A stretch of DNA of 64,000 nucleotides from a virus. Below the pieces are notes generated by a model. That model had not been told where the DNA came from, did no database searches, and saw nothing but the letters and a program-made list of their open reading frames with translations. The stretch lies in the IMG/VR virus record IMGVR_UViG_3300027798_006580; one strand, given 5' to 3'. Numbering within the stretch: position 1 is the stretch's first letter; each line of letters opens with the position of its first letter. This document shows positions 1-64,000 of this stretch, one piece after another. The translations under genes were made by a program, and so were the position numbers.

Positions 1-2
1 TT

Positions 3-419
3 TTACAAGACGAATTGTTGCACAAAGGCTGGACTGCATATTTGATCAATCAAGTAGTCAAAGAAGATCCACGCTTTGTAAAAGTCAAAGCAGAGTGCGA
101 ACAAGAAGTCTATGCATTGTACATGGATGTTATTCGTGAAGAAAAAGATTGGGCAACTTACTTGTTCAAGAAAGGTCCGGTTATTGGATTGAACGCTGCC
201 ATCTTAAAAGAGTTTGTTGATTACACAGCAGTATCTGCATTAAAGGATATAGGAATTAAATATCAAAGTCCTGCTCCAAAGTCAACACCTATACCTTGGT
301 TTAACAAACACAGTGACACAAGTAAAAAACAAACTGCATTGCAGGAAAATGAAAGCACCAATTATGTTATTGGTATAATGAGTGACAGCATCGATTATGA
401 TGCATTGCCAACTTTATAA
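3..419 (+). CDS. nrdB: Ribonucleotide reductase class Ia beta subunit, C-terminal part (runs off the window start)
   Basis: QDELLH iron-ligand motif, IPWF, and C-terminal QTALQENESTNY; glutaredoxin nearby. Confidence 0.92.
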   Translation, partial: LQDELLHKGWTAYLINQVVKEDPRFVKVKAECEQEVYALYMDVIREEKDWATYLFKKGPVIGLNAAILKEFVDYTAVSALKDIGIKYQSPAPKSTPIPWFNKHSDTSKKQTALQENESTNYVIGIMSDSIDYDALPTL

Positions 420-430
420 AGAAAGACATT

Positions 431-1033
431 ATGAAAATCAACGAAATAACACTGAACGAACAGGCAATAACTCAGCAAGAGTTGTCACAATTATATGTAA
501 AAGGAAAGCCAATGAGTTTTATTAAAAATACTCCTGTGGCTTTAATTCCTTTTGCAAACCTTGAAAAATTATTTGGTCCTGAAAAAGCTCAAGAAGTTGC
601 CAGCTTGGCTGGATCAGTTGATAAAACCAGTTACAGTCAAGCATATCAACAAAACGGATATGTAGTATTTCAATGGAACAGTAATGAAAATGCCCCTGAC
701 ATTTATATTGCTAATCCAGAAGTAGTATCCAGTAAATACGAAAAATTCACTGGTCAATTGCCAACTGATCCCAAAGGAAGAAGCAAAGTTCCTTCTTTGG
801 TTGTGTTAGATAAACTAGGTCTGGATGCCAGCCGTGTGCCTTTCTTCGTTAAGAAAGTCCCCACTGAAATGGTCAGTGCAGACAGTATAGGGCTCTCTGG
901 AAAAGTTATTCAAACGTCATGGGGCGAGCAAACAGTGCAACAAGGCGGGTTTATTGTAAAAGAACCAAATGGACACATTTATACTGTGGCACCTGATGCA
1001 CAGGGATTGCCTATTGGATATATTCGGGCATAA
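431..1033 (+). CDS. Hypothetical protein, PGDYG-like C-terminal region
   Basis: 200-aa ORF; QTSWGEQTVQQGGFIVKEPNGHIY segment. Confidence 0.55.
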   Translation: MKINEITLNEQAITQQELSQLYVKGKPMSFIKNTPVALIPFANLEKLFGPEKAQEVASLAGSVDKTSYSQAYQQNGYVVFQWNSNENAPDIYIANPEVVSSKYEKFTGQLPTDPKGRSKVPSLVVLDKLGLDASRVPFFVKKVPTEMVSADSIGLSGKVIQTSWGEQTVQQGGFIVKEPNGHIYTVAPDAQGLPIGYIRA

Positions 1034-1195
1034 TGAAAAAGTTAACAATACAAGAACGCATTGCCCGTGCTAACTATCACAGGAACACAATGTCTAACTT
1101 TAACTATATAAGATTACTAAAAGAAGACTATCCAAATATGACTATCACAGAATCTACTAAAATAGTCATTGATAAAATTAAACAAGGTTTATAAT

Positions 1196-1435
1196 ATGCA
1201 AGTAGAAATTTACACAAAAGATGCATGTCCATACTGCACACAAGCCAAGAACTTGTTTAAAAGCAAAGGCTGGGAGTTCACAGAACACTATATCACAGCA
1301 GAAACAAGAGAAACATTGTTAGAAAATCTAACAACAAGATTGGGATCGGCACCACGCACAGTGCCTCAAATCTTTATTGACGATCAGGCCATTGGTGGTT
1401 ATACTGATCTAGTCTCATGGTTAAAAACTCACTAA
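1196..1435 (+). CDS. Glutaredoxin
   Basis: CPYC, TVPQIFI and IGGYTDL motifs. Confidence 0.93.
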   Translation: MQVEIYTKDACPYCTQAKNLFKSKGWEFTEHYITAETRETLLENLTTRLGSAPRTVPQIFIDDQAIGGYTDLVSWLKTH

Positions 1436-1444
1436 ATATATAAT

Positions 1445-1753
1445 ATGTTAAAAGAAAACAAAATCGGACATACAGTCAGTATGAAACTAGCTAACGGTGA
1501 TGAAGTCGTTGGCAAAATCACAGGTCAAACCGCAGAAGGTCTTACTATTAGTAAACCAGTTATTTTAGCGGCCAGCAGGGATGGATTACAAATGATCCCT
1601 TTTATGATGACTGCTGAACCTAACAGTGACTTTGTGTTTAAATCACATACAATTATGTGCGTTGCAGATACTAACGAACAAGTAGCAGATGCTTATCTTG
1701 AAAGTACAACTGGAATTAAACCTGTTAGAAATTCTAGCAGTATTATAATATAA
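1445..1753 (+). CDS. Sm-like fold conserved phage protein
   Basis: VSMKLANGDEVVGKI beta-strand pattern; TAAATA box 6 nt upstream. Confidence 0.55.
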   Translation: MLKENKIGHTVSMKLANGDEVVGKITGQTAEGLTISKPVILAASRDGLQMIPFMMTAEPNSDFVFKSHTIMCVADTNEQVADAYLESTTGIKPVRNSSSIII

Positions 1754-1754
1754 T

Positions 1755-2693
1755 ATGCCACAAGTACACAGACTAACTGATCCAAATACTGCTGGTGCAC
1801 CAATCACCGTGGTAATTCAGAATTCTGTGTTTACAAATTATCTATTAACCAGTGTCAACGGAAGTCCGGTGGCAGGACATGGACCCGGTGTTCACGGCGG
1901 CCCAGTGACCGCCAATGGAAGTTCTAATGTATTCATAGAATACATACCTGTAAATAGACAGGGCGATCCGGACACCTGCGGACATCCAAGAGCAACAGGC
2001 AGTCCTGATGTATATGTCGATGACATCAACGGTGACGGTGTAGACACGGCTTCACAGATTGAACCAGGAACAATCGTAGTTGAAGGCAGAGTAATGTATG
2101 AAAATACAACTCGTGGTATTGCTGCCTTAGTCAAAGAAGAAAAGAAAGTTAGTCCCAATCTTCCTACATATCACGAAGACCCACCGACAGTTGATCAAAC
2201 TGCGCCACCACCACAACCTACACCGCCGGAAGGATGTAAAAAAAGCAAATATTTTACATTAGCAGATAGTAAGATGCCAATAGAAGCGCAAATGGGTTTA
2301 ACTAAACAACAAATAGAATGTAATTGGATTGCACTATGCACTAACATACTAGATCCTTTACGTGACGCAGGAGTTAATTTTAACATTAACAGCGCATTTA
2401 GAACATTGGCTTATAACAGAAGCATAGGTAGCTCTGACAAAAGTGATCATACCATTGGCTGTGCTGCCGATTTAACTGTTGGTAGTAGTAGAGCCAATGT
2501 TAAATTATTGAACAACGTATTGAATAAACTTCCTTATTCGCAGTTAATATATGAAGGCAACTGGGTTCATGTGGCATATAGCGGACATGGTCCAAAAGGT
2601 GATGCTAAAGTAATGTATACTTACACTGGAGCAAGACCGATAGCGGCAGGCGCCACTGGTAATAGATTACCTAGAGATTTGAGACTAGCATAA
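1755..2693 (+). CDS. PAAR (gp5.4-like) spike-tip protein fused to a peptidase M15 domain
   Basis: N-terminal GSSNVFI..PVNRQGD..CGH..ATGSPDVYV; C-terminal INSAFR..SDHTIGCAAD..WVHVAY. Confidence 0.8.
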   Translation: MPQVHRLTDPNTAGAPITVVIQNSVFTNYLLTSVNGSPVAGHGPGVHGGPVTANGSSNVFIEYIPVNRQGDPDTCGHPRATGSPDVYVDDINGDGVDTASQIEPGTIVVEGRVMYENTTRGIAALVKEEKKVSPNLPTYHEDPPTVDQTAPPPQPTPPEGCKKSKYFTLADSKMPIEAQMGLTKQQIECNWIALCTNILDPLRDAGVNFNINSAFRTLAYNRSIGSSDKSDHTIGCAADLTVGSSRANVKLLNNVLNKLPYSQLIYEGNWVHVAYSGHGPKGDAKVMYTYTGARPIAAGATGNRLPRDLRLA

Positions 2694-2694
2694 C

Positions 2695-4851
2695 ATGGCA
2701 ACAAGTCCCTTAAAAATAACTTTTCCTACTAACCTTCCTAAGAACGAAAAAGATCTTATCTGTATGCTACTTGCTGGCAGATTAAAAGATCTACTTAATG
2801 GACGCTTGGTATGTGCTCAACTTGCCATAGATGATTTAATCAAAGATGCAACCGGAGTCAGTGCATTGGGCTCACTGCGTGATTCTCTTGTCGGAATGAA
2901 ATCTGCAATTGACAGAATGAAATCTGCAACGGGCTACGACAAGATATTACAAGGTGTGAATCAAGCACTGGGTCAAGTCAATAATGTATTCAGCTTAGGA
3001 GGACTGTGCCCCAGCCCAATTCGTGCTCCGATGATACCAGACTTGTTGGGGCAGTTAAATACAAATCTATTTGGCCAAGGACTTAATATTTTAAATGCAT
3101 TGGGCAAGGTCAGTAACCCTAGCATGTGTTTGGGAGGCGGCCCCGGCGGCTTTGGTATCAATTGGAACAGTATGCCAGGCGACTTAAGAAATCTTAAAAA
3201 TGCAATCAAGCAAGCAGGTAATACACCATCTGCTACTATTAATGCTTTTAATCAAAATTTAAAATCACAGACATCTAGATTAAAATCAGAAGTAAAAAGA
3301 CTAGAACAAAATTTAGCAGATCCATTGGGACTAAACAATAAACTTAATACAGCAAGAAATTTGCAACGTGCTAAGAGTGTCAGCGATGGGTATCCAGTAA
3401 AAGACAGTCGCGGCATTCTTCACGACAACGTTTTGAAAACAATGGTGTCTGCTGACATAGAATCAACAATAGACAATGGAGATCGAACTCCAATTAAGTA
3501 TGTGACTAAACCAATTCTTGATTATTGCGGAGTTGTAATAGGCTATGAAAAAGTAGCAGTCACTGGTGATCCAGCGTATATAGGGTGGGACCCAAATGGA
3601 GATCCTAGTCTCAACACAGATCATCCAACCGTTAATCCCGTTGCAGGTTATGCCAGCTTTAAATATACGTTTAAGCAAGAAGGCAACACAGTCCGGGTCT
3701 ATGATAGCACAGGAACAGTGGTCACCGATTTGTCTTTGTCTAGGGGCGTTGCTTACAGACTTAGTTTTGAATTAACTAACAAAGAAATTCAATTTTATTC
3801 TGACCCTGCTTATACAACAGTATGGACAGAAGGTTTAACTTACAGTAGAAATCCAGAATATGGTACAGACATGGAAATTATAACTCCTGATAGTACAACG
3901 ACGTTTGTCAGAGGAGAACTAGATTGGGCAGTATTAATAGAAAATCCAACAACACCAAATACCGTTTATTGGAAAACTAATAACAATAGTTCTGCCGGCA
4001 GTTTTGTTATCACAGGTGAAACTTCAATCCCATTGGCAGACAGAACATATGACGTATCAATGGCAGTTAAAAAAGCCAGCCTACATTTAGTAAACGTTCC
4101 GGCAAGCTCTGCTATTCCTGTAAACTACGAAAACTTTTTAGGATCATCTACCTCGTTTACTACGACAAGAACATATAACACAGTAACAACAATATATGAT
4201 GTAAATGGTAATTCAACAGGAAGTAGATCATCTTCGATGTCATTTACAGTTAAAGAAGATATAGAAACCAGCGATGAATTAGGAAATACCGATTCAAATA
4301 ATAAAGTAATTAAATCTATAACAAGATTCAACCCTTCGAGATTCGAAACATCGTCTTATTTAATAACCAAACGTTATGTAAGCATAGAAAATGGACTAGA
4401 GTATACACAAATTTATTTTTATATGTCTCCAAGTCAAAACGAAATTGATGCCACATATTGTATTTTATTAAAATTTGATAATCCCATTACCATTTTAAAT
4501 TCTTCTAAATTGCCGTACACTGATAATTATTCATATAAACTGACTAGATTAAAAAAATCTGGCACCGAGTTTATTCCAGCAACCACACCAATTTCAAATT
4601 CAGATGAAACCTCATTTGAATTAGTGCAATCTAATGGGAGAGAATTTATTAGATGGAATCTTACTTCGTTTAATGAATCTGACAAAGCAACTGTTCCTAA
4701 AAATGAATTTATATTTCAAACTGATATAGAAATAGATTCTTCTGATCTTTCACGAACTTTTATTATTTCTAATCCCAGAGAATATAGAACATATTTTTAT
4801 TTTAAATTCGGCGACGGAGCCGCCATTGAATCTACTATCACATTAATATAA
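2695..4851 (+). CDS. Putative virion (baseplate/tail) protein
   Basis: 718 aa, Ser/Thr-rich C-terminal half, directly after the PAAR gene. Confidence 0.5.
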   Translation: MATSPLKITFPTNLPKNEKDLICMLLAGRLKDLLNGRLVCAQLAIDDLIKDATGVSALGSLRDSLVGMKSAIDRMKSATGYDKILQGVNQALGQVNNVFSLGGLCPSPIRAPMIPDLLGQLNTNLFGQGLNILNALGKVSNPSMCLGGGPGGFGINWNSMPGDLRNLKNAIKQAGNTPSATINAFNQNLKSQTSRLKSEVKRLEQNLADPLGLNNKLNTARNLQRAKSVSDGYPVKDSRGILHDNVLKTMVSADIESTIDNGDRTPIKYVTKPILDYCGVVIGYEKVAVTGDPAYIGWDPNGDPSLNTDHPTVNPVAGYASFKYTFKQEGNTVRVYDSTGTVVTDLSLSRGVAYRLSFELTNKEIQFYSDPAYTTVWTEGLTYSRNPEYGTDMEIITPDSTTTFVRGELDWAVLIENPTTPNTVYWKTNNNSSAGSFVITGETSIPLADRTYDVSMAVKKASLHLVNVPASSAIPVNYENFLGSSTSFTTTRTYNTVTTIYDVNGNSTGSRSSSMSFTVKEDIETSDELGNTDSNNKVIKSITRFNPSRFETSSYLITKRYVSIENGLEYTQIYFYMSPSQNEIDATYCILLKFDNPITILNSSKLPYTDNYSYKLTRLKKSGTEFIPATTPISNSDETSFELVQSNGREFIRWNLTSFNESDKATVPKNEFIFQTDIEIDSSDLSRTFIISNPREYRTYFYFKFGDGAAIESTITLI

Positions 4852-4852
4852 T

Positions 4853-5269
4853 ATGGCACAAACACCAATTACATCAGCATTTATTCCACCGGGCCCTGAT
4901 AAAGCAAATATAAAAAGTATTGAAAAGAACTTCAATGAGTTATACGATTCATTAAAATGGAAAGAACTTCTCAATACTGCATTTAATGTCAAGATTGCCG
5001 GCGCTACTTTCACATTACCCAACACTTGGAAAGAAATAAAAGATGATTATGCAGAAGTTTATTTTTGTGTCAAAGGACTAAGCGACCGCCAACATACTAT
5101 CATTGTTCCAACTGATATGATTAACAAACTAAATGCCAGTGCTATTTTTAATTTGGCCAGCGGCAGTGATGCTTCGATGTTTGTTACACTGGGTGGATTA
5201 ACTAGTAAAATCGGAACAATCAAATCATCTGTAAATGGATCAACAAGATTGATTATTTTGGCAAGATAA
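4853..5269 (+). CDS. Hypothetical protein, probably virion-associated
   Basis: ORF tightly coupled to the preceding gene. Confidence 0.55.
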   Translation: MAQTPITSAFIPPGPDKANIKSIEKNFNELYDSLKWKELLNTAFNVKIAGATFTLPNTWKEIKDDYAEVYFCVKGLSDRQHTIIVPTDMINKLNASAIFNLASGSDASMFVTLGGLTSKIGTIKSSVNGSTRLIILAR

Positions 5270-5272
5270 TCA

Positions 5273-5301
5273 TTGACATAAAGTCAAACTTAGTATATAA
5301 T
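5273..5301 (+). promoter_or_regulatory. sigma70-type promoter
   Basis: TTGACA-17 nt-TATAAT followed by AGGAG RBS. Confidence 0.85.
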
Positions 5302-5322
5302 TAAGCAATAGGAGTAATTCCA

Positions 5323-5796
5323 ATGCTTGAACAAATTGCCAAATTTCTTACCAAAATTGGTAGACAACGTATTATTTTAGACCGAGAAAGTAATGAACCG
5401 TATTTGGAACGTTACTACATCTTCCTTAAAGATAGAACATGGTTTCCATTCAACATCTTTCTACATAAATTTTTAAAATCTGATCCGGATGATGTTCATG
5501 ATCATCCGTGGCCCTATGCCTCCCTGATACTTAAAGGCGGATATTGGGAATGGATCCCTAATTTTGATACTGTAGGAAGAAAAATCGGAGAAGTTCAAAC
5601 ATGGCGCGGGCCGGGCAGTTTTAGAGTCTGTAAAGCAACAAGCTATCATCGTATTGAACTTGATCCTGACATAACAGCCTGGACCTTGTTTATACCCGGC
5701 CCCCAAAAACGTGAATGGGGATTTTTAGTTAACAATAAATGGATACACAATGACGAATACATTAAACAACGTACTGCTACAGCCTCCAAGCAGTGA
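5323..5796 (+). CDS. Cupin-fold protein
   Basis: HDHPW..GGYWE..YHRIEL..WTLF. Confidence 0.75.
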   Translation: MLEQIAKFLTKIGRQRIILDRESNEPYLERYYIFLKDRTWFPFNIFLHKFLKSDPDDVHDHPWPYASLILKGGYWEWIPNFDTVGRKIGEVQTWRGPGSFRVCKATSYHRIELDPDITAWTLFIPGPQKREWGFLVNNKWIHNDEYIKQRTATASKQ

Positions 5797-6091
5797 ATGG
5801 ACAGAAAAACAAGTAGCTACATTTCGTAGTTGGTTAGTGGGAATGTTACAGACAGGTCCAGTAACTGTTACTTTTAATAAAAAAGATGGTGCAGAACGTG
5901 TAATGACTTGCAGTCTGCAACCAGAATTATTGCCACCTGTGCCTGTACGCGAATCTAATACCAACAATCCCATTGACTTTACAAAAGTTAAAAAAGAAAA
6001 TCTAAATATTATTTCAGTATATGATTTAGAAGCAACGGCTTGGCGGAGTTTTACAGTTAAGAACGTTACTAATGTGACATTAAAATTATGA
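5750..6091 (+). CDS. WYL-like (DUF2693-type) conserved phage protein
   Basis: VTFNKKDGAERVM..VYDLEATAWRSF. Confidence 0.7.
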   Translation: MTNTLNNVLLQPPSSEWTEKQVATFRSWLVGMLQTGPVTVTFNKKDGAERVMTCSLQPELLPPVPVRESNTNNPIDFTKVKKENLNIISVYDLEATAWRSFTVKNVTNVTLKL

Positions 6092-6540
6092 AAAGATATT
6101 ATTTTGCCTACGGCATGAACACTAACATTGGCGAAATGACAAGTCGTTGTCCCCAGGCCATCAATCTCGGTCGTTGTACATTAGCTGGCTTTGAATTAAA
6201 GTTTCGACTTCACGCTGACATTGACGAAGTTGTGGGCAGTGAAATGGAAGGTGTGCTTTGGGATATCACTGAAGAATGTGAACAAGCACTGGATCGTTTG
6301 GAAGGATATCCTTTTTACTATGATAAAATTGAAGTCGTAGTTATACCAGACATGCCAGTTAATACCAATACACTTATTTGTGCCATGGCTTATATTATGA
6401 GCACTAAAGGTGCAGAAGAAGCTCCTAGTACTGGCTACGAAGATTGTTTGATTGAGGGCTATACAGCAAATGGATTAGATGTCAAAAGGTTGACAAAAAA
6501 GGTCGATTCCCTTATAATTAATCAAATAGGCTATGTATAA
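6088..6540 (+). CDS. Gamma-glutamylcyclotransferase family protein
   Basis: YFAYGMN..GVLW..LDRLEGYP. Confidence 0.85.
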   Translation: MKRYYFAYGMNTNIGEMTSRCPQAINLGRCTLAGFELKFRLHADIDEVVGSEMEGVLWDITEECEQALDRLEGYPFYYDKIEVVVIPDMPVNTNTLICAMAYIMSTKGAEEAPSTGYEDCLIEGYTANGLDVKRLTKKVDSLIINQIGYV

Positions 6541-6835
6541 ACAAGACAGCGTCCGTCAAGTGTTAATGGATTATAAGATAACTATTACTGGCAATAAAGT
6601 AAAGCGTCAGTACAATGCAAATCCATTTACACATATTACAAGTTGGGATGATCCTGTTTTTTATAAACAAGAAGAAGAAGAACATGTTCCTATGATTATT
6701 ACAGAGATGCCAGAACGAGAATTTACAACAATGGCAGATACATTGTGTGAATTTAAAGATTTGATGAGAGATCCAGAAACAGCTAAACTGTTAATGGAAG
6801 CAAGATTTATAAATAGATTAAAAGGAAACAGATAA
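6533..6835 (+). CDS. Hypothetical protein
   Basis: ORF overlapping its neighbours in the operon. Confidence 0.6.
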   Translation: MYKQDSVRQVLMDYKITITGNKVKRQYNANPFTHITSWDDPVFYKQEEEEHVPMIITEMPEREFTTMADTLCEFKDLMRDPETAKLLMEARFINRLKGNR

Positions 6836-6836
6836 T

Positions 6837-7679
6837 ATGGCACAACATTCACGCTACTGGAGTTGCACTCCTTTTGCAGATTGGATTCGCGGCACTAAAA
6901 AACTCAGCGCAGGCACAGCAGAAGAATGGGATGACTGGACAACAGCCGCACAGATGAAGCACAATTTTCGCTATTGGTTAGCGGAAGAAGCACTTGGGCA
7001 CATCCAAGATTTTGTAACATGGCCTATAAGGAAAATTTATGATATTAAGTACTACATTAACAACCGTTTTGTTACCCGCACTCATAGCCTTACCGCTCAT
7101 CCCCGGGATATTAAGCCTGGCCAGTGGCAAGACGTGGGGAACCGCTTTTTGCCTTGCTTATTCAATGAGCTTGTTGATTTTGTTGAAGTAGAATCAGCAT
7201 GGAGTCATATTGCGTGGGGAGACAAAGAAGCCCGTGCCAAGTACGATCCTCCGTTTTGGGCCAGTGGTTGGTGGCGTTGGCGTACATGGCGTTGCCCACA
7301 AGCAGGCGTAGATCATCTTGACTGGGCTATGACTTTGACCAACAGCGATTGGTGTAAGCCGGAAGATCCTGAATACGGCAAGCCAACTGGTCAAGCAATA
7401 CGTGCCAAAGAGATTAAAGAGCTTTACATATGGTGGACCACCGTGTATCCTAATCGTCCTGATCCACATGATGCCAGTGGGTGGAGTGACTATTGCGAAG
7501 CAAGTCGTATTGCCAACGGCGGCAAGTTAAGTTGGTCGGGTACTGACAAGAGTCCTGAGCTCAAAGCTATGAGCGATAAATCACACAAGCTTCTACAGGA
7601 AATAGAGTCAGCCTACGAAGCAGAAGACGAAGCCATGATGATCCGTTTGATTAAAGCAAGAGATAGTCTATGGACATAA
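6837..7679 (+). CDS. Trp-rich hypothetical phage protein
   Basis: 280-aa ORF. Confidence 0.7.
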   Translation: MAQHSRYWSCTPFADWIRGTKKLSAGTAEEWDDWTTAAQMKHNFRYWLAEEALGHIQDFVTWPIRKIYDIKYYINNRFVTRTHSLTAHPRDIKPGQWQDVGNRFLPCLFNELVDFVEVESAWSHIAWGDKEARAKYDPPFWASGWWRWRTWRCPQAGVDHLDWAMTLTNSDWCKPEDPEYGKPTGQAIRAKEIKELYIWWTTVYPNRPDPHDASGWSDYCEASRIANGGKLSWSGTDKSPELKAMSDKSHKLLQEIESAYEAEDEAMMIRLIKARDSLWT

Positions 7680-7872
7680 ATCCAAATTATTGTAAGTGCG
7701 GTAATAAAAGGAAATATTCCGATCAATATGATGCATACTACTGTGATTCTTGTAATAAATGGCTAGAAGCAAAATGTAACCATTCAGAATGCGAATATTG
7801 TCCAAATCGACCTGAAAAACCTGTCAACGAAACTATAACCTAAAACGTTAAATATATAACAAGGAGATAATT

Positions 7873-8187
7873 ATGAAAAAATTATTCATCACTCTGGCAT
7901 TGGCCTGTGCTACATTGCCCGCATTGGCACAACATCATGGCCACGGCTTTCGTCACCATGGACATCACAATCACCACTACAGACATCCTGGATATGGCAA
8001 CTGGGTAGCACCGTTAATTATTGGCGGCGCCATTGGTTATACATTGACTAGACCAGAACCTGTGATCATACAGCAACCAATATATATCGAACAGCAACCA
8101 ATGCCATTAAATCAAAATTGTGGACCGTGGAAAGAAGTCTGGACTTCTGATGGTAAAATATATAGAGAAAGAACTTGCACTAACTAA
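7873..8187 (+). CDS. His-rich exported/membrane protein
   Basis: Signal peptide, His-rich tract, GG-containing hydrophobic segment; AAGGAG RBS. Confidence 0.7.
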   Translation: MKKLFITLALACATLPALAQHHGHGFRHHGHHNHHYRHPGYGNWVAPLIIGGAIGYTLTRPEPVIIQQPIYIEQQPMPLNQNCGPWKEVWTSDGKIYRERTCTN

Positions 8188-8225
8188 TACTGATGTATAA
8201 CTAAACTATCCTCTAAGAACATTTT

Positions 8226-8471
8226 ATGAAAACAATTATTTTACTAACAGCAATTTTACTATCGGGGTGTAGTTCACTGAACGCAGTACTGTATAACAGT
8301 GCCAATGCTTGTTTAGAAGCACAGAAATCAATTAGTAAAGATTCTGCGATGACAGAAATTGCAAGATTAAATGCAATACAAGAAATAGCAAAAACTGCCA
8401 ACGACGAAACTAAAAGAACACTGTCGTCTCTAATAAATAATAAACGACAAACTGATATTATATGTAAATAA
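8226..8471 (+). CDS. Small lipoprotein
   Basis: Lipobox LSGC. Confidence 0.65.
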   Translation: MKTIILLTAILLSGCSSLNAVLYNSANACLEAQKSISKDSAMTEIARLNAIQEIAKTANDETKRTLSSLINNKRQTDIICK

Positions 8472-8477
8472 TAGTTA

Positions 8478-8815
8478 AGACTGTATGAAGTAGATTGAAA
8501 CGTGTCCTGGACGGGGGTGCGAGTCCCCCCAGGTCCACCATAAGGAGACTGTATGGATCCTGAAGTAAAATACCAATATGTATGTGGAATATTGAGTGTG
8601 ATTATTTTGGTATTTTTTATATTCTTTTTATGATGGGCCTGACATAGATTCGACAGGGCAAAGAGTAATGAAATGGACAGTCCGGCAATGTAGAAGCCGT
8701 TAGGATTGGGGCGACCCGGTCGAAGAAGCAAAACAAAGTAAACGCAAACGACTCACAGTTCGCATTAGCTGCCTAAACTCAGCTTAGGGTAAGACATACC
8801 TCGTAACAGAAAATC
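8478..8815 (+). ncRNA. ssrA: Circularly permuted two-piece tmRNA
   Basis: Acceptor piece ending CAGGTCC-A-CCA at 8540 precedes the 5' end GGGCCTGACATAGATTCGAC at 8635; G3-U70 pair; tag ANDSQFALAA* at 8744-8776; outer ends approximate. Confidence 0.92.
8553..8633 (+). CDS. 26-aa hydrophobic mini-ORF inside the tmRNA intervening segment
   Basis: AAGGAG RBS then MDPEVKYQYVCGILSVIILVFFIFFL*. Confidence 0.45.
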   Translation: MDPEVKYQYVCGILSVIILVFFIFFL

Positions 8816-8845
8816 AGAAACCCGCTTCGGCGGGTTTTCTTTTCT
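8816..8845 (+). terminator. Rho-independent terminator
   Basis: AAACCCGC-TTCG-GCGGGTTT plus T tract. Confidence 0.9.
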
Positions 8846-8894
8846 AATTAATTATAAAAATTTTAAAGAGTTCTTCACTGAGGCAGATGTATTG

Positions 8895-9779
8895 TCAGTT
8901 CGGGGAATCGTTGATTATCTCACTACTGCAATAGTATTTGCCACCGGTGGTCAGCAAATCGCTGATTAACTGATCCAAAGGTACACTAATGAAATCTTTT
9001 CTGTAAGTATGTCTTGGACCTTGTATTACATAGTCTATGTTTTCTGCACCAGACATTTTTGGAAAATATATTAAATCTTTACCCCAATACTTTCCATAAT
9101 ACATGCCCTTGATAAAAGAGTCCCACCAACTGATATTACGTACTCCCTGTTTTGTGTATAGTCCATGAGCATTAATAAATGCTGTCATTATATCATCTTT
9201 AACTGTACTTACAACAACTTCGCTGGTTTTGTCAAATAATATATATTCAGCGGTTCTACCCAAAGTGTCTCCTGCACGTTTTCGTGACATTTCAAAAGTA
9301 TGATAACCTTCATAAAAATGTGCAATACCTTTAACAAAGGTTATAAAAGGGCCGTCTCCGCCTTGCAAAAAGTTTACATCAGGTAATTGGCTGAGAAACT
9401 TACTATGAATTATTTGAAATGGCGGAATATTTAAATTTTTACTGATGTCAAGTATTTCTTCTTTACAGGCCATGGGATCAATGTCAATGATATGTGATTT
9501 AAACTGCCAAGCACGTTCCAATTTTTTTAAATTATTAAACTCAATATCATTGTAACCTGGCATATAAAGAAATGCAGTTTCAATTTTAATACCTTGATCC
9601 ATAAAACTTCTCAACGCGGCTTGACTATCAACACCAGAGCTAATACCTAATATAAGTTTGTCACCAAGGGCAATTATGTCTCTGGCTCGACGATTATACT
9701 CTTCTCGAAGATTGCCCACTTCCCACTGACATTGGTCGTATTCGATGTAAAATCCTTCACTGTCTGTGTTGAATTGCAT
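8895..9779 (-). CDS. PP-loop (adenine nucleotide alpha-hydrolase) family protein
   Basis: LILGISSGVDSQ. Confidence 0.7.
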   Translation of the reverse strand: MQFNTDSEGFYIEYDQCQWEVGNLREEYNRRARDIIALGDKLILGISSGVDSQAALRSFMDQGIKIETAFLYMPGYNDIEFNNLKKLERAWQFKSHIIDIDPMACKEEILDISKNLNIPPFQIIHSKFLSQLPDVNFLQGGDGPFITFVKGIAHFYEGYHTFEMSRKRAGDTLGRTAEYILFDKTSEVVVSTVKDDIMTAFINAHGLYTKQGVRNISWWDSFIKGMYYGKYWGKDLIYFPKMSGAENIDYVIQGPRHTYRKDFISVPLDQLISDLLTTGGKYYCSSEIINDSPN

Positions 9780-9815
9780 ATTGTATATTGCCTTAATAAA
9801 TACATATTTATTACT

Positions 9816-10964
9816 ATGACAAACAAAAAATTAGGGTATTATACATGTGCTGGTCTAGAATTCGAATCTAAAATTCAAGCATGTCTACATGCAGTCGCCA
9901 CAGGCATGGAAGTTCAATGGCATTTCAACGATGAGATTTTTTCAAAACACAATTGGAGTATAGAGCCAGAATTAAGTCTTGACGCACTATATAATTTAAG
10001 AAGCAGACAGATTAGAGAAAAGTACGACTACGTTGTATTAAGTTATAGCGGTGGCGCAGACAGTCATAATATCTTAATGAGCTTTATCCGTCAAGGTCTA
10101 CACATAGACGAAATTGTTGTAAACAACATGGAAAAAGCCAACCGGCAATTCACGGATCTCAATATAAACAATACAGATCCGACTAATACTCCTGCCGAGT
10201 TTAGATTACAAACTGTGCCTAGATTAAAGGAAATCGCAGTACTAATTCCTAGAACAAAAATTACAGTCTGTGATCTCAGTGATCACTTGTTTGACTACAT
10301 GAACTCGGCCAAGGATGCCAGTTGGGTACTGGGCCGCAAGGAAGGCCTTAACGCTGCCAATGCCACTAGATATAATTATTTGGCCATGACTGAAATTAGA
10401 AAACAGTTTGATAAAAACAAGTCCATGGTCATTATTGTGGGTGTAGACAAACCACGTTGTTTTATACGCAATGGTGATTTTTATATTAGATTTGCAGATC
10501 GTGCTGCCAACGTCGTGCCAATTCCCAATCACTTGAACGAGTACACAAACAGTACAGTAGAACTATACTATTGGAGTCCGGACAGTATAGATATTTTAAC
10601 CAAGCAAGCACATGTTGTTCGGCGCTGGCTAAAATTTAAACCTGAAATGCAAAAATTGTTTGACAGTGATGTAATGGCGGATCCCAAGATATTTAGAATT
10701 TACCACGAGCAACTTCTTAAAAATATTGTATATACGACATGGAATGAAAATTGGTTTCAAACAGATAAGGCAGTCAAAGACTGGACCAGTGAATTTGATC
10801 AATGGTTTGAAGATGGATACAGTGATACAAGAGCATATGGTATTTGGCTTGAGGGGGTTAATTTTGTCAAGGACAAACTACACACATTTGCCAATCATCG
10901 CAATGGTGATCTTGACGGATTAAAATTATTTGGCAAAAATTATCGAGTGGGCCCACTTTTATAA
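9816..10964 (+). CDS. PP-loop (adenine nucleotide alpha-hydrolase) family protein
   Basis: VVLSYSGGADS; start reassigned to ATG 9816. Confidence 0.75.
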   Translation: MTNKKLGYYTCAGLEFESKIQACLHAVATGMEVQWHFNDEIFSKHNWSIEPELSLDALYNLRSRQIREKYDYVVLSYSGGADSHNILMSFIRQGLHIDEIVVNNMEKANRQFTDLNINNTDPTNTPAEFRLQTVPRLKEIAVLIPRTKITVCDLSDHLFDYMNSAKDASWVLGRKEGLNAANATRYNYLAMTEIRKQFDKNKSMVIIVGVDKPRCFIRNGDFYIRFADRAANVVPIPNHLNEYTNSTVELYYWSPDSIDILTKQAHVVRRWLKFKPEMQKLFDSDVMADPKIFRIYHEQLLKNIVYTTWNENWFQTDKAVKDWTSEFDQWFEDGYSDTRAYGIWLEGVNFVKDKLHTFANHRNGDLDGLKLFGKNYRVGPLL

Positions 10965-10976
10965 TCTAATACTTTA

Positions 10977-11086
10977 ATTTGTGACTCATAAGACTATATA
11001 ATAGTTTGTATACGCATAGGAAGAAATATTATGAGCACAAATAGATATGAAATTCGTCTTGAACTACTTGAGATGTCAAAAGAAAC
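10977..11086 (+). repeat. Degenerate direct repeat of 11731-11857 (promoter region plus about 18 codons)
   Basis: Shared ATTTGTGA.TCATAAGACTATATAATAG and ATGAGCACAAAT..TATGAAATTCGTCTTGAACTACT. Confidence 0.85.
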
Positions 11087-11098
11087 TTTAATAAATAT

Positions 11099-11716
11099 AT
11101 GACGAACAGTAAGTTTACTATAATAGAAGATTGCAGTCCTTATTATATAAGATTTACGCACAGTAATATAGACGACATCATAAAATTAGCCAATGATGCA
11201 ATAGCAGAATATACGTTTTCTGAAAAATGGACAGTTCAAAATCTTGACTATACTGTAGTAAAAAAAATAAAAAATCTCTGTCCGTTATTCGACGTCTTTG
11301 ATTTATCGCAACAGCGTGTTAGTATGTTTGTTTCCCAACCCGGACTTTATTATAGAGCACATAAAGATGGTCCCAATCATAGATTTAGTATAAACTATAC
11401 AGTTAAGATTTTAGACAATAAATGTGTTACTAGCTGGTACAGCGATGAAGACTTACAAAAATATCCAATAGATCATCTAGCTGGTAGATCAAGGGAATGT
11501 ATAGATTTTGATAAATCTGCTCACACGCCGTTGAAAAGTATGATTGCAGTTCCAGGGGAATGTATATTATTCAACACTGATATATTTCATGCTTGGGATA
11601 ATCAAACCAGTAAAAATGAAAGAATGGTGTTGACATTAAGATTGAAAGATTATAGTCAGCCTAATTCTTTTTTTGAAGATGCAAGAGATGTATTATTAAA
11701 ATTAGCAGACAAATAA
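11099..11716 (+). CDS. 2OG-Fe(II) oxygenase/cupin-like protein
   Basis: HKD..H..R facial-triad pattern. Confidence 0.65.
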   Translation: MTNSKFTIIEDCSPYYIRFTHSNIDDIIKLANDAIAEYTFSEKWTVQNLDYTVVKKIKNLCPLFDVFDLSQQRVSMFVSQPGLYYRAHKDGPNHRFSINYTVKILDNKCVTSWYSDEDLQKYPIDHLAGRSRECIDFDKSAHTPLKSMIAVPGECILFNTDIFHAWDNQTSKNERMVLTLRLKDYSQPNSFFEDARDVLLKLADK

Positions 11717-11802
11717 GAAGATATCCATTGATTTGTGAGTCATAAGACTATATAATAGTGTACAGACAATAGTTTGTACATTACACACATAGAGAGAAAA
11801 TT

Positions 11803-12063
11803 ATGAGCACAAATGGCTATGAAATTCGTCTTGAACTACTCAAGATGGCAAAAGAAATGCTAGAGCAAGACTGGCATGCAAATCGCGAGACGCTTCAGCG
11901 TCAATGGGAACAAGAAGTTAATCTGGTCCAGATCCGAGCCCATGCGGTAGATCAACCAGTTGAATCAGTTCCTACACAACCAACCTTCCGACCTTTTCCT
12001 ACAGAAGAAGAGATCATTAAGAAGGCCAAGGTCCTAAATGAGTTTGTTGCCCAACGAGCATAA
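11803..12063 (+). CDS. Conserved phage hypothetical protein
   Basis: YEIRLELLKMAKEML..FPTEEEIIKKA. Confidence 0.75.
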   Translation: MSTNGYEIRLELLKMAKEMLEQDWHANRETLQRQWEQEVNLVQIRAHAVDQPVESVPTQPTFRPFPTEEEIIKKAKVLNEFVAQRA

Positions 12064-12185
12064 ACGGTTAAATTGACCACTAAAACGGAGAAATGCACTA
12101 TTGCTTTCTCCGTTTTTTTGTTATATAATAGTAACACGCTGTTAAGGTTAACAGCGACGATTTAACATTTAAAGGAAATTTAAAA

Positions 12186-12455
12186 ATGAAACATTTCAAT
12201 TCTGAAACAAAAACTTTCAAGTTGTTCAATGCATTGTACAACGGCGAAAGCGTTACTGCTAGTCAAGCAGAAAAGCGTTTTGGTATCAAAAATATCAGCG
12301 CAGAAGTAAGCCGCATCCGTCAAAACGGTTATGCAGTTTATGCTAACACTCGTCTTGCCGGTAACAATGTTACGGTAACTGAGTATGTAATCGGTAAGCC
12401 CAGCCGTAAGGTTGTTGCCGCTGGTTATAAAGCCCTGTCAATGGGTCTAGTCTAA
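12186..12455 (+). CDS. Winged-helix DNA-binding protein
   Basis: HTH-like ASQAEKRFGIKNISAEVSRIRQNGY; RBS and downstream terminator. Confidence 0.65.
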   Translation: MKHFNSETKTFKLFNALYNGESVTASQAEKRFGIKNISAEVSRIRQNGYAVYANTRLAGNNVTVTEYVIGKPSRKVVAAGYKALSMGLV

Positions 12456-12475
12456 TTTAGACTAGGGTTAGTAAA

Positions 12476-12505
12476 TAAAAGGATACAGAGATGTATCCTT
12501 TTTTC
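12476..12505 (+). terminator. Rho-independent terminator
   Basis: AAAAGGATACA-GAGA-TGTATCCTTTTTT. Confidence 0.8.
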
Positions 12506-12516
12506 ACGAGTGCAGT

Positions 12517-13044
12517 ATGGATTTAAAAAATATAATTAGAACAGTGGATAATTTTCCTAAACCAGGAATACAATTTTTGGATGTTACCAGCATACTAGAA
12601 AATCCAGAAGCATTTAGACGCACAGTAAATTGGCTGATAAAATTGACAGCGGCACATCAAATAGAAAGTATAGTTGCCATAGACGCTCGTGGATTTATCT
12701 GGGGCGGAGCAGTAGCCAGCGAATTACGAATTCCATTATACCTTGCAAGAAAACCAGGTAAACTTCCTGGCAATATAATTACTCAAACATATGATACGGA
12801 ATATAGCACGGCCAGTTTAAGTATGTTAAAGGATGTGTATATTCAAGGGCCAGTACTGGTTATTGATGATATTCTTGCCACAGGTGGCACATTGAATGCT
12901 GTGGGTAAACTCTTAGAACTTGGCTGGAAAATTAAACCCATTGATCAAATTCATGCTGTAATTGCTAATTTGGATTTCTTACCAGGTAAAAAGTTCTTAA
13001 CTGATAACGGTTATACGGTTGAACATTTACTTAACTTTGATTAA
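12517..13044 (+). CDS. apt: Adenine phosphoribosyltransferase
   Basis: FPKPGIQFLD, DARGF, RKPGKLP, VIDDILATGGT. Confidence 0.92.
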   Translation: MDLKNIIRTVDNFPKPGIQFLDVTSILENPEAFRRTVNWLIKLTAAHQIESIVAIDARGFIWGGAVASELRIPLYLARKPGKLPGNIITQTYDTEYSTASLSMLKDVYIQGPVLVIDDILATGGTLNAVGKLLELGWKIKPIDQIHAVIANLDFLPGKKFLTDNGYTVEHLLNFD

Positions 13045-13882
13045 CCCTGATTAGTTGTCTATCATTATGTGACCTGCACCAAAGCATAGGACAAGAAAAT
13101 GGTCCATCTGGAGCTGTCCATCCTTCTTCGAATACATTACCAGACGATCGACCCCCACATTCACTGGCAACAACAAACCCTTTATGGTCAATACTTAATA
13201 TGTCTATACCAGCATAACATAATTTGCCAGTATAGCTAGGACTATCATCCTTTGGCGGTTCATTTAATGGAATATACGGAGGTGCCACGTACGGCGGATC
13301 TTCATAGTCTTCGGGCAATCCTCTAATTAAATTTTTATCTTTTTTACTGTATTTAGGCCACATTTTACCGTCAGCAGTTTTTAATGTTTGGGGTTCAGCA
13401 TCCACATCTTGACTAATTAATTCCGCTACTTTATCTTTTCCTTCTAGGATTTTACCAGGAAGTAAAGGTATTATTACTTTTATTATTTTCTTATTTTCTT
13501 TGCAGTGATCTATAATAAAATCTAACACACTAACGTTTTGCCAACTGTGATGTGTAAGCCTAAATCGATCTACATAATTGATAATTTCCATGACATTAAA
13601 CCAACTATCTCCACCTGACGTATCTAGCCTAACCTGTGATGGTTTGCTTTTTATTTTTTGTAACAGTAGATTTAAGTTTGGAAAATTTAAAGGTTCACCA
13701 CCACCCAACATCCATTTAATTCTATCACCGTGTGGGTATCTTGTTTGTTGTAATTGTTCGACAACATTCAAGTATTGATCTAAAGTTTTATCTAAACTAC
13801 CTTTGCTCCATTTTCCGTGACAGTATTCACATCCATACTCACAATAACTATTGAGTTTCCAGTTTATTTCTAGTGTTTTCAT
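13031..13882 (-). CDS. Radical SAM protein with C-terminal Cys-rich (SPASM/twitch-like) region
   Basis: CEYGCEYC, GGEP, CYAG..C..CP..C. Confidence 0.85.
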   Translation of the reverse strand: MKTLEINWKLNSYCEYGCEYCHGKWSKGSLDKTLDQYLNVVEQLQQTRYPHGDRIKWMLGGGEPLNFPNLNLLLQKIKSKPSQVRLDTSGGDSWFNVMEIINYVDRFRLTHHSWQNVSVLDFIIDHCKENKKIIKVIIPLLPGKILEGKDKVAELISQDVDAEPQTLKTADGKMWPKYSKKDKNLIRGLPEDYEDPPYVAPPYIPLNEPPKDDSPSYTGKLCYAGIDILSIDHKGFVVASECGGRSSGNVFEEGWTAPDGPFSCPMLWCRSHNDRQLIRVNQS

Positions 13883-13995
13883 ACACTTATTTAACCGTTA
13901 CCGTTGACACATGTGGTTTAAACAGTGTATAATACATATTGATAACATTAAAGCAGTAGTAAGAACTTTTCTTTTATCCACTAAATATAAGCTAC

Positions 13996-15378
13996 ATGAC
14001 ATTTTTATTATTTTTTACAGCATTTATACTTAGCGGAATTGCGGCTTACTACAGCGTTATCGGTATTATTGCGATCTTTTCAGCGGCAGTAATTCCTGTG
14101 GCCATTATGGCCAGTAGCCTTGAAGTGGCTAAACTAGTTGTGGCTAGTTGGCTATATCGTTATTGGAAACATATTCCAATTTTGATGAAAACTTATTTTA
14201 CTTTATCATTAATAGTCCTTATGCTGATTACCAGCATGGGCATTTTTGGTTTCTTAAGTAAAGCACACAGCGATCAAAGTTTGGTCAGTGGCGACGTAAC
14301 TGCAAAAATTGCAATCTACGATGAAAAAATTAAAACAGCGAAAGAGAACATAGATGCAAACCGCAAGGCTCTTAAACAAATGGATGAGGCAGTGGACCAA
14401 GTCATGGGTCGCAGTACAGACGAAAAAGGTGCCGATAAGGCAGTGGCTCTACGTAGGGTACAACAAAAGGAACGTGGACGTCTCATTGCTGAAATCGAAA
14501 CCTACCAGAAAACAGTTGGCGTACTTGCTGAACAGCGAGCGCCTATTGCCGCCGAAGTTAGAAAAGTCGAAGCTGAAGTAGGCCCTATCAAATATATTGC
14601 GGCATTCATCTACGGAGATGATCCTGATGAAAATACGTTAGAGCGTAGTGTTCGTTGGTTGATTGTTTTATTGATCTGTGTGTTTGATCCATTGGCAGTA
14701 TTAATGCTTATAGCCGCAAACTTAACACAGATTAAATCCAAAGAGTGGCGCAAACAAAAAATAGAACCTGCCTACGAAAAAGACGATGGACCTCTAACCG
14801 ATGAACAAATCAATCAGGTTAAAGAATCTGCCAGCAATGATTTACCCGCAGGCGAATTGATCTCTAAAGATGAATTATTCCCAGAAAAATCGATGCAGGA
14901 TACACATCCTTACTTATACAAGCCGTTTGTTCATTTTAGAGATACCACACCCATAGTAGCTAAAAAAATAATAGAAGAGCCAATACCAACAATAGAGGAA
15001 ATTTCTCATGATGATATGGAACCAAATAAAGATACAACTAACGAAGTTGAGCTGCCAGTGGTTATTGAAACACCAGACAGAACACCAGAAGCTGATAAAC
15101 AAGATGCTAGTTCCGGCTTTACTCCCAATCCAGCAGTGGAAACAATGGGAATAGAAGCCTCAGTTAAAAAACCTCGGGCCTCCAAAAAAAAAGTTGACGT
15201 AGAACAGGTCAATGAAGATAAATCTAATAGTGTCAGTGTAAAGAATCAAGTTAACTCAATGATTGAAAATAATGACACCAATGGATTAGAATCTATATAT
15301 AAACAAATAGTAAAAGAGCTAGCAACAAAAAACCGCAGTAAAAGTACACACTGGGGACCTTTGAAAACTAAAAAATGA
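13996..15378 (+). CDS. Membrane protein with coiled-coil region
   Basis: N-terminal TM helices, LITSMGIFGFLS, VGPIKY, FDPLAV. Confidence 0.75.
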   Translation: MTFLLFFTAFILSGIAAYYSVIGIIAIFSAAVIPVAIMASSLEVAKLVVASWLYRYWKHIPILMKTYFTLSLIVLMLITSMGIFGFLSKAHSDQSLVSGDVTAKIAIYDEKIKTAKENIDANRKALKQMDEAVDQVMGRSTDEKGADKAVALRRVQQKERGRLIAEIETYQKTVGVLAEQRAPIAAEVRKVEAEVGPIKYIAAFIYGDDPDENTLERSVRWLIVLLICVFDPLAVLMLIAANLTQIKSKEWRKQKIEPAYEKDDGPLTDEQINQVKESASNDLPAGELISKDELFPEKSMQDTHPYLYKPFVHFRDTTPIVAKKIIEEPIPTIEEISHDDMEPNKDTTNEVELPVVIETPDRTPEADKQDASSGFTPNPAVETMGIEASVKKPRASKKKVDVEQVNEDKSNSVSVKNQVNSMIENNDTNGLESIYKQIVKELATKNRSKSTHWGPLKTKK

Positions 15379-15803
15379 CAGACGAAACACAACATTATTA
15401 CATTACTCCGCCTACTTTATTTTTACCTCCTGCGGGACTTAGAGTATCATTAATTGGTGTCGACGAAGAGTGGATTGACAATATGAGTGACGAACTAGAA
15501 GATACTTTGCCCAGTATTCCTATGACGTTTTATCATTTAGATACCAAAACATCGGATCAATGGCAATGGCAGTTTCATATGATGGATCACAGCAATCTTA
15601 TTGTGGTTAATGTCGCACGTAGCGTTACCATTGATTTGTTATTATCTTTTTTACACATGGGTGACAATAAAATTTGGTTCTTTGTCAACCCCGAAGAAGT
15701 AGACAAAAATATTATAATACTGTTAAATACTATTAATGCAAATGTATTTTCTAGTTCAGATGAGTTTCATAGTATGTTAACAGCGTTTATTGGTAATGCC
15801 TAA
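15375..15803 (+). CDS. Hypothetical protein
   Basis: ORF in operon with clpX. Confidence 0.65.
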
Positions 15804-17028
15804 TCAACCATTAATGAAATGCAGTTTCTGTGAAAAATCGCAGAACGAAGTAAAAAAACTTGTTGCTGGCGCCACTGGTTACATCTGCGATGAATGCATT
15901 GTATTGTGCAACGAAGTCATCAAAGATGATTTAATCAAGTCGTCTGCCAAAGATAATAAACTTCCTACTCCGCGAGAAATATTCGAACATCTTGATCAGT
16001 ATGTTATTGGACAAGAACTTCCCAAGTTAACACTGAGCGTGGCAGTATATAATCACTACAAGCGATTGTTTAACAAAAGCGATGTGGAGATTGAAAAAAG
16101 TAATGTACTGCTAATCGGTCCAACTGGTAGTGGTAAAACATTATTAGCAAAGAGTATTGCTAGATTTCTCGATGTGCCTTTTGCTATTACAGATGCTACA
16201 AGTTTAACTGAAGCAGGTTATGTCGGCGAAGATGTAGAAAACGTTATTCATAAATTATATCAGGCCGCAGATCAAAACATCGAACGTTGTGAACGGGGTA
16301 TTATCTACATTGACGAAATAGATAAAAAAGGACGTAAGAGTGAAGGTACCAGTATTACTCGTGATGTCAGTGGCGAAGGCGTTCAACAAGCATTGTTAAA
16401 GATCATTGAAGGCACAGAATGTCGTGTGCCCAGCGGCGGCGGCAGAAAACACCCAGGTGGCGATACATTAACTATCAACACTAAAAATATTTTGTTTATT
16501 CTGGGTGGTGCATTTGTAGGCTTAGACGAAATTATCAACAAACGTGTCAATACAAAATCTACCATGGGCTTTGCAGGAAATCCTGTGAAAGAAAAAACAT
16601 CGTTAGTAGGTACTACATCCAGTGATGTTATCAAATGGGGCATGATTCCAGAACTAGTGGGACGTATGCCTCAGATTGCTGTATTAGAAGAACTTACAGA
16701 AGAACAACTAGTGAGAGCAATGACCGAACCAAAGAACAACTTGGTCAGTCAATATCAAAGTTTATTCAAAATGGACAATGTCGAATTGTCCATCGATGAT
16801 CGAGCGGCCATGGCTATTGCCGCTAAATGCACTGAAATGAAATTAGGAGCACGTGGTCTACGTGCAGAACTAGAAAGTATACTGCTTAAAACGCAGTTTG
16901 TATTACCTGACTTGGCAGCAGAGAATGTCACGAAAGTTACAATAACAGAGGAAACAGTAACACATGGTAAAGAACCACTATTAATATATGGCAAACGAAA
17001 GACAAAACGAGAACAGAATTCTCAGTAA
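15796..17028 (+). CDS. clpX: ATP-dependent Clp protease ATPase subunit ClpX
   Basis: C4 zinc finger, [24 protein letters not shown] loop, MGF loop. Confidence 0.97.
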
Positions 17029-17518
17029 TCGCGAAATAAGAAGTCGCGATGTTCGTCTAATCAACGAAGATGGAAGTAACGGAGGTGTTGTGCCGTTCTT
17101 CACAGCATTGAACCTAGCACAGAATCAAGAACTTGATTTGATTCAAATCAATGGTGCGACTAATCCTCCAGTTTGCAAAATAGGTGACTTAGGTAAGTAC
17201 AAATACGAAGCGCAAAAGAAACAACACGATCAAGATAAAAAGAATCGTGAAAATCGTGTAGATATTAAAGAGGTGCAATTACGCCCGGCCATTGATATAC
17301 ATGATTTGGATATTAAAGTAAATAAGATCAAGGAATGGATTGCCGACGGAGATAAAGTCAAAGTTGTAATTCGTTTCCGTGGTAGAGAAATGGCTAACCA
17401 AGCAGTTGGTTTTAAATTAATCGAACACATAATAGCAACAGTACCGAGTGCTAAAGTTGAAGGCCGTAGCGAAATGCAGGGCAATAGACTTACTGCTATA
17501 ATTAGTCAAGCAAAGTGA
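16988..17518 (+). CDS. infC: Translation initiation factor IF-3
   Basis: [29 protein letters not shown]. Confidence 0.95.
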
Positions 17519-17525
17519 GATAAAC

Positions 17526-17762
17526 ATGGCAAGAAAAGATGGCCCATTAATGGGCAGTAAAGTTATTGTACAACACGATAACTGGGAAAAAGCATTACGC
17601 ACCTTTAAGAAAAAGATTCTCGAAAGCGGTAAACTAATTGAACTTAAAGAAAAAGAGTTCTACGAAAAGCCCAGTATGACAAAACGTAAAACTAAAAATC
17701 AACAAACTCGTCGGGCACAAAAGAAACGCGAAGCAGATTCATTACCTAAAAAACTTTATTAA
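17526..17762 (+). CDS. rpsU: Ribosomal protein bS21
   Basis: EKALRTFKKK..KEFYEKPS. Confidence 0.9.
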   Translation: MARKDGPLMGSKVIVQHDNWEKALRTFKKKILESGKLIELKEKEFYEKPSMTKRKTKNQQTRRAQKKREADSLPKKLY

Positions 17763-17763
17763 A

Positions 17764-18132
17764 ATGAACGAAGATACTATTACTATTGATCTAAGCACTA
17801 TTGATTTAAGTGGTACTGAACCAATAGAATTTTCGTGGAACGAAAACAATATGAATGTTGCCATGCAAGCCAGTTCAATGTCAGGACCAAATACAGTTAC
17901 ATTAGGTAGCGGAGTTAATATTACAACCGCTAGTCTTGCTGCCAGCGGCAGTTATACCATTTCCTCACCATATGATGATATGGAACAGCGTTTAGCGAGA
18001 TTGGAAAAGATCATAGCCGAGGAAGATGAAGTTCGTAGAACTCATCCCGCTGTACAAATGGCCTATGATGAATATCGATTGTTATACATTTTGGCAAAGA
18101 AGAATGCTGGTGATTGCTTGACAGAAGACTAA
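17764..18132 (+). CDS. Hypothetical protein
   Basis: ORF in operon. Confidence 0.6.
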   Translation: MNEDTITIDLSTIDLSGTEPIEFSWNENNMNVAMQASSMSGPNTVTLGSGVNITTASLAASGSYTISSPYDDMEQRLARLEKIIAEEDEVRRTHPAVQMAYDEYRLLYILAKKNAGDCLTED

Positions 18133-18159
18133 TGTTCTTGTATAATAAAAGATAAATAA

Positions 18160-18237
18160 TATTGTACAGCGCCAAGAGGGTTGTACAGTTAGGGCAATAG
18201 CCCAAAACGTTCTTGCTTATTAAAGGAGAAAATTATG
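18160..18237 (+). promoter_or_regulatory. ROSE-like RNA thermometer in the sHSP 5'UTR
   Basis: TCTTGCT (18211-18217) opposite AAGGAGA SD, with upstream hairpins. Confidence 0.55.
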
Positions 18238-18675
18238 AACGCATTAACACGATTTGACACAACAGCTTTGAATCAATTGAACAGAGCACTTATAGGATTT
18301 GACCGCTTGTTTACAGAACGAGCTTACACTACAAATCCAACTTACCCTCCATACAACGTAATTAAGAAAACTGAAAACGACTACGAAATTGAAGTAGCAG
18401 TTGCAGGTTTTACTCTTGATGAAATTGATGTAGAAGTCAATCAAAACCAACTTGTTATCCGTGGCCACAGCAAACATGAAGCTGACACCGATGTTGAATA
18501 CTTACATAGAGGTCTTGCTTACAGAGACTTTGAAAAAGTATTAACATTAGCAGAGCACATGCAAGTGGGCGAAGCTAGTATCAAGGATGGTGTTCTTAGA
18601 GTGGAAATAACTAGGATTATACCAGAGGCATTAAAACCTCGTAAAATCAACGTTATTAGCATCGACAAGAACTAA
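18235..18675 (+). CDS. Small heat shock protein (Hsp20/IbpA-like)
   Basis: YPPYN, EVAVAGF, YLHRGLA, DGVL. Confidence 0.95.
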   Translation: MNALTRFDTTALNQLNRALIGFDRLFTERAYTTNPTYPPYNVIKKTENDYEIEVAVAGFTLDEIDVEVNQNQLVIRGHSKHEADTDVEYLHRGLAYRDFEKVLTLAEHMQVGEASIKDGVLRVEITRIIPEALKPRKINVISIDKN

Positions 18676-18730
18676 AGCGTAAGATGGGGGACATTTTGTC
18701 CCCCTGATAAATATCTATATAAGGAAAAAC

Positions 18731-19033
18731 ATGACTTTAATGGCAACAGAAACTTCTCAATCAACAAAAATTGTTATCACAAAACCAAATATGTATAAAG
18801 TGATTTTTAACAATGATAATGCAACTCCATCCGACTTTGTCAAAGAAGTTTTAAAAGCAATTTTCCATCATGACGATGCAAGGGCAGAAAGCATTACTAC
18901 AGAAATTCACGAACAAGGCAAAGGCATTGCCGGCGTTTATACTTTTGAAGTAGCTGAACAAAAGCATCAAGAAGCCACGTATGTAGCCCGTACAAACGGG
19001 CACCCGCTGAACATTAATTTAGAGTCAGAATAA
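18731..19033 (+). CDS. clpS: Clp protease adaptor ClpS
   Basis: YKVIFNNDNATP..FV, IHEQGKGIAGVYTFEVAE, GHPL. Confidence 0.92.
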   Translation: MTLMATETSQSTKIVITKPNMYKVIFNNDNATPSDFVKEVLKAIFHHDDARAESITTEIHEQGKGIAGVYTFEVAEQKHQEATYVARTNGHPLNINLESE

Positions 19034-19308
19034 TGGATCCCAAAACAAAAGAAGCATTGGACATTCTCCAAGAAGAATGTGCCGAGGTCATCCAAGCCGT
19101 GAGTAAAATTAGCCGCTTTGGATTAGATAACTTAAAACCCGGTAAACCTAAAACTAATAAAGAACACTTAGAAGAAGAACTGGGTGACTTATTGGCCATG
19201 GTAGATATCTTGCTAGAAAAAGGCATTGTTTCTAAAGTATCTTTAGATTCTGCTAATAAAGCTAAAATAGAAAAACTTAAAAAGTGGAGTAATATCTTTA
19301 CAGATTAG
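19033..19308 (+). CDS. MazG-like NTP pyrophosphohydrolase
   Basis: QEECAEVIQ..EEELGDL. Confidence 0.8.
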   Translation: MDPKTKEALDILQEECAEVIQAVSKISRFGLDNLKPGKPKTNKEHLEEELGDLLAMVDILLEKGIVSKVSLDSANKAKIEKLKKWSNIFTD

Positions 19309-19414
19309 GATATATTAGTATAAACGTTATTAGTGTTTATACTGAGTAAATGTTGCATTGCCGCATAAATAGTATTAGTAGAAACCATGAGTTTCTCATA
19401 CAAAAGGAAATGCA

Positions 19415-19579
19415 ATGACAGCAACAATAGCAAAACTAGTTGAGCGTCTGGCTGAAATGTTCCCAAAAGAGAACTATCAAAGTAAATTAGATGCTTATCT
19501 AAACAGTAAAAACATAAGAGACGTTAGTGAAGTAGAACACTGGACAAAAGAATTTGACCGTAAAGGAAATTATCTATGA
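19415..19579 (+). CDS. Small protein, DUF3563-like
   Basis: MTATIAKL..LDAYLNSKNIRDVSEVEHWTKEFD; AAGGA RBS; absent from the ORF track. Confidence 0.55.
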   Translation: MTATIAKLVERLAEMFPKENYQSKLDAYLNSKNIRDVSEVEHWTKEFDRKGNYL

Positions 19580-19692
19580 AAAATATTTTAAACTCAATCT
19601 GGTCAGTACTAGAAGCATTTGGACAAGCCCGTGCTGCCGCAAGCCTAGCACGAATGGGCGACATTGAAGGCGCTAAGGCAGTATACAAGTGA
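19576..19692 (+). CDS. 38-aa small protein
   Basis: MKNILNSIWSVLEAFGQARAAASLARMG; ATGA overlap with previous gene. Confidence 0.5.
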   Translation: MKNILNSIWSVLEAFGQARAAASLARMGDIEGAKAVYK

Positions 19693-19850
19693 TTACTACA
19701 TTACTAATGTTGATGCGCTGGCATCGAGATGGTTGGGAAGTACATCCCATCAATCTAGACGATGAATTTACTGGTTGGATTTGAAATATAGCAAAGTTTA
19801 ATTAGTTGATAACATTGGATATATAGTGCTATTCTACCCAAGGAGACTGC

Positions 19851-20276
19851 ATGCCTAAGAAGGACATTACCAGAACCAAATTATTTAAAATGGTTCAAAG
19901 TTTTGACGAACATGATGCTAAATTTAGACCTACAATTTCCGATTGCAGGGAAGCATTTAGAAACATTAATCGCAATGTCTTTAACGGCGAACTCAAAATG
20001 CCCAGTTTTAGATTAGTTTATACAAAAGCATTTTGGGGTGAATGCCAAGGTGTTTTGGAAGATCAAACTCAAGTTAAAATGAAAATTAATAAGAGTTTTC
20101 TAAGTAAACGATTATTCATTAATACCATGGCGCACGAAATGGTACATCAGTGGGAATGGCTAGTTAATGAGAATATGACACATGGCCCGCAATTCTTTTT
20201 GTGGCGTGATCAATTAGCCAACTATAATATCACATTAAGTCGATGTTATAGAATGAAACATTATAGATTAGATTAA
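19851..20276 (+). CDS. SprT-like zinc metalloprotease
   Basis: AHEMVHQW..HG..F. Confidence 0.8.
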   Translation: MPKKDITRTKLFKMVQSFDEHDAKFRPTISDCREAFRNINRNVFNGELKMPSFRLVYTKAFWGECQGVLEDQTQVKMKINKSFLSKRLFINTMAHEMVHQWEWLVNENMTHGPQFFLWRDQLANYNITLSRCYRMKHYRLD

Positions 20277-20361
20277 TAATATTATCTAGATAATTAATGA
20301 TTATCTATATTATCAAATTTAATTGACATAAATTAATTTCTCTGTTATAATAATACATCAA

Positions 20362-20439
20362 GCAACGGTGGCAGAGCGGCCCAATGCAACGGATTGCAAA
20401 TCCGTAAAACCGGGGGTTCAAATCCCTCCCGTTGTTCCA
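20362..20439 (+). tRNA. tRNA-Cys(GCA)
   Basis: Cloverleaf, loop TTGCAAA, U73, CCA; own sigma70 promoter at 20323. Confidence 0.92.
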
Positions 20440-20482
20440 ATTTTAAATTGGCACAAATTGGTTTCTGTGTTATAATTAATAC

Positions 20483-20797
20483 ATGATGAAACGCAAAACA
20501 CGTACAGACAGAAACCATGCAGTATATGTTATCACTAACACTGTGACAGCAGAACAGTATGTTGGTGTTACAGTTTGCAGTGGTAACGTTAAAAAAGCAC
20601 TTAAAGTTCGTATGCAAAAACACGTTCGTCGTGCGCTGACAGAGAACAAAGATTGGGCACTATGCAAGAGCATTCGTGCTCATGGCGTAGATGCTTTTAC
20701 ATATGGTTTGTTAGAGACACTTCGCGGCAAGGCACCGGCTCATGTACGCGAACGTGAATTGACCAAGATCCACAATCCAGTTCTTAACACGCTCTAA
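20483..20797 (+). CDS. GIY-YIG nuclease family protein
   Basis: AVYVITN..QYVGVT..R..H..E. Confidence 0.75.
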   Translation: MMKRKTRTDRNHAVYVITNTVTAEQYVGVTVCSGNVKKALKVRMQKHVRRALTENKDWALCKSIRAHGVDAFTYGLLETLRGKAPAHVRERELTKIHNPVLNTL

Positions 20798-20798
20798 A

Positions 20799-22190
20799 TT
20801 AAGGCGGGCCGTGTCTTGCTAGATAATTAAGAGGTTGCTCTAACATTATATCAGGGCAATGTCTTGCCAAGATGTCATGTACTTCTGGCAAGACCTTTCG
20901 CCAGTTGGTGCCCCTGATTTTATCTAGTTTGTCCATCACTGTTACAAATTCTTGATATTTTGTTGAATTTTCTTGGTCTATATATTTTTCTAAGAATTTA
21001 ATAATTGCTTTATACCACTTAGTGCGATTTTCGGTATGATGCATTAAACTTTTATAATGTTCGATAATTTCTTCTTTGGCCGGCCTTGGCAGAGATCGCA
21101 AATCTAACCAAGGCGGACCTTCTAAAAATCTAAATTCTGCAGGGACGTCCAGTTCTTCGGCAACTTCGACTATTCGTTCTATAGAATATATAGACGCGAT
21201 TCCTATGCAACATGAGAGATAATGTATATTCAGGCCATTTTCTTTAATAGTTTTTATATTTTTAACAATATTATTATAATTTCCCGGAAAACGAATAAGA
21301 TTGTATCGTTCTTCGATGTCGTCGAGACTAACACAAAAGTCAATTTTCTTAAAATGTTTAAATTTTTCAATAATTTTATTATTGATCACCGTTAAATTTG
21401 TATCGTAACGGAGTGTGATATTTTTTGCAAATCCTCTGTCTATTAGTATAGTCAGTATTTTATTCATAGCAGGAGAAATCAACGGCTCGCCACCGGAAAA
21501 ATAAATGTATCTCAAGTCGGGTGCAATCTTATCAAAACGTTCCCACCAAATATCACTTTCCCACCATTTCGAATAATCTAAAATCTCTCGACCTTTGGTA
21601 TCTGTGGTCATCCTATAATCTTTGTCACCCCACTCAGTGCCCGCTGGCGTAACTGGGACATCGCCCCAAAGTTTACTCCAATCTTCATACCAAAGACTGC
21701 TGTATTCGGGACTGCACATTATACATTTTTGATTGCATAAATTGCTCAATCGAAGACCTAAATTTACAACCTTGGCAGTCGAAGTACCATCTGGCAATGT
21801 ATATTGATCGGCCTGATTCCAACGGACATATTCTGGAATTATTTGAGTCATGTGCCTATTGACTCGTTGTCTTTTACTCTTGCCCCATTTTTTAACATCT
21901 TCGTTGTCCCATTCATTAAGGCCTTTAGTGCTATGCTCCGAGTCATAACAATTACGGCATCTTTTTACTTGAATATTTTCTTTAAGGTGTAATCGATGAT
22001 TTTTATGAGTTACACTATTAATAGCCTCTTCTATCGAATGGGTCATGACATTCATTACATTGCCATTCTCATCATGCGCCATTCCATAATCTTTATTATA
22101 ATTTGCTAGGCAACATATTTTATAGTCACCGAGTGTATTGATTTCTATTTGGCTCCACAACTCGCCACAAAAACTTTCTAAATTAAACAT
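20799..22190 (-). CDS. Twitch-domain radical SAM protein
   Basis: CNQKCIMC, SGGEP, N-terminal CC..CxxC. Confidence 0.9.
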   Translation of the reverse strand: MFNLESFCGELWSQIEINTLGDYKICCLANYNKDYGMAHDENGNVMNVMTHSIEEAINSVTHKNHRLHLKENIQVKRCRNCYDSEHSTKGLNEWDNEDVKKWGKSKRQRVNRHMTQIIPEYVRWNQADQYTLPDGTSTAKVVNLGLRLSNLCNQKCIMCSPEYSSLWYEDWSKLWGDVPVTPAGTEWGDKDYRMTTDTKGREILDYSKWWESDIWWERFDKIAPDLRYIYFSGGEPLISPAMNKILTILIDRGFAKNITLRYDTNLTVINNKIIEKFKHFKKIDFCVSLDDIEERYNLIRFPGNYNNIVKNIKTIKENGLNIHYLSCCIGIASIYSIERIVEVAEELDVPAEFRFLEGPPWLDLRSLPRPAKEEIIEHYKSLMHHTENRTKWYKAIIKFLEKYIDQENSTKYQEFVTVMDKLDKIRGTNWRKVLPEVHDILARHCPDIMLEQPLNYLARHGPP

Positions 22191-22292
22191 AGCAATATTT
22201 ATTCTATAATTCCGGAAATACAGACTTATAAATTAAATTGACATAAATTTAAATTGACTGTATAATACATTATCGTAACTAGGAGAATTTAC

Positions 22293-22466
22293 ATGGCAGG
22301 CAAAGCAAAATCAATCTATCTCACAATACTACCTAAAGGTCAGCATATGAGCGTTTTTAAGAAAGTATTCTTTGAAGCCAAGTCTTACAATGAATACATC
22401 AAGTCAGAAGAGTTCAAAGCCAAGTGGCCCAGTGATCAATTTGACATTGTTAAAGAAACCTATTAA
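22293..22466 (+). CDS. Small hypothetical protein
   Basis: AGGAG RBS; MAGKAKSIYL..VKETY*; absent from the ORF track. Confidence 0.7.
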   Translation: MAGKAKSIYLTILPKGQHMSVFKKVFFEAKSYNEYIKSEEFKAKWPSDQFDIVKETY

Positions 22467-22528
22467 TTGACACAAATTAGTTTTGATGTTATAATACAAT
22501 ACATAGTTTAACAAAACAGGAGTTTGAA

Positions 22529-22990
22529 ATGGGAACACGTAGTCGTATAGGTGTTATGCATGGCAGTGTCTGCAAGTCAGTTTACTGTCATTGGGATGGC
22601 TATTTGGAACATAATGGTGCCATACTGCAAGAACATTATGACAGCGCCAAGGCTAATAACTTGGTAGCACTGGGTGACTTGTCTAGCCTGAAGCCCGAGA
22701 TTGGTGAGAAGCATGCCTTTAGCCAGTTTGAACTACGGGCTGAAGAAGTCGCAGGCTACAAACTGTTGACTGAGAACATGTGTACCTTTTACGGTCGTGA
22801 CCGTGGCGAAGAAGGCGTAGAGTTTAAGTCAGACATGACCTTTGCAAACTTCCTGGATCGTGTAGAAAACTGTGGTGCAGAGTATTACTATATCATGCAG
22901 GATGGTGTATGGTATACAGGTTGCCCCGGCAAAGGTTCTAAGTTAGTGCCTTTGGCAGAAGCACTTGCCGCAGTCAAGGAAACAGCATAA
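22529..22990 (+). CDS. Conserved phage hypothetical protein
   Basis: MGTRSRIG..VYCHWDGY; promoter and RBS. Confidence 0.8.
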   Translation: MGTRSRIGVMHGSVCKSVYCHWDGYLEHNGAILQEHYDSAKANNLVALGDLSSLKPEIGEKHAFSQFELRAEEVAGYKLLTENMCTFYGRDRGEEGVEFKSDMTFANFLDRVENCGAEYYYIMQDGVWYTGCPGKGSKLVPLAEALAAVKETA

Positions 22991-23097
22991 TGTTTATCTT
23001 ACTGGGAATGTGCGTTGGAGTTTGTTTAGGTATAGCGATACATCTTTATTATAAGAACAAAGAATAACTAATGTAGAAGTTGCGTAAAGGATTTAAA

Positions 23098-23418
23098 ATG
23101 GAATATCAACGACGTTATGATGACCAAGGTTTAGTTGCAGTATTGATCTCCTCTGGCTTTGGTGCCGGTTGGAGCACTTGGGCTCACGAAGGTGAACGAG
23201 AAGGCTTGTTGTTTGACAGCCGACTGGTTGATTATGTATTGCAGACCGGCACAGAAGGTTTGGCAGACTATGCCGAGTCCTTGGGTTATACAAGCTACAC
23301 CGGTGGCGCCCAAGAAGTTCGAGTAGAATGGTTGGAACAAGGCACACGCTTCTATGTAGAAGAATATGACGGCAGCGAAAGCATCCGTACATTCGACCAC
23401 TTGAGTCACGTGGCATAA
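23098..23418 (+). CDS. Conserved phage hypothetical protein
   Basis: GFGAGWSTW..EEYDGSE. Confidence 0.75.
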   Translation: MEYQRRYDDQGLVAVLISSGFGAGWSTWAHEGEREGLLFDSRLVDYVLQTGTEGLADYAESLGYTSYTGGAQEVRVEWLEQGTRFYVEEYDGSESIRTFDHLSHVA

Positions 23419-23427
23419 GGAAATAAA

Positions 23428-23805
23428 ATGGCAGGATATCAATCAGTATTGGCGCTTCGCCGCCTTGAAGAGGAAATCGATGCACTTGGTTTCATACTCT
23501 GCGATCCTAAAACGGGATGGGGCGGCGATGACTTTAATAACTTAGTGGGCATTAGACCCAAAACCATTGATGCCCTGCCAATTTATGCCCGTGACGCAGA
23601 AATCTTTAGAGGCACACTAGAAGAACTTCGAGTATGGGTTCGTGGCGTTCATTGGGCTCGAGAGTATGACCGTATGCTCAAAGTCAGTGATGACAAAACA
23701 CGAGCAAAGAAAGAAGATGCTGAACGTGCTCGCCAGTTTAGTACTAAACAAAAACAGTTGCTTGAAGAACTTAAAAAGGATCACACCGATGACCAAACAA
23801 AATAG
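23428..23805 (+). CDS. Hypothetical protein
   Basis: RBS and ORF. Confidence 0.7.
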   Translation: MAGYQSVLALRRLEEEIDALGFILCDPKTGWGGDDFNNLVGIRPKTIDALPIYARDAEIFRGTLEELRVWVRGVHWAREYDRMLKVSDDKTRAKKEDAERARQFSTKQKQLLEELKKDHTDDQTK

Positions 23806-24124
23806 ATTTCTTGCCATGTGGGACTGCAACGGGCTCGAGTGTTTGTTTGACATCACAGATTTGGAAGGCGATAACTTTATGGCAACGCTGAAAGGACAAC
23901 CACATAAAACTCCTTTTAACATCGGAATGATGATGATACGGGCACGAGCAAATAGTCAACGTAGTTATGAAATTTATGCATTTAGCACAGATGAAACCAT
24001 GGACTATGATTTTGTCAAAGATATGTTTGAATCCGATCCACAGGTCATTGTTAATTCTATTCGTGAGAATGGTAGAGAACTTTACAGTGATTATAAACCA
24101 AATACCAAAAAGGTCATTGCTTGA
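23789..24124 (+). CDS. Hypothetical protein
   Basis: Start reassigned to ATG 23789. Confidence 0.7.
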   Translation: MTKQNRFLAMWDCNGLECLFDITDLEGDNFMATLKGQPHKTPFNIGMMMIRARANSQRSYEIYAFSTDETMDYDFVKDMFESDPQVIVNSIRENGRELYSDYKPNTKKVIA

Positions 24125-24169
24125 CTTTACTTGTAAAAGAGTATAATATATGCAAAGCAATAGCAAAAT

Positions 24170-24379
24170 ATGAATAAAAAACTTAGACAATTTGAAAAAC
24201 AAAGTGGTCTTGATATCTACGGACTTGGTGCTAGAAGAGAAATCTGGGACAAGGCCATGGAAAAATACGCCAAGTTGATTATACAAGACTGTATTGAAAT
24301 CAACAAGCAAGAACTTTCATTTACAGCGTTTGAGCGATTGATGAACAAGTATCAAGAAAACTTCGGAGTCGAAGAATGA
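24170..24379 (+). CDS. EKFAELIVREC-family small protein
   Basis: EKYAKLIIQDC..FGVEE. Confidence 0.7.
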   Translation: MNKKLRQFEKQSGLDIYGLGARREIWDKAMEKYAKLIIQDCIEINKQELSFTAFERLMNKYQENFGVEE

Positions 24380-24579
24380 ACGAACAATTAATTGGTGATT
24401 TATTTGCAGGAGCAATGCGCCAAATGACTGGCAGCACCAGCAGAGAGTTTAGTCAAAAGTTCGCCGAGTTGATTGTGCGGGAATGTGCTAATATTGATTT
24501 TAGACGCGAGGTTGGATTAACTGCTGATGATGATTACGAAATCAGCAAGGTTATAAAAGTACATTTCGGAGTTGAATAA
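24376..24579 (+). CDS. EKFAELIVREC-family small protein
   Basis: QKFAELIVREC..HFGVE. Confidence 0.7.
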   Translation: MNEQLIGDLFAGAMRQMTGSTSREFSQKFAELIVRECANIDFRREVGLTADDDYEISKVIKVHFGVE

Positions 24580-24821
24580 TGGACATAGATAAATCAGCGG
24601 CGTTCTTAGCAGGCAGTGTATTAATTATGCTTGGGTTTGTTATAATTGTTGCAGGCTGTGCAGTAATCAACAACATCATACACAAATACTGGAAACCTGT
24701 TAAAATATTTACAGCAGACAGTTGGCAACCTTTTGGGGGAACATCGCTTCCACGTTATGCAACGGAGGAAGAACTTGCAAAGATTGCACCTCGCCTTAAC
24801 GAAGAGAAGAATAAATCATGA
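24579..24821 (+). CDS. Small membrane protein
   Basis: One TM helix. Confidence 0.65.
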   Translation: MDIDKSAAFLAGSVLIMLGFVIIVAGCAVINNIIHKYWKPVKIFTADSWQPFGGTSLPRYATEEELAKIAPRLNEEKNKS

Positions 24822-25054
24822 GTGCTACACCGGCCGGCAACGGCCCGGGTATAACAGGTTTCATTGAAATCTTTGAGGGTAGGCTTAACAAAATGAAGCT
24901 ACACCTTAAAGAAGAATTGGGCAAGGCCAAACATGATAGAGACCGTAAGAAAATTAAAAGTCAGTTATCCGATGCACGTAAACTAAACCGGACACTAAAA
25001 GAAATGCGTAATGCTAATACTAAACTGTGTCCGCATTGTGGAGAGAAACTATGA
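24818..25054 (+). CDS. Hypothetical protein with C-terminal CPHC
   Basis: ORF in operon. Confidence 0.65.
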   Translation: MSATPAGNGPGITGFIEIFEGRLNKMKLHLKEELGKAKHDRDRKKIKSQLSDARKLNRTLKEMRNANTKLCPHCGEKL

Positions 25055-25302
25055 TAATTAAAGACCTTATTGCTAAACTGGAAGAACTACGTGAAAAAGA
25101 AATGCATTACTTCGACGTGATGGGAGAGCCATCCATTGAACTCGATGTATTCAAATGTGTAGATGAAGAAGAAAAACTTTATCAATATGCCGGTCTACAC
25201 ACAGGTGAAATTATATTTGACCGCAGTAGTGATGGAGTATATAATATCATTACTTCATTCGCTGAAGTATATAACAAGGAAAAAAATGAACTCACGAATT
25301 AA
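25051..25302 (+). CDS. Hypothetical protein
   Basis: ORF in operon. Confidence 0.6.
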   Translation: MIIKDLIAKLEELREKEMHYFDVMGEPSIELDVFKCVDEEEKLYQYAGLHTGEIIFDRSSDGVYNIITSFAEVYNKEKNELTN

Positions 25303-25483
25303 ACAACTTGCTGAACAAGCTACCACCTATATTGACCCATCAGCCAATGATGGGGCGTGTTGGGACTTTGATAAAGAAAAGTTCGCCCAATTGATTGTAC
25401 AAGAATGTGCCGAGATTGCCGATACTGCGGAACCATTCCTTGCCTCGGATTTGATTAAACAACATTTTGGAGTCAAATTATGA
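25286..25483 (+). CDS. EKFAELIVREC-family small protein
   Basis: MNSRIKQLAEQA..EKFAQLIVQEC..HFGV. Confidence 0.7.
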   Translation: MNSRIKQLAEQATTYIDPSANDGACWDFDKEKFAQLIVQECAEIADTAEPFLASDLIKQHFGVKL

Positions 25484-25953
25484 AAAAAATATTCTATGAA
25501 AAAGTCGGTCGAAGATATAAACCTGTGGCAGAATACGACAATGACTATCTTGACAGTTTTCCTAAAGGTGCCCATTTAGTCTTGGTTAACCCTGGTATCA
25601 GTAGTCGTAGGTTTCGCATTGATCCAGCTCTTGCTCCAATGATTGCCGCGGGACATTATGCCGAAGATGCTATCTGTGATGCACTTCGCAGAGCCAGCGA
25701 AATGAAACCGCAACGCACACCTATTACTACAGGTCAACTCAAGGCTTGGAAAAAACTAGCCAAAGAGTTTGGTGATGAATTATGTCCATTGATGCAGGCC
25801 AGTGCCAGAGATTTAGCAGAAGCTGGAGTCAATGCCATGCAGGTAGAAGCAGATAAACTCATGCAAAATGCCGCAGTAAAAGAAGCCTATGATCATTTTA
25901 TGTTCTTGGCCAAGTTGACCTACGATGAAAATCAAAACAAAGCCCAACGGTAA
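25480..25953 (+). CDS. Hypothetical protein
   Basis: 157-aa ORF. Confidence 0.7.
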   Translation: MKKIFYEKVGRRYKPVAEYDNDYLDSFPKGAHLVLVNPGISSRRFRIDPALAPMIAAGHYAEDAICDALRRASEMKPQRTPITTGQLKAWKKLAKEFGDELCPLMQASARDLAEAGVNAMQVEADKLMQNAAVKEAYDHFMFLAKLTYDENQNKAQR

Positions 25954-26137
25954 ATGTATTTTAGAGTTTGAAGAATTCTACAGCATCCACTTAACTGAAA
26001 CAGTGGATGCTGTCGTTGCCTTGGCCAAAGAACATCAATCAAGACGCACTGCATACAACATGTGGGAATTCAAAGATCAAAAAACAGCAGAAGAATTTAT
26101 ATTTTTATATAGACTGACACATGAAAATAAAAATTAA
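25925..26137 (+). CDS. Small protein, F-x-L-K/R C-terminal family
   Basis: Overlapping operon ORF. Confidence 0.6.
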   Translation: MKIKTKPNGKCILEFEEFYSIHLTETVDAVVALAKEHQSRRTAYNMWEFKDQKTAEEFIFLYRLTHENKN

Positions 26138-26423
26138 GCGCACGGACAAGCGGCACACTGCTCACAACAGATTTAAATACTACGTTGAAGTCAAGTATGA
26201 TGGCCGGCCGCAAAGAATTGATGTACACGAAAAGTTTTTTGAATTGAGACTATGGTGCTGGGAAACTTGGGGACCCAGTCGAGAAGTTGATCAATATAGT
26301 TTAGATTATAAAGATACACCTGACAAAAATAACCATTGGTCTTGGATCAATGACCAATATCGAGCAAGACTGTACTTAGCTGAACCAGAAGATGCTGCCT
26401 TTTTTACATTAAAATGGTCATGA
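26121..26423 (+). CDS. Small protein, F-x-L-K-W family
   Basis: WCWETWGP..AAFFTLKWS. Confidence 0.65.
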   Translation: MKIKIKRTDKRHTAHNRFKYYVEVKYDGRPQRIDVHEKFFELRLWCWETWGPSREVDQYSLDYKDTPDKNNHWSWINDQYRARLYLAEPEDAAFFTLKWS

Positions 26424-26638
26424 CTGAATTTAAAATATACCGTAGTCTTGACAAAGTATTGGATATAGTTTATACCTTACGTAGTCAAGGAATACAGCAG
26501 GGCAAGGACTTCGATTTCACGTGGATTCCAGAAAACAACCACGGATTTTATCACGAAGAACAATATAAGAAACATGTCGTCTTTACTTTTTACAATGACG
26601 AACAAGCAATGATGTTTGCGCTGAAATATGGATCATAA
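26420..26638 (+). CDS. Small protein, F-x-L-K-W family
   Basis: GKDFDF..AMMFALKY. Confidence 0.65.
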   Translation: MTEFKIYRSLDKVLDIVYTLRSQGIQQGKDFDFTWIPENNHGFYHEEQYKKHVVFTFYNDEQAMMFALKYGS

Positions 26639-26993
26639 ATTATACCCTTACCAACAGCAAATCTTAAAAGATATTACATCAGGCGGTATCAAACCAGGTG
26701 AGATGACTATTATTTCTTCAGGCAGACAACTAGGAAAAAGCCGTGTAAATCAGTGGATACAATGGCTTCCGGATGATGCTACGAACTATCGAGTCCACAG
26801 ACAAGCCTTGGTAGATAATAAACCTTGGTATACGGTTCACTGTGGCAAAGATGTGTCCGCTTGGATCAGGCAACAACCATGCGAAGACAAAGAATGGCAT
26901 CAGCACATCGATGCTAGGTGGGATATGTATGTGTATGCATTCGATATTACCGAAGAACTTTATATGTTGTTAGTGCTAAAGTTTGGAAAATGA
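26628..26993 (+). CDS. Small protein with N-terminal Walker-A-like remnant and LxLKF end
   Basis: LYPYQ..GRQLGKS..LLVLKF. Confidence 0.55.
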   Translation: MDHKLYPYQQQILKDITSGGIKPGEMTIISSGRQLGKSRVNQWIQWLPDDATNYRVHRQALVDNKPWYTVHCGKDVSAWIRQQPCEDKEWHQHIDARWDMYVYAFDITEELYMLLVLKFGK

Positions 26994-27439
26994 AAACCAC
27001 AGACATAAAAAATCTCATAGACAATGTAACCGAAAATTTAAAAAGTCGGTGGGACTTCTATCGTCATGCCGCTTACTTAAAAGAAAAGAACTGGACTGAA
27101 GAGCAATATCAAGACTATAAAGATCCTGATAGAAATCTACGTGCCTCCCGTATTAAAGATTACTATCACGGATATCCACATATTGTGGTATTCGAAAGTT
27201 CCCGTGGCGATCCATGGACAAGATATCCCAGTTGGGTAGAAGGCTACCAGGCTTTATCAAGGTGGTGTCAAAAAAACTGTAAAGATAAATTCCGCAGTGA
27301 TATTCATAGAGTTATTCGAGCACCAAGTACTGGCAACGAATGGGAGTTGAATGACATTGGCGGTGGTGATGCATTGTTTTTCGTGTTTAAGAGCCAAGAA
27401 GATTGTTTTATGTTTACATTAAAGTGGGGCGGAGGATGA
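26990..27439 (+). CDS. F-x-L-K-W family protein
   Basis: Ends CFMFTLKWGGG. Confidence 0.65.
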   Translation: MKTTDIKNLIDNVTENLKSRWDFYRHAAYLKEKNWTEEQYQDYKDPDRNLRASRIKDYYHGYPHIVVFESSRGDPWTRYPSWVEGYQALSRWCQKNCKDKFRSDIHRVIRAPSTGNEWELNDIGGGDALFFVFKSQEDCFMFTLKWGGG

Positions 27440-27624
27440 CTGCAATGAAAATTAAAGGGCATGGCCCAGCAGTTGCCGCCGCCACTTGGCTAAAAAACAA
27501 AGGATGGCACTACACAATGAAGTTATCTAATAATCGTCCATTCAGTGCAATCTACGACATAAGTATATCAAACAGAGAACAAGCGATGATATTTAAATTA
27601 ACCTTTGGAGCCGAAATTGTTTAA
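27436..27624 (+). CDS. Small protein, F-x-L family
   Basis: Ends AMIFKLTF. Confidence 0.6.
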   Translation: MTAMKIKGHGPAVAAATWLKNKGWHYTMKLSNNRPFSAIYDISISNREQAMIFKLTFGAEIV

Positions 27625-28384
27625 ACGAATTATATTAACATTTTGTTTGCTATTTGCAAACAGCGTATATGCCAACAGCTACGGGCTCTACGACTTTGAC
27701 AACGTTCGATATGAGCACAGCAGAAATACCACAGACGTCCGCAGTATTGCCAGCATAACAAAACTATTCACAGCTTACGCAGTTGTAATGAGTTTAGTAG
27801 ATTTAGATGAAAAAGTCAAAGTACAGGGGAAATCTTCTGGCAGATTTGCTCGTGGCTCTTATCTACAACGCAGTGAATTGATGCGGGCCATGTTAATGAG
27901 CAGTGATAATTTAGCCGCAGAAACATTGGCTCACGCCCACCCCGGAGGTTATGACAAGTTTATTGCAGACATCAATTGGCATCTCGGACTCAACGGGTTT
28001 AAAGAAACTAAAATTGTAGATCCCACAGGCTTACTGGCAGGCAATGTCAGCACAGTGGATGAACTAAAAGAGTTTTTGTTTATATTACGCAGGATAGATA
28101 TCATTAGATATTATAGCAGTGACAAAATATATTCGGTTAAATATCAACCACCAAAGAGTAAACGTACAATAACTATTCAATTAAGGAATACTAATCCACA
28201 GATTTTTACCTATGACAGTATTGTACTGACTAAAACAGGATTTACCAACGCCGCTGGCCGCTGTTTGGCCATGCTAGTAGAAAAGAATGGTGTGCTGTAT
28301 GCCATGATCACATTGGGTAACAAAGATGTCAGACAGCGCACCGGTGTCATCAACGAAATGTTCAACGTACATGTACATGACTGA
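27617..28384 (+). CDS. D-alanyl-D-alanine endo/carboxypeptidase (peptidase S11, PBP7-like)
   Basis: Signal peptide, SITK, SDN, KTG motifs. Confidence 0.9.
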   Translation: MFKRIILTFCLLFANSVYANSYGLYDFDNVRYEHSRNTTDVRSIASITKLFTAYAVVMSLVDLDEKVKVQGKSSGRFARGSYLQRSELMRAMLMSSDNLAAETLAHAHPGGYDKFIADINWHLGLNGFKETKIVDPTGLLAGNVSTVDELKEFLFILRRIDIIRYYSSDKIYSVKYQPPKSKRTITIQLRNTNPQIFTYDSIVLTKTGFTNAAGRCLAMLVEKNGVLYAMITLGNKDVRQRTGVINEMFNVHVHD

Positions 28385-28568
28385 AGTACGAGTGGATTGG
28401 CAAGCCGGAGACGATGTTCCCCTTTGGGATAAAAAATGTATCAGTGTGTTAGAACGTTTTGGATTGCCTGGCAACAAATACGAAACTCAACTTACTGAAG
28501 ATTATATGATTTTTCATTTCATCGATCCTGAAGATGCACTAGTAGCAAAGTTAATGCTGGGCGGTTAA
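28377..28568 (+). CDS. Small hypothetical protein
   Basis: FGLPG..F..DALVAKL. Confidence 0.6.
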   Translation: MTEVRVDWQAGDDVPLWDKKCISVLERFGLPGNKYETQLTEDYMIFHFIDPEDALVAKLMLGG

Positions 28569-29204
28569 TTCATTGACAAACTCTAACAAGAGATTGTGAT
28601 GATGTCCTTGATGCCAATATTCTTTAATATATTGTCTAGGCTCTTCATACCAGTACTGTTGACTCTCTGGATGGCATCCAATTACACCAATTCTGTTTTG
28701 TATGATAGCCATGGCATCTCCGTTGGCATAAGTGGCAACAGTTTTGAATTTACTAGTATCACCGACTAAGGCACATCCATCATAAAAGAACATTTTTTCT
28801 TGTTGGCCTTTCCAATTCACTGTGGCCACAGTTGAATAACTTCTACGAACATCTGCATTGGGTCTAGTGATATATTGTTTAGGTTCGACGCCGTCTAAAA
28901 TATCAAAGTAATTGCTACCTGCCCAATAAGCACCCATGCAAATTCCAAGATAGTATCCACCAGCGGCAACAAAGTCTGCTACTAGATTTTCCTTTTTTCG
29001 TTTAAAAAAGTTGTTATAACTTTCACTGTCCCCAATGCCTCCGGGAAAGGCTATGACGTCGGCGTTATCGAGCAAGTCTTGATTAAGTTCGTTTTCAGAG
29101 AATAAAGTGACATTATAATTATTACCCAGCGATTGTATGATTCCATCACAGCAGTCTTGCGAACATTCTGGATGATGCCTGAACAATACTATATTCTGCT
29201 TCAT
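28551..29204 (-). CDS. Class I glutamine amidotransferase-like (BPL_N-type) protein
   Basis: FPGG, GGYYLGICMGAY, HPE. Confidence 0.8.
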   Translation of the reverse strand: MKQNIVLFRHHPECSQDCCDGIIQSLGNNYNVTLFSENELNQDLLDNADVIAFPGGIGDSESYNNFFKRKKENLVADFVAAGGYYLGICMGAYWAGSNYFDILDGVEPKQYITRPNADVRRSYSTVATVNWKGQQEKMFFYDGCALVGDTSKFKTVATYANGDAMAIIQNRIGVIGCHPESQQYWYEEPRQYIKEYWHQGHHHNLLLEFVNELTAQH

Positions 29205-29382
29205 ACCAATATTTATTAGCACAAATTCTTTTAGCCTGTAATCTTATTGTAATAGCATTTCTATTAAATATAACATCGCTGGTCAGCGGCGTATAATGTG
29301 ATAAATGGCTGACACTAAGAGCCCCATGGGCTCTTTTTTTATGGTTAACAGCGTTCTAATCGAATTTTGGTTAAATATTACT

Positions 29383-30174
29383 ATGACGACTAAAACATAT
29401 CGCAGTATTTTTATCAGTGACATACATTTAGGTACAAGAGATTGTAAAGCAGAAAAACTAAATAACTTTTTAAAACATAATACCTGCGATACCTTATATC
29501 TAGTGGGTGATATAATAGATGCATGGCGAATACAACAAAATAAATGGCGTTGGAAACAAAGTCATACCAATGTTGTTCGTAGAATACTAGGACATGCAAA
29601 AAGAGGCACACGAGTTATATATGTAGCAGGCAATCATGATGAATTTCTTAGACCAATGATACCCTATGGATTTAGCTTTGGATCAATTGAGATTTGTAAT
29701 CAAACAAATCACACCGGTGTGGATGGACTAAAATATCTTGTTGTTCATGGTGATTTGTTTGATGGTATTACAAGACTGGCACCTTGGTTATCATTTTTAG
29801 GAGACAGGGCATATGATTTCATTTTATCGCTTAATAGCAAGTTCAATTGGATACGCCATCGCTTTGGTTTTGGGTATTTTAGTCTTAGTAAATATCTCAA
29901 ACATAGAGTAAAAAAAGCCATAGACTTTATGTTCAAGTTCGAACAAAATCTTGCTGGCTATTGTAAGAAGCGTGGCTTTGACGGAGTTATTTGCGGACAT
30001 ATACATCACGCAGAAATCAAAGACATTGACGGGGTTAAATATATGAATGATGGTGACTGGGTCGAAAGTTGTACTGCTTTAGTAGAACATCACAGCGGTC
30101 ACTGGGAAATCATTACATGGACCAAGGAGAAAGACAATGTGGTTATTGATCCTATTAGCAATTCACAGCAATGA
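29383..30174 (+). CDS. LpxH-like metallophosphoesterase (UDP-2,3-diacylglucosamine hydrolase family)
   Basis: SDIHLG, GDIID, GNHD, HGD, CGHIH, NDGDWVES. Confidence 0.85.
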   Translation: MTTKTYRSIFISDIHLGTRDCKAEKLNNFLKHNTCDTLYLVGDIIDAWRIQQNKWRWKQSHTNVVRRILGHAKRGTRVIYVAGNHDEFLRPMIPYGFSFGSIEICNQTNHTGVDGLKYLVVHGDLFDGITRLAPWLSFLGDRAYDFILSLNSKFNWIRHRFGFGYFSLSKYLKHRVKKAIDFMFKFEQNLAGYCKKRGFDGVICGHIHHAEIKDIDGVKYMNDGDWVESCTALVEHHSGHWEIITWTKEKDNVVIDPISNSQQ

Positions 30175-30303
30175 TCCAAAAGATGTTCCGGGACGAATAG
30201 AACTAACATTCCAAGATAAGGTATCCTGTGAACAAAGTTTACAAACTATGACTTATTGGTTAAAGTTTAATCAATTCAAAATTGAAGGAAGGTGTATAAA
30301 AAA

Positions 30304-31014
30304 ATGAAAATCAGTGATAAAATTACCATTGTAGTACCCTGCAAGAATGAAGAAAACTACATCGCACATTTATTAGTGCATTTGCGCCAGCAATCAATTG
30401 GCAATACTAGAATTATCATTGCAGATTGTAGTACGGACAATACACGAGAAGTTATAGAAATAATGAAAGGCGAATTGAATGTTGAAGTCATCGACGGAGG
30501 CCCTGTGTCTTTGGCCAAGAACAATGGAGCCGCAATGGTCACTACTCCTTATATCTTATTCATCGATGCTGATGTTCGATTCTTCAAGGACTCAGTAATA
30601 CAAGACGCTGTTAATATTATCGAATCAAAGAATTTAGATTTAGTTGGATTGAAAATCAAATGTTATGATCGTGATCCAAGAGCCCATCTTGGATTCATTA
30701 TTTTTAATACTATAAACCATGCCATGAAGTATTTTTCACCTTTTGCAGTTGGAGCTTTCATGCTGACACGCAGAGACAGGTTTCAAGAATATGGCGGCTT
30801 CCCTGAAAACTTTTCAACCAGCGAAGACTACTTCTTGAGCCGCAAGTACAGCCCACGAAAGTTTAGAATTGTCCGACATCATTTTGGACAAGATAGTCGC
30901 AGGTTCAAGAAGATGGGTTATATGGGCATGGCCAAGTATCTTGTAAAAAACTTTGTCAACCGCAACAATAAAGCATACTGGGACAGTTTAGACTCTTCAA
31001 AATATTGGAGTTAA
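30304..31014 (+). CDS. Glycosyltransferase family 2
   Basis: VVPCKNEE, DCSTD, FIDAD, ED. Confidence 0.88.
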   Translation: MKISDKITIVVPCKNEENYIAHLLVHLRQQSIGNTRIIIADCSTDNTREVIEIMKGELNVEVIDGGPVSLAKNNGAAMVTTPYILFIDADVRFFKDSVIQDAVNIIESKNLDLVGLKIKCYDRDPRAHLGFIIFNTINHAMKYFSPFAVGAFMLTRRDRFQEYGGFPENFSTSEDYFLSRKYSPRKFRIVRHHFGQDSRRFKKMGYMGMAKYLVKNFVNRNNKAYWDSLDSSKYWS

Positions 31015-31066
31015 TTGACACAAATTCATTTTGGTAATATAATACTATTTTACGAAAGGAAATAGT

Positions 31067-31261
31067 ATGACTGTTACTGTAGCAAGAATGAACGACAGAG
31101 TTGTCGAAGTTGTCAGAGTCGCAGACACTGTTTCCTTTTCCACCGAGCGTGGCTGGGTCATGGTCTGTTTCGACTTTGAAAAAGCAGAACGCAAGAAAAG
31201 CGAATTCCGTTGGGTACCTGCAAGCACCCGATTTGACTGGGTTCGCACGTTTGCTTTCTAA
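31067..31261 (+). CDS. Small early hypothetical protein
   Basis: Promoter and RBS cassette. Confidence 0.65.
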   Translation: MTVTVARMNDRVVEVVRVADTVSFSTERGWVMVCFDFEKAERKKSEFRWVPASTRFDWVRTFAF

Positions 31262-31331
31262 ACCCAATTAATTGACACAAATTGGGTTTGGCTTTATAAT
31301 ACATACATAGTAAACAAAAAGGAGTTCGAAA

Positions 31332-31622
31332 ATGGGTTTAAGATACGACACATTGGGTGAGATGATTACTTTGAACGAACAAGAAAAACGTGAAGTTCGT
31401 ATGTATGGCGTCACTGAAAAGGGTATGCGTGAAGCAGTTGAAAGTTCAATTACTTTCAAACTTTCTGGACCTATGATGATGGCCGCAGGCATTCTCAGCG
31501 ATGCACAAGAAATGATTAACACAGAGTACGGCGAAGTTGATTATATGCGAGCTGAAGATGCTCGTCAAGCGATTAATCGTGCTAAGTGGATCATGTTTGA
31601 ATACATGGACAAACCACGTTAA
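31332..31622 (+). CDS. Small early hypothetical protein
   Basis: Promoter and RBS cassette. Confidence 0.7.
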   Translation: MGLRYDTLGEMITLNEQEKREVRMYGVTEKGMREAVESSITFKLSGPMMMAAGILSDAQEMINTEYGEVDYMRAEDARQAINRAKWIMFEYMDKPR

Positions 31623-31631
31623 GTAACTGTC

Positions 31632-31868
31632 ATGGGTTTTGTAGTTTATAACAAAGAAAACGGCCGAGGAGAACGGTATTACAAAACCGAATCCGTGGCC
31701 AAGTCACAGGTCACTCGTCATAACAAAGAATTGAATTGGCGCGGCCGACCTGTGCCAGAATGGGCACATTGCTCATACCTTGAATATGAAGGTATTCTAA
31801 TGGGAATGAATGATTCTACTTGGTGTATGTGGAAGTTCTTCCAACAAGGAAAATTTGCCAATAATTGA
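31632..31868 (+). CDS. Hypothetical protein
   Basis: ORF. Confidence 0.6.
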   Translation: MGFVVYNKENGRGERYYKTESVAKSQVTRHNKELNWRGRPVPEWAHCSYLEYEGILMGMNDSTWCMWKFFQQGKFANN

Positions 31869-31924
31869 CTATGAACATCGAAAAATGTTGCAATATGATA
31901 AATATAATGTTAGGAGAAACAAAC

Positions 31925-32149
31925 ATGGCAACATTTAAAGAATGGCAAGCGGCAAATTTGACGGAACAAGAGCAAGAAGAGTGCAATCAATTGGGCGTGG
32001 AATATCAAGATAAATTAATTGCATCAAATGCAAATATTTCGGTAAATCCACCAACATGGTCTACTGATGACGAAAGATGCACATTTTATAATAATGTTAA
32101 TCCAAAATTTAACGAATATTGGACACGATACGCTCTTACTAATAATTAA
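31925..32149 (+). CDS. Small protein with TAAATA box, RBS and own terminator
   Basis: TAAATA..AGGAG..ATG. Confidence 0.65.
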   Translation: MATFKEWQAANLTEQEQEECNQLGVEYQDKLIASNANISVNPPTWSTDDERCTFYNNVNPKFNEYWTRYALTNN

Positions 32150-32165
32150 TATAGAAGTATACATT

Positions 32166-32193
32166 TAAAAACCCGGACTATCCGGGTTTTTTT
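32166..32193 (+). terminator. Rho-independent terminator
   Basis: AAAAACCCGGA-CTA-TCCGGGTTTTTTT. Confidence 0.85.
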
Positions 32194-32270
32194 ACGTCAA
32201 AAATATCAGTTAATTGACTAAAATTAATTTTAGTGCTATAATGTTTGTATTGTAATTACAAGGAGTCAAA

Positions 32271-32489
32271 ATGATTACCAGCACAGAATACAGTATGTTT
32301 ACAGATCAAGGCAATCTTGCCGTTGCGGCCTTGGTCAACTATGCCCGAGTGGCAGGACTTACTTGGCCCGAAACTTGTCGTTGCCTGGAATCCCTGTCTA
32401 GAAATGATGCTTACACAGAAGCCACAGACACAGCGGTACGAGAATGTGTCTATAGTGCTCTTGGATTCAAGTCAAATTTTTATTGGTAA
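32271..32489 (+). CDS. Small early hypothetical protein
   Basis: Promoter and RBS cassette. Confidence 0.7.
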   Translation: MITSTEYSMFTDQGNLAVAALVNYARVAGLTWPETCRCLESLSRNDAYTEATDTAVRECVYSALGFKSNFYW

Positions 32490-32543
32490 ATTGACTGAAA
32501 TTGGTTTTGGTGTTATAATACATTATCGCAACAAGGAGATGGT

Positions 32544-32807
32544 ATGAAAGAAATCAAAATTAAAGTATTCGGAGATCCAGGTCATGCTTGGGCCCGCTTT
32601 CCAAAAGCTCGCTTGGTCAAACTTGGCATCGCTGATAAGATCACTCCCTTCAGTTATCAAAATGGTGTGAATGCCTTTTTGGAAGAAGACTGCGATTTGT
32701 CAACGTTGATGACAACATTAAAGGCAAAAGGCTATACTGTCAAGTTCGACGAAAGTTTTACCAATAAGTCCAGCAAGATTCGTGGCTATTGCAGTTACCA
32801 GGCTTAA
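32544..32807 (+). CDS. Conserved phage hypothetical protein
   Basis: DPGHAW..FLEEDCD. Confidence 0.75.
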   Translation: MKEIKIKVFGDPGHAWARFPKARLVKLGIADKITPFSYQNGVNAFLEEDCDLSTLMTTLKAKGYTVKFDESFTNKSSKIRGYCSYQA

Positions 32808-32861
32808 TTGACACAAATTGGTTTTGGTGTTATAATTAATACTTAGCAACAAGGAGTAGAC

Positions 32862-33029
32862 ATGAAACTTACCACAGCAATTTCAGTTTTAGAAAAAGAT
32901 GCCAAATTTTTGGGTATGAACTTTCTCAGCTATATCAAATTTGTCAGGGATAACCCATTGGCTCAAACTCAAAAAACCATGGACGCTTATCGTGTGTTTA
33001 CCGCAGAGGCCTCTGCTTTCTTTGCTTAA
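32862..33029 (+). CDS. Small early hypothetical protein
   Basis: Promoter and AAGGAG RBS; absent from the ORF track. Confidence 0.65.
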   Translation: MKLTTAISVLEKDAKFLGMNFLSYIKFVRDNPLAQTQKTMDAYRVFTAEASAFFA

Positions 33030-33035
33030 GGATCA

Positions 33036-33845
33036 ATGATGAAAAAACTTTTCATCGCTTTAAGTTTGTTTGCCGGGTCAATTATTCCAGCTCAAGCACA
33101 AACTACCCCAGAAAAATATCCATTACATTTTGTGGATTACTGGTGGAAAGGTTGCAGTGACAATAAACCATTAACCAATATATCTGTACCATTTAAGGTA
33201 AATGGTGACTTTGATAATATTAGTGGAATATACATTGCACCTGTAGGTTTAGCTGAAGTGAATGGTATTAAATTTTACGGCGGCATACAAACAAACACAG
33301 GTGGCTGGAAATCAAAAGAAGAAAGAAAAATTGTTAAGGTAGGCAAAGGTGGAATATTCTCTCGCTGGGCCGTAGACAATAATCCACTGTCATTGGATTA
33401 TGCAGGTGGCGATAGTAATACATTATATGAATCAGCAATGTATGAAGGATCGTTTGTTAGTGTAAGAAAAAAGTTTGAATGGCAACCAGGAGAACATGTT
33501 TATGTGTATAGCCTAGATGTACAACCAGATAATGATGGCAAGTCATCTTGGTTAGTAGCCAGTGTTGAGAATCTTTCTACTAATGAAAGATACGAAATTG
33601 GCAAATTGAAATTTGAAGGTAAAGAATTAAGACTGGGAAAAGATTTAGCTTCCTTTGTTGAAATATATTCAGGTGATAAAAAATCTTTTCCAGATATGCA
33701 AGTATCTTTTGCAACACCTTTTATAAATGGTGTGCAATGTAAAGATCGTCGAGTCCAGGCAAATTATCAAAATGATAACAAGTATGCTCGATCAACTACA
33801 TCAGGTGGTTGGGTTACTGCTACTATAAAATCTAAATGGAATTGA
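33036..33845 (+). CDS. Secreted beta-rich protein
   Basis: Signal peptide; FYGGIQT, GGIFSRW. Confidence 0.65.
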   Translation: MMKKLFIALSLFAGSIIPAQAQTTPEKYPLHFVDYWWKGCSDNKPLTNISVPFKVNGDFDNISGIYIAPVGLAEVNGIKFYGGIQTNTGGWKSKEERKIVKVGKGGIFSRWAVDNNPLSLDYAGGDSNTLYESAMYEGSFVSVRKKFEWQPGEHVYVYSLDVQPDNDGKSSWLVASVENLSTNERYEIGKLKFEGKELRLGKDLASFVEIYSGDKKSFPDMQVSFATPFINGVQCKDRRVQANYQNDNKYARSTTSGGWVTATIKSKWN

Positions 33846-33858
33846 CAAGGAGTTGACA

Positions 33859-34056
33859 ATGGGATATCGTGTTATGAATTCTGTGGACAATATGCGTGAA
33901 AAGTATGGTGCCCGTGCAGGCTTGGAAGGTCCTTTCAACTACGATGGTCGCGTTCTGTACTACGATCCAAAAGAAGGTGCTTACTACGATCCGACCACAG
34001 ACTTCTATGTAGAGAACGATGAGTTGGCCGTCATCATGAAAATGTCTAACGTCTAA
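33859..34056 (+). CDS. Conserved phage hypothetical protein
   Basis: GLEGPF..YYDPKEGAYYDPTTDFY. Confidence 0.75.
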   Translation: MGYRVMNSVDNMREKYGARAGLEGPFNYDGRVLYYDPKEGAYYDPTTDFYVENDELAVIMKMSNV

Positions 34057-34065
34057 GGAGCAGAT

Positions 34066-34314
34066 ATGATTAATGTAATTCAAGAATATAAGGTAGAGTA
34101 CAACAGCCGCTCATACACATTCAAACATGGCGATCCATTTGATCGCGGTATGTCAGACAGCTATTACGGTCGCATCCGCAACCCACATAAAGGTGGAGTT
34201 GGTGGCAATAGTGGTCCACGCATCGAACGCAACGAAATGAGTCTGCAGGAACAACTAGACTATGGTGCCGGATACTCCTACAACGAAGCTGAAGGCGACA
34301 AGAAAGAATATTGA
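34066..34314 (+). CDS. Hypothetical protein, paralog of 36874-37104
   Basis: HGDPFDRGMSDSYYGR..GDKKE. Confidence 0.7.
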   Translation: MINVIQEYKVEYNSRSYTFKHGDPFDRGMSDSYYGRIRNPHKGGVGGNSGPRIERNEMSLQEQLDYGAGYSYNEAEGDKKEY

Positions 34315-34392
34315 CACAAATTGGGTTTGGCTGTCATCATGAAAATGTCTGCCGTTAACTAAATACATTTAAATTGGAGTTAACCTTAATAT

Positions 34393-35049
34393 ATGCAAAT
34401 TGACAATCGACTAAATCAACTAAATTCTATGTACCCGACAGAAGGATACATGTTAGAAAATGAGGAAATGATATTACCTACTTATGCAAAGCATTGTTCT
34501 GTTTACGGTTATAGTTTTGGCAATAATATTTTAAACATCGACGGTAAACAAATTCAACTTGAACAAGGACAATATTTTGGTCTCAGCGTTAAAGAGTCCG
34601 CAACAATAAAAGCAACTACTAAACTTTTTTTGATAATCAGATTAGGTTACATGGTTCTTAATACAATTGGTTGGGTAGAACAACAAGGAAGACTAAGTTA
34701 TATCGACGGGTGCAGTGATAGTTTGTTGGTATATCCTGCACGTCTCGGGGACAGTAGTTTGAATTTTTTATATTTTCCACCTGGTATCAATCAGACTTTT
34801 CACAGACATCCAAGTATTCGTTTGGGTTGTGTCATTCAAGGAAATGGTTATAGCTCACACGGAGAACACAATAGTGAAAGAGAAGATCAGCTTACCACTG
34901 GTGCTAGTTTCTGCTTACATGAACAGGAACGTCATCGATTCAGAACTACTGACAGTACCATGACCGTGATTGCGTTTCATCCTGATGGAGATTGGGGACC
35001 AACTGACCACAATCACACAATGCTGAACCGCACTTATCTAGAAAAATGA
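34393..35049 (+). CDS. Cupin-domain protein
   Basis: QTFHRHPSIRLG..HRF..FHPD. Confidence 0.75.
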   Translation: MQIDNRLNQLNSMYPTEGYMLENEEMILPTYAKHCSVYGYSFGNNILNIDGKQIQLEQGQYFGLSVKESATIKATTKLFLIIRLGYMVLNTIGWVEQQGRLSYIDGCSDSLLVYPARLGDSSLNFLYFPPGINQTFHRHPSIRLGCVIQGNGYSSHGEHNSEREDQLTTGASFCLHEQERHRFRTTDSTMTVIAFHPDGDWGPTDHNHTMLNRTYLEK

Positions 35050-36150
35050 TTAGTTAAAACTATTATTATTATCGTAGTATAGTTCTAAATCTTCTTTGCC
35101 AATAAACTTTAAGTCGCTGGTTATGGCGGAATATGGTTTTTTCTGTATAAACAAATTCATAAGACTACCAATTTTTATTTTATTATCTAGATAATTTTTA
35201 TCTTTGTTATAATCATATATAAATTTTTTAGATTCTAACTTGTAGTCTCTCCAAGAATTACCAATCTTCTTGTCATGATTTAACATGCTCCATTTTTGAA
35301 AAGATGTAGAGTTGAAAAAATGATAATAGTTCGTTTTCAAAAAATCATGATCAATGATTTTTTGTTGCTCATTACCTAGTATAGTTAACATTCTGAAATA
35401 TACATTTTGCCATTTAAAACAAAAATTATACCACCAGAAAAAATGATAATTGGTTGTTACTTCGCAGGGCGCAACCTTTTTAATATGATCATCTAAAAGA
35501 TCATACCAAAAATTTGCATTAGCAATATCCATATGCCTAGACATCCATCCTACTACAAAGTCTCTGCTATAGGGCTGGTGTAATTTATCACTGGTCATGT
35601 AATAATACATTTTTAAAAGTATATCACTACCAAACAATTGATCGTTATGTTCGCCGCCTACTATTATTGTTTCTTTATTAAATAAAGAAGTTAAATACTC
35701 GCTGGAAATTATACTACACTTATGTCTTATATGATTGTAATAAAAATCGGCATTTTCATTTATACTATCCATAGTCAATGCTACAGTAAGTTTATTTTTT
35801 AATTCTTCCGGATTCATTACTCTCATAAATGCAGTCAAGACGGTTGTACTGTCTATTCCACCAGAATATAATAAGACTAATTTTTTGTCTGTTTTCTTTG
35901 CCAAATTCAACAATTCTTCTGCACGTTCTAGGCAACAATCTGAATAAGAATATGAGAAATTCTCCAATTGATGTGGCATTTTAAATGGTTCATATATCTC
36001 AAATCTATATGGCATCTTAACATAGTCAAGCCTATCAACTAAGCTAGTTCCAGATCCAATCATGTCAAATACGTTTAACCACTTAGATACGTCCGGTCTA
36101 TCTAAATTTTTTAATCCCCGAACATTTGCTATATATAATCCGTTTGTCAA
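35050..36150 (-). CDS. PP-loop (asparagine-synthetase-like) protein
   Basis: LLYSGGIDST..GGEHNDQLFG. Confidence 0.75.
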   Translation of the reverse strand: MTNGLYIANVRGLKNLDRPDVSKWLNVFDMIGSGTSLVDRLDYVKMPYRFEIYEPFKMPHQLENFSYSYSDCCLERAEELLNLAKKTDKKLVLLYSGGIDSTTVLTAFMRVMNPEELKNKLTVALTMDSINENADFYYNHIRHKCSIISSEYLTSLFNKETIIVGGEHNDQLFGSDILLKMYYYMTSDKLHQPYSRDFVVGWMSRHMDIANANFWYDLLDDHIKKVAPCEVTTNYHFFWWYNFCFKWQNVYFRMLTILGNEQQKIIDHDFLKTNYYHFFNSTSFQKWSMLNHDKKIGNSWRDYKLESKKFIYDYNKDKNYLDNKIKIGSLMNLFIQKKPYSAITSDLKFIGKEDLELYYDNNNSFN

Positions 36151-36800
36151 TTTAATCCTCTTCTTCTATTTTCAAGTGCTACTTTAAAATTAGCATGTAA
36201 TTCTGTTAGACTACTAGACATGGTAATTTGTCTAGCAAACTTATCGTAGAACGCAAAGTTTTTCATATAAGCTAAACCGATGCCGTCGACCTGCATTTCT
36301 AATTCTCTAACAGCCGCTGCCGGTGTAACTTCTTGTATATTAGACCATTCGATAATTGATTGAGTATATATTTCTTCTTTTATGTTACATTTAGATAATT
36401 CTTTAACTAGAAAAGGTAGTAGTGTTGGCCATCCATAGTAAGTATTGACTCTGGAAACTGAAGTTCTGCACAGCCATTCCCATGATGTTATCAATTTTCT
36501 TTTTTCAAGAGTTAATTTTCTTTTTTCTTTCCATTCTTCATTCGATAATCTATCTTCCATAAGAAATATACTAACGCCTTTTTCTGACAAACTTATTTGA
36601 TAGTTTGATGATAAATCATCAAAATTAATATCTTTGTAGGTATTAAAAAATTCATTATGTCTAGAAATTGATAGCCAGCGAGAATTTAATAATCCCATAC
36701 AGATAATCGATGCAATCTCGTCACTGGGGGAAACACATAGTATGCCCATATTATCATGGTCATAAACAACTATTCTTTGATTATATATTTGTGTGGTCAT
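36147..36800 (-). CDS. Hypothetical protein coupled to the PP-loop gene
   Basis: 217-aa ORF with TAAATA box. Confidence 0.7.
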   Translation of the reverse strand: MTTQIYNQRIVVYDHDNMGILCVSPSDEIASIICMGLLNSRWLSISRHNEFFNTYKDINFDDLSSNYQISLSEKGVSIFLMEDRLSNEEWKEKRKLTLEKRKLITSWEWLCRTSVSRVNTYYGWPTLLPFLVKELSKCNIKEEIYTQSIIEWSNIQEVTPAAAVRELEMQVDGIGLAYMKNFAFYDKFARQITMSSSLTELHANFKVALENRRRGLN

Positions 36801-36873
36801 GTACTATTATTTATTGACACAAATTCATTTTTGTAGTATAATTACACATAGACAGAAATAAACAGGAGAAGAC

Positions 36874-37104
36874 ATGTTACTAGAACAATCACAGTCAGTT
36901 TATTACAACGAACGTCATGGTGGTGCATATGATCGTGGCCAGGCAGACAGTTATTACGGTCGTGAATATAACCCACACTATTTCACTGGCGAGTCTTTCA
37001 GTAGCTCAAAGATTGAATTGACAGATATGTCAGTGCATGAAATCGTAGCATACACCGCAGGCTATCGAGACAACGAAGCCAACGGCAACAAGAAAGAATG
37101 GTAA
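36874..37104 (+). CDS. Hypothetical protein, paralog of 34066-34314
   Basis: HGGAYDRGQADSYYGR..GNKKEW. Confidence 0.7.
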   Translation: MLLEQSQSVYYNERHGGAYDRGQADSYYGREYNPHYFTGESFSSSKIELTDMSVHEIVAYTAGYRDNEANGNKKEW

Positions 37105-37175
37105 ATCCATTTAATTGACACAAATTGATTTTGGTAGTATAATATACACATACAGCAACAAAACAGGAGTCGAAG

Positions 37176-37607
37176 ATGGCATACGTTTCCCAAGAATTGA
37201 AGTCAAAGTTATCACCCACAATCAAAGCTATCTGCAAGAAGCATGGTATTAAAGCGTCTATTGCAGTTCGTCATCACTCTACACTTGTTCTAAACGTCAA
37301 GTCAGGCAAGATTGACTTTATCGAAAACTACATCAAAACTGATGCAGACAAGGTTGTAGCAAATAAAATGTCTCCAGACACTATTGCCCACATTCGCAAA
37401 AACCAAAGCCTGGATGTAAATACTTATTGGGCTCACGAACACTATTCGGGCAAGGCCAAACAGTTTTTAACTGAAATGATTTCAGCTATGAAAGGTCCAG
37501 AGTTCTTCGACCACACAGATGCTCAAACTGACTACTTTCATTGCAGTCATTACATTGACATCAACATTGGCAAGTGGAACAAGCCTTACATCGTTGAAAA
37601 GGTTTAA
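37176..37607 (+). CDS. Conserved phage hypothetical protein
   Basis: D.QTDYF..IGKWNKPY. Confidence 0.75.
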   Translation: MAYVSQELKSKLSPTIKAICKKHGIKASIAVRHHSTLVLNVKSGKIDFIENYIKTDADKVVANKMSPDTIAHIRKNQSLDVNTYWAHEHYSGKAKQFLTEMISAMKGPEFFDHTDAQTDYFHCSHYIDINIGKWNKPYIVEKV

Positions 37608-37667
37608 TTGACACAAATTGATTTTGGCGTTATAATATACACATACAGCAACAAAAAGGACTTGAAA

Positions 37668-38051
37668 ATGACAACATTTACTACTTGGGAAGAAATGACA
37701 GAGTTGGAACAAGCCCAGAGCACATTCTGGGATATGTACAAGGATGCTCATGGTTTCCGTCCACGCCACGTTGATACTTCTACCTGGACACTTGCTCAAT
37801 TCGAGCAAGAGTTCGTTGAGTTGTCGGAAGTGATGAAAGCCAACGATATCCATCAAGGCATCGAAGAAGCCCTTGCCATTGAAAAGTTTGAGCGCCGTGT
37901 TGCTGAATTGATCAGCATTGGTGCCAAAGATTATGAGATGGCCCTGCGTTGGATACACGAAGCTGAAGAGACCAACGGTGACGACAGCTACCTTGCTTGG
38001 ACCTTGGGCTTGCCCTATCGTTACTTTGCTAAACAAACCCAAACAGTTTAA
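37668..38051 (+). CDS. Conserved phage hypothetical protein
   Basis: DMYKDAHGFRPR. Confidence 0.75.
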   Translation: MTTFTTWEEMTELEQAQSTFWDMYKDAHGFRPRHVDTSTWTLAQFEQEFVELSEVMKANDIHQGIEEALAIEKFERRVAELISIGAKDYEMALRWIHEAEETNGDDSYLAWTLGLPYRYFAKQTQTV

Positions 38052-38062
38052 TAGGAGACACT

Positions 38063-38404
38063 ATGTCTAATAAATTACTAGTTCGCTTCCAACGTCAAGT
38101 TGAATCACAGAACGCCACGCTTGCCAAGTTCAAGCTGGCCCTGGACAAAGATCCTGCTCACGCTCTTACTTGGGGCTTGGATGCTTTCCGCAGTGCCGCA
38201 ACTCTTAAAGTTCTGAATCAAATTGTTGGTTCATTGGAAGCAGGCCACGCAGACATAGACAACATCAAATCCACATTGATGGATCGTGTTTTGCATCGTA
38301 GCAAGTACCCTGCACAAAGCTCTAGCCCAACCAGCAACCTCATGGAACAATATGAGTTGTCGGCCTGCGCTGAAATCCTGTCAGATTTGCAGTATATAGA
38401 TTAA
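38063..38404 (+). CDS. Hypothetical protein
   Basis: AGGAG RBS. Confidence 0.7.
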   Translation: MSNKLLVRFQRQVESQNATLAKFKLALDKDPAHALTWGLDAFRSAATLKVLNQIVGSLEAGHADIDNIKSTLMDRVLHRSKYPAQSSSPTSNLMEQYELSACAEILSDLQYID

Positions 38405-38463
38405 TTGACACAAATTGGTTTCGGTAGTATAATATATACATACAGCAACAAAAGGACTTGAAA

Positions 38464-38730
38464 ATGCGTAAACAACAAATCGTCAGTGGAATGAATAACA
38501 GCCAAAAGATCCGTTTTATTGTCAACGGCTTTGGCATGTATTGCAAGGTCTCTGACATTGAAAACTTTGCTACTAGCTCATATCGTGTTGCAGTTATTTC
38601 AGCATTACAGCATCTACAATGCGACCGTGATTTGCACAAGAGCACAGGCAGAAAAGACATGCCAACAGGCTTTGGAACTCGTAGTACATTCCAAGGCGTT
38701 GACATTGATGTTCAGGTAAACTTGGCATGA
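38464..38730 (+). CDS. Small early hypothetical protein
   Basis: Promoter and RBS cassette. Confidence 0.65.
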   Translation: MRKQQIVSGMNNSQKIRFIVNGFGMYCKVSDIENFATSSYRVAVISALQHLQCDRDLHKSTGRKDMPTGFGTRSTFQGVDIDVQVNLA

Positions 38731-38993
38731 TAAAAGAATTATTGAATCCCATTGAAGTCATGCAAGTGCAAATTGATTTAGAAAAGCGTGGCATAAAGAA
38801 TTATAATATGCAAGCAGGCAATGATTGCATTTGGGTTAACTATGGTTTGGTCAACTGCTATTACATTTTTCGAAATGGCGAAATTGCAGATGTCCAAGTT
38901 GATTGATCATGGACACAATACTAATGTTTATCGGAGTGATTGTTTTTATTGCAATCAAGTTTTGGCTTTTAACTAAAATCTAAAGGACTTATA

Positions 38994-39275
38994 ATGTTGA
39001 CAATTCAAGAAATTAATAAAGCAATTATGTTTGGCAAGTTCAGCAACGAGGAACTGATCAGCATCGGTGATGCGCTCAAGTTTAATCGTGCCCAACTGGT
39101 CAAGCAGGTCAAAAGAAGTGTGACCCTTGGCAGTACAGTCAAGTTCACCAGCAACCGCAATGGTATGACTTATGTTGGTACTGTGGAAAAGATTGCCATC
39201 AAGTATGTCACGGTTCGTGATTCATCTGCTCGTGGACTTTGGAGAGTGCCTGCAAGTATGTTGGAGGTTGTTTAA
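38994..39275 (+). CDS. SH3-like small protein
   Basis: GTVEKIAIKYVTV..WRVPASML. Confidence 0.65.
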   Translation: MLTIQEINKAIMFGKFSNEELISIGDALKFNRAQLVKQVKRSVTLGSTVKFTSNRNGMTYVGTVEKIAIKYVTVRDSSARGLWRVPASMLEVV

Positions 39276-39484
39276 TGTCTACTTGGTTTTTAATTATCTT
39301 CCTTTCATTGCCCACAGGTGAAAGTGTGGATAAGGTAGCAGTTCAAATGAAAGGTACTGTGGAGCATAGTTGTGTTAAAGACAAGACTGGTATTTGGCGA
39401 TACCCTAGCCCAATTGAAGGTGTTGATCGTCACAAAATTTTAACAGTATGCGTCAGTGAAAAACATTGGCGTGGTAAAGAGTAA
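39275..39484 (+). CDS. Small hypothetical protein
   Basis: ORF in operon. Confidence 0.5.
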   Translation: MSTWFLIIFLSLPTGESVDKVAVQMKGTVEHSCVKDKTGIWRYPSPIEGVDRHKILTVCVSEKHWRGKE

Positions 39485-39675
39485 TACTTTTAGGAGATAA
39501 AAATGTTAGATAAATTCATTGTTTGGTTTGGTAATAATCGCAAAGCTATTGGTTACAGTATTGGCGGCGTTAATGTGTTAAGCGGAATCAATTTCGCTGT
39601 CCAAGGAAATTATGGCCTAGCATTGTTATGGTTGATCATTGGCGGTGCTATAATTCTTGACTCCTACGAATTCAA

Positions 39676-39909
39676 ATGAATAATAGAATCGAAGACTTGA
39701 TGTATCAGTCCGGACTCACTGCCACTGGCTGTTGGGATGAAATGGATGACTACGCTCACAAGTCCATTGAAAAGTTTGGCAAGTTAACTGTCGAGGATTG
39801 TATCCAAGTATTAATCAATCATGGCTACACTGATGCGGCTCGTGCGTTGACCGAAGCTCATTTTGGCGAAGAACCTGAATGGCAAGTATATAAATTTCCG
39901 GAGATTTGA
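39676..39909 (+). CDS. EKFAELIVREC-family small protein (divergent)
   Basis: MNNRIEDL..EKFGKLTVEDC..HFG. Confidence 0.65.
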   Translation: MNNRIEDLMYQSGLTATGCWDEMDDYAHKSIEKFGKLTVEDCIQVLINHGYTDAARALTEAHFGEEPEWQVYKFPEI

Positions 39910-39911
39910 TA

Positions 39912-40232
39912 ATGGGATTTTTTAGTTGGAAGTGTGCCAAATCTGAAAAACCAGTGATGGCAGAAGTTGCAGTACAAGGAACTCCTTGGAGTTTTGCCAG
40001 CGATGTTATTGTACTGTTTAAAAATGGCGATCGTATCAGCGGCACCTATGATGGTTATGGTCGAGTCGATGGTTTCGAACTAATTGATCGCCCAGAAGAA
40101 TCTTGGCGCATGGTCATAGAACGTTATTACAACGGAGAAGCATTCAAAGAATTGTCACAGAATAAATATGATCAAGGACAGGGATTCTTTTATAGTGACG
40201 AAGATTTAGAAAAAGAATTTAGTATTTCATAA
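39912..40232 (+). CDS. Conserved phage hypothetical protein
   Basis: MGFFSW..YDGYG..QGFF. Confidence 0.7.
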   Translation: MGFFSWKCAKSEKPVMAEVAVQGTPWSFASDVIVLFKNGDRISGTYDGYGRVDGFELIDRPEESWRMVIERYYNGEAFKELSQNKYDQGQGFFYSDEDLEKEFSIS

Positions 40233-40305
40233 ATGAAGTTTATCAATGATTTGACATATAAAAGATTTTAGTGTATAATTAATTTTTAAAACAAAAAGGA
40301 AGTTT

Positions 40306-40926
40306 ATGAGTTTAGTTCCAATGGTTCTAGAGCGCACGGGTAATACAGAACGTGCCATGGATTTGTATAGTCGCTTAATGCGAGACCGAATCATCATGTT
40401 GGAAGGCGAAGTAGAAGATCAAATGGCTAACCTTATCGTGGGTCAGCTATTGTTCCTTGAAAGCGAAGATGCTGGTAAAGACATTACAATGTTTATCAAC
40501 AGTCCCGGCGGCAGTGTAACGGCTGGCTTGGCTATCTACGATACTATGCAGTTTATTAAACCAGATGTATCTACTTATGTCATGGGACAGGCAGCAAGCA
40601 TGGGTTCATTTCTAGCGCAGGCAGGTGCACCATGTAAGCGTTTTGTGCTACCAGAAAGTCGTACAATGATCCATCGTGTTAGTTCGGGCACACGTGGCAC
40701 CAGTGGATCTATTCACGTACAGGATCTACAGTTTGAAGATCAAAAACGTAGCTTTGAGGAAAGTGTGCGAATCAACAAAAGATTGACAGAATTGTATGTG
40801 CGTCACAATACCGCTGGCAAGACATATGACGAACTGTTTGCTACAATGAAGTTTGATACTTTCCTATCAGCAGAAGAAGCAGTGGCAAGCGGTTTGGCCG
40901 ACCAAGTAATTTACAAACGACCATGA
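40306..40926 (+). CDS. clpP: ATP-dependent Clp protease proteolytic subunit
   Basis: [24 protein letters not shown]; sigma70 promoter at 40251. Confidence 0.96.
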
Positions 40927-41243
40927 TGGACTTCTTCACTGATACAATCTTTTGGGTAGTTGTATTTTGGCTGGTTATAAAAATATGGCAAAAGTATCTT
41001 ACTGCTAAGAATATCATTTTAGAAGAAGAGATCAAAGGAATGGCTGATCAAATTAAAAATAATTTTATTCGCGTCGACATTGAAAAACATGATAATATGT
41101 TTTATTTGTACGAAAAAGATACCCGAGAATTTATTGCACAAGGCAGTAACTTTGAAGAAGTCAAGCAACGTTGTGAAGCTAGGTTCAAAGGCAAAGCAGT
41201 GGTTGCTGATGAAACTCAAATGAAAATGTTTGATTTTAAATAA
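40923..41243 (+). CDS. Membrane-anchored hypothetical protein
   Basis: N-terminal TM helix. Confidence 0.65.
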
Positions 41244-41493
41244 TTTAAGTGTTGACAGCCCACTTGAATTAGTGTTATAATTAGGCTGTGTTTTTAATTT
41301 AATAGGATAGTAAAATGTCAAATATGACTTGGACAGTAACTTGTGGCAAATTCCGCAAAGTGTTTGAAGACTTCCAATCAGCAAAGGCCGAGGCAGAAAA
41401 GGAATCGTGGCTACAGGACCGTAGTGCGGAGATTAAAACTAACTTGGGTAAATCCAAGCGAGTTAAAGTTCGCAAGCCATACAGCTTTGCATA

Positions 41494-41718
41494 ATGGGAT
41501 TTAACGTGTCTTGGAGTGTTAGCAAAATTAAAGGTGACCTCCAGATGATGAGTCGTGAATGCTGTTATCCTGGAAATGACGGCTTCACACAATTTGAAAT
41601 TAAGAAGGACTTAATGGAAATTAAGTTTCTTCTTGAGGACCTAATTGAAAAGTCACCAAAGTTTTCCGGTGAAGAAGAATGGATGCATGAGCGTCTAATA
41701 AATAAACTTTCAAAATGA
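41494..41718 (+). CDS. Hypothetical protein
   Basis: ORF. Confidence 0.6.
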   Translation: MGFNVSWSVSKIKGDLQMMSRECCYPGNDGFTQFEIKKDLMEIKFLLEDLIEKSPKFSGEEEWMHERLINKLSK

Positions 41719-42563
41719 AAATCAAAGTTGTCTCTGATCTACACTTAGAGTTCAGTGACGTTAATATTCCCAATGATGAGAACTGTGATGTTCTCATCCT
41801 CAGCGGCGACATTATGACAGCCGAGGACCTGCACGACCATCCCGAGTCTAGTTATGGTATGTACAGTAATGTCAATTTGGATAACTTGGGTCGTAGACAA
41901 GCCGTGGCCAAGCGATTCCGTGATTTCCTAAAACGTTGCAGTTTTCAATTCCCGCATGTAGTTTATGTGGCAGGTAATCATGAATTCTATCACGGAAGAT
42001 GGGATGCCAGCTTGGATCATCTACGTGAAGAATGTGCTAAGTTCAACAATGTATATTTTCTAGAACGAGATATGAAAGTCATCGATGATGTGGTATTTGT
42101 CGGCGGCACTCTTTGGACAGATATGAACAAGCACGATCCGTTGACACTTCATGCTGTGCGTGATATGATGAACGACTTTAGAGTTATTAAAAAAGATAAA
42201 GCAGGCTTTACTAATTTAAAACCCGAAGACACTGTTGTTCGCCATACACAGACTTTGGGTTATATTAAACAGATTGTCACAGAACATAAGGACAAGAAGT
42301 GCGTGGTAGTTGGGCATCATAGTCCCAGTCATTTAAGCACTCATGAGATGTATAAAGACGAGTCTATTATGAATGGTGCTTATCATAGCAGATTAGAAGA
42401 GTTTATATTAGATCATCCGCAGATTGTAATATGGACACATGGACATACTCATTATTGTTTTGATTATGTTATAGGTGAGACTCGTGTTTTTTGCAATCCT
42501 AGAGGATATGAAGGACACGAGCCAGACAGTGGTTGGGACAAAACTAAGTTTATTAACATTTAA
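41715..42563 (+). CDS. Calcineurin-like metallophosphoesterase
   Basis: SDLHLE, GDI, GNHE, HGHTH, NPRGY. Confidence 0.9.
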   Translation: MKIKVVSDLHLEFSDVNIPNDENCDVLILSGDIMTAEDLHDHPESSYGMYSNVNLDNLGRRQAVAKRFRDFLKRCSFQFPHVVYVAGNHEFYHGRWDASLDHLREECAKFNNVYFLERDMKVIDDVVFVGGTLWTDMNKHDPLTLHAVRDMMNDFRVIKKDKAGFTNLKPEDTVVRHTQTLGYIKQIVTEHKDKKCVVVGHHSPSHLSTHEMYKDESIMNGAYHSRLEEFILDHPQIVIWTHGHTHYCFDYVIGETRVFCNPRGYEGHEPDSGWDKTKFINI

Positions 42564-42571
42564 GGACAAAT

Positions 42572-43087
42572 ATGATTACGCTAAAAGAATGGATGGAAGT
42601 GGTCGAGTATCGTGTTACTGAAGGCAGCAACTTTTGCTGGGATTGCTATGGAGCAGACTCTTACAGTCTAGACAGTTGGAGCGGTGAACAAGACGGGAAT
42701 AGCTTCACAGTCATCTTTGATACAAAGACACAAGTTGTCTACGAAGTTCAAAGTCATGATTATAGGGCTCAACGTGCTTATCGTTTAGTCAATCCTGATT
42801 TCAAATCAGAACGTGACACTGAAAGCACTGACCGAAACGTGGCATTGAACCAAGCATGGGACGATGTCAACTATGTTGATTTGGAAACAGATGATGATTG
42901 GATTCAAAAGGCCTTGGCCATTGTTGCAGGTGAGGACTATGATACTCGTGTTGTTATTCCTTTGGACTTGGAAGACGACTTGGTCTTTACTTTGATGAAA
43001 ATGGCACATGAGCGTGATTTGACATTCAACGAATTTGTGGAAGAAATTCTACGCGAGCAGTTGACCAAACTGGGTGCTAAACTTTAA
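42572..43087 (+). CDS. Hypothetical protein
   Basis: 171-aa ORF; possible ribbon-helix-helix-like C terminus. Confidence 0.7.
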   Translation: MITLKEWMEVVEYRVTEGSNFCWDCYGADSYSLDSWSGEQDGNSFTVIFDTKTQVVYEVQSHDYRAQRAYRLVNPDFKSERDTESTDRNVALNQAWDDVNYVDLETDDDWIQKALAIVAGEDYDTRVVIPLDLEDDLVFTLMKMAHERDLTFNEFVEEILREQLTKLGAKL

Positions 43088-43122
43088 TTGACATGAATTG
43101 ATTTTGGTGTTATACTTTACAT

Positions 43123-43482
43123 ATGAAAGTTAAAGTACAAAATCCGCAGTTTAATCGTCCTGGCATTTGGATGTTTGACCAACCCGAATTCTTCGAATAT
43201 GAAGGTGATGAGGTACAGGTCAAATGGCTAAATCCAGGACAGATTGCGTTGAGCACTGGCAATCCAGAATTCCCATTTAGAGTATTAAATAGGTCAACTA
43301 TTGTTTCAATAAATAATCAAACAATAGAACAAAAAGAATCTACGGTTAAAACTTTTACTGTCAAAGGCAGTAAAGGCGATACTTATACAGTAACAGTTAA
43401 TTCTGGTAAAAGTCATTGCACTTGCAGTGGATTTCAATTTAGAAAATCTTGTAAACATGTAAAGGAAGTTGATTATGCGTAA
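43123..43482 (+). CDS. SWIM zinc-finger protein
   Basis: CTC..F..CKH. Confidence 0.8.
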   Translation: MKVKVQNPQFNRPGIWMFDQPEFFEYEGDEVQVKWLNPGQIALSTGNPEFPFRVLNRSTIVSINNQTIEQKESTVKTFTVKGSKGDTYTVTVNSGKSHCTCSGFQFRKSCKHVKEVDYA

Positions 43483-43831
43483 AATAGTATATGGTACTTT
43501 AGTACTAATTGCCCTTTCGGGTTGTGCCACACATCAGCAAAGTAATGAATTAACTGGTGCAGTCGTCGGCGGAGTAATTGGTCGTCAGCTTGGTGGCACT
43601 GGCGGTGCCATTCTTGGCGCTGGTGTAGGAACAATAATTGGTGGCCAACAACCAACTCAGCGTGGCCAAACCGTGTATGTGGAGCGACAAGTCATTGTGC
43701 CAAATCGCAGTTATCAATGCCAACAATACGCAGACCGAGAACGTAATTGTTGGAACATGCAATACCGAGATACCCGTGCTATGTGCATAGAGGATGCTCG
43801 CCAGCACTATCAAAGTTGCATGACTAGATAA
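43475..43831 (+). CDS. Glycine-zipper 2TM lipoprotein
   Basis: Lipobox LSGC; GAVVGGVIG..GAILGAGVG. Confidence 0.8.
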   Translation: MRKIVYGTLVLIALSGCATHQQSNELTGAVVGGVIGRQLGGTGGAILGAGVGTIIGGQQPTQRGQTVYVERQVIVPNRSYQCQQYADRERNCWNMQYRDTRAMCIEDARQHYQSCMTR

Positions 43832-43832
43832 C

Positions 43833-44333
43833 CTATTCCAGGTTATATAATTTTTTAAGTTCGATCCAATCTAAAAACCAAGTAGCTTGAAAAATTCTTT
43901 TATCTTTTAATTGAAGTTCTTTGGCACCGTGTAGGCGCCAACCGGTTTTTCTATATCTCCAATCACTTAGATCACATGAAACATGATGTGATGTTTTATC
44001 ACTATTGTTTAGTTTGTTTTCGTGACACAATTTGACTTTGAATTCCATCAACGCATTCCAAACACCCATTTTCCTAAATTTAGGAACCGTATATGATAAT
44101 CTATGATAGATTTTCCATGTTTGATCATTGATGTTGAAATATTTAACTAAGGCACTACACCCTGCGAATTCATCGTTAATCTTGGCTATAAAATACCAAT
44201 GATTGGCATCTTCTTTTTCTATACCATTAGTGTAAAATGAAGTATCTAAAAATACATTGTCTTGCAACAATATATCTTCAAAAGTCTTAAGGAAATCGTA
44301 TGTAGTTTCTTGTATAAACAGTTTATTCATCAT
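43833..44333 (-). CDS. GNAT-like acetyltransferase
   Basis: YTVPKFRKMGV acetyl-CoA loop. Confidence 0.65.
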   Translation of the reverse strand: MMNKLFIQETTYDFLKTFEDILLQDNVFLDTSFYTNGIEKEDANHWYFIAKINDEFAGCSALVKYFNINDQTWKIYHRLSYTVPKFRKMGVWNALMEFKVKLCHENKLNNSDKTSHHVSCDLSDWRYRKTGWRLHGAKELQLKDKRIFQATWFLDWIELKKLYNLE

Positions 44334-44419
44334 ATTATTTATATACCTGCTTCGCCAACAAAATTGTCTATTTAATAGAAAAAGATAAATAATTAACAAA
44401 TAACTAAGGAGAAGTAGAT

Positions 44420-44713
44420 ATGGTTAAAGTAACTAAATCTTATACACGTCAGAGCACAAACACACCGTGGTTCAATAGCACCGCACAAGCAGAGACACAC
44501 TTCGCATACATGTCAACTAATCATAATCGTACGTCATCTTTTCAAGATAGTGCAAATGGATTGGTCAGAACATATACTATAATATACCCAGATTTTGAGG
44601 CATATGCAAGTTTTATCAGTGATGATACTATTCAAAACGGAATTTCGACAAGAAAGCTGTACAATTATAATAATAATATAACAGAGAGTTTTGCGGCTAA
44701 AGAAACAATTTAA
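44420..44713 (+). CDS. Small Thr/Ser/Tyr-rich protein
   Basis: TAAATA box and AAGGAG RBS. Confidence 0.7.
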   Translation: MVKVTKSYTRQSTNTPWFNSTAQAETHFAYMSTNHNRTSSFQDSANGLVRTYTIIYPDFEAYASFISDDTIQNGISTRKLYNYNNNITESFAAKETI

Positions 44714-44770
44714 TTGACATAAACTCCCTGTTATGCTATAATACTTGTATTGTAACAAAACGGGGGTTGT

Positions 44771-45442
44771 ATGGCATACTCAACTAGTAAAAAAGTATCT
44801 TTTCCCATTAGCCTTGCATGGTCGGCTATCTCTGCCGCCGATCGTATCAACGAAGGCCGATATATCAATCAAAATACTCACCCCTTTCCAGAAGGCGCCA
44901 AGTTTAACAAAGACTTGGCCATGAGCCTCTGCGAAAATCCCGGTGCCCTTACAGATGAAGATAAAGAGTTTGGTGAAAAACTTGCCAAGCATTTTTCAGG
45001 CCTACTGTTTAAAACTTTGTCAGGTCCGATTGCCAACGGCTTTATGGCCACCATTGCTAATATTGTTGCCATGGAGTCAGTGGGAAAATATGAAATCGCT
45101 TGCATGTCCTGTTTAGTGCAGACATATCGTAAGGACCTTGAGCGTGAAGTCAAGCAGGAAAAGAAACAAACATTCATGGCCACTTCAATGTTCGTTGGCA
45201 CAGAAGCCAGCAAGCACGAACTTGACGTAGAAATTATTGATACATTTTATAGCAAAAACTATAATATTTTTATCAATACTGCTACAGATGGAGTAAATAT
45301 ATTTAAGTTCTCCACAGCACATGGCAAGGATATTTTCCCTGCCAACGAAAAGATTCGTGTTAAAGGAAGTGTAAAGCGTCATGACGTTGACAAATACACT
45401 GGTGTCAAGGAAACTTGGTTAACCCGTGTCAAAAGGATCTAA
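44771..45442 (+). CDS. Conserved phage protein with OB-fold-like C terminus
   Basis: VKGSVKRH..ETWLTRVK. Confidence 0.65.
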   Translation: MAYSTSKKVSFPISLAWSAISAADRINEGRYINQNTHPFPEGAKFNKDLAMSLCENPGALTDEDKEFGEKLAKHFSGLLFKTLSGPIANGFMATIANIVAMESVGKYEIACMSCLVQTYRKDLEREVKQEKKQTFMATSMFVGTEASKHELDVEIIDTFYSKNYNIFINTATDGVNIFKFSTAHGKDIFPANEKIRVKGSVKRHDVDKYTGVKETWLTRVKRI

Positions 45443-45443
45443 A

Positions 45444-45641
45444 ATGGAAGTAAGCAGAATTTCTCAACAATCGATTGAGATATATAATCGTAATTTGGCT
45501 AAACAAGCAGACATTCGTCACACAGAGCGAGTGCTTGAAGAGCGCAGAGCTAAAGAAAATGCAACTATTGCAGAACAAAAACGCATGGAAATGAATTGTC
45601 GTATGAATCGCAATGGACAAAACGTAGATAAAATGGCATGA
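45444..45641 (+). CDS. Small hypothetical protein
   Basis: Ends GQNVDKMA. Confidence 0.6.
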   Translation: MEVSRISQQSIEIYNRNLAKQADIRHTERVLEERRAKENATIAEQKRMEMNCRMNRNGQNVDKMA

Positions 45642-45755
45642 TTAAATTTATTACAAATCGGGAAGGCAGTATCAACTATCCCTGGGAACCAGGCCTACTT
45701 GAATGGCTACACGAAAACTATCCCTATAGCGGTTACTATGTCAAGGAGATTGCGT

Positions 45756-46343
45756 ATGCCTAATTGGTGTTCTAATGTTGTTACACTTACGCACAGTGAT
45801 CGCACAATGATCAGTCGTGCAGTCAAGTCTGCTCAAAAAGATGCTTTATTTAATGAATTTGTTCCTGTGCCACAGGCATTGGCAGACACCACAGAAGGAT
45901 CATATGGTGATAAGTTAGAACACGCAAGACTAACTGCCCAGCGCGAAGGCAATGTCAAGACATATGGCTATGCAAGTTGGTATGATTTTGCCATAGGTGA
46001 ATGGGGTTGTAAGTGGGATATCAGCAATGGCGGCGATGACTACGAAATTAAAAAAGTCAATGCTGGTTATGCTGTTACTTTGAGTTTCGATACAGCATGG
46101 AGTCCTCCCATTAATTTTTATGACAAGTTAGTGGAACTTGAATTCGATGTAGAAGCAATGTACTATGAATCCGGCGAAAACTTTTGTGGCCAATATTTTG
46201 ATGGCAGCGAAGAAAACTACGACCTATCCAGTTTGACTAGTGCCCAAGTTAAAGAACAAGTACCAGAAGAACTTGACGACACCTTTGGTATCAGCGAACA
46301 ACTGGCTGAACAAGAAGCCGAAGAAGAGGAAGAAAATGATTGA
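45756..46343 (+). CDS. DUF1281/YubB ferredoxin-like domain protein
   Basis: MPNWCSN..WGCKWD..FDTAWSPP..YYESG. Confidence 0.8.
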   Translation: MPNWCSNVVTLTHSDRTMISRAVKSAQKDALFNEFVPVPQALADTTEGSYGDKLEHARLTAQREGNVKTYGYASWYDFAIGEWGCKWDISNGGDDYEIKKVNAGYAVTLSFDTAWSPPINFYDKLVELEFDVEAMYYESGENFCGQYFDGSEENYDLSSLTSAQVKEQVPEELDDTFGISEQLAEQEAEEEEEND

Positions 46344-46557
46344 TAAAGAACTAACATTGACTTGCATTGACAACGGAAAGAAAGTACAATGTCATGTATT
46401 AGCTTTTAAAGAACATGCATTCATGGATGTGGCAGTTAATACAGTTCGTATTAAATTGACTTACAATATGGGCACGTATGCTGGTAGCTTGGGTGGCTAC
46501 GAGTTTAGCATTAAAGAAAATCAACTGCCACAAACAGGCAAGGAGTATCGACGATGA
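46336..46557 (+). CDS. Hypothetical protein
   Basis: ORF in operon. Confidence 0.6.
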   Translation: MIDKELTLTCIDNGKKVQCHVLAFKEHAFMDVAVNTVRIKLTYNMGTYAGSLGGYEFSIKENQLPQTGKEYRR

Positions 46558-46778
46558 ACGAACGAATTAAAGAGTTGGCTGAACAGGCTAGTGTATCCTC
46601 TCTTTGGATGTCCGGTACAGATCAACAAGGAAATCCAATACTTGAAAAATTCGCCGAGTTGATTGTGCGGGAATGTGCAGAAATGGTAAGAATACAAAAT
46701 GAGCAATTTATGGAGAATGAATCTCATTATGGAGTTGTCTCGGCAGATGTGTTAAAACATTTTGGAGTAGAAGAATGA
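46554..46778 (+). CDS. EKFAELIVREC-family small protein
   Basis: Tandem paralog. Confidence 0.7.
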   Translation: MNERIKELAEQASVSSLWMSGTDQQGNPILEKFAELIVRECAEMVRIQNEQFMENESHYGVVSADVLKHFGVEE

Positions 46779-46869
46779 ACCAACGATTAAAACAACTTGC
46801 TGAACAGGCTAGTGTATCCTCTCTTTGGATGTCCGGTACAGATCAACAAGGAAATCCAATACTTGAAAA
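46578..46869 (+). repeat. Identical 71-bp direct repeat (46578-46648 and 46799-46869)
   Basis: GCTGAACAGGCTAGTGTATCC..CCAATACTTGAAAA twice. Confidence 0.9.
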
Positions 46870-46999
46870 GTTCGCCCAGTTGATTGTCAAGGAATGTGTT
46901 GCTATTGCTAATAGACAGTTTAGTGCGGCAACGGGATTGGATGACCGTGACTGTTTGACTGCTCAACAGATGAAACAACATTTTAGAGTTGAAGAATGA
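46775..46999 (+). CDS. EKFAELIVREC-family small protein
   Basis: Tandem paralog. Confidence 0.7.
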   Translation: MNQRLKQLAEQASVSSLWMSGTDQQGNPILEKFAQLIVKECVAIANRQFSAATGLDDRDCLTAQQMKQHFRVEE

Positions 47000-47394
47000 A
47001 AATCGGAACAAGTCTGGGCAAGTGTGTTAAAAGTATACTTGCCGGAGAAGTCAATGAAGAAGATGTATTGTTCGTTGTCAGCAATACAAACTGCCCTACT
47101 ATAGAAACATTAATGAATGTCATCGAACAATACTACTATGAACATCAAGGTAGTGGTAGAAGAGCTGCCTATGATATGAGCGCCTACAGCTTGGCCGATG
47201 CCTGTGCCGTTGCTCAACGTTTGTTTGAAAGCGGCAAGCTACATCAGCCTAGAGCAGTTGTCAAGGGCATGTATAGTAATGCTCATAGTTTGCAAGACAC
47301 TTGGTATGACATTGTACCTAGTCCTGTGTCAGATAATGAAAGTGTGCAGTCGGCGTGGAATCACTACACAATGATCAAAAGTCTTGCGGCATGA
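46996..47394 (+). CDS. Conserved phage hypothetical protein
   Basis: KIGTSLGKCVKSI..GKLHQPR. Confidence 0.7.
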   Translation: MKIGTSLGKCVKSILAGEVNEEDVLFVVSNTNCPTIETLMNVIEQYYYEHQGSGRRAAYDMSAYSLADACAVAQRLFESGKLHQPRAVVKGMYSNAHSLQDTWYDIVPSPVSDNESVQSAWNHYTMIKSLAA

Positions 47395-48005
47395 TTAACT
47401 TATTAGGTGAACTGCCCCAGCAACCAGTTATTGCTGTCAGCGGCGGTGTTGACAGCATGGCTGTGGCAGACTTTATTAGCCGTAGTAGAGAAATTAAATG
47501 TGCGTTCTTTCATCACGGCACACCGGCAAGTCAACTAGGATTTGAATTAGTATCGCAATATTGTGTGCATCGTAAATGGCCCTTGGCATTGGGACGTATT
47601 AGTAGCCCTAAAGTTAAGATAGAAAGCCTAGAAGAGTTTTATCGCAATCAACGCTATAGTTGGTTAGATACACTAGGCCAAGGTGTTATTACAGCACATC
47701 ATTTAGATGATTGTGTAGAAACTTATCTTTGGAGTATGATGCATGGAACTGCTAAAATAATTCCTTATCGTAGAAATAAAGTTGTTAGACCTTTTTTACT
47801 TACACCTAAAGAGGAACTAATTGACTGGGCTAATCGTAATCAAGTACCTTGGGTCAATGATGAAAGCAACAAGGATACAAAATTCATGCGTAATTATGTT
47901 CGTCATGAACTCGTGCCACATGCTGTTCATGTCAATCCTGGCTTGGCAAAAGTTGTAGCAAGGAAAGTAAAAGAAATTTATGAAAGCATTGACACAAATA
48001 TATAA
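47391..48005 (+). CDS. tilS: tRNA(Ile)-lysidine synthetase, catalytic domain only
   Basis: AVSGGVDSM, TAHHLDD, RPFL, DESN, RNYVR. Confidence 0.9.
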   Translation: MINLLGELPQQPVIAVSGGVDSMAVADFISRSREIKCAFFHHGTPASQLGFELVSQYCVHRKWPLALGRISSPKVKIESLEEFYRNQRYSWLDTLGQGVITAHHLDDCVETYLWSMMHGTAKIIPYRRNKVVRPFLLTPKEELIDWANRNQVPWVNDESNKDTKFMRNYVRHELVPHAVHVNPGLAKVVARKVKEIYESIDTNI

Positions 48006-48051
48006 ACCTGTTATAATTGCTACATAAATAAAAGTAGTATATAATTATTTA

Positions 48052-48128
48052 GGGACTCTAGCTCATTAGGTTAGAGCAGTGGACTCATAATCCATTGGTG
48101 CTGTGTTCGAATCACAGGAGTCCCACCA
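48052..48128 (+). tRNA. tRNA-Ile2(CAT), or Met
   Basis: Cloverleaf, loop CTCATAA, CCA; adjacent to tilS. Confidence 0.85.
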
Positions 48129-48134
48129 GAATTT

Positions 48135-48220
48135 GCGAGTATGGAGAAATTGGTAGACTCAAGAGACTTAAAATCTCTCGCTGTAATGGCATCCCGGTTC
48201 GACCCCGGGTACTCGCACCA
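48135..48220 (+). tRNA. tRNA-Leu(TAA)
   Basis: Long variable arm, loop CTTAAAA. Confidence 0.92.
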
Positions 48221-48227
48221 TAAACAA

Positions 48228-48302
48228 CCGGCCTTAGTATAATGGATAATACAGCGGTCTTCTACACCGTGAATATGGGTTCGATTCCTGTAGGCCGGAC
48301 CA
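48228..48302 (+). tRNA. tRNA-Arg(TCT)
   Basis: Loop CTTCTAC, CCA. Confidence 0.88.
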
Positions 48303-48352
48303 AACAAAACTTGTATCATGCAGATTCTTAATTTTAATCGCTAAATATCAAC

Positions 48353-49768
48353 ATGACTATAAAAGGAAATAATTTTAGCAACGAAAGTTTTTGTCCAGAA
48401 GTATATAATCAGATTCAGATTGATATGCAAGGCGATTTAAGAGTTTGCTGTTTGTCTTCTGACGGCGGCCTAACCAGAGAGGCCAACGGAACTCCAATGA
48501 ATGTAAAAACACATTCAATCATCACGGCAATGAACAGCGAAATACACAAACAACACAGGTTAGATTTAAGTAATAACATTAAACCTCAACGATGTAGTAA
48601 TTGCTATAATTGGGAAAATTACAGCAATGATACGAGTCGTCGTAAAAAGTTTATCAGATTATCTCAAAATAAACTTGACTATGTCAAAGCCGGTGAAGCA
48701 TTTGATGTAACAAACGATGATGGCTCCGTTGATGTCGACACTACTAAGTTAATTAATTTAGATATAAGATTTGGTAATCTGTGTAACCTCAAGTGCATTA
48801 TGTGTGATCCAGGAAATAGTAGTCTGTGGTATGAAGACTGGGATCTGCTGTCTAGAAAATTTTCAAAAACTGAAGCCAGCGGACGATCAGTTAAATTTCA
48901 ATTGGGTGGAATAGATCCAGTCACTGGAAATACTCAGTACTGGAAAGATAAAACTAAATTTTATTCTCTTGAAAAGAATCAGTTAGGCAAATTGAAATTG
49001 CAAAATGAAGAAAACTGGTGGGAAACTGAATCGTGGAAAAATCAGTTTAAAAAAATTGCGCCCCAGTTACAGCATATTTACTTTACAGGCGGAGAGCCCT
49101 TGCTGGTACCAGCAATGGAAGAACACTTAACTTATCTAATTGAAAACGATTTTGCTAAAAATATTATGCTGTGTTACGACACAAACTTGACAGTTGTCAA
49201 TTCAAACATAATTAACAAATGGAAATTTTTTAAAGAAGTTGAATTGAGGGTCAGCGTCGACGACACTGGTGACCGCTATAATGTGGTTCGAAATCCTGGA
49301 AATTTTGACAAGTTATATGATAACATAACTCGAATTCAAGAAGCCAACATAAAAATTAAATACATAAGCATAGTTTGTCACTTGGCCAATGTTTATGGTG
49401 TAATTCGCGTTGCAAAGTTAGCAAAACAGATAGGTGCTTCGATGTCATTGAGATTTGTAACTAGACCGGGATGGATGAATGTGTCGAATTTACCTAATTC
49501 TGCTAAAGAAGAAGTAATTTCAGTGCTTACTAAATTTTTAGAATCCGAAGAATGTGAATCTATCCGAGGATATGAAAATTTCGTTCAACAACAAATAAAG
49601 CATTTTCGTGACAACCCAACAACATCTACACCAAACACGGAATCAAATTTGGAAACTTTTGTGCAAGTAATGAATCTAATGGATCAGTCTAGAAATCTAA
49701 ACTGGAAACATACATTGTCTGATATTGCAGAACTTTTAAAGAAACATGTGCCGGGATTGGACATATAA
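48353..49768 (+). CDS. Twitch-domain radical SAM protein
   Basis: CNLKCIMC, TGGEP; paralog of 20799-22190. Confidence 0.9.
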   Translation: MTIKGNNFSNESFCPEVYNQIQIDMQGDLRVCCLSSDGGLTREANGTPMNVKTHSIITAMNSEIHKQHRLDLSNNIKPQRCSNCYNWENYSNDTSRRKKFIRLSQNKLDYVKAGEAFDVTNDDGSVDVDTTKLINLDIRFGNLCNLKCIMCDPGNSSLWYEDWDLLSRKFSKTEASGRSVKFQLGGIDPVTGNTQYWKDKTKFYSLEKNQLGKLKLQNEENWWETESWKNQFKKIAPQLQHIYFTGGEPLLVPAMEEHLTYLIENDFAKNIMLCYDTNLTVVNSNIINKWKFFKEVELRVSVDDTGDRYNVVRNPGNFDKLYDNITRIQEANIKIKYISIVCHLANVYGVIRVAKLAKQIGASMSLRFVTRPGWMNVSNLPNSAKEEVISVLTKFLESEECESIRGYENFVQQQIKHFRDNPTTSTPNTESNLETFVQVMNLMDQSRNLNWKHTLSDIAELLKKHVPGLDI

Positions 49769-49828
49769 AAGAAAAATATATTGACACAAAATTGTAAATA
49801 CAGTACAATAGACACAAGTTAAACAAAA

Positions 49829-49904
49829 GCCCTTATAGCTCAGCTGGTAGAGCAACTGATTTGTAATCAGTAGGTCCGGTGTTCGAATCATCGTGGGGGC
49901 ACCA
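49829..49904 (+). tRNA. tRNA-Thr(TGT)
   Basis: Loop TTTGTAA, CCA; promoter at 49781. Confidence 0.9.
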
Positions 49905-49934
49905 AAATTAGTTTTTATGTTTACTCAAAAGTAA

Positions 49935-49963
49935 TTGACATAAAAGATAAATAAATGTATAAT
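49935..49963 (+). promoter_or_regulatory. sigma70 promoter upstream of leader/attenuator
   Basis: TTGACA-17 nt-TATAAT. Confidence 0.85.
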
Positions 49964-50012
49964 ATACACATACGCTAAAGAAAGCGTTAAGAAAGAAATT
50001 TTAGGAAAAGAT

Positions 50013-50138
50013 ATGCAAACGATTGTGAATCATAAACATTTTAATACATCCAAGCAGATGGGCTTAGTGCCGTCTATTTGGTTTATTAGCTATGATGATT
50101 CACAAGAGCGTATCGGGGTCCTGGAGACCAAAGTGTAA
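50013..50138 (+). CDS. Putative 41-aa leader peptide
   Basis: AGGA RBS; MQTIVNHKHFNTSKQMGLVPSIWFISYDDSQERIGVLETKV*. Confidence 0.55.
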   Translation: MQTIVNHKHFNTSKQMGLVPSIWFISYDDSQERIGVLETKV

Positions 50139-50162
50139 TAAGATTACATTTTAACTTCCAAG

Positions 50163-50197
50163 GACCCTAGGCTTAAAAACCCTAGGGTTTTTTGTTT
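50163..50197 (+). terminator. Rho-independent terminator with a competing antiterminator
   Basis: ACCCTAGG/CCTAGGGT plus T tract; 50115-50126 complementary to 50155-50168. Confidence 0.8.
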
Positions 50198-50210
50198 GCG
50201 AAAAGGAATT

Positions 50211-50375
50211 ATGACAGACGTAGATATTAAGAAACAAAAAGAAGCTGAGTGGATTCGACAGCATACGTTAACTCGAGAAGAAACTAAACAGTTGATTCTT
50301 AACAAATTTAAACGTGCTGAAGTCATGCACTTAGCTTTGAAAAAGCGGGAGATGTTTGTCAGCAAGCATCGTTGA
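50211..50375 (+). CDS. 54-aa basic small protein
   Basis: AAGGA RBS; MTDVDIKKQKEAEWIRQH..SKHR*. Confidence 0.55.
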   Translation: MTDVDIKKQKEAEWIRQHTLTREETKQLILNKFKRAEVMHLALKKREMFVSKHR

Positions 50376-50585
50376 TCGCAGAGTGTGTAATAAGAGCAGA
50401 AATGCCCAGGAAACGAGGTCCTGACATCGCACTATAAACATTGATGTAAACGGGCGGCGACTAGGATGGAATCCCTTGTGTGGGACTAAAAATTAGATCG
50501 TATTAAAGCATATTACTAAATTAAGGATGGTCCACTACATTGGCCTTAGTATGCTTTAATACACACATTCCAAAGAGTGTGTTTA
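50376..50585 (+). ncRNA. Candidate structured RNA
   Basis: Several helices including 13-bp GTATTAAAGCATA/TATGCTTTAATAC; no ORF. Confidence 0.45.
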
Positions 50586-50587
50586 AA

Positions 50588-51181
50588 TTATTCTTCGGGA
50601 TATGTTACTGTAATATTAGTATAATCGGTTCTATAATGGTGCCCGTGAAACTTATAATGCATGTGAGACCAGTTATATGGTTTTGTGGCATCAAATGGCT
50701 TTCCTATAGATAATGTTATTGGAGCAATCAGTTGACCCGAAGCTTCGTCAATTTGAATATACTTTTTTAAAGTATCCCAAGCTGACATTGCATGAATCTT
50801 GAAACTACAGCAGAAGCCAGTTAAATATCCTTGTTCAATTGCTAGCATGCCTAGTTTAGTTTGTAACCTGCCAATTTGCATCATTGAGTGCATATCGTTA
50901 TTTCTTTTTGGCGTACACAAGATTAATATAGGTGCTATTACCTGAGTATTAGTTTTCCATGCAAACTTAGGTAATTCATATTCGTGATTAGCACTTGAAT
51001 GAATTAATTTTATCTCTGATTCGTCGGTAATAACAAAACTGTTTATATCTAACTTTTCGTGAGAAATAAAGTCATCGTGTGTGTTTTTTATTAAATTCAT
51101 AAATTCACCGTCAAGCTGATTGTGAACATCAAAGGATCGTTGACATTTTTTAAATGTATCTTGTTTAATAAAATTATACAT
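50588..51181 (-). CDS. Nitroreductase-like protein
   Basis: CQRSFD..IG..AIEQGYLTGFCCSF..LSIG. Confidence 0.6.
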   Translation of the reverse strand: MYNFIKQDTFKKCQRSFDVHNQLDGEFMNLIKNTHDDFISHEKLDINSFVITDESEIKLIHSSANHEYELPKFAWKTNTQVIAPILILCTPKRNNDMHSMMQIGRLQTKLGMLAIEQGYLTGFCCSFKIHAMSAWDTLKKYIQIDEASGQLIAPITLSIGKPFDATKPYNWSHMHYKFHGHHYRTDYTNITVTYPEE

Positions 51182-51503
51182 TGATTATGAACCTCGCATT
51201 AATTTCATCGTCGACGACAAAAATTTCTTTAGAATAATTAAGTTTTTTATCAGTTAAGTAGTACTCTATAGAACCTATTGCAATGCCAGTGGCGTGCCAT
51301 TTTTCTATTAATTTTTGATAGTCTTCTTGATAGTTAGGGAATGGATTTACCACTCGATCTCCAAAAAAATCTAAAGTAGATGATATCTCTACTTTAATTG
51401 TAGAATTTGATATTGGAGATATGTTAGCACGAAAATATGTTTTTAAAAAACGAGCAGGGCTCCTTTTAAATATTTCGTTAAGTTCGGTGAATATCTCATT
51501 CAT
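51174..51503 (-). CDS. Hypothetical protein
   Basis: ORF coupled to the nitroreductase-like gene. Confidence 0.55.
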   Translation of the reverse strand: MNEIFTELNEIFKRSPARFLKTYFRANISPISNSTIKVEISSTLDFFGDRVVNPFPNYQEDYQKLIEKWHATGIAIGSIEYYLTDKKLNYSKEIFVVDDEINARFIINV

Positions 51504-51588
51504 ATAAATTATTAGTTTAATATATTTATTATTTTAATACACATATTGATCTGGCCTGGACTAAAATGTCGCAGACAGTATGTTTAAT

Positions 51589-51673
51589 GGAGATGAAGCA
51601 TCAATGGTGATGCAGTGGACTGTAAATCCGCCGCCTTAGGGCACGACTGGTTCGATCCCAGTAATCTCCACCA
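51589..51673 (+). tRNA. tRNA-Tyr(GTA)
   Basis: Loop CTGTAAA, long variable arm, CCA. Confidence 0.88.
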
Positions 51674-51679
51674 AATTTA

Positions 51680-51754
51680 GGTGCGTTCATATAACGGTTA
51701 TTATCTCGGATTGTCTATCCGAAGACGGGAGTTCGACTCTCCCACGCATCGCCA
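51680..51754 (+). tRNA. tRNA-Asp(GTC)
   Basis: Loop TTGTCTA, G73, CCA. Confidence 0.85.
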
Positions 51755-51757
51755 AGT

Positions 51758-51976
51758 TTTGTAAGTGTCAGCAAGTGAAGTCACGCTGTTCAGTATTCTT
51801 CGAAGGTACTGTCTAGTAAAAGGTTGCGGGTTCGATGCCCGACTGATCGCCTTCGTTGGTAATCGGTATACATTATGGCGTATCAGCTGGATGAATCCCA
51901 AGTGACGTACCGACTCCCGTCCGGACTAGTATAATCGGGTGAATGGTGCTGATAACGTGGTAGCACTACTTACAAA
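51758..51976 (+). ncRNA. Candidate ~220-nt structured RNA between tRNA-Asp and tRNA-Trp
   Basis: 9-bp terminal stem TTTGTAAGT/ACTTACAAA enclosing several hairpins. Confidence 0.6.
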
Positions 51977-51984
51977 TTCAATTC

Positions 51985-52058
51985 GTATCCATAGTGTAAT
52001 GGCAGCATCGCGGTCTCCAAAACCGTCAGTCTAGGTTCGAGTCCTAGTGGGTACGCCA
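51985..52058 (+). tRNA. tRNA-Trp(CCA)
   Basis: Loop CTCCAAA, CCA. Confidence 0.92.
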
Positions 52059-52091
52059 AATAAGTAATGCCAGTGTACTAAATAATAGACT

Positions 52092-53342
52092 ATGTCAAAA
52101 ACCAAATTCTCTCAAACTGTTATATGTCCAAATCCATGGACTGCAATGTATTTTCATATCAACTCTCCAAGTCCGTGCCATATCATAAGAAACGGTCTCA
52201 TGAACATGACCATGGAAGAGTATATAAACAGCGAGTGGTTAGTAGACATTAAACAAAAAATGATTAATGGCATACGCCCAAAAGAATGCGAAAATTGCGA
52301 AACGAAAGAAGGATTAGGTCTCAAAAGTACCAGGGGTGCTTCTTGGCGTTACTGGAACATAGGTGAAGAGCCCTATCTAGAAGATCAACCATGGTTTGAC
52401 GATATAACTGTTGATACTCCCACAAAGCCTAAACGAATAGAATTGAGATTTAGTAATTTGTGCAATATGAAATGCAGAATGTGTGACGAAACATCGAGTT
52501 CTGAAATTGCAAAAGAAAAACAAAAATACAATTTAGCCAGTAATGGTATTCATAATCCCGATAATATCTTTTTCGAAGACACTGACGACAGCGTGTTAAA
52601 AATTACTGATGATAATATTCAAGGTTTAAAGAATATCGAATTACTAAGTGAATTGCGTAAAGTATGTTTTACTGGCGGGGAACCATTTCTAATCAAAGGT
52701 TATTATGATTATCTTGATTTTTTAATTGAACACAAATTTAACGAGCAAGTTGAATTAGAATTATTTACAAATACAAGTGTATATAATAAACTGTTTGTAG
52801 ATCGTTTAATGAAATTCCCTAAAGTAGAATTTACCATGAGCATCGACGGCGTTGGTAAAACAGCTGAATACATTAGACACGGTACAAAGTGGGACACAAT
52901 TGAAAAAAATGTATTAACATTCAATTCTATGCCAAAGCCAATATTATGCTCGATAAATGTTGCAATTTCAGCTTATGTTTTGTTAGATGTATCTAATCTG
53001 GCATTATTTTTGATGAGACTATATCGTGAAAATAATAACATATTGATTAAATGTTATACTATATTAGTGCAAAGTCTTCGTTTTACATCTGCACCTGCAC
53101 ATCTCAAAGAACGTATGTTACGTGAAATTGATTTAGCAGTAGATATATTAGACTGTCCTAATTTTGCAATATTTAGAAATGAATTGCTGAATTTACGTCC
53201 GAAGGTGGTGAAGATGTTGAATGTTTCTAGGCCGCTCGATGAGAAGAACTTTATAGAGTTTACTCAAACATACGATAAGATTAGAAACGAATCGTTCGAG
53301 AATACATTTGGTATCCCGTTAATTTTAGATAAGGAAAAATGA
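52092..53342 (+). CDS. Twitch-domain radical SAM protein
   Basis: CNMKCRMC, TGGEP, YIRHGTKW. Confidence 0.9.
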   Translation: MSKTKFSQTVICPNPWTAMYFHINSPSPCHIIRNGLMNMTMEEYINSEWLVDIKQKMINGIRPKECENCETKEGLGLKSTRGASWRYWNIGEEPYLEDQPWFDDITVDTPTKPKRIELRFSNLCNMKCRMCDETSSSEIAKEKQKYNLASNGIHNPDNIFFEDTDDSVLKITDDNIQGLKNIELLSELRKVCFTGGEPFLIKGYYDYLDFLIEHKFNEQVELELFTNTSVYNKLFVDRLMKFPKVEFTMSIDGVGKTAEYIRHGTKWDTIEKNVLTFNSMPKPILCSINVAISAYVLLDVSNLALFLMRLYRENNNILIKCYTILVQSLRFTSAPAHLKERMLREIDLAVDILDCPNFAIFRNELLNLRPKVVKMLNVSRPLDEKNFIEFTQTYDKIRNESFENTFGIPLILDKEK

Positions 53343-53453
53343 CATGAAACGTTCGGCGAAACGATAGTGTCATCTTTGACCCGTATGGTCATGGATGGCA
53401 CGTAAAAGAAAATTTTTACAAATCCATCCACGCTCTTGGAGCATGGATCATAT

Positions 53454-53529
53454 GGGACTATAGCTCAGCCGGTAGAGCAGCGGACTTTTAATCCGTTGGT
53501 CGCGAGTTCGAATCTCGCTGGTCCCACCA
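53454..53529 (+). tRNA. tRNA-Lys(TTT)
   Basis: Loop CTTTTAA, CCA. Confidence 0.95.
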
Positions 53530-53601
53530 TATAGAAACACATTTTTTAACTAGGCATGCCTCTGCAAGGGTTTAACAGCAGTTTTAAGTGTGTTTCTATA
53601 T

Positions 53602-53676
53602 GGTGATATAGCACAGTGGTAGTGCATCCGCTTCATACGCGGCCGGTCGTTAGTTCAAATCTAACTATCACCACCA
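53602..53676 (+). tRNA. tRNA-Met(CAT), elongator type
   Basis: Loop TTCATAC; paired 1-72; no GGG/CCC anticodon stem. Confidence 0.85.
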
Positions 53677-53677
53677 T

Positions 53678-53753
53678 GGAGTTGTTAGTGTAACGGTTAA
53701 CACCACGGATTGTGATTCCGTTAATACGGGTTCGATTCCCGTACGACTCCCCA
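53678..53753 (+). tRNA. tRNA-His(GTG)
   Basis: G-1:C73 pair, loop TTGTGAT. Confidence 0.92.
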
Positions 53754-53762
53754 ATCAAATTT

Positions 53763-53838
53763 GCCGCAGTAGCTCCAATGGTAGAGCAGAGGATTGAAAA
53801 TTCTTGTGTTACTGGTTCAAGTCCAGTTTGTGGCACCA
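53763..53838 (+). tRNA. tRNA-Phe(GAA)
   Basis: Loop TTGAAAA, CCA. Confidence 0.92.
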
Positions 53839-53844
53839 AAATTT

Positions 53845-53919
53845 ACTCGATTCGTCTATCGGTTAGGACATCTGGTTTTCAACCAGGTAAGAGCGGTTCA
53901 ACTCCGCTATCGAGTACCA
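53845..53919 (+). tRNA. tRNA-Glu(TTC)
   Basis: Loop TTTTCAA, CCA. Confidence 0.9.
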
Positions 53920-53923
53920 TTTT

Positions 53924-54000
53924 AGCCTCATAGCTCAGTTGGTTAGAGCAATGTGTTGATAACGCATAGGTCCTCTGTTCGAGTCAGAGTGAGGCTACCA
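53924..54000 (+). tRNA. tRNA-Ile(GAT)
   Basis: Loop TTGATAA, CCA. Confidence 0.92.
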
Positions 54001-54002
54001 AG

Positions 54003-54146
54003 TTTCGGGATAGACGATGGGTTCGAGTCCCTGTCAATCTAGTCACAGTGGGGTTAACTGTGATGACACTATAGTATGATTGATGGGTGTATAAACTTGC
54101 CTATACGAGACACGCTAGTCTATAGTACAAAGACTAGTTCCTGAAA
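54003..54146 (+). ncRNA. Candidate ~145-nt structured RNA with a T-arm-like hairpin
   Basis: Terminal stem TTTCGGGA/TCCTGAAA; GGG-TTCGAGT-CCC; further helices. Confidence 0.55.
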
Positions 54147-54156
54147 ACCTTTTTAT

Positions 54157-54230
54157 TCCCGGGTAGTGTAGTGGCAGCACAACAGACTTTGACTCTGCTA
54201 GTATAGGTTCGATTCCTATCCCGGGTGCCA
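54157..54230 (+). tRNA. tRNA-Gln(TTG)
   Basis: Loop CTTTGAC, G73, CCA. Confidence 0.9.
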
Positions 54231-54237
54231 AAAAAAT

Positions 54238-54313
54238 GCGGCTGTAGCTCAGTTGGTAGAGCATCACGTTGCCAACGTGAATGTCACCGGTTCGAACCCG
54301 GTTAGCCGCTCCA
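54238..54313 (+). tRNA. tRNA-Gly(GCC)
   Basis: Loop TTGCCAA, U73, CCA. Confidence 0.95.
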
Positions 54314-54319
54314 AATAAA

Positions 54320-54407
54320 GGAAGTGTGGCAGAGTGGTCTATTGCAACAGTCTTGAAAACTGTCGGGTCGAAAGGCTCCGTGAGTTCGAATCTCACCGCT
54401 TCCGCCA
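54320..54407 (+). tRNA. tRNA-Ser(TGA)
   Basis: Long variable arm, loop CTTGAAA. Confidence 0.95.
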
Positions 54408-54443
54408 AAAATAAAAAAAGCATATTTGACCTTTAAATACACG

Positions 54444-55373
54444 ATGAAACAACCTATTAAAATTATTCCCAAAAAACCAGTTATAAATATATACTGGAAG
54501 CTCACTGATTTTTGTAACTTTAAATGCAATTACTGTCCTAGTTTCTTGCACAGCGGAAAGTATGCCAATGGAAAATTACCAGGCTTTCCAATTTATTCTG
54601 ACATTATAATTTTTATGGACAAGCTGAAAGCTGTGGCAGCTTCCGGAACGCATTTAAATCTTCAGTTTGGTGGTGGCGAACCGACATTGCATCCTAATTT
54701 CCTTGACATTATAAAATATATGAGTGTAGAAAATGTTTATCTAGGTGTCACTACCAACGGATCTAGAAGTGATGAATGGTGGAGCGAAGCTTTGCCATTT
54801 TTAGATAATGTAACAATGTCCCTTCATCCAGAGTTTACAAAGATAGATAAAGTAAATAATCTGGCAAAATCTATAGTAGAGTCCGGCACTTCGATATTGT
54901 TCAACCTTAGTTGCGATCCTGACAGATGGGATACTGTATTAGAGTTATACGACAATATAGATGATTATTTGAAACCAATGGTAACTACAAAAGTTCTAAA
55001 TTATTTAGAAACAACTAGAGAAAATTATTCTTATACAGATGAACAAACCGCATGGATTAAAAACCACATTGCGAATCCGTCATCATCCCGTGGCTTTATT
55101 AACTCAGTGATATATTTCGACGACGGATCAGCTGAAAATTTAGTCCTGGGTAAAATTACTATCAATAATTGGAATGAATTTAAAGGTTGGAAATGTAAAG
55201 TAGCTAGTCAAAGTTTAGTGATTGATTTTAACGGAAAAGTCAATGCCGGAATATGTAATGCTAAATCTCTGGGTCACATAACTGATTTTAATTTAGATAC
55301 TAACTATCTAGCCTGTCCATTTAAATATTGTACTTGTCCGACTGATATTAGGTCTGAAAAATATAAAATTTAA
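54444..55373 (+). CDS. Radical SAM protein with C-terminal Cys-rich region
   Basis: CNFKCNYC, GGGEPT, TNGS; paralog of 13031-13882. Confidence 0.88.
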   Translation: MKQPIKIIPKKPVINIYWKLTDFCNFKCNYCPSFLHSGKYANGKLPGFPIYSDIIIFMDKLKAVAASGTHLNLQFGGGEPTLHPNFLDIIKYMSVENVYLGVTTNGSRSDEWWSEALPFLDNVTMSLHPEFTKIDKVNNLAKSIVESGTSILFNLSCDPDRWDTVLELYDNIDDYLKPMVTTKVLNYLETTRENYSYTDEQTAWIKNHIANPSSSRGFINSVIYFDDGSAENLVLGKITINNWNEFKGWKCKVASQSLVIDFNGKVNAGICNAKSLGHITDFNLDTNYLACPFKYCTCPTDIRSEKYKI

Positions 55374-55377
55374 CCCG

Positions 55378-55454
55378 CGGTCCTTAACTCAATTGGATAG
55401 AGTGCCAGTCTTCGAAACTGGAAGTTGGGAGTTCGAATCTCTCAGGGCCGGCCA
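55378..55454 (+). tRNA. tRNA-Arg(TCG)
   Basis: Loop CTTCGAA, CCA. Confidence 0.88.
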
Positions 55455-55457
55455 TTA

Positions 55458-56003
55458 TTAAATAGTTTCTTCCCAGGGTCCAGGAAACAATCTTATTAAG
55501 ATCATGATCCTAGTCTGATCACCATTATTGACAACTCTGTGCGGAGTTTTTACTCCCAATATGTATGGCTCATATGTTTCAGCTTCATATATTAGTTCGC
55601 ACTGGTCTTCGGTGTATCTAAAAAATTGATGAGTCTTACCCTTATTGTTTACTTTGACAATGGTATAATCAGAGTTCACTTTAAAAAAATTAATCCAAGT
55701 ATTTTCACAGCCGATTATTGGTATATTTAAACTATGTTTAAAAGGACCACTGTCCATGTGATAAGTTCCGGCGTCTTTTCCAACGGTTACGTTGACAGCA
55801 ATCGAACCCACTGAATCGAGCATTTTTTTACTTTTTAAAAAATCGCGTAGTGCGGCAACTTTAAGAAATATTTCCTTATTATTTTCTATATAAGTTAATG
55901 TTGTTTTATCGAGTAAATATTCAGGTATTAATTTTAATACTTCTTGTTGTATTTCGTTGAGATTTTCGATGTGTACAGGCTTATAAAAATCAGCAGTGTT
56001 CAT
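55458..56003 (-). CDS. 2OG-Fe(II) oxygenase/cupin-like protein
   Basis: HMD..LNIP..PHRV..R. Confidence 0.65.
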   Translation of the reverse strand: MNTADFYKPVHIENLNEIQQEVLKLIPEYLLDKTTLTYIENNKEIFLKVAALRDFLKSKKMLDSVGSIAVNVTVGKDAGTYHMDSGPFKHSLNIPIIGCENTWINFFKVNSDYTIVKVNNKGKTHQFFRYTEDQCELIYEAETYEPYILGVKTPHRVVNNGDQTRIMILIRLFPGPWEETI

Positions 56004-56032
56004 AAAAAGTATTTATACCTATAAATATAATT

Positions 56033-56572
56033 ATGCAATTTATCAAACTTAATAAAAAATTTGATGTTAGTAATTTTACAGAAACATCATTGATCAACGA
56101 ATATGCCATCAATGGCAAGGGCATTGGATTCTATAACATTGATAATTACAATAAAGATTTGATGCTTTCGGTTATCCCTGAGAGATATAGAAAAGATTTC
56201 TTTGCAAGAGAAATGAAAATAAATTATAACATTCCTCCTCATACAGATAGCTACGTGTATGCTACTATAAATTTTTATGTCAAAGCCGTTGATTGCCAAA
56301 CAAATTTCTTTAAGAAAGTAGATGCTAGCCTAGGAGTTAAAATGACTACTCAAACTACTGGCAGGACATTTAAAGAAGAAAATTTAGAACACGCTGGAAG
56401 TTTTGTAGCAGAATCCGGAGATGCTTGGTTATTGGATGTGTCTAGCCCACACAGCGTTAAGAATCTAAAATCCAGTACTGTTGACAGAGTTGCTCTGGTA
56501 TTACAATCAAGTAACTATACCTTTGATCAGGTACACAGTATGTTGCAAGAAACTGGTTACATCGACGATTAG
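56033..56572 (+). CDS. 2OG-Fe(II) oxygenase/cupin-like protein
   Basis: HTD..INFY..PHSV..R. Confidence 0.65.
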   Translation: MQFIKLNKKFDVSNFTETSLINEYAINGKGIGFYNIDNYNKDLMLSVIPERYRKDFFAREMKINYNIPPHTDSYVYATINFYVKAVDCQTNFFKKVDASLGVKMTTQTTGRTFKEENLEHAGSFVAESGDAWLLDVSSPHSVKNLKSSTVDRVALVLQSSNYTFDQVHSMLQETGYIDD

Positions 56573-57120
56573 ATTATAAATTCCTGAAATCTAAGTTTCG
56601 CTTCTGCCATAGTAAGTCTTTTTTTTGTTATTAAATCAACCAATACCACAGTAATGCATAAACGATCTTCTTTTGTAGTAGTTACATTATGCGGACATCC
56701 CGCTTGCACTAAACTAGGATAACTTAATGGGCTACTTTCCGCCAAGTCGACCATATCTGGTCTCCATGGTATATATTGGGTATTGATCGGTGTTTTTTCT
56801 ACTACGGCTGGCGCAGAAGATGTTTCTTTTACTTTATACCAATGCATTAGACTGCCATGGCCGCCGTATATAAAATTTATTTTAACGTAATCACCTCCCA
56901 TGCAATCTGTGTGGATTCCTTGTTTACTTAGGTTGGCATACGGACGAGAATAAAATGATTCCATGTACCAAATTTGTATACCAAGATTTTTTAAAAAATT
57001 AATAAAATCAGGATTTATATTTTCATGATCAATGGGAGTTTGATATTTCTTTTTCAACTCGAGGTGATCTATGGTCGCTGGATTAATATTTAAATTTAAA
57101 TATACGCAATAATCGGACAT
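56569..57120 (-). CDS. 2OG-Fe(II) oxygenase/cupin-like protein
   Basis: HTD..INF..PHNV..R; start reassigned to 57120. Confidence 0.65.
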   Translation of the reverse strand: MSDYCVYLNLNINPATIDHLELKKKYQTPIDHENINPDFINFLKNLGIQIWYMESFYSRPYANLSKQGIHTDCMGGDYVKINFIYGGHGSLMHWYKVKETSSAPAVVEKTPINTQYIPWRPDMVDLAESSPLSYPSLVQAGCPHNVTTTKEDRLCITVVLVDLITKKRLTMAEAKLRFQEFII

Positions 57121-57186
57121 AATTATATTTAGTCGTCGTTTGACTCGAACATCAAAGTATAGTATAATACAAACAAAGGAAAAATA

Positions 57187-57654
57187 ATGCCATGGATTGA
57201 AAACGTAGCCGCAGATGATATCCCAAAAAGATTCCATCACGAGCCTGGTGAGAACAGTATGCTGATCAGTATTGTCGATCCAGCAAGCTGGAGACCTATA
57301 CCTGCTCACAAGTTTAAAGAACAGCATAATTTTGAGTTCCTTGACATTGAAAAGAATGACTTTGCATTAGATGAAGCCATGCGTTGTAGCCAAGAGCAGG
57401 CCAATGAATTGGTAAGACTACTGCAACACGCCAAGCTCAATAGAATGAATGTTGTCGTTCATTGCTATGCAGGCATTTGTCGTAGTGGCGCGGTCTGCGA
57501 AGTCGGAGTGATGATGGGTTTTGAAGATACTGGACGATTCCGTAGCCCTAACTTACTTGTCAAGCATCGCATGATGAAAGCACTGGGATGGACTTATGAT
57601 GAAGATGAAAAGCCCAACATTGATGATTGGCGAACTTTTAAAAATAATATATAA
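57187..57654 (+). CDS. Protein-tyrosine/dual-specificity phosphatase-like protein
   Basis: VHCYAGICRS (CX5R). Confidence 0.85.
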   Translation: MPWIENVAADDIPKRFHHEPGENSMLISIVDPASWRPIPAHKFKEQHNFEFLDIEKNDFALDEAMRCSQEQANELVRLLQHAKLNRMNVVVHCYAGICRSGAVCEVGVMMGFEDTGRFRSPNLLVKHRMMKALGWTYDEDEKPNIDDWRTFKNNI

Positions 57655-57734
57655 AGTTAGTAGTTCGGATCTTTTCGGACATAATTTATTATAAATATAT
57701 TACATGAATGTGTATTTAAATATTGGAGAATTAT

Positions 57735-58409
57735 ATGTATGATCAACTAAAAACTTTGGTAGAAAAAAGAAAAACTCCACGTTTAGTAGAAACTGATAAT
57801 ATATCTGAAGAAAATATTCAAAAAATTCTAGATATTGCAAAATTAGCACCCTCTCTTGATCAAAATTATGGATATAAAATCCATGCGTTAACTAATAGTA
57901 CAGCCGGTATAGAAAAAAAAGAAGCTTTGTTAAAATATTATAGATGTATGAATGGCGACGGCACACATCCAAAAATAACAGATCCGTATAGTGGCAGAGA
58001 AATGATACAACCAATTTTAAGTGGATTAAGTTTGGTATTTGTAGTTACGCCTAAACGAGCTGTTACTATGAAGACCAATGGTATAGATACTTTGATTTTT
58101 TGTATCAGGGATGCAATGATATCGGCAACTTATGCCATGATGGCCGCAGAAAGCCTTGGCTTCAAAGCAGGAGTGTTTGGTAATGTAGATAATAACGGTT
58201 TAGAACATTACCCCAGCGCAACAGCATTGTTCAGTGATGCACCCGGAGCTAGAATTATATTAACAGTTACAGTGGCTAATAAACTAGTTTCCATTCCAGA
58301 AGTTGATGAGAATGGCCGGCATTGGTTTGATTACAAAGGAGAACGTCCTTATGTTTTACCCAATAAACACCAACAGAAAACTGTAATGCCCGAAGTTATC
58401 ATGACATGA
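57735..58409 (+). CDS. Nitroreductase family protein
   Basis: R..R, AKLAPS, MMAAESLG. Confidence 0.75.
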   Translation: MYDQLKTLVEKRKTPRLVETDNISEENIQKILDIAKLAPSLDQNYGYKIHALTNSTAGIEKKEALLKYYRCMNGDGTHPKITDPYSGREMIQPILSGLSLVFVVTPKRAVTMKTNGIDTLIFCIRDAMISATYAMMAAESLGFKAGVFGNVDNNGLEHYPSATALFSDAPGARIILTVTVANKLVSIPEVDENGRHWFDYKGERPYVLPNKHQQKTVMPEVIMT

Positions 58410-58978
58410 TACCTTTTAAATATATATCAATTAAAGAACATCAACTAATTTCTGATAAGTTATATGATTATGTTTTACATCACACTGATGTATTAAAAAA
58501 CGCATCTCCTTGGACTACTTTAAAAAAGGATGATGTTTTAAAATTTGTTCCTGAGTTAGCAGTTGAATTAAGAAAAATAGTCGATGCAGATATAGAAATG
58601 ATTTCTATAATACATAGAAAGCCCAAAGTTTACGGGGGTGTACACATAGACTCTGGTGGCCTTATTAGGATGTTATTTCCGGTTAGAAATTGTGCAGGAT
58701 CTTATACTAAGTTTTTTGATTTGAACGGAAACAGTGTCATCGAAAAAAAAGGCAATGAAGGAGACACATTCTTTGCTATAAGCCAATATGACGCAGTCAA
58801 TGACTGTATTATTGGAAACGGAAATCCGTTAAAGGAAATTTGTGCAGCCGAATTAATTTCCCCAATCGTGTTTGATTCAGGAATAGCCCACGGTGTGTAC
58901 ACAAATCCCGATTGTCTAGGACCCCGGCTAACTGCCACCATTGCGTTCACCAAAGATATAAAATATTTACTACAATAA
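58406..58978 (+). CDS. 2OG-Fe(II) oxygenase/cupin-like protein
   Basis: HID..AHGV..R. Confidence 0.6.
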   Translation: MIPFKYISIKEHQLISDKLYDYVLHHTDVLKNASPWTTLKKDDVLKFVPELAVELRKIVDADIEMISIIHRKPKVYGGVHIDSGGLIRMLFPVRNCAGSYTKFFDLNGNSVIEKKGNEGDTFFAISQYDAVNDCIIGNGNPLKEICAAELISPIVFDSGIAHGVYTNPDCLGPRLTATIAFTKDIKYLLQ

Positions 58979-59066
58979 TAACTTATTGCATGTAATTGTT
59001 TTTCAATAATATTGACATATATCAGTGTATATGTTAAAATACAAATTCAAATGAAAGGAGCAATAT

Positions 59067-59669
59067 ATGCCCAGTGTATTTTTAGTCAGCGACACGCATT
59101 TCGGTCACACCGGAGTATGTCGCTTCACACGCAACGACGGAGTTACAAAACTTCGCCCATGGGACGATGCCGACGAAATGGACGAAGAAATGATCCGTCG
59201 TTGGAATGACAGCGTTCGACCCAACGACAAAGTTTATCACCTGGGCGATGTTGTCATTAACCGTAAGTCATTGAAAACTCTTGCTCGTCTAAACGGCGAC
59301 AAGGTGCTAATTCGTGGCAACCACGACATCTTTCGAGATGACGAGTATAGAGAATACTTTCGAGAACTACGTGCTTACCATGTTATGAACGGAATGATAC
59401 TTAGCCATATTCCTGTACACAGTGATAGCTTAGGTCGTTTTGGCACTAACATTCACGGACACTTACACGCAAATCGTGTACGTAAGGCCCGCGGAGTCGA
59501 TGCACGTACCGGAGAAATCTTATACAGTGACGAACCGGATGTACGCTATCATTGTGTTTGTGTAGAGCAAACTGACTTTGCTCCTATCTTATTTGAAGAT
59601 GTTATCAAACGTATTGAAGAAGAAGGCGGAAGTGTAGGTTTTAAAAACGGCAATAATACTATTACATAA
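59067..59669 (+). CDS. Calcineurin-like phosphoesterase
   Basis: SDTHFGH, HLGD, GNHD, HGHLH. Confidence 0.9.
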   Translation: MPSVFLVSDTHFGHTGVCRFTRNDGVTKLRPWDDADEMDEEMIRRWNDSVRPNDKVYHLGDVVINRKSLKTLARLNGDKVLIRGNHDIFRDDEYREYFRELRAYHVMNGMILSHIPVHSDSLGRFGTNIHGHLHANRVRKARGVDARTGEILYSDEPDVRYHCVCVEQTDFAPILFEDVIKRIEEEGGSVGFKNGNNTIT

Positions 59670-59705
59670 TAGTATTATACAATTTTACTTGAAAGAAATA
59701 TTAAA

Positions 59706-60521
59706 ATGAAATATCTAATTAGTTTACTAATGTTTTTAATTAGTGGATGTGTCAGTGTTAATTCGTCTGGTATGTCTAGGCAGACTGTAGATTCAACAAC
59801 AGTTGACATTATTATTACTAACAATAATGGCCCTACAATACTATACATTCCTGGGTGTAATGGATTAGATAAATCAGGCAAACAGTATCAGCAATATCAT
59901 TTGAAAAAATTCCAAGAAGTATGGCCCAGCGCCAACATTGTCATATCGCAGTATGTGAATGACTATACTAAAGGTGAAACTGGCGGGAAGTGTGATTGGT
60001 CTGATGATAATGTCAAACTTATTGGAAAACAAATTAGTAATCAAGCCGAACATACTCAGAAACTTGGAGATTGGATCAAAACACAGCCGTGGTCCAATGG
60101 TGATGTTCATTTGTTCGGATTTAGTTATGGCGGCGCTGTTGGTTTATGGGCACCTGCTCATAACCGCTCTACTGTTACCGGTAAGCCTTATCTGTTTAAA
60201 ACAGTGGCCTTAATTTGGCCAGATTGTAGGCCGCGCCGCCAGTTTTTTGGAAATATACATACACCCTTGCGTATTTGGTCAACTGAACTCGATCCGTTGA
60301 GTATTCCTAATAATTGTTCATCTTTTTATACAGACAGTGATAAAAAATTATCATTGAAGCTTTATCCGGGCGATACACACAGTTGGATGACATCCCCTAA
60401 CTTTACTCCGTTTACTAGGTACTGGCCCAATCAAAAAGTTCATGTCCGCCATGAGTTTAAAAAGGAATGGGCAGATGAAACTTTTAGAGAGTGGCAACAG
60501 TGGGCGTTGCAACCAAACTAA
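59706..60521 (+). CDS. Alpha/beta hydrolase lipoprotein (dienelactone hydrolase-like)
   Basis: Lipobox ISGC, GFSYGG, D..H. Confidence 0.75.
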   Translation: MKYLISLLMFLISGCVSVNSSGMSRQTVDSTTVDIIITNNNGPTILYIPGCNGLDKSGKQYQQYHLKKFQEVWPSANIVISQYVNDYTKGETGGKCDWSDDNVKLIGKQISNQAEHTQKLGDWIKTQPWSNGDVHLFGFSYGGAVGLWAPAHNRSTVTGKPYLFKTVALIWPDCRPRRQFFGNIHTPLRIWSTELDPLSIPNNCSSFYTDSDKKLSLKLYPGDTHSWMTSPNFTPFTRYWPNQKVHVRHEFKKEWADETFREWQQWALQPN

Positions 60522-60567
60522 TAAGAGTTTTAATTATAAGTATTTGATAACTAACATTGGAGAAATT

Positions 60568-60795
60568 ATGACAGATCAAGAAAAATTCGACTTTCTAAGA
60601 TCAGCTTTTACAGACCTTTTTAAAAAGGAAATGCCAGACGTTACTAGACTCACACCGCTTCAAGATCTGGGATTAGATAGTTTGGATATTGTAGAACTAC
60701 AACTAGAATTCGAAGAACGTTACAGTGTAGAAATCTCAGATCCTAAAAATGATATTAAAACAGTGGGCGATTTGTTAGATCATTTGGCAATGTAA
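60568..60795 (+). CDS. Acyl carrier protein
   Basis: DLGLDSLDIVEL phosphopantetheine motif; GGAG RBS. Confidence 0.9.
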   Translation: MTDQEKFDFLRSAFTDLFKKEMPDVTRLTPLQDLGLDSLDIVELQLEFEERYSVEISDPKNDIKTVGDLLDHLAM

Positions 60796-60796
60796 T

Positions 60797-61615
60797 ATGC
60801 AGTCTAGTGATGAACTTTATACCAGTAGAATTAAACCAATTAGAGATGATTTTGTTTCTAGTATAATTTCATCGGCAACGGCCGAAACGTTTAGTCCCTA
60901 TGATAAAGAATTCAATTGGGCTGAACGCATCGGTCCAATTAAGCGTTTACAAATTACCACTCTGCGCTGGTCTGCGAATTGGTTAACTGGTTTAGAAAAA
61001 TTCCCTTTTATGTATGTTACTGATGGTAACACCGATTATCTAATCAGCCTATTTAATCGCAGTTACAATATAGCATGGAATAAGGATGACTATAGTTATT
61101 ACCAACATTGGCATAGTGCAACAGGCAGACCCTATACAGAGTTATCTGAACCTGCAGATGTCGACGACTTAGTAGTATCCTGGCCAGGATATAATTATGG
61201 TGATAATACTGAATTAACATTTGCCAATCAATGCACTGCTAAAAGAATGCATTTAGACTGCGCTTATTTGGGTATGGTAAAGCCCACTAATCTAGATGTC
61301 AGTAATTTTGAAACCGTTGGGATTAGTTTTAGTAAAACATTGTCAATTCCGTATAATCGAATAGGCGTGTGCTTTAGTAAAACAGAAATAAAAGACATAT
61401 CTTTATTGAATAAGATAGGCTACGTAAACTTATCCGGAGTTAAGCTGGCAACTCATATTATGAGTAAACTACCACCTGATTATTTTTGGAATACTTACGG
61501 TGGCGACAGATTGACTGCTATGTGCGAAAAACACGGACTAACAAAAACAGACAGCATATTGATTGCCTATAAAAATGGCAAAAGAGTTGGCACTGCTCCT
61601 TACTGGCAGGAATAA
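60797..61615 (+). CDS. PLP-dependent aminotransferase-like protein
   Basis: DCAY..SFSKT..RIG. Confidence 0.65.
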   Translation: MQSSDELYTSRIKPIRDDFVSSIISSATAETFSPYDKEFNWAERIGPIKRLQITTLRWSANWLTGLEKFPFMYVTDGNTDYLISLFNRSYNIAWNKDDYSYYQHWHSATGRPYTELSEPADVDDLVVSWPGYNYGDNTELTFANQCTAKRMHLDCAYLGMVKPTNLDVSNFETVGISFSKTLSIPYNRIGVCFSKTEIKDISLLNKIGYVNLSGVKLATHIMSKLPPDYFWNTYGGDRLTAMCEKHGLTKTDSILIAYKNGKRVGTAPYWQE

Positions 61616-61623
61616 ATAATTGC

Positions 61624-62271
61624 ATGAAAGAAACTTTTTTATTTAAAATTCTAGAAATAGAAAATATCAGTATTTTAGAACAAGAGCTGGCTGTTTTTTA
61701 TAAGCGGCACAGAACTGTTGGAGTAGTAAATCGTAAAAATAAAGACGGTAATACAATTATGATATTATCCGATCCCAACAACCCCGAAGCTGATAGTTTG
61801 GGTCCATTGGAAAAATTTACATTTGTTCATTTAGATTCTAATCGTGTAATGAATCATTTGCCAGAATTACAAAAATATTTTATTAAAAATAATTTAGGTG
61901 ACATCGAACGCATAGCCTATGTAAGCACTCCCCCACATTCAATAAATGCAACACACATGGATCAGGGACCAGAAATTCTGGCATTAAATTTTCCATTAAC
62001 AGATTGTTCTAGTTCTTATACTCAATTTTTAAAAAACAACGGACGATTAGAAGCAGTGGAGTTAATAGACATTGTTAAAGGAACCAAAGAGAAACGAAAG
62101 TTTATGAAGTTTGTCACCGACGATCCCATTGAAGTTGGAAGATACACACTAAATGGGCCAGTGATGTTAAATATAAAACAACCACACGGAGTTATTAATT
62201 ACGGACCAGTGCTTAGAGCCGGAATAAGTTTTAGATTTAAAAAAGACCCTTGGCATCTTGTTGGAGAGTAA
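61624..62271 (+). CDS. 2OG-Fe(II) oxygenase/cupin-like protein
   Basis: HMD..LNFP..PHGV..R. Confidence 0.65.
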   Translation: MKETFLFKILEIENISILEQELAVFYKRHRTVGVVNRKNKDGNTIMILSDPNNPEADSLGPLEKFTFVHLDSNRVMNHLPELQKYFIKNNLGDIERIAYVSTPPHSINATHMDQGPEILALNFPLTDCSSSYTQFLKNNGRLEAVELIDIVKGTKEKRKFMKFVTDDPIEVGRYTLNGPVMLNIKQPHGVINYGPVLRAGISFRFKKDPWHLVGE

Positions 62272-62273
62272 AA

Positions 62274-63077
62274 ATGTTAAAATATAATTTAAAAATGGTA
62301 TCTGACACCCCGCTGGAAGTAATGCCAAAAGAACTAGTAGATAGGATATTAGAGTGGCATGACAGTAAGAAACATAAACTTGATAATATTGGCGCAAGCA
62401 CATTGGATTATCCTTGGGCAAGTTCACATATTAGAAATGACGTAGATATCAACGATCCTGTGAGAGTGGACAACTCAATTCCAGGAAATCCGTGGAATAA
62501 TGAATTTGTTGTTAAATTTCCCGAAGCTTTGCATTATTTTAATCAATTGCCATTGACTTATATTGAAAGAATTGTATTATTAGAATCCACTAAAGAAGTT
62601 CTTAGCCATGTAGACCGTAGTAAAAGTCACGTGCCCGATGCTACATGTGAACCCGCTAGCTATCGAATGCATCTTCGAGGCTGTGAAAAGAAGGGTTTTT
62701 ATGTACAAGGTAAGCCTATGTCCGAATGGGGCAGTAGACGTGCTATAGAGCCGGTTAGTGCAGGATTTACACATTTAACTAAACGTTTACCTAAGAAATT
62801 TTGGCAAGGAAAAATAGGCAGCTGGTGGCTATTAAATAATTTCTGTGCCCAACATGGATCTACCTACGAACCGGGTGATAACAAAGTTATTATTTCGGTA
62901 CAAGGTACTATTGATTCAGTACGGCACAAAAAATTGCTAGAGAACAATGAGGACCGAGGATTGAATTGTATCAAGCACGAAGAACTATACAAATACGAAG
63001 AACAATATACTCCTGAAGAAAGACGTACATTTGAACATTTGATCAACGAAACAAAGTTTAATGAACATGTCTGGTAA
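62274..63077 (+). CDS. Cupin/oxygenase-like protein
   Basis: HVD..QHGS..K. Confidence 0.5.
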   Translation: MLKYNLKMVSDTPLEVMPKELVDRILEWHDSKKHKLDNIGASTLDYPWASSHIRNDVDINDPVRVDNSIPGNPWNNEFVVKFPEALHYFNQLPLTYIERIVLLESTKEVLSHVDRSKSHVPDATCEPASYRMHLRGCEKKGFYVQGKPMSEWGSRRAIEPVSAGFTHLTKRLPKKFWQGKIGSWWLLNNFCAQHGSTYEPGDNKVIISVQGTIDSVRHKKLLENNEDRGLNCIKHEELYKYEEQYTPEERRTFEHLINETKFNEHVW

Positions 63078-63807
63078 TTATTTTAAGAATATTGTTGCCT
63101 GCGGTGACAGTGTAACCCATGGCTATTATTTAGAAAATGACTATCATGATGAAACACACATAGTCAAATCTAATCAAGGATATCCAGAGATTGTGGCAGA
63201 AACACTGGGAGCAAGTATTGTAAATTTGTCTAAGCCTGGCGCCAGTAATTACTGTATTGCCAAGCAACTAGACTATGCGTTTACACTCCAACCAGACTTT
63301 ATAATCATAGGACTAACAACTGGTATGAGGTTTGATTATACTACAGATATATTTGCAGATAAACACTGGAAAGATAATATTCCTACAATACAAGATTTTG
63401 ACTACAGAAATCACAGCCGGTCCGAGCACACAAACAATCATGGCCTAATCGAATCACAGCCATTGAGCAGTATCGAAACTTATCATGATAGAAAAGATTT
63501 AGTAAACTATATTGCAAAATACATAGACATCGACATTAAGCGTGATCAAGACAGACATATCATAATGGGTATGTTATGGAAACTTGCCGTTAAAAAAATT
63601 CCGTATGTAATAGTCGACTGGACCGAAATGATTCTATATGAATATACCAGTCGCGCAGTTATAAGAGACTTAAAGTTATCCGAATATCGTAATCTATATC
63701 CCTGCGCCGATGGAGTACATTTCAATCAAGAAGGTCATCGCGCGGCAGCCGCAAGAATTAATAGATTCATAACTGCGTTCTTTCAGCTTAATAAATTAAA
63801 AATATGA
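63061..63807 (+). CDS. SGNH/GDSL hydrolase family protein
   Basis: GDSVT, GASN, DGVHFNQEGH. Confidence 0.8.
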   Translation: MNMSGNYFKNIVACGDSVTHGYYLENDYHDETHIVKSNQGYPEIVAETLGASIVNLSKPGASNYCIAKQLDYAFTLQPDFIIIGLTTGMRFDYTTDIFADKHWKDNIPTIQDFDYRNHSRSEHTNNHGLIESQPLSSIETYHDRKDLVNYIAKYIDIDIKRDQDRHIIMGMLWKLAVKKIPYVIVDWTEMILYEYTSRAVIRDLKLSEYRNLYPCADGVHFNQEGHRAAAARINRFITAFFQLNKLKI

Positions 63808-64000
63808 TACCTATAGAACAAATAATTTCAGTGCCATTGGATTTACCCAAGTTTGAGCCCGACAGCTGGACAGACTTTTGGCAAGTATGGAATGAAGATG
63901 CAAAAATTTTTAAACGTCATCATCCAGATGCAAATGGCAACGGACAAGTAGAGCCTGGTTGGAAAGGTTTCGTTTGGGAAATAACTGGTAACAAAGATAT
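63804..64000 (+). CDS. Hypothetical protein, truncated by the window end
   Basis: ATGA overlap; reading frame open to the end. Confidence 0.55.
   Translation, partial: MIPIEQIISVPLDLPKFEPDSWTDFWQVWNEDAKIFKRHHPDANGNGQVEPGWKGFVWEITGNKD

Follow-up and report, generated by a model that had tools for sequence, protein, structure and literature searches.

The spacer of this phage's permuted tmRNA gene is likely to hold a genuine small accessory gene, a reading frame of 26 codons that occupies most of the spacer's 94 nt and encodes a hydrophobic peptide. Since these excised bases carry what appears to be a conserved membrane-peptide gene, the spacer of a stable RNA probably doubles as messenger RNA; that such segments are absent from the mature tmRNA is taken from what has been reported for permuted tmRNAs generally (PMC11915505). 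The gene lies in a window of 64,000 nt, by which we mean the whole stretch of DNA analysed, taken from the minus strand of an IMG/VR virus contig (IMGVR_UViG_3300027798_006580) 111.6 kb long. CheckV puts the contig at ~31% completeness, so the phage is probably a jumbo phage, and DNA runs containing the window's stretch come from freshwater and lake metagenomes of many studies.

The permuted tmRNA gene and its intervening segment

ARAGORN placed a permuted tmRNA with the tag ANDSQFALAA at 8448-8867, along with 17 tRNA genes elsewhere in the window. Rfam models matched the window at 114 bits for RF04321 (gathering score 47) and 105.4 bits for RF01850 (84), and a tmRNA search of the phage's own genome gave an outcome identical to that for the window. 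The features discussed here are:

8444..8472, + strand: promoter-like site ACGACA-17 nt-AATAAT, just 5' of the tmRNA gene, from a consensus scan (weak alone)
8479..8540, + strand: acceptor piece, with T arm, 3' acceptor strand (8530-8536), discriminator A and CCA (8538-8540), from the Rfam RF04321 alignment, ARAGORN and the sequence; its 5' end at 8479 is approximate, being the start of the RF04321 model
8539..8548, + strand: 5' arm of the closing stem, containing the Shine-Dalgarno (SD) motif AAGGAG (8542-8547), paired with 8623-8632 in minimum-free-energy and centroid folds
8541..8634, + strand: intervening segment (IVS, or spacer), 94 nt, between CCA and G1 of the coding piece, a predicted long hairpin
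8553..8633, + strand: ORF of 26 codons plus stop, from the ORF list, homologues, codon-position pattern and T periodicity
8623..8632, + strand: 3' arm of the closing stem, from the folds, encoding the last residues and overlapping the stop codon
8631..8634, + strand: UGAU motif, whose UGA is the ORF's stop, abutting the coding piece and near-universal in phage spacers
8635..8848, + strand: coding piece, with 5' acceptor strand (8635-8641) and tag frame (8744-8776), from ARAGORN and the Rfam RF01850 alignment to 8840
8817..8838, + strand: terminator hairpin, followed by a T tract to 8848 as the gene's end, from a terminator scan

The order of acceptor piece, CCA, IVS and coding piece is that of the beta-type permuted tmRNA (RF01850; RF04321), and the likeness extends to the tRNA-like domain, the G-U third pair, the LAA-ending tag, carriage by a phage and a freshwater source; two-piece tmRNAs carried by phages have been described, chiefly in aquatic ones (PMC9004378). 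In the acceptor stem, 8530-8536 pairs with 8635-8641, the GGGCCTG at the start of the coding piece meeting CAGGTCC through a G-U third pair (G8637/U8534), and the CCA at 8538-8540 is encoded. The ARAGORN tag frame consists of ANDSQFALAA plus a stop and has a hydrophobic, ALAA-type end. Promoter-like site, acceptor piece, spacer, coding piece and terminator form one transcription unit, and in a homologous locus, L297, a consensus TTGACA-17-TATAAT stands at the position matching the window's promoter-like site. The boundaries of the IVS follow from the last base of the CCA (8540) and the first of the coding piece (G8635).

Flanking ORFs of the window matched no Pfam family, and the neighbourhood thus gives no functional clue. 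Upstream of the tmRNA gene lie two predicted exported proteins without a Pfam family, one of 104 aa with a signal peptide and a His-rich stretch (7873-8187) and one of 81 aa with a lipobox, LSGC (8226-8471). Beside the gene are two divergent ORFs without a Pfam match, at 8895-9779 (-) and 9816-10964 (+), with an SGGxDS / SSGxDS motif of a kind typical of PP-loop ATP pyrophosphatases; judged by this motif, both may be divergent RNA-modification enzymes. Among the tRNA genes are three radical SAM proteins (20799-22190, 48353-49768 and 52092-53342), two of them with SPASM domains, and long hairpins directly 3' of a tRNA CCA or between tRNA genes (53527-53604, 50495-50570 and 51535-51592); a tRNA-Lys/tRNA-Met spacer in the window folds into a hairpin at -28.7 kcal/mol. 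The ACACAUU / AGUGUGU-type cores of these tRNA-adjacent hairpins are similar to the stems that close the non-coding tmRNA spacers of other phages, and the hairpins may be a common processing signal or a mobile hairpin cassette. A blastn search of 50,697 phage records with the complete tmRNA gene and a tblastn search with the 26-aa peptide each gave 0 matches, leaving no cultured relative at hand.

Within the spacer, TAAGGAG (8541-8547) is followed after a 5-nt gap by ATG at 8553, which is spacer position 13, and the frame runs to a TGA stop at 8631-8633, covering 86% of the spacer. The initial annotation, made from the sequence alone, had described such a 94-nt segment with TAAGGAG at its start and a near-filling ORF; all of these are present where it placed them, and the translation is as it gave. 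From the CCA to the start of the AAGGAG is 2 nt, and a single base lies between the stop and G1 of the coding piece. The 26-aa product has an acidic or polar N-terminus of 9 aa, followed by a 17-residue hydrophobic segment that reaches the C-terminus, with a maximum 15-residue Kyte-Doolittle mean of 3.19; it found no match in PHROGs.

Taken by itself, the frame is mildly unusual. A 5-mer SD precedes 18% of the long ORFs in this genome compared with 2.3% of random windows, and the motif is thus meaningful here. Of the last 14 codons, 13 have T at codon position 2, whereas 7 have it at position 1 and 6 at position 3. This concentration is a coding-type periodicity and not a plain T run, which bears on the earlier caution that a T-rich arm alone could yield a hydrophobic ORF. 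When the spacer interior was dinucleotide-shuffled with the start and final UGAU held fixed, the frame nevertheless stayed open in 7.5% of shuffles. On the window's sequence alone the frame exceeds chance only weakly and its features are partly generic, so the verdict rests on comparison with other spacers.

Folded by itself, the spacer is predicted to form a single long hairpin (-21 kcal/mol, z -2.4). Its ends pair, as had been proposed, and the SD is thereby hidden: arms 8539-8548 and 8623-8632 form a closing stem of 10 bp, 2 of them G-U, which is also predicted in the context of the precursor. In every predicted fold, whether of the spacer, the precursor or other ORF-bearing spacers, the SD is base-paired, and its placement within the closing stem is conserved in the predicted folds of all ORF-bearing spacers. 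According to these models, pairing could keep the ORF silent.

The same fold prompts another explanation, in which the spacer is a structured, non-coding processing hairpin and the SD-like motif, ATG and frame are by-products of its purine-rich and U-rich arms. Consistent with this, the whole spacer is a single long hairpin, and the peptide, polar at its head and hydrophobic in its tail, follows the base composition of the arms, a layout that an abundance of purines in the 5' arm and of U in the 3' arm favours by itself. Non-coding spacers, too, conserve the UGA and a leading (U/A)AAG, the chance of an open frame is the 7.5% given above, and similar long hairpins occur 3' of tRNA CCA ends in this genome, such as that at 53527-53604. 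We regard a purely structural spacer as quite unlikely, for reasons that emerge from its homologues and from the wider class.

Homologous spacers and spacer exchange

Homologous spacers were drawn from pattern scans of viral and metagenome contigs, with a permuted tmRNA confirmed by Rfam at all of the loci:

L297: spacer identical, 94 nt; neighbour genes ~70-92% identical, upstream region unrelated
L344 / L360: spacer 91.5% identical, 2 residue changes; only the tmRNA aligns to the window, at 83%
L349: spacer 85% identical
L308: spacer 61% identical in DNA (39% of bases changed); predicted interior fold differs
L516: spacer 2 nt shorter through a T-run deletion; last residues altered, frame enters the coding piece

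The four distinct 94-nt spacers (window, L344/L360, L349 and L308) all have the SD, ATG at position 13, 26 codons and a UGA stop, and both alternative frames contain stops in 4/4. Variable columns at codon positions 1/2/3 number 12/6/19, a modest skew from a small family in which 3 of the 4 distinct sequences are close, and pairwise pN/pS values are 0.25, 0.50 and 0.61. The residues M1, D2, E4, Y7, Y9 and C11 are kept together with the hydrophobic tail, and the Y-x-Y-x-C motif and hydrophobic character persist even at the 61% DNA identity of L308. Judged with its homologues, the frame is clearly non-random, and the pattern of substitutions shows the homologues evolving under protein-level constraint. 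The initial annotation's proposal of an ORF for a small hydrophobic membrane peptide thus fares well under the comparison that it had itself suggested: across homologous spacers the SD, ATG, frame and stop are kept while changes concentrate at third codon positions, and with the periodicity of T the ORF behaves as a real coding gene.

A non-coding hairpin sits poorly with this three-base periodicity, which is seen in substitutions and in T content alike, and with the survival of the frame in L308, where 39% of the bases have changed and the interior is predicted to fold differently. At the base of the stem in L308, a compensatory change from U-A to A-U involves the first base of the spacer and the base it pairs with, and turns the last codon from Leu to Phe; it indicates that stem and coding constraints act on the same bases.

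The locus with the identical spacer, L297, differs from the window in ~45 extra bases in the coding piece, upstream of the tag frame (L297:1666-1711 vs window 8708-8717). Its tmRNA is otherwise 96-99% identical, and the insertion is a second variable site of the gene.

Close relatives do not always carry the ORF. In L178, the closest relative of the window's phage, the flanks are 90-96% identical and the spacer is unrelated, 174 nt long, with the closing stem kept and without SD, ATG or long frame. A hairpin retained with these three lost, the outcome against which the ORF had been staked in advance, therefore does occur; the spacer was exchanged whole, however, so that the window's ORF was replaced in this relative and has not decayed there. 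Conversely, L296 has the window's exact coding-piece 5' end together with a different membrane-peptide ORF of 41 codons, and an RNA-library contig from another relative bridges the window's two junctions with 105 other letters. Unrelated spacers in similar tmRNA genes indicate that spacer contents are swapped, and by these comparisons the ORF is dispensable, a cargo that the spacer may or may not carry and no constant component of the tmRNA.

The 174-nt spacer recurs with few changes in L048, though the tRNA-like domains of L178 and L048 differ. It matches no Rfam family and could be a structured RNA of its own. At L178:5140-5320 (minus strand), the T loop and the region 3' of the acceptor strand look non-canonical.

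Spacer contents across phage tmRNA genes

Two samples blind to spacer content, one from a T-arm pattern and one from a coding-piece pattern, together gave at least 155 permuted tmRNA loci and at least 110 unique spacers, 4 to 382 nt long. Among the matches listed, an SD-like motif lies within the first 12 nt of 34 of the 96 unique spacers of at least 60 nt. An ATG/GTG frame over at least 70% of the spacer accompanies the motif in 32/34 cases and is found in 10/62 spacers that lack it (Fisher p = 2e-14 among the matches listed, counting unique spacers, which are not phylogenetically independent); the two motif-bearing spacers without a single filling frame are L077, which has two ORFs, and L139. 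The pattern CCACCA-TAAGGAG-ATG by itself is unspecific, marking tmRNA-like loci in 14 of 117, and the SD-ATG spacer pattern in bacterial and archaeal genome contigs gave 0 tmRNA-like loci among the 120 matches listed, a result uninformative on bacteria.

By our own grouping of the peptides, spacer ORFs fall into more than 20 unrelated families. Over half of these are peptides of 19-41 residues with a single hydrophobic segment, several with an acidic head like that of the window's peptide. In the other ORF families with more than one member, pN/pS is below 1 in 10/10 and ranges from 0.02 to 0.75 (0.07-0.75 in seven further membrane-peptide families, 0.02-0.25 in three families of larger ORFs), and an excess of third-position changes is general (13/11/35 and 0/1/13, for example). 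The largest spacer ORFs have 86-122 codons, one of 86 codons matching the Pfam family CxxCxxCC above its cut-off, and clearly soluble proteins also occupy the slot. About 60% of the spacers among the matches listed are without an ORF, as is that of the cultured jumbo phage Xanthomonas phage XacN1, whose permuted tmRNA has a non-coding spacer.

Some features are common to spacers with and without a frame. UGAU precedes GGG in nearly all of the at least 110 unique phage spacers, coding or not, a leading (U/A)AAG is likewise common to nearly all, and most short spacer ORFs use the UGA of UGAU as their stop. Closing stems, in contrast, differ with content: those of non-coding spacers are of a G-C containing, AAAGCAUA type, whereas ORF-bearing spacers pair AAGGA with U-rich partners through G-U. 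The near-perfect link between SD motif and filling frame, together with the use of G-C rich AAAGCAUA-type stems, and not AAGGA with a U-rich arm, by non-coding spacers, further argues against frames that arise as by-products of hairpin composition.

Three further arrangements were seen. In the 115-nt spacers of L019, L114, L125 and L160, a CCGxGCxxCVW frame spans the whole spacer with no internal start codon and is strongly conserved (pN/pS 0.02-0.13; changes by codon position 0/1/13); its start and stop must therefore lie in the pieces of the mature tmRNA. In L014, L029, L023, L059, L123, L298, L301, L311 and L516, the ORF passes the UGAU and ends 12-39 nt inside the coding piece, so that the message left by RNase P cleavage would lack a stop codon. 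A 215-nt spacer, found at L077 and at five loci identical to it, has two successive small membrane-peptide ORFs.

Translation, processing and known systems

If the spacer is indeed a gene, its peptide would be translated either on the precursor before processing or on the 94-nt spacer after its release, and the A-U/G-U rich closing stem would have to open before a ribosome could start. The predicted peptide would enter the host inner membrane and there serve the phage as an accessory factor that it can dispense with. Spacer contents would pass between phages by recombination through the conserved tRNA-like flanks, making the spacer a cargo slot for many unrelated small genes.

Transcripts offer a weak hint. 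In two metatranscriptome libraries from different studies, exact contigs extend from the upstream gene across the acceptor piece and end within the spacer, at 8575 and 8571, so that they cover the SD, the ATG and the ORF's first 6-7 codons; they are compatible with an unprocessed read-through precursor or with DNA carry-over. RNA-library contigs leave 8581-8622 uncovered and cannot show RNA ends, and most of the others come from related tmRNAs of other phages. A metatranscriptome contig of run X17 matches 130 nt of the window exactly (8665-8794) with adapter sequence on both sides, and is a single short cDNA insert from within the mature tmRNA.

The fit of the ORF between the processing sites suggests a closer connection. 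With the SD 2 nt after the CCA and the stop 1 nt before G1, translation and processing of one molecule should exclude each other, and we hypothesize from this geometry that translation is coupled to tmRNA maturation, a tie that had been raised at the outset. In its full form, an exact-fit mini-messenger whose translation is mechanically linked to maturation, the proposal is doubtful. The SD lies so close to the CCA (2 nt) and the stop so close to the RNase P site (1 nt) that ribosomes and processing enzymes would compete for one helix. Once the RNA had been cut, a ribosome terminating on it would stand at its extreme 3' end, with release factor and the tmRNA of the phage itself as rivals for it. 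Where frames cross the cleavage site, as in L014, L023 and L516, the processed RNA would be a non-stop message, and the dose of peptide would report, or be set by, the ribosome-rescue state of the infected cell.

The same geometry could also serve without the peptide. The act of translation would then be what matters, in a cis-acting device similar to a leader or upstream ORF: ribosomes at the SD or UGA would open the closing and acceptor stems and so time or limit RNase P and 3'-end processing of the tmRNA by the cell's translation capacity. An initiating or terminating ribosome at the ends of the spacer would, given the size of its footprint, cover one strand of the acceptor stem, and the positions of the SD (2 nt after the CCA) and stop (1 nt before G1) suit such a role, as do the conservation of a closing stem with an internal SD in all ORF-bearing spacers and the highly variable content of the ORFs, replaceable between close tmRNAs. 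We think this explanation unlikely. Its indifference to the product is hard to reconcile with pN/pS below 1 and a most conserved codon position 2, in the window's own family and in ten others, or with hydrophobicity and Y-x-Y-x-C kept at 61% DNA identity. Some spacers moreover carry ORFs of 86-122 codons, one with a Pfam domain, and ~60% have none, so tmRNA maturation does not require an ORF.

The initial annotation had also likened the peptide to type I toxins. Several toxins of this kind, such as Ibs, ShoB and TisB, are small, with a hydrophobic single helix and a buried SD, and the likeness stops at size (20-30 residues), the single hydrophobic helix and an SD paired in the primary transcript. 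A complete module of the toxin-antitoxin type, in which a toxic membrane peptide's mRNA stays inert by SD sequestration until processing and an RNA serves as antitoxin, is nevertheless very improbable here, even with a predicted fold that hides the SD. A consensus scan, itself a weak test, found no sigma-70-like promoter on the opposite strand at 8150-8950. The peptide is without a PHROGs match, a charged C-terminal end, common in type I toxins, is missing from the spacer peptides, the slot houses clearly soluble proteins as well, and the host transcript is a stable-RNA precursor.

With a genuine small gene in the spacer as the preferred reading, the nearest published analogue is the 23S rRNA IVS of Coxiella burnetii, a 428-nt segment cut by RNase III that carries an S23p ORF (PMC4990558). 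There, too, a stem-closed segment with an ORF inside, horizontally acquired, is excised from a stable-RNA precursor. The Coxiella ORF, however, has a poor ribosome-binding site, is decaying and is reported as probably untranslated in vivo (PMC4990558), whereas the window's SD is strong and conserved, its frame is under purifying selection and its product, which has no PHROGs match, appears unrelated to S23p; searches of eight larger ORFs from other phages' spacers against Pfam and PHROGs likewise gave 0 S23p-like matches. Group I introns of tmRNA and tRNA genes can contain homing-endonuclease ORFs (PMC11915505), and they share with the spacer a protein gene within a part of the tmRNA gene that is removed from the mature RNA. 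The spacer, in contrast, would be removed by tRNA-type end processing without a rejoining of its flanking pieces, and phage spacers would encode tiny membrane peptides or small proteins where the introns encode endonucleases. An intron reading of the window itself was rejected: its Rfam matches include no intron family, and 94 nt is too short.

For permuted tmRNAs, the published IVS is treated as discarded, whereas that of the window carries an ORF. A 2025 tmRNA database paper describes the IVS as absent from mature tmRNA and mentions inside such segments only a tRNA-Ala gene and a repetitive element (PMC11915505), and our full-text literature searches found no publication on protein genes inside tmRNA spacers. 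Genes within excised segments of stable-RNA precursors are themselves already known, and the tmRNA spacer is a new setting for them.

In conclusion, few stable RNAs have been studied as well as tmRNA, and in its two-piece form the spacer has so far been regarded as waste. If phages routinely use this spacer as a slot for small genes, the tmRNA precursor would be a dual-function RNA, at once messenger and stable-RNA precursor, and catalogues of phage small proteins would miss a whole class, because the frames fall below the limits of gene callers and inside an RNA gene. The many independent families of membrane peptides are candidates for phage factors at the host membrane, and an SD in the closing stem with a stop at the RNase P site would make a simple system for competition between translation and RNA processing.

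Follow-up and report, generated by a model that had tools for sequence, protein, structure and literature searches.

A putative multivalent leader-peptide attenuator ahead of a phage tRNA array

Upstream of 13 tRNA genes on the same strand, the phage DNA analysed here carries an element that is probably a multivalent, ribosome-coupled transcription attenuator, by which the phage would exert feedback control on its own tRNA array. The sequence of the element and its computed folds both point to this reading. As read from the related sequences, the real signal in the leader is its match to the amino acids of the tRNA array, while other amino acids, such as Leu and Ala, are freely lost from it. 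The window (the whole stretch of 64,000 nucleotides that was analysed) is part of a virus record of 111,576 bases, estimated to be 31% complete. Homologous loci were found on contigs of 338 and 360 kb, therefore the record is probably part of a jumbo phage genome.

Results

Anatomy of the element

The preliminary description of this DNA had listed a promoter at 49935, an AGGA sequence, a 41-codon ORF and a terminator, and all of them are present (Table 1). It had also proposed that the late leader codons pair with the 5' arm of the terminator, making two exclusive helices. This pairing was seen, as 12 bp with one bulge between 50115-50126 and 50156-50168, and it closes an inner hairpin of 10 bp. 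The stem of the terminator is formed by 50163-50171 and 50181-50189, with six T from 50188, and was not flagged by the terminator scan because its loop is 9 nt long. The folding of the leader on itself is also real, with 50023-50033 pairing with 50095-50105 (z -3.9), and the whole leader folds at -77.2 kcal/mol (z -7.4 against shuffles).

Table 1. Features of the putative attenuator and of the region downstream, in window coordinates
Feature	Position	Strand	Remark
Sigma70 consensus promoter, TTGACA-17-TATAAT	49935-49963	+	12/12 match
TAAATA late-type motif in promoter spacer	49948-49953	+	
AGGA of leader	50003-50006	+	Shine-Dalgarno-like
Leader ORF, 41 codons	50013-50138	+	Predicted sensing zone, codons 2-32
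Long hairpin inside leader	50023-50105	+	Possible pause or stabilising structure
Antiterminator, last leader codons and terminator 5' arm	50115-50168	+	Inner hairpin 50130-50152 across stop codon
Intrinsic terminator	50163-50197	+	9-bp stem, 9-nt loop, T tract
Gene for 54-aa basic two-helix protein	50211-50375	+	First gene behind switch; no family assignment
Structured non-coding RNA	50379-50585	+	Crossing (pseudoknot-type) helix pair, covarying stems
First tRNAs: Tyr(GUA), Asp(GUC), Trp(CCA)	51589-52058	+	
TAAATA late-type motif	52079-52084	+	Ahead of inserted radical SAM gene and last ten tRNAs
Remaining tRNAs: Lys, Met, His, Phe, Glu, Ile(GAU), Gln, Gly, Ser, Arg(UCG)	53454-55454	+	

The leader was correctly counted in the preliminary description as using 18 amino acids and 29 codons, and we agree that it has no run of a single amino acid; the means per leader are 1.0 Trp, 1.5 His and 1.2 Tyr. 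Both counts are at chance level for a 41-codon leader (P=0.29-0.36 for amino acids and 0.63 for codons). Diversity was therefore rejected as evidence for sensing.

Folding behaviour of the switch

The leader was folded with the nucleotides under a ribosome masked, which gives equilibrium folds of a kinetic process and assumes the size of the ribosome footprint. The probability of the terminator in the window was 0.02 without a ribosome, below 0.1 with the A site at codons 2-32 and above 0.9 from codon 33. Masking the end of the leader, which had been suggested as a check, thus flips the RNA to termination at about codon 33. Sharp switching was found in about 25 of 39 homologs, and in about six homologs equilibrium folding prefers the terminator at nearly all ribosome positions. 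In nascent RNA the 5' arm of the terminator was captured, with a probability of 1.00, in 33 of 38 loci. The leader hairpin excludes the antiterminator strand, and there is no 1:2 helix to block the antiterminator in untranslated RNA. Failed initiation should therefore also give read-through, and super-attenuation is not predicted for this element.

Conservation of the element in relatives

The loci of the relatives were gathered through the downstream 54-aa protein and not through the leader, so that no selection was made on the leader itself. All loci that extend far enough upstream carry the promoter, the leader ORF, the antiterminator and the terminator, giving 40 distinct leader sequences. 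The leader ORF is open in all 40, at 37-47 codons, while of the two remaining frames one is open in 2 leaders and the other in none. Its stop codon lies 66-75 nt upstream of the 54-aa gene in loci without an insertion, and pooled pN/pS in the main clade is 0.54 for the leader, compared to 0.31 for the 54-aa gene. A sigma70-type promoter is found at the equivalent place in the relatives, in many of them with TAAATA or TAAGTA in the spacer. Initiation at the leader would be either by a Shine-Dalgarno sequence or near-leaderless among the 40 homologs: AGGA is kept in the main clade, and in other clades the ORF starts within a few bases of the predicted +1.

In the homolog alignment, 99.6% of the cells of the terminator are paired and three pairs show compensatory change. 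For the antiterminator, the count from the plain alignment (77% paired) is blurred by shifted registers, therefore its pairs were scored as duplexes locus by locus. In 40 of 40 homologs the best pairing partner for the 5' arm of the terminator is located 3-22 nt ahead of the leader's end, and in 39 of them it outscores shuffles of the leader codons. A compensated variant of the antiterminator is found in L032 and L033, and L004, L006 and L058 have it in a different register. The conservation of the ORF frame, the stop position and both helices, which the preliminary description had put forward as a check, was accordingly found across the 40 distinct leaders, with covariation in the terminator and with the antiterminator rebuilt in other registers. 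Its wider proposal of a trp/his-like switch between terminator and antiterminator, coupled to the ribosome and placed ahead of the tRNA array, is supported by this conservation.

No structure conserved column by column was found for the body of the leader in the homolog alignment; the z score of the leader hairpin is negative in all 40 leaders, and a role in pausing RNA polymerase is only possible. The leader peptides have many in-frame insertions and deletions, and from clade to clade their C-termini show no relation. Recurrent features are Lys-Gln and a single Trp, in varying order, the Trp preceding Lys-Gln in one clade and following it in others. The leader peptide gave no family matches and no distant relatives. 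The search found neither a cultured phage carrying the element or the 54-aa gene nor a bacterial genome carrying the element, and no second copy of the element in the same genome.

Match between the leader and the tRNA array

As the gated array we took all tRNAs between the 54-aa gene and the following sigma70 site; this was done for 18 loci. All 26 amino acids that are absent from a leader also have no tRNA in the array of the same locus. When leaders and arrays were paired at random, the mean was 8.5 mismatches and zero was never reached in 100,000 shuffles; the 18 loci are mutually related, and reduced sets gave P=2e-5 and 5e-4. Array amino acids occur in their own leader in 200 of 200 cases, compared to 163 expected from phage proteins (Met left out), while non-array amino acids are at chance level (116 of 142, with 121 expected). 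Of the earlier interpretation, the ribosome-coupled switch is supported, but codon diversity as the signal is not, since diversity is at chance level and the leader tracks the amino acids of the array.

The same pattern is seen for single amino acids. Trp and His are both present in 40 of 40 leaders (52% and 63% expected, respectively), while Leu is in only 24 of 40 (97% expected) and Ala in 25 of 40 (91% expected). The leader of the window itself lacks Ala and Cys. The Leu tRNAs are outside the gated array in 18 of 18 loci and the Ala tRNAs in most. The tRNAs missing from an array are often elsewhere in the same genome, therefore the pattern is not one of genome-wide avoidance. Asp and Glu appear stepwise: L052 has neither in leader or array, L058 has Asp in both, and L060 has both amino acids in both.

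At the level of codons, ATA is present in 13 of 13 leaders with tRNA-Ile(UAU) in the array, compared to 5 of 19 without it. It occupies five different positions among the leaders and tracks tRNA-Ile(UAU) even between very close relatives; for example, the window has ACA at codon 12 and no tRNA-Ile(UAU), while its closest relatives, L001 and L010, have ATA at this codon together with the tRNA. By independent contrasts, four pairs were well supported, with 3.7 going the same way and 0 the opposite way (p=0.125), on trees that are short and poorly resolved. Matching at the level of the anticodon holds for Ile(UAU) and Arg(ACG/GCG). It was rejected as a general rule, since Lys(CUU) is accompanied by AAG in 0 of 3 cases and Arg(UCG) by its strict codon in 2 of 11.

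The match also has looser parts. Three leaders have no internal Met despite a CAU tRNA in the array, the predicted sensing zone leaves out 9 of the 200 array amino acids (Arg33 of the window included), and 24-26% of the codons in the sensing zone of the window have no tRNA in the array.

Downstream genes and RNAs

The 54-aa protein has 328 homologs and a predicted two-helix fold (pLDDT 91), with invariant Trp14 and Arg35, and received no assignment in Pfam, PHROG, PDB, BFVD or Atlas. Its gene always follows the attenuator, either directly or with an inserted ORF between the two, as in L022, where this extra ORF has 125 aa. By eye this inserted ORF (about 1800-2500 of L022) is HNH-like, and it has its own TATAAATA motif.

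The structured RNA and the tRNA array are found downstream wherever the contig extends far enough. Counted from the start of the 54-aa gene, the array begins after about 340-500 nt, with a larger distance at loci with inserted genes. The crossing helices of the RNA are 92% paired with five compensated pairs, and its other parts are a hairpin with an AACGAG loop, an invariant GGGCGG, a covarying junction and a long stem with a variable tip. A boxA-like stretch exists but is paired. Against Rfam, only tRNAs in 49900-52100 matched at gathering score or with a meaningful E-value, with no riboswitch or T-box leader among the matches.

Several smaller features were observed between these parts. Two ORFs of 197 and 109 aa, accompanied by a TAAATA motif at 51528, have been inserted in antisense orientation between the structured RNA and the first tRNA (50588-51503, minus strand); their transcription would oppose a read-through transcript. 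Just before tRNA-Tyr, at 51550-51585, is a small element with a GGACT..AAATGTCGCAGACAG core; in many relatives, this element is part of the structured RNA, at the tip of its last stem. Between tRNA-Asp and tRNA-Trp, 51760-51980 is non-coding, with complementary ends and a T-loop-like stretch, and has no tRNA or Rfam call.

Other promoters and the reach of the switch

No other consensus sigma70 promoter had been noticed before the tRNAs, and the best other site ahead of the 13 tRNAs indeed matches at only 9 of 12 positions; however, the late-type TAAATA motif at 52079 has to be added. TAAATA is the hexamer most enriched upstream of the ORFs of this genome (6.8-fold), and we take it to resemble the core of T4 late promoters. 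Judged by its sequence and place, the copy at 52079 is likely to be a late promoter that could free the last ten tRNAs from the switch; late in infection, the greater part of the array may therefore escape it. TAAATA also occurs at 51528 on the opposite strand. Among the relatives, a sigma70 site immediately precedes the first tRNA in L004/L005, L018, L021 and L025. The switch stands at the head of the array, but the claim that it controls all 13 tRNAs is weakened, in its exclusivity, by the motif at 52079 and by the second sigma70 promoters of the relatives.

Discussion

Proposed mechanism

The transcript from the promoter at 49935 would carry the leader ORF, the last codons of which can pair with the 5' arm of the terminator. 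According to the computed folds, the antiterminator would be intact when the ribosome is at codons 2-32 or absent, and the terminator would be unmasked when the ribosome is at codon 33 or beyond. With ample charged tRNA, the ribosome would keep up with RNA polymerase and cover 50115-50126 before the terminator is complete, and transcription would stop near 50190. With slow reading of any matched codon, the polymerase would continue through the 54-aa gene and the structured RNA to the tRNAs, and the new tRNAs would restore decoding and close the loop. As each amino acid has only one to few codons in the leader, the switch is expected to respond when one tRNA is severely depleted or when slowing is general, and not when limitation is mild. 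In models of attenuation, leaders with a low fraction of regulatory codons respond poorly unless these codons are read very slowly (PMC1183508).

Host defences that cleave tRNA (PMC11555353, PMC11464382) are a plausible trigger, and tRNA decay during infection or starvation may be others. The 54-aa protein and the structured RNA may have roles in antitermination or processing. A more far-reaching version, which we put forward tentatively as an open possibility, is a self-test at the level of codons. The leader would co-evolve with the array down to single anticodons, as with ATA and tRNA-Ile(UAU), and destruction of any one host tRNA by a defence nuclease would induce the set of replacement tRNAs. 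In this version, the 54-aa protein and the pseudoknotted RNA would be further dedicated parts of an undescribed inducible counter-defence cassette.

Alternative explanations

It is unlikely, in our view, that the element is a real attenuator which senses translation capacity in general (free ribosomes, initiation, antibiotics or toxins), with an incidental codon content and a match to the array that reflects shared ancestry. This would be nearest to the version in the preliminary description. The geometry does turn any stall before codon 33, or failed initiation, into read-through, and the sensing-zone codons of the window with no tRNA in the array would be expected of such a sensor, as would the several homologs that contain all 20 amino acids; the test on independent pairs is also underpowered. 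However, diversity is at chance level and yet the array amino acids are always present while the others are not, and ATA, at its five positions, follows tRNA-Ile(UAU) even among very close relatives, which speaks against such a general sensor.

The terminator could also be a fixed leaky stop, or one overridden by a phage factor such as the 54-aa protein with the structured RNA, in which case the leader RNA would be an sRNA and late or internal promoters would set the output of tRNA. The high stability of the leader RNA, the late-type motifs at 49948 and 52079 and the separate promoter before the first tRNA in some relatives are in line with this, as is the phiKZ tRNA operon, which is preceded by a terminated leader of 141 nt without an ORF (PMC10914365). 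We nevertheless consider it improbable, because it leaves unexplained the frame that is open in 40 of 40 leaders, the stop codon fixed relative to the helix, the pN/pS of the leader and the match to the array. In addition, the untranslated RNA is predicted to read through, and the inner pairing of the leader is not conserved as that of an sRNA would be. It is very improbable that the product of the leader is a small protein with a function of its own, or a TnaC/ErmCL-type arrest peptide that senses a ligand and stalls the ribosome through the nascent chain. The moderate purifying selection and the recurrent Lys-Gln and Trp could be taken in its favour, but the variation in length, the many in-frame insertions and deletions, the unrelated C-termini, the changing place of the Trp relative to Lys-Gln, and the lack of family matches or distant relatives all speak against it.

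Comparison with known systems

The putative tRNA-array attenuator is probably of the trp/ilv type in its working, judging from its sequence, and lacks three features of that family: the amino-acid run, the super-attenuation helix and a biosynthetic target, which is replaced here by tRNA genes. The trpL, hisL, leuL, thrL and pheL leaders and the multivalent ilvGMEDA and ilvBN leaders (PMC1183508) likewise have a leader ORF and an exclusive antiterminator and intrinsic terminator. Their regulatory codons are also tied to the product of the controlled genes, and slow decoding leads to read-through, as predicted here. They differ in controlling genes of amino-acid biosynthesis or synthetases, compared to a phage 54-aa gene, a non-coding RNA and tRNAs, and in having a run or strong enrichment of one to three amino acids, compared to about 13 amino acids with one to few codons each. 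In trp, segment 1 sequesters the antiterminator (PMC1183508), while there is no such segment in this element, and the leaders described here, at 37-47 codons, are longer than those of the trp/ilv type. Arrest leaders such as TnaC and ErmCL have a conserved nascent-chain motif at a fixed stall distance, unlike this element.

In Bacillus subtilis, bmrB-bmrCD (PMC4191407) likewise combines a small ORF with alternative stem-loops, and impaired translation leads to downstream transcription. Induction of bmrCD, however, needs translation of the leader and answers ribosome-targeting drugs, while the untranslated state is predicted to read through here and the codons follow the tRNA array. In function, the closest parallel is the trn operon of Anabaena, an array of 26 tRNA genes induced by translational stress (PMC8421152, PMC10272220), which is also on when translation is impaired. 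Unlike the element, it is controlled at initiation by a DNA-binding repressor, TrcR, and the words leader, attenuat- and terminator are absent from PMC8421152.

A related case in a jumbo phage is terminator T131 of phiKZ in the 5' region of PHIKZ302 (PMC10914365), where premature termination ahead of a tRNA cluster was measured as a 141-nt RNA and a full-length form. Its leader is described only as a candidate non-coding RNA, has no ORF with a ribosome-binding site and shows no likeness to the element by eye; as it has no ORF, it was rejected as the same element. The region of the 141-nt RNA (7952-8170 of L065, minus strand) has two hairpins with C/U-rich loops and the terminator, and may represent another kind of conditional switch for tRNA genes, in a phage that has been cultured. 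In PA5oct, promoters sit directly before the first tRNA.

Work on phage tRNAs against retron-Eco7 and PrrC (PMC11555353) gives a reason for a phage to have its own tRNAs when those of the host are destroyed; it reports a strong promoter and never mentions attenuation. The same reason, phage tRNAs as counter-defence, is given for PARIS (PMC11464382) and in the anticodon-nuclease hypothesis (PMC10264068). A literature search, with most subscription journals outside its reach, found no published description of a leader-peptide attenuator of tRNA genes.

Implications

Why phages carry tRNAs has been an open question for over 50 years (PMC10264068), and published work has treated phage tRNAs as cargo behind strong promoters. 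If the proposed attenuator is real, phages could make tRNAs on demand when decoding fails. This would favour replacement of lost tRNA over static codon compensation and make the question testable. Leader-peptide attenuation, known from biosynthetic operons, would also gain tRNA genes as targets, and a compact genetic sensor of tRNA depletion would become available. As the content of the leader predicts the tRNAs that follow, it could be used as an aid to annotation.

Other features of the genome

The whole record encodes 27 tRNAs (default ARAGORN). A second tRNA array (Leu, Ser, Val, Asn, Ala, Glu and others) was observed outside the window, on the minus strand of C1 (G000:C1, about 27850-29180); it has two tandem sigma70 promoters and a non-coding stretch of 300 nt, with no comparable leader-terminator unit by eye. 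At 47355-48128 of the window, a TilS-like gene is located upstream of a CAU tRNA that has a promoter of its own. This tRNA is probably tRNA-Ile2, while the CAU tRNA at 53602 resembles elongator Met and another one, outside the window, shows the initiator C1-A72 mismatch. Among cultured phages, PA5oct, MIJ3 and Paride are closest when judged by the TilS gene (43% identity).

A permuted tmRNA at 8427-8867 of the window matches the betaproteobacterial family, with a tag ending in FALAA, and this match suggests a betaproteobacterial host. Near the tRNA region of two relatives (L060, 644-1315; L061, 8703-9374), release-factor-like genes with PCRF and RF-1 domains are apparently split into two ORFs, as in frameshifted prfB.
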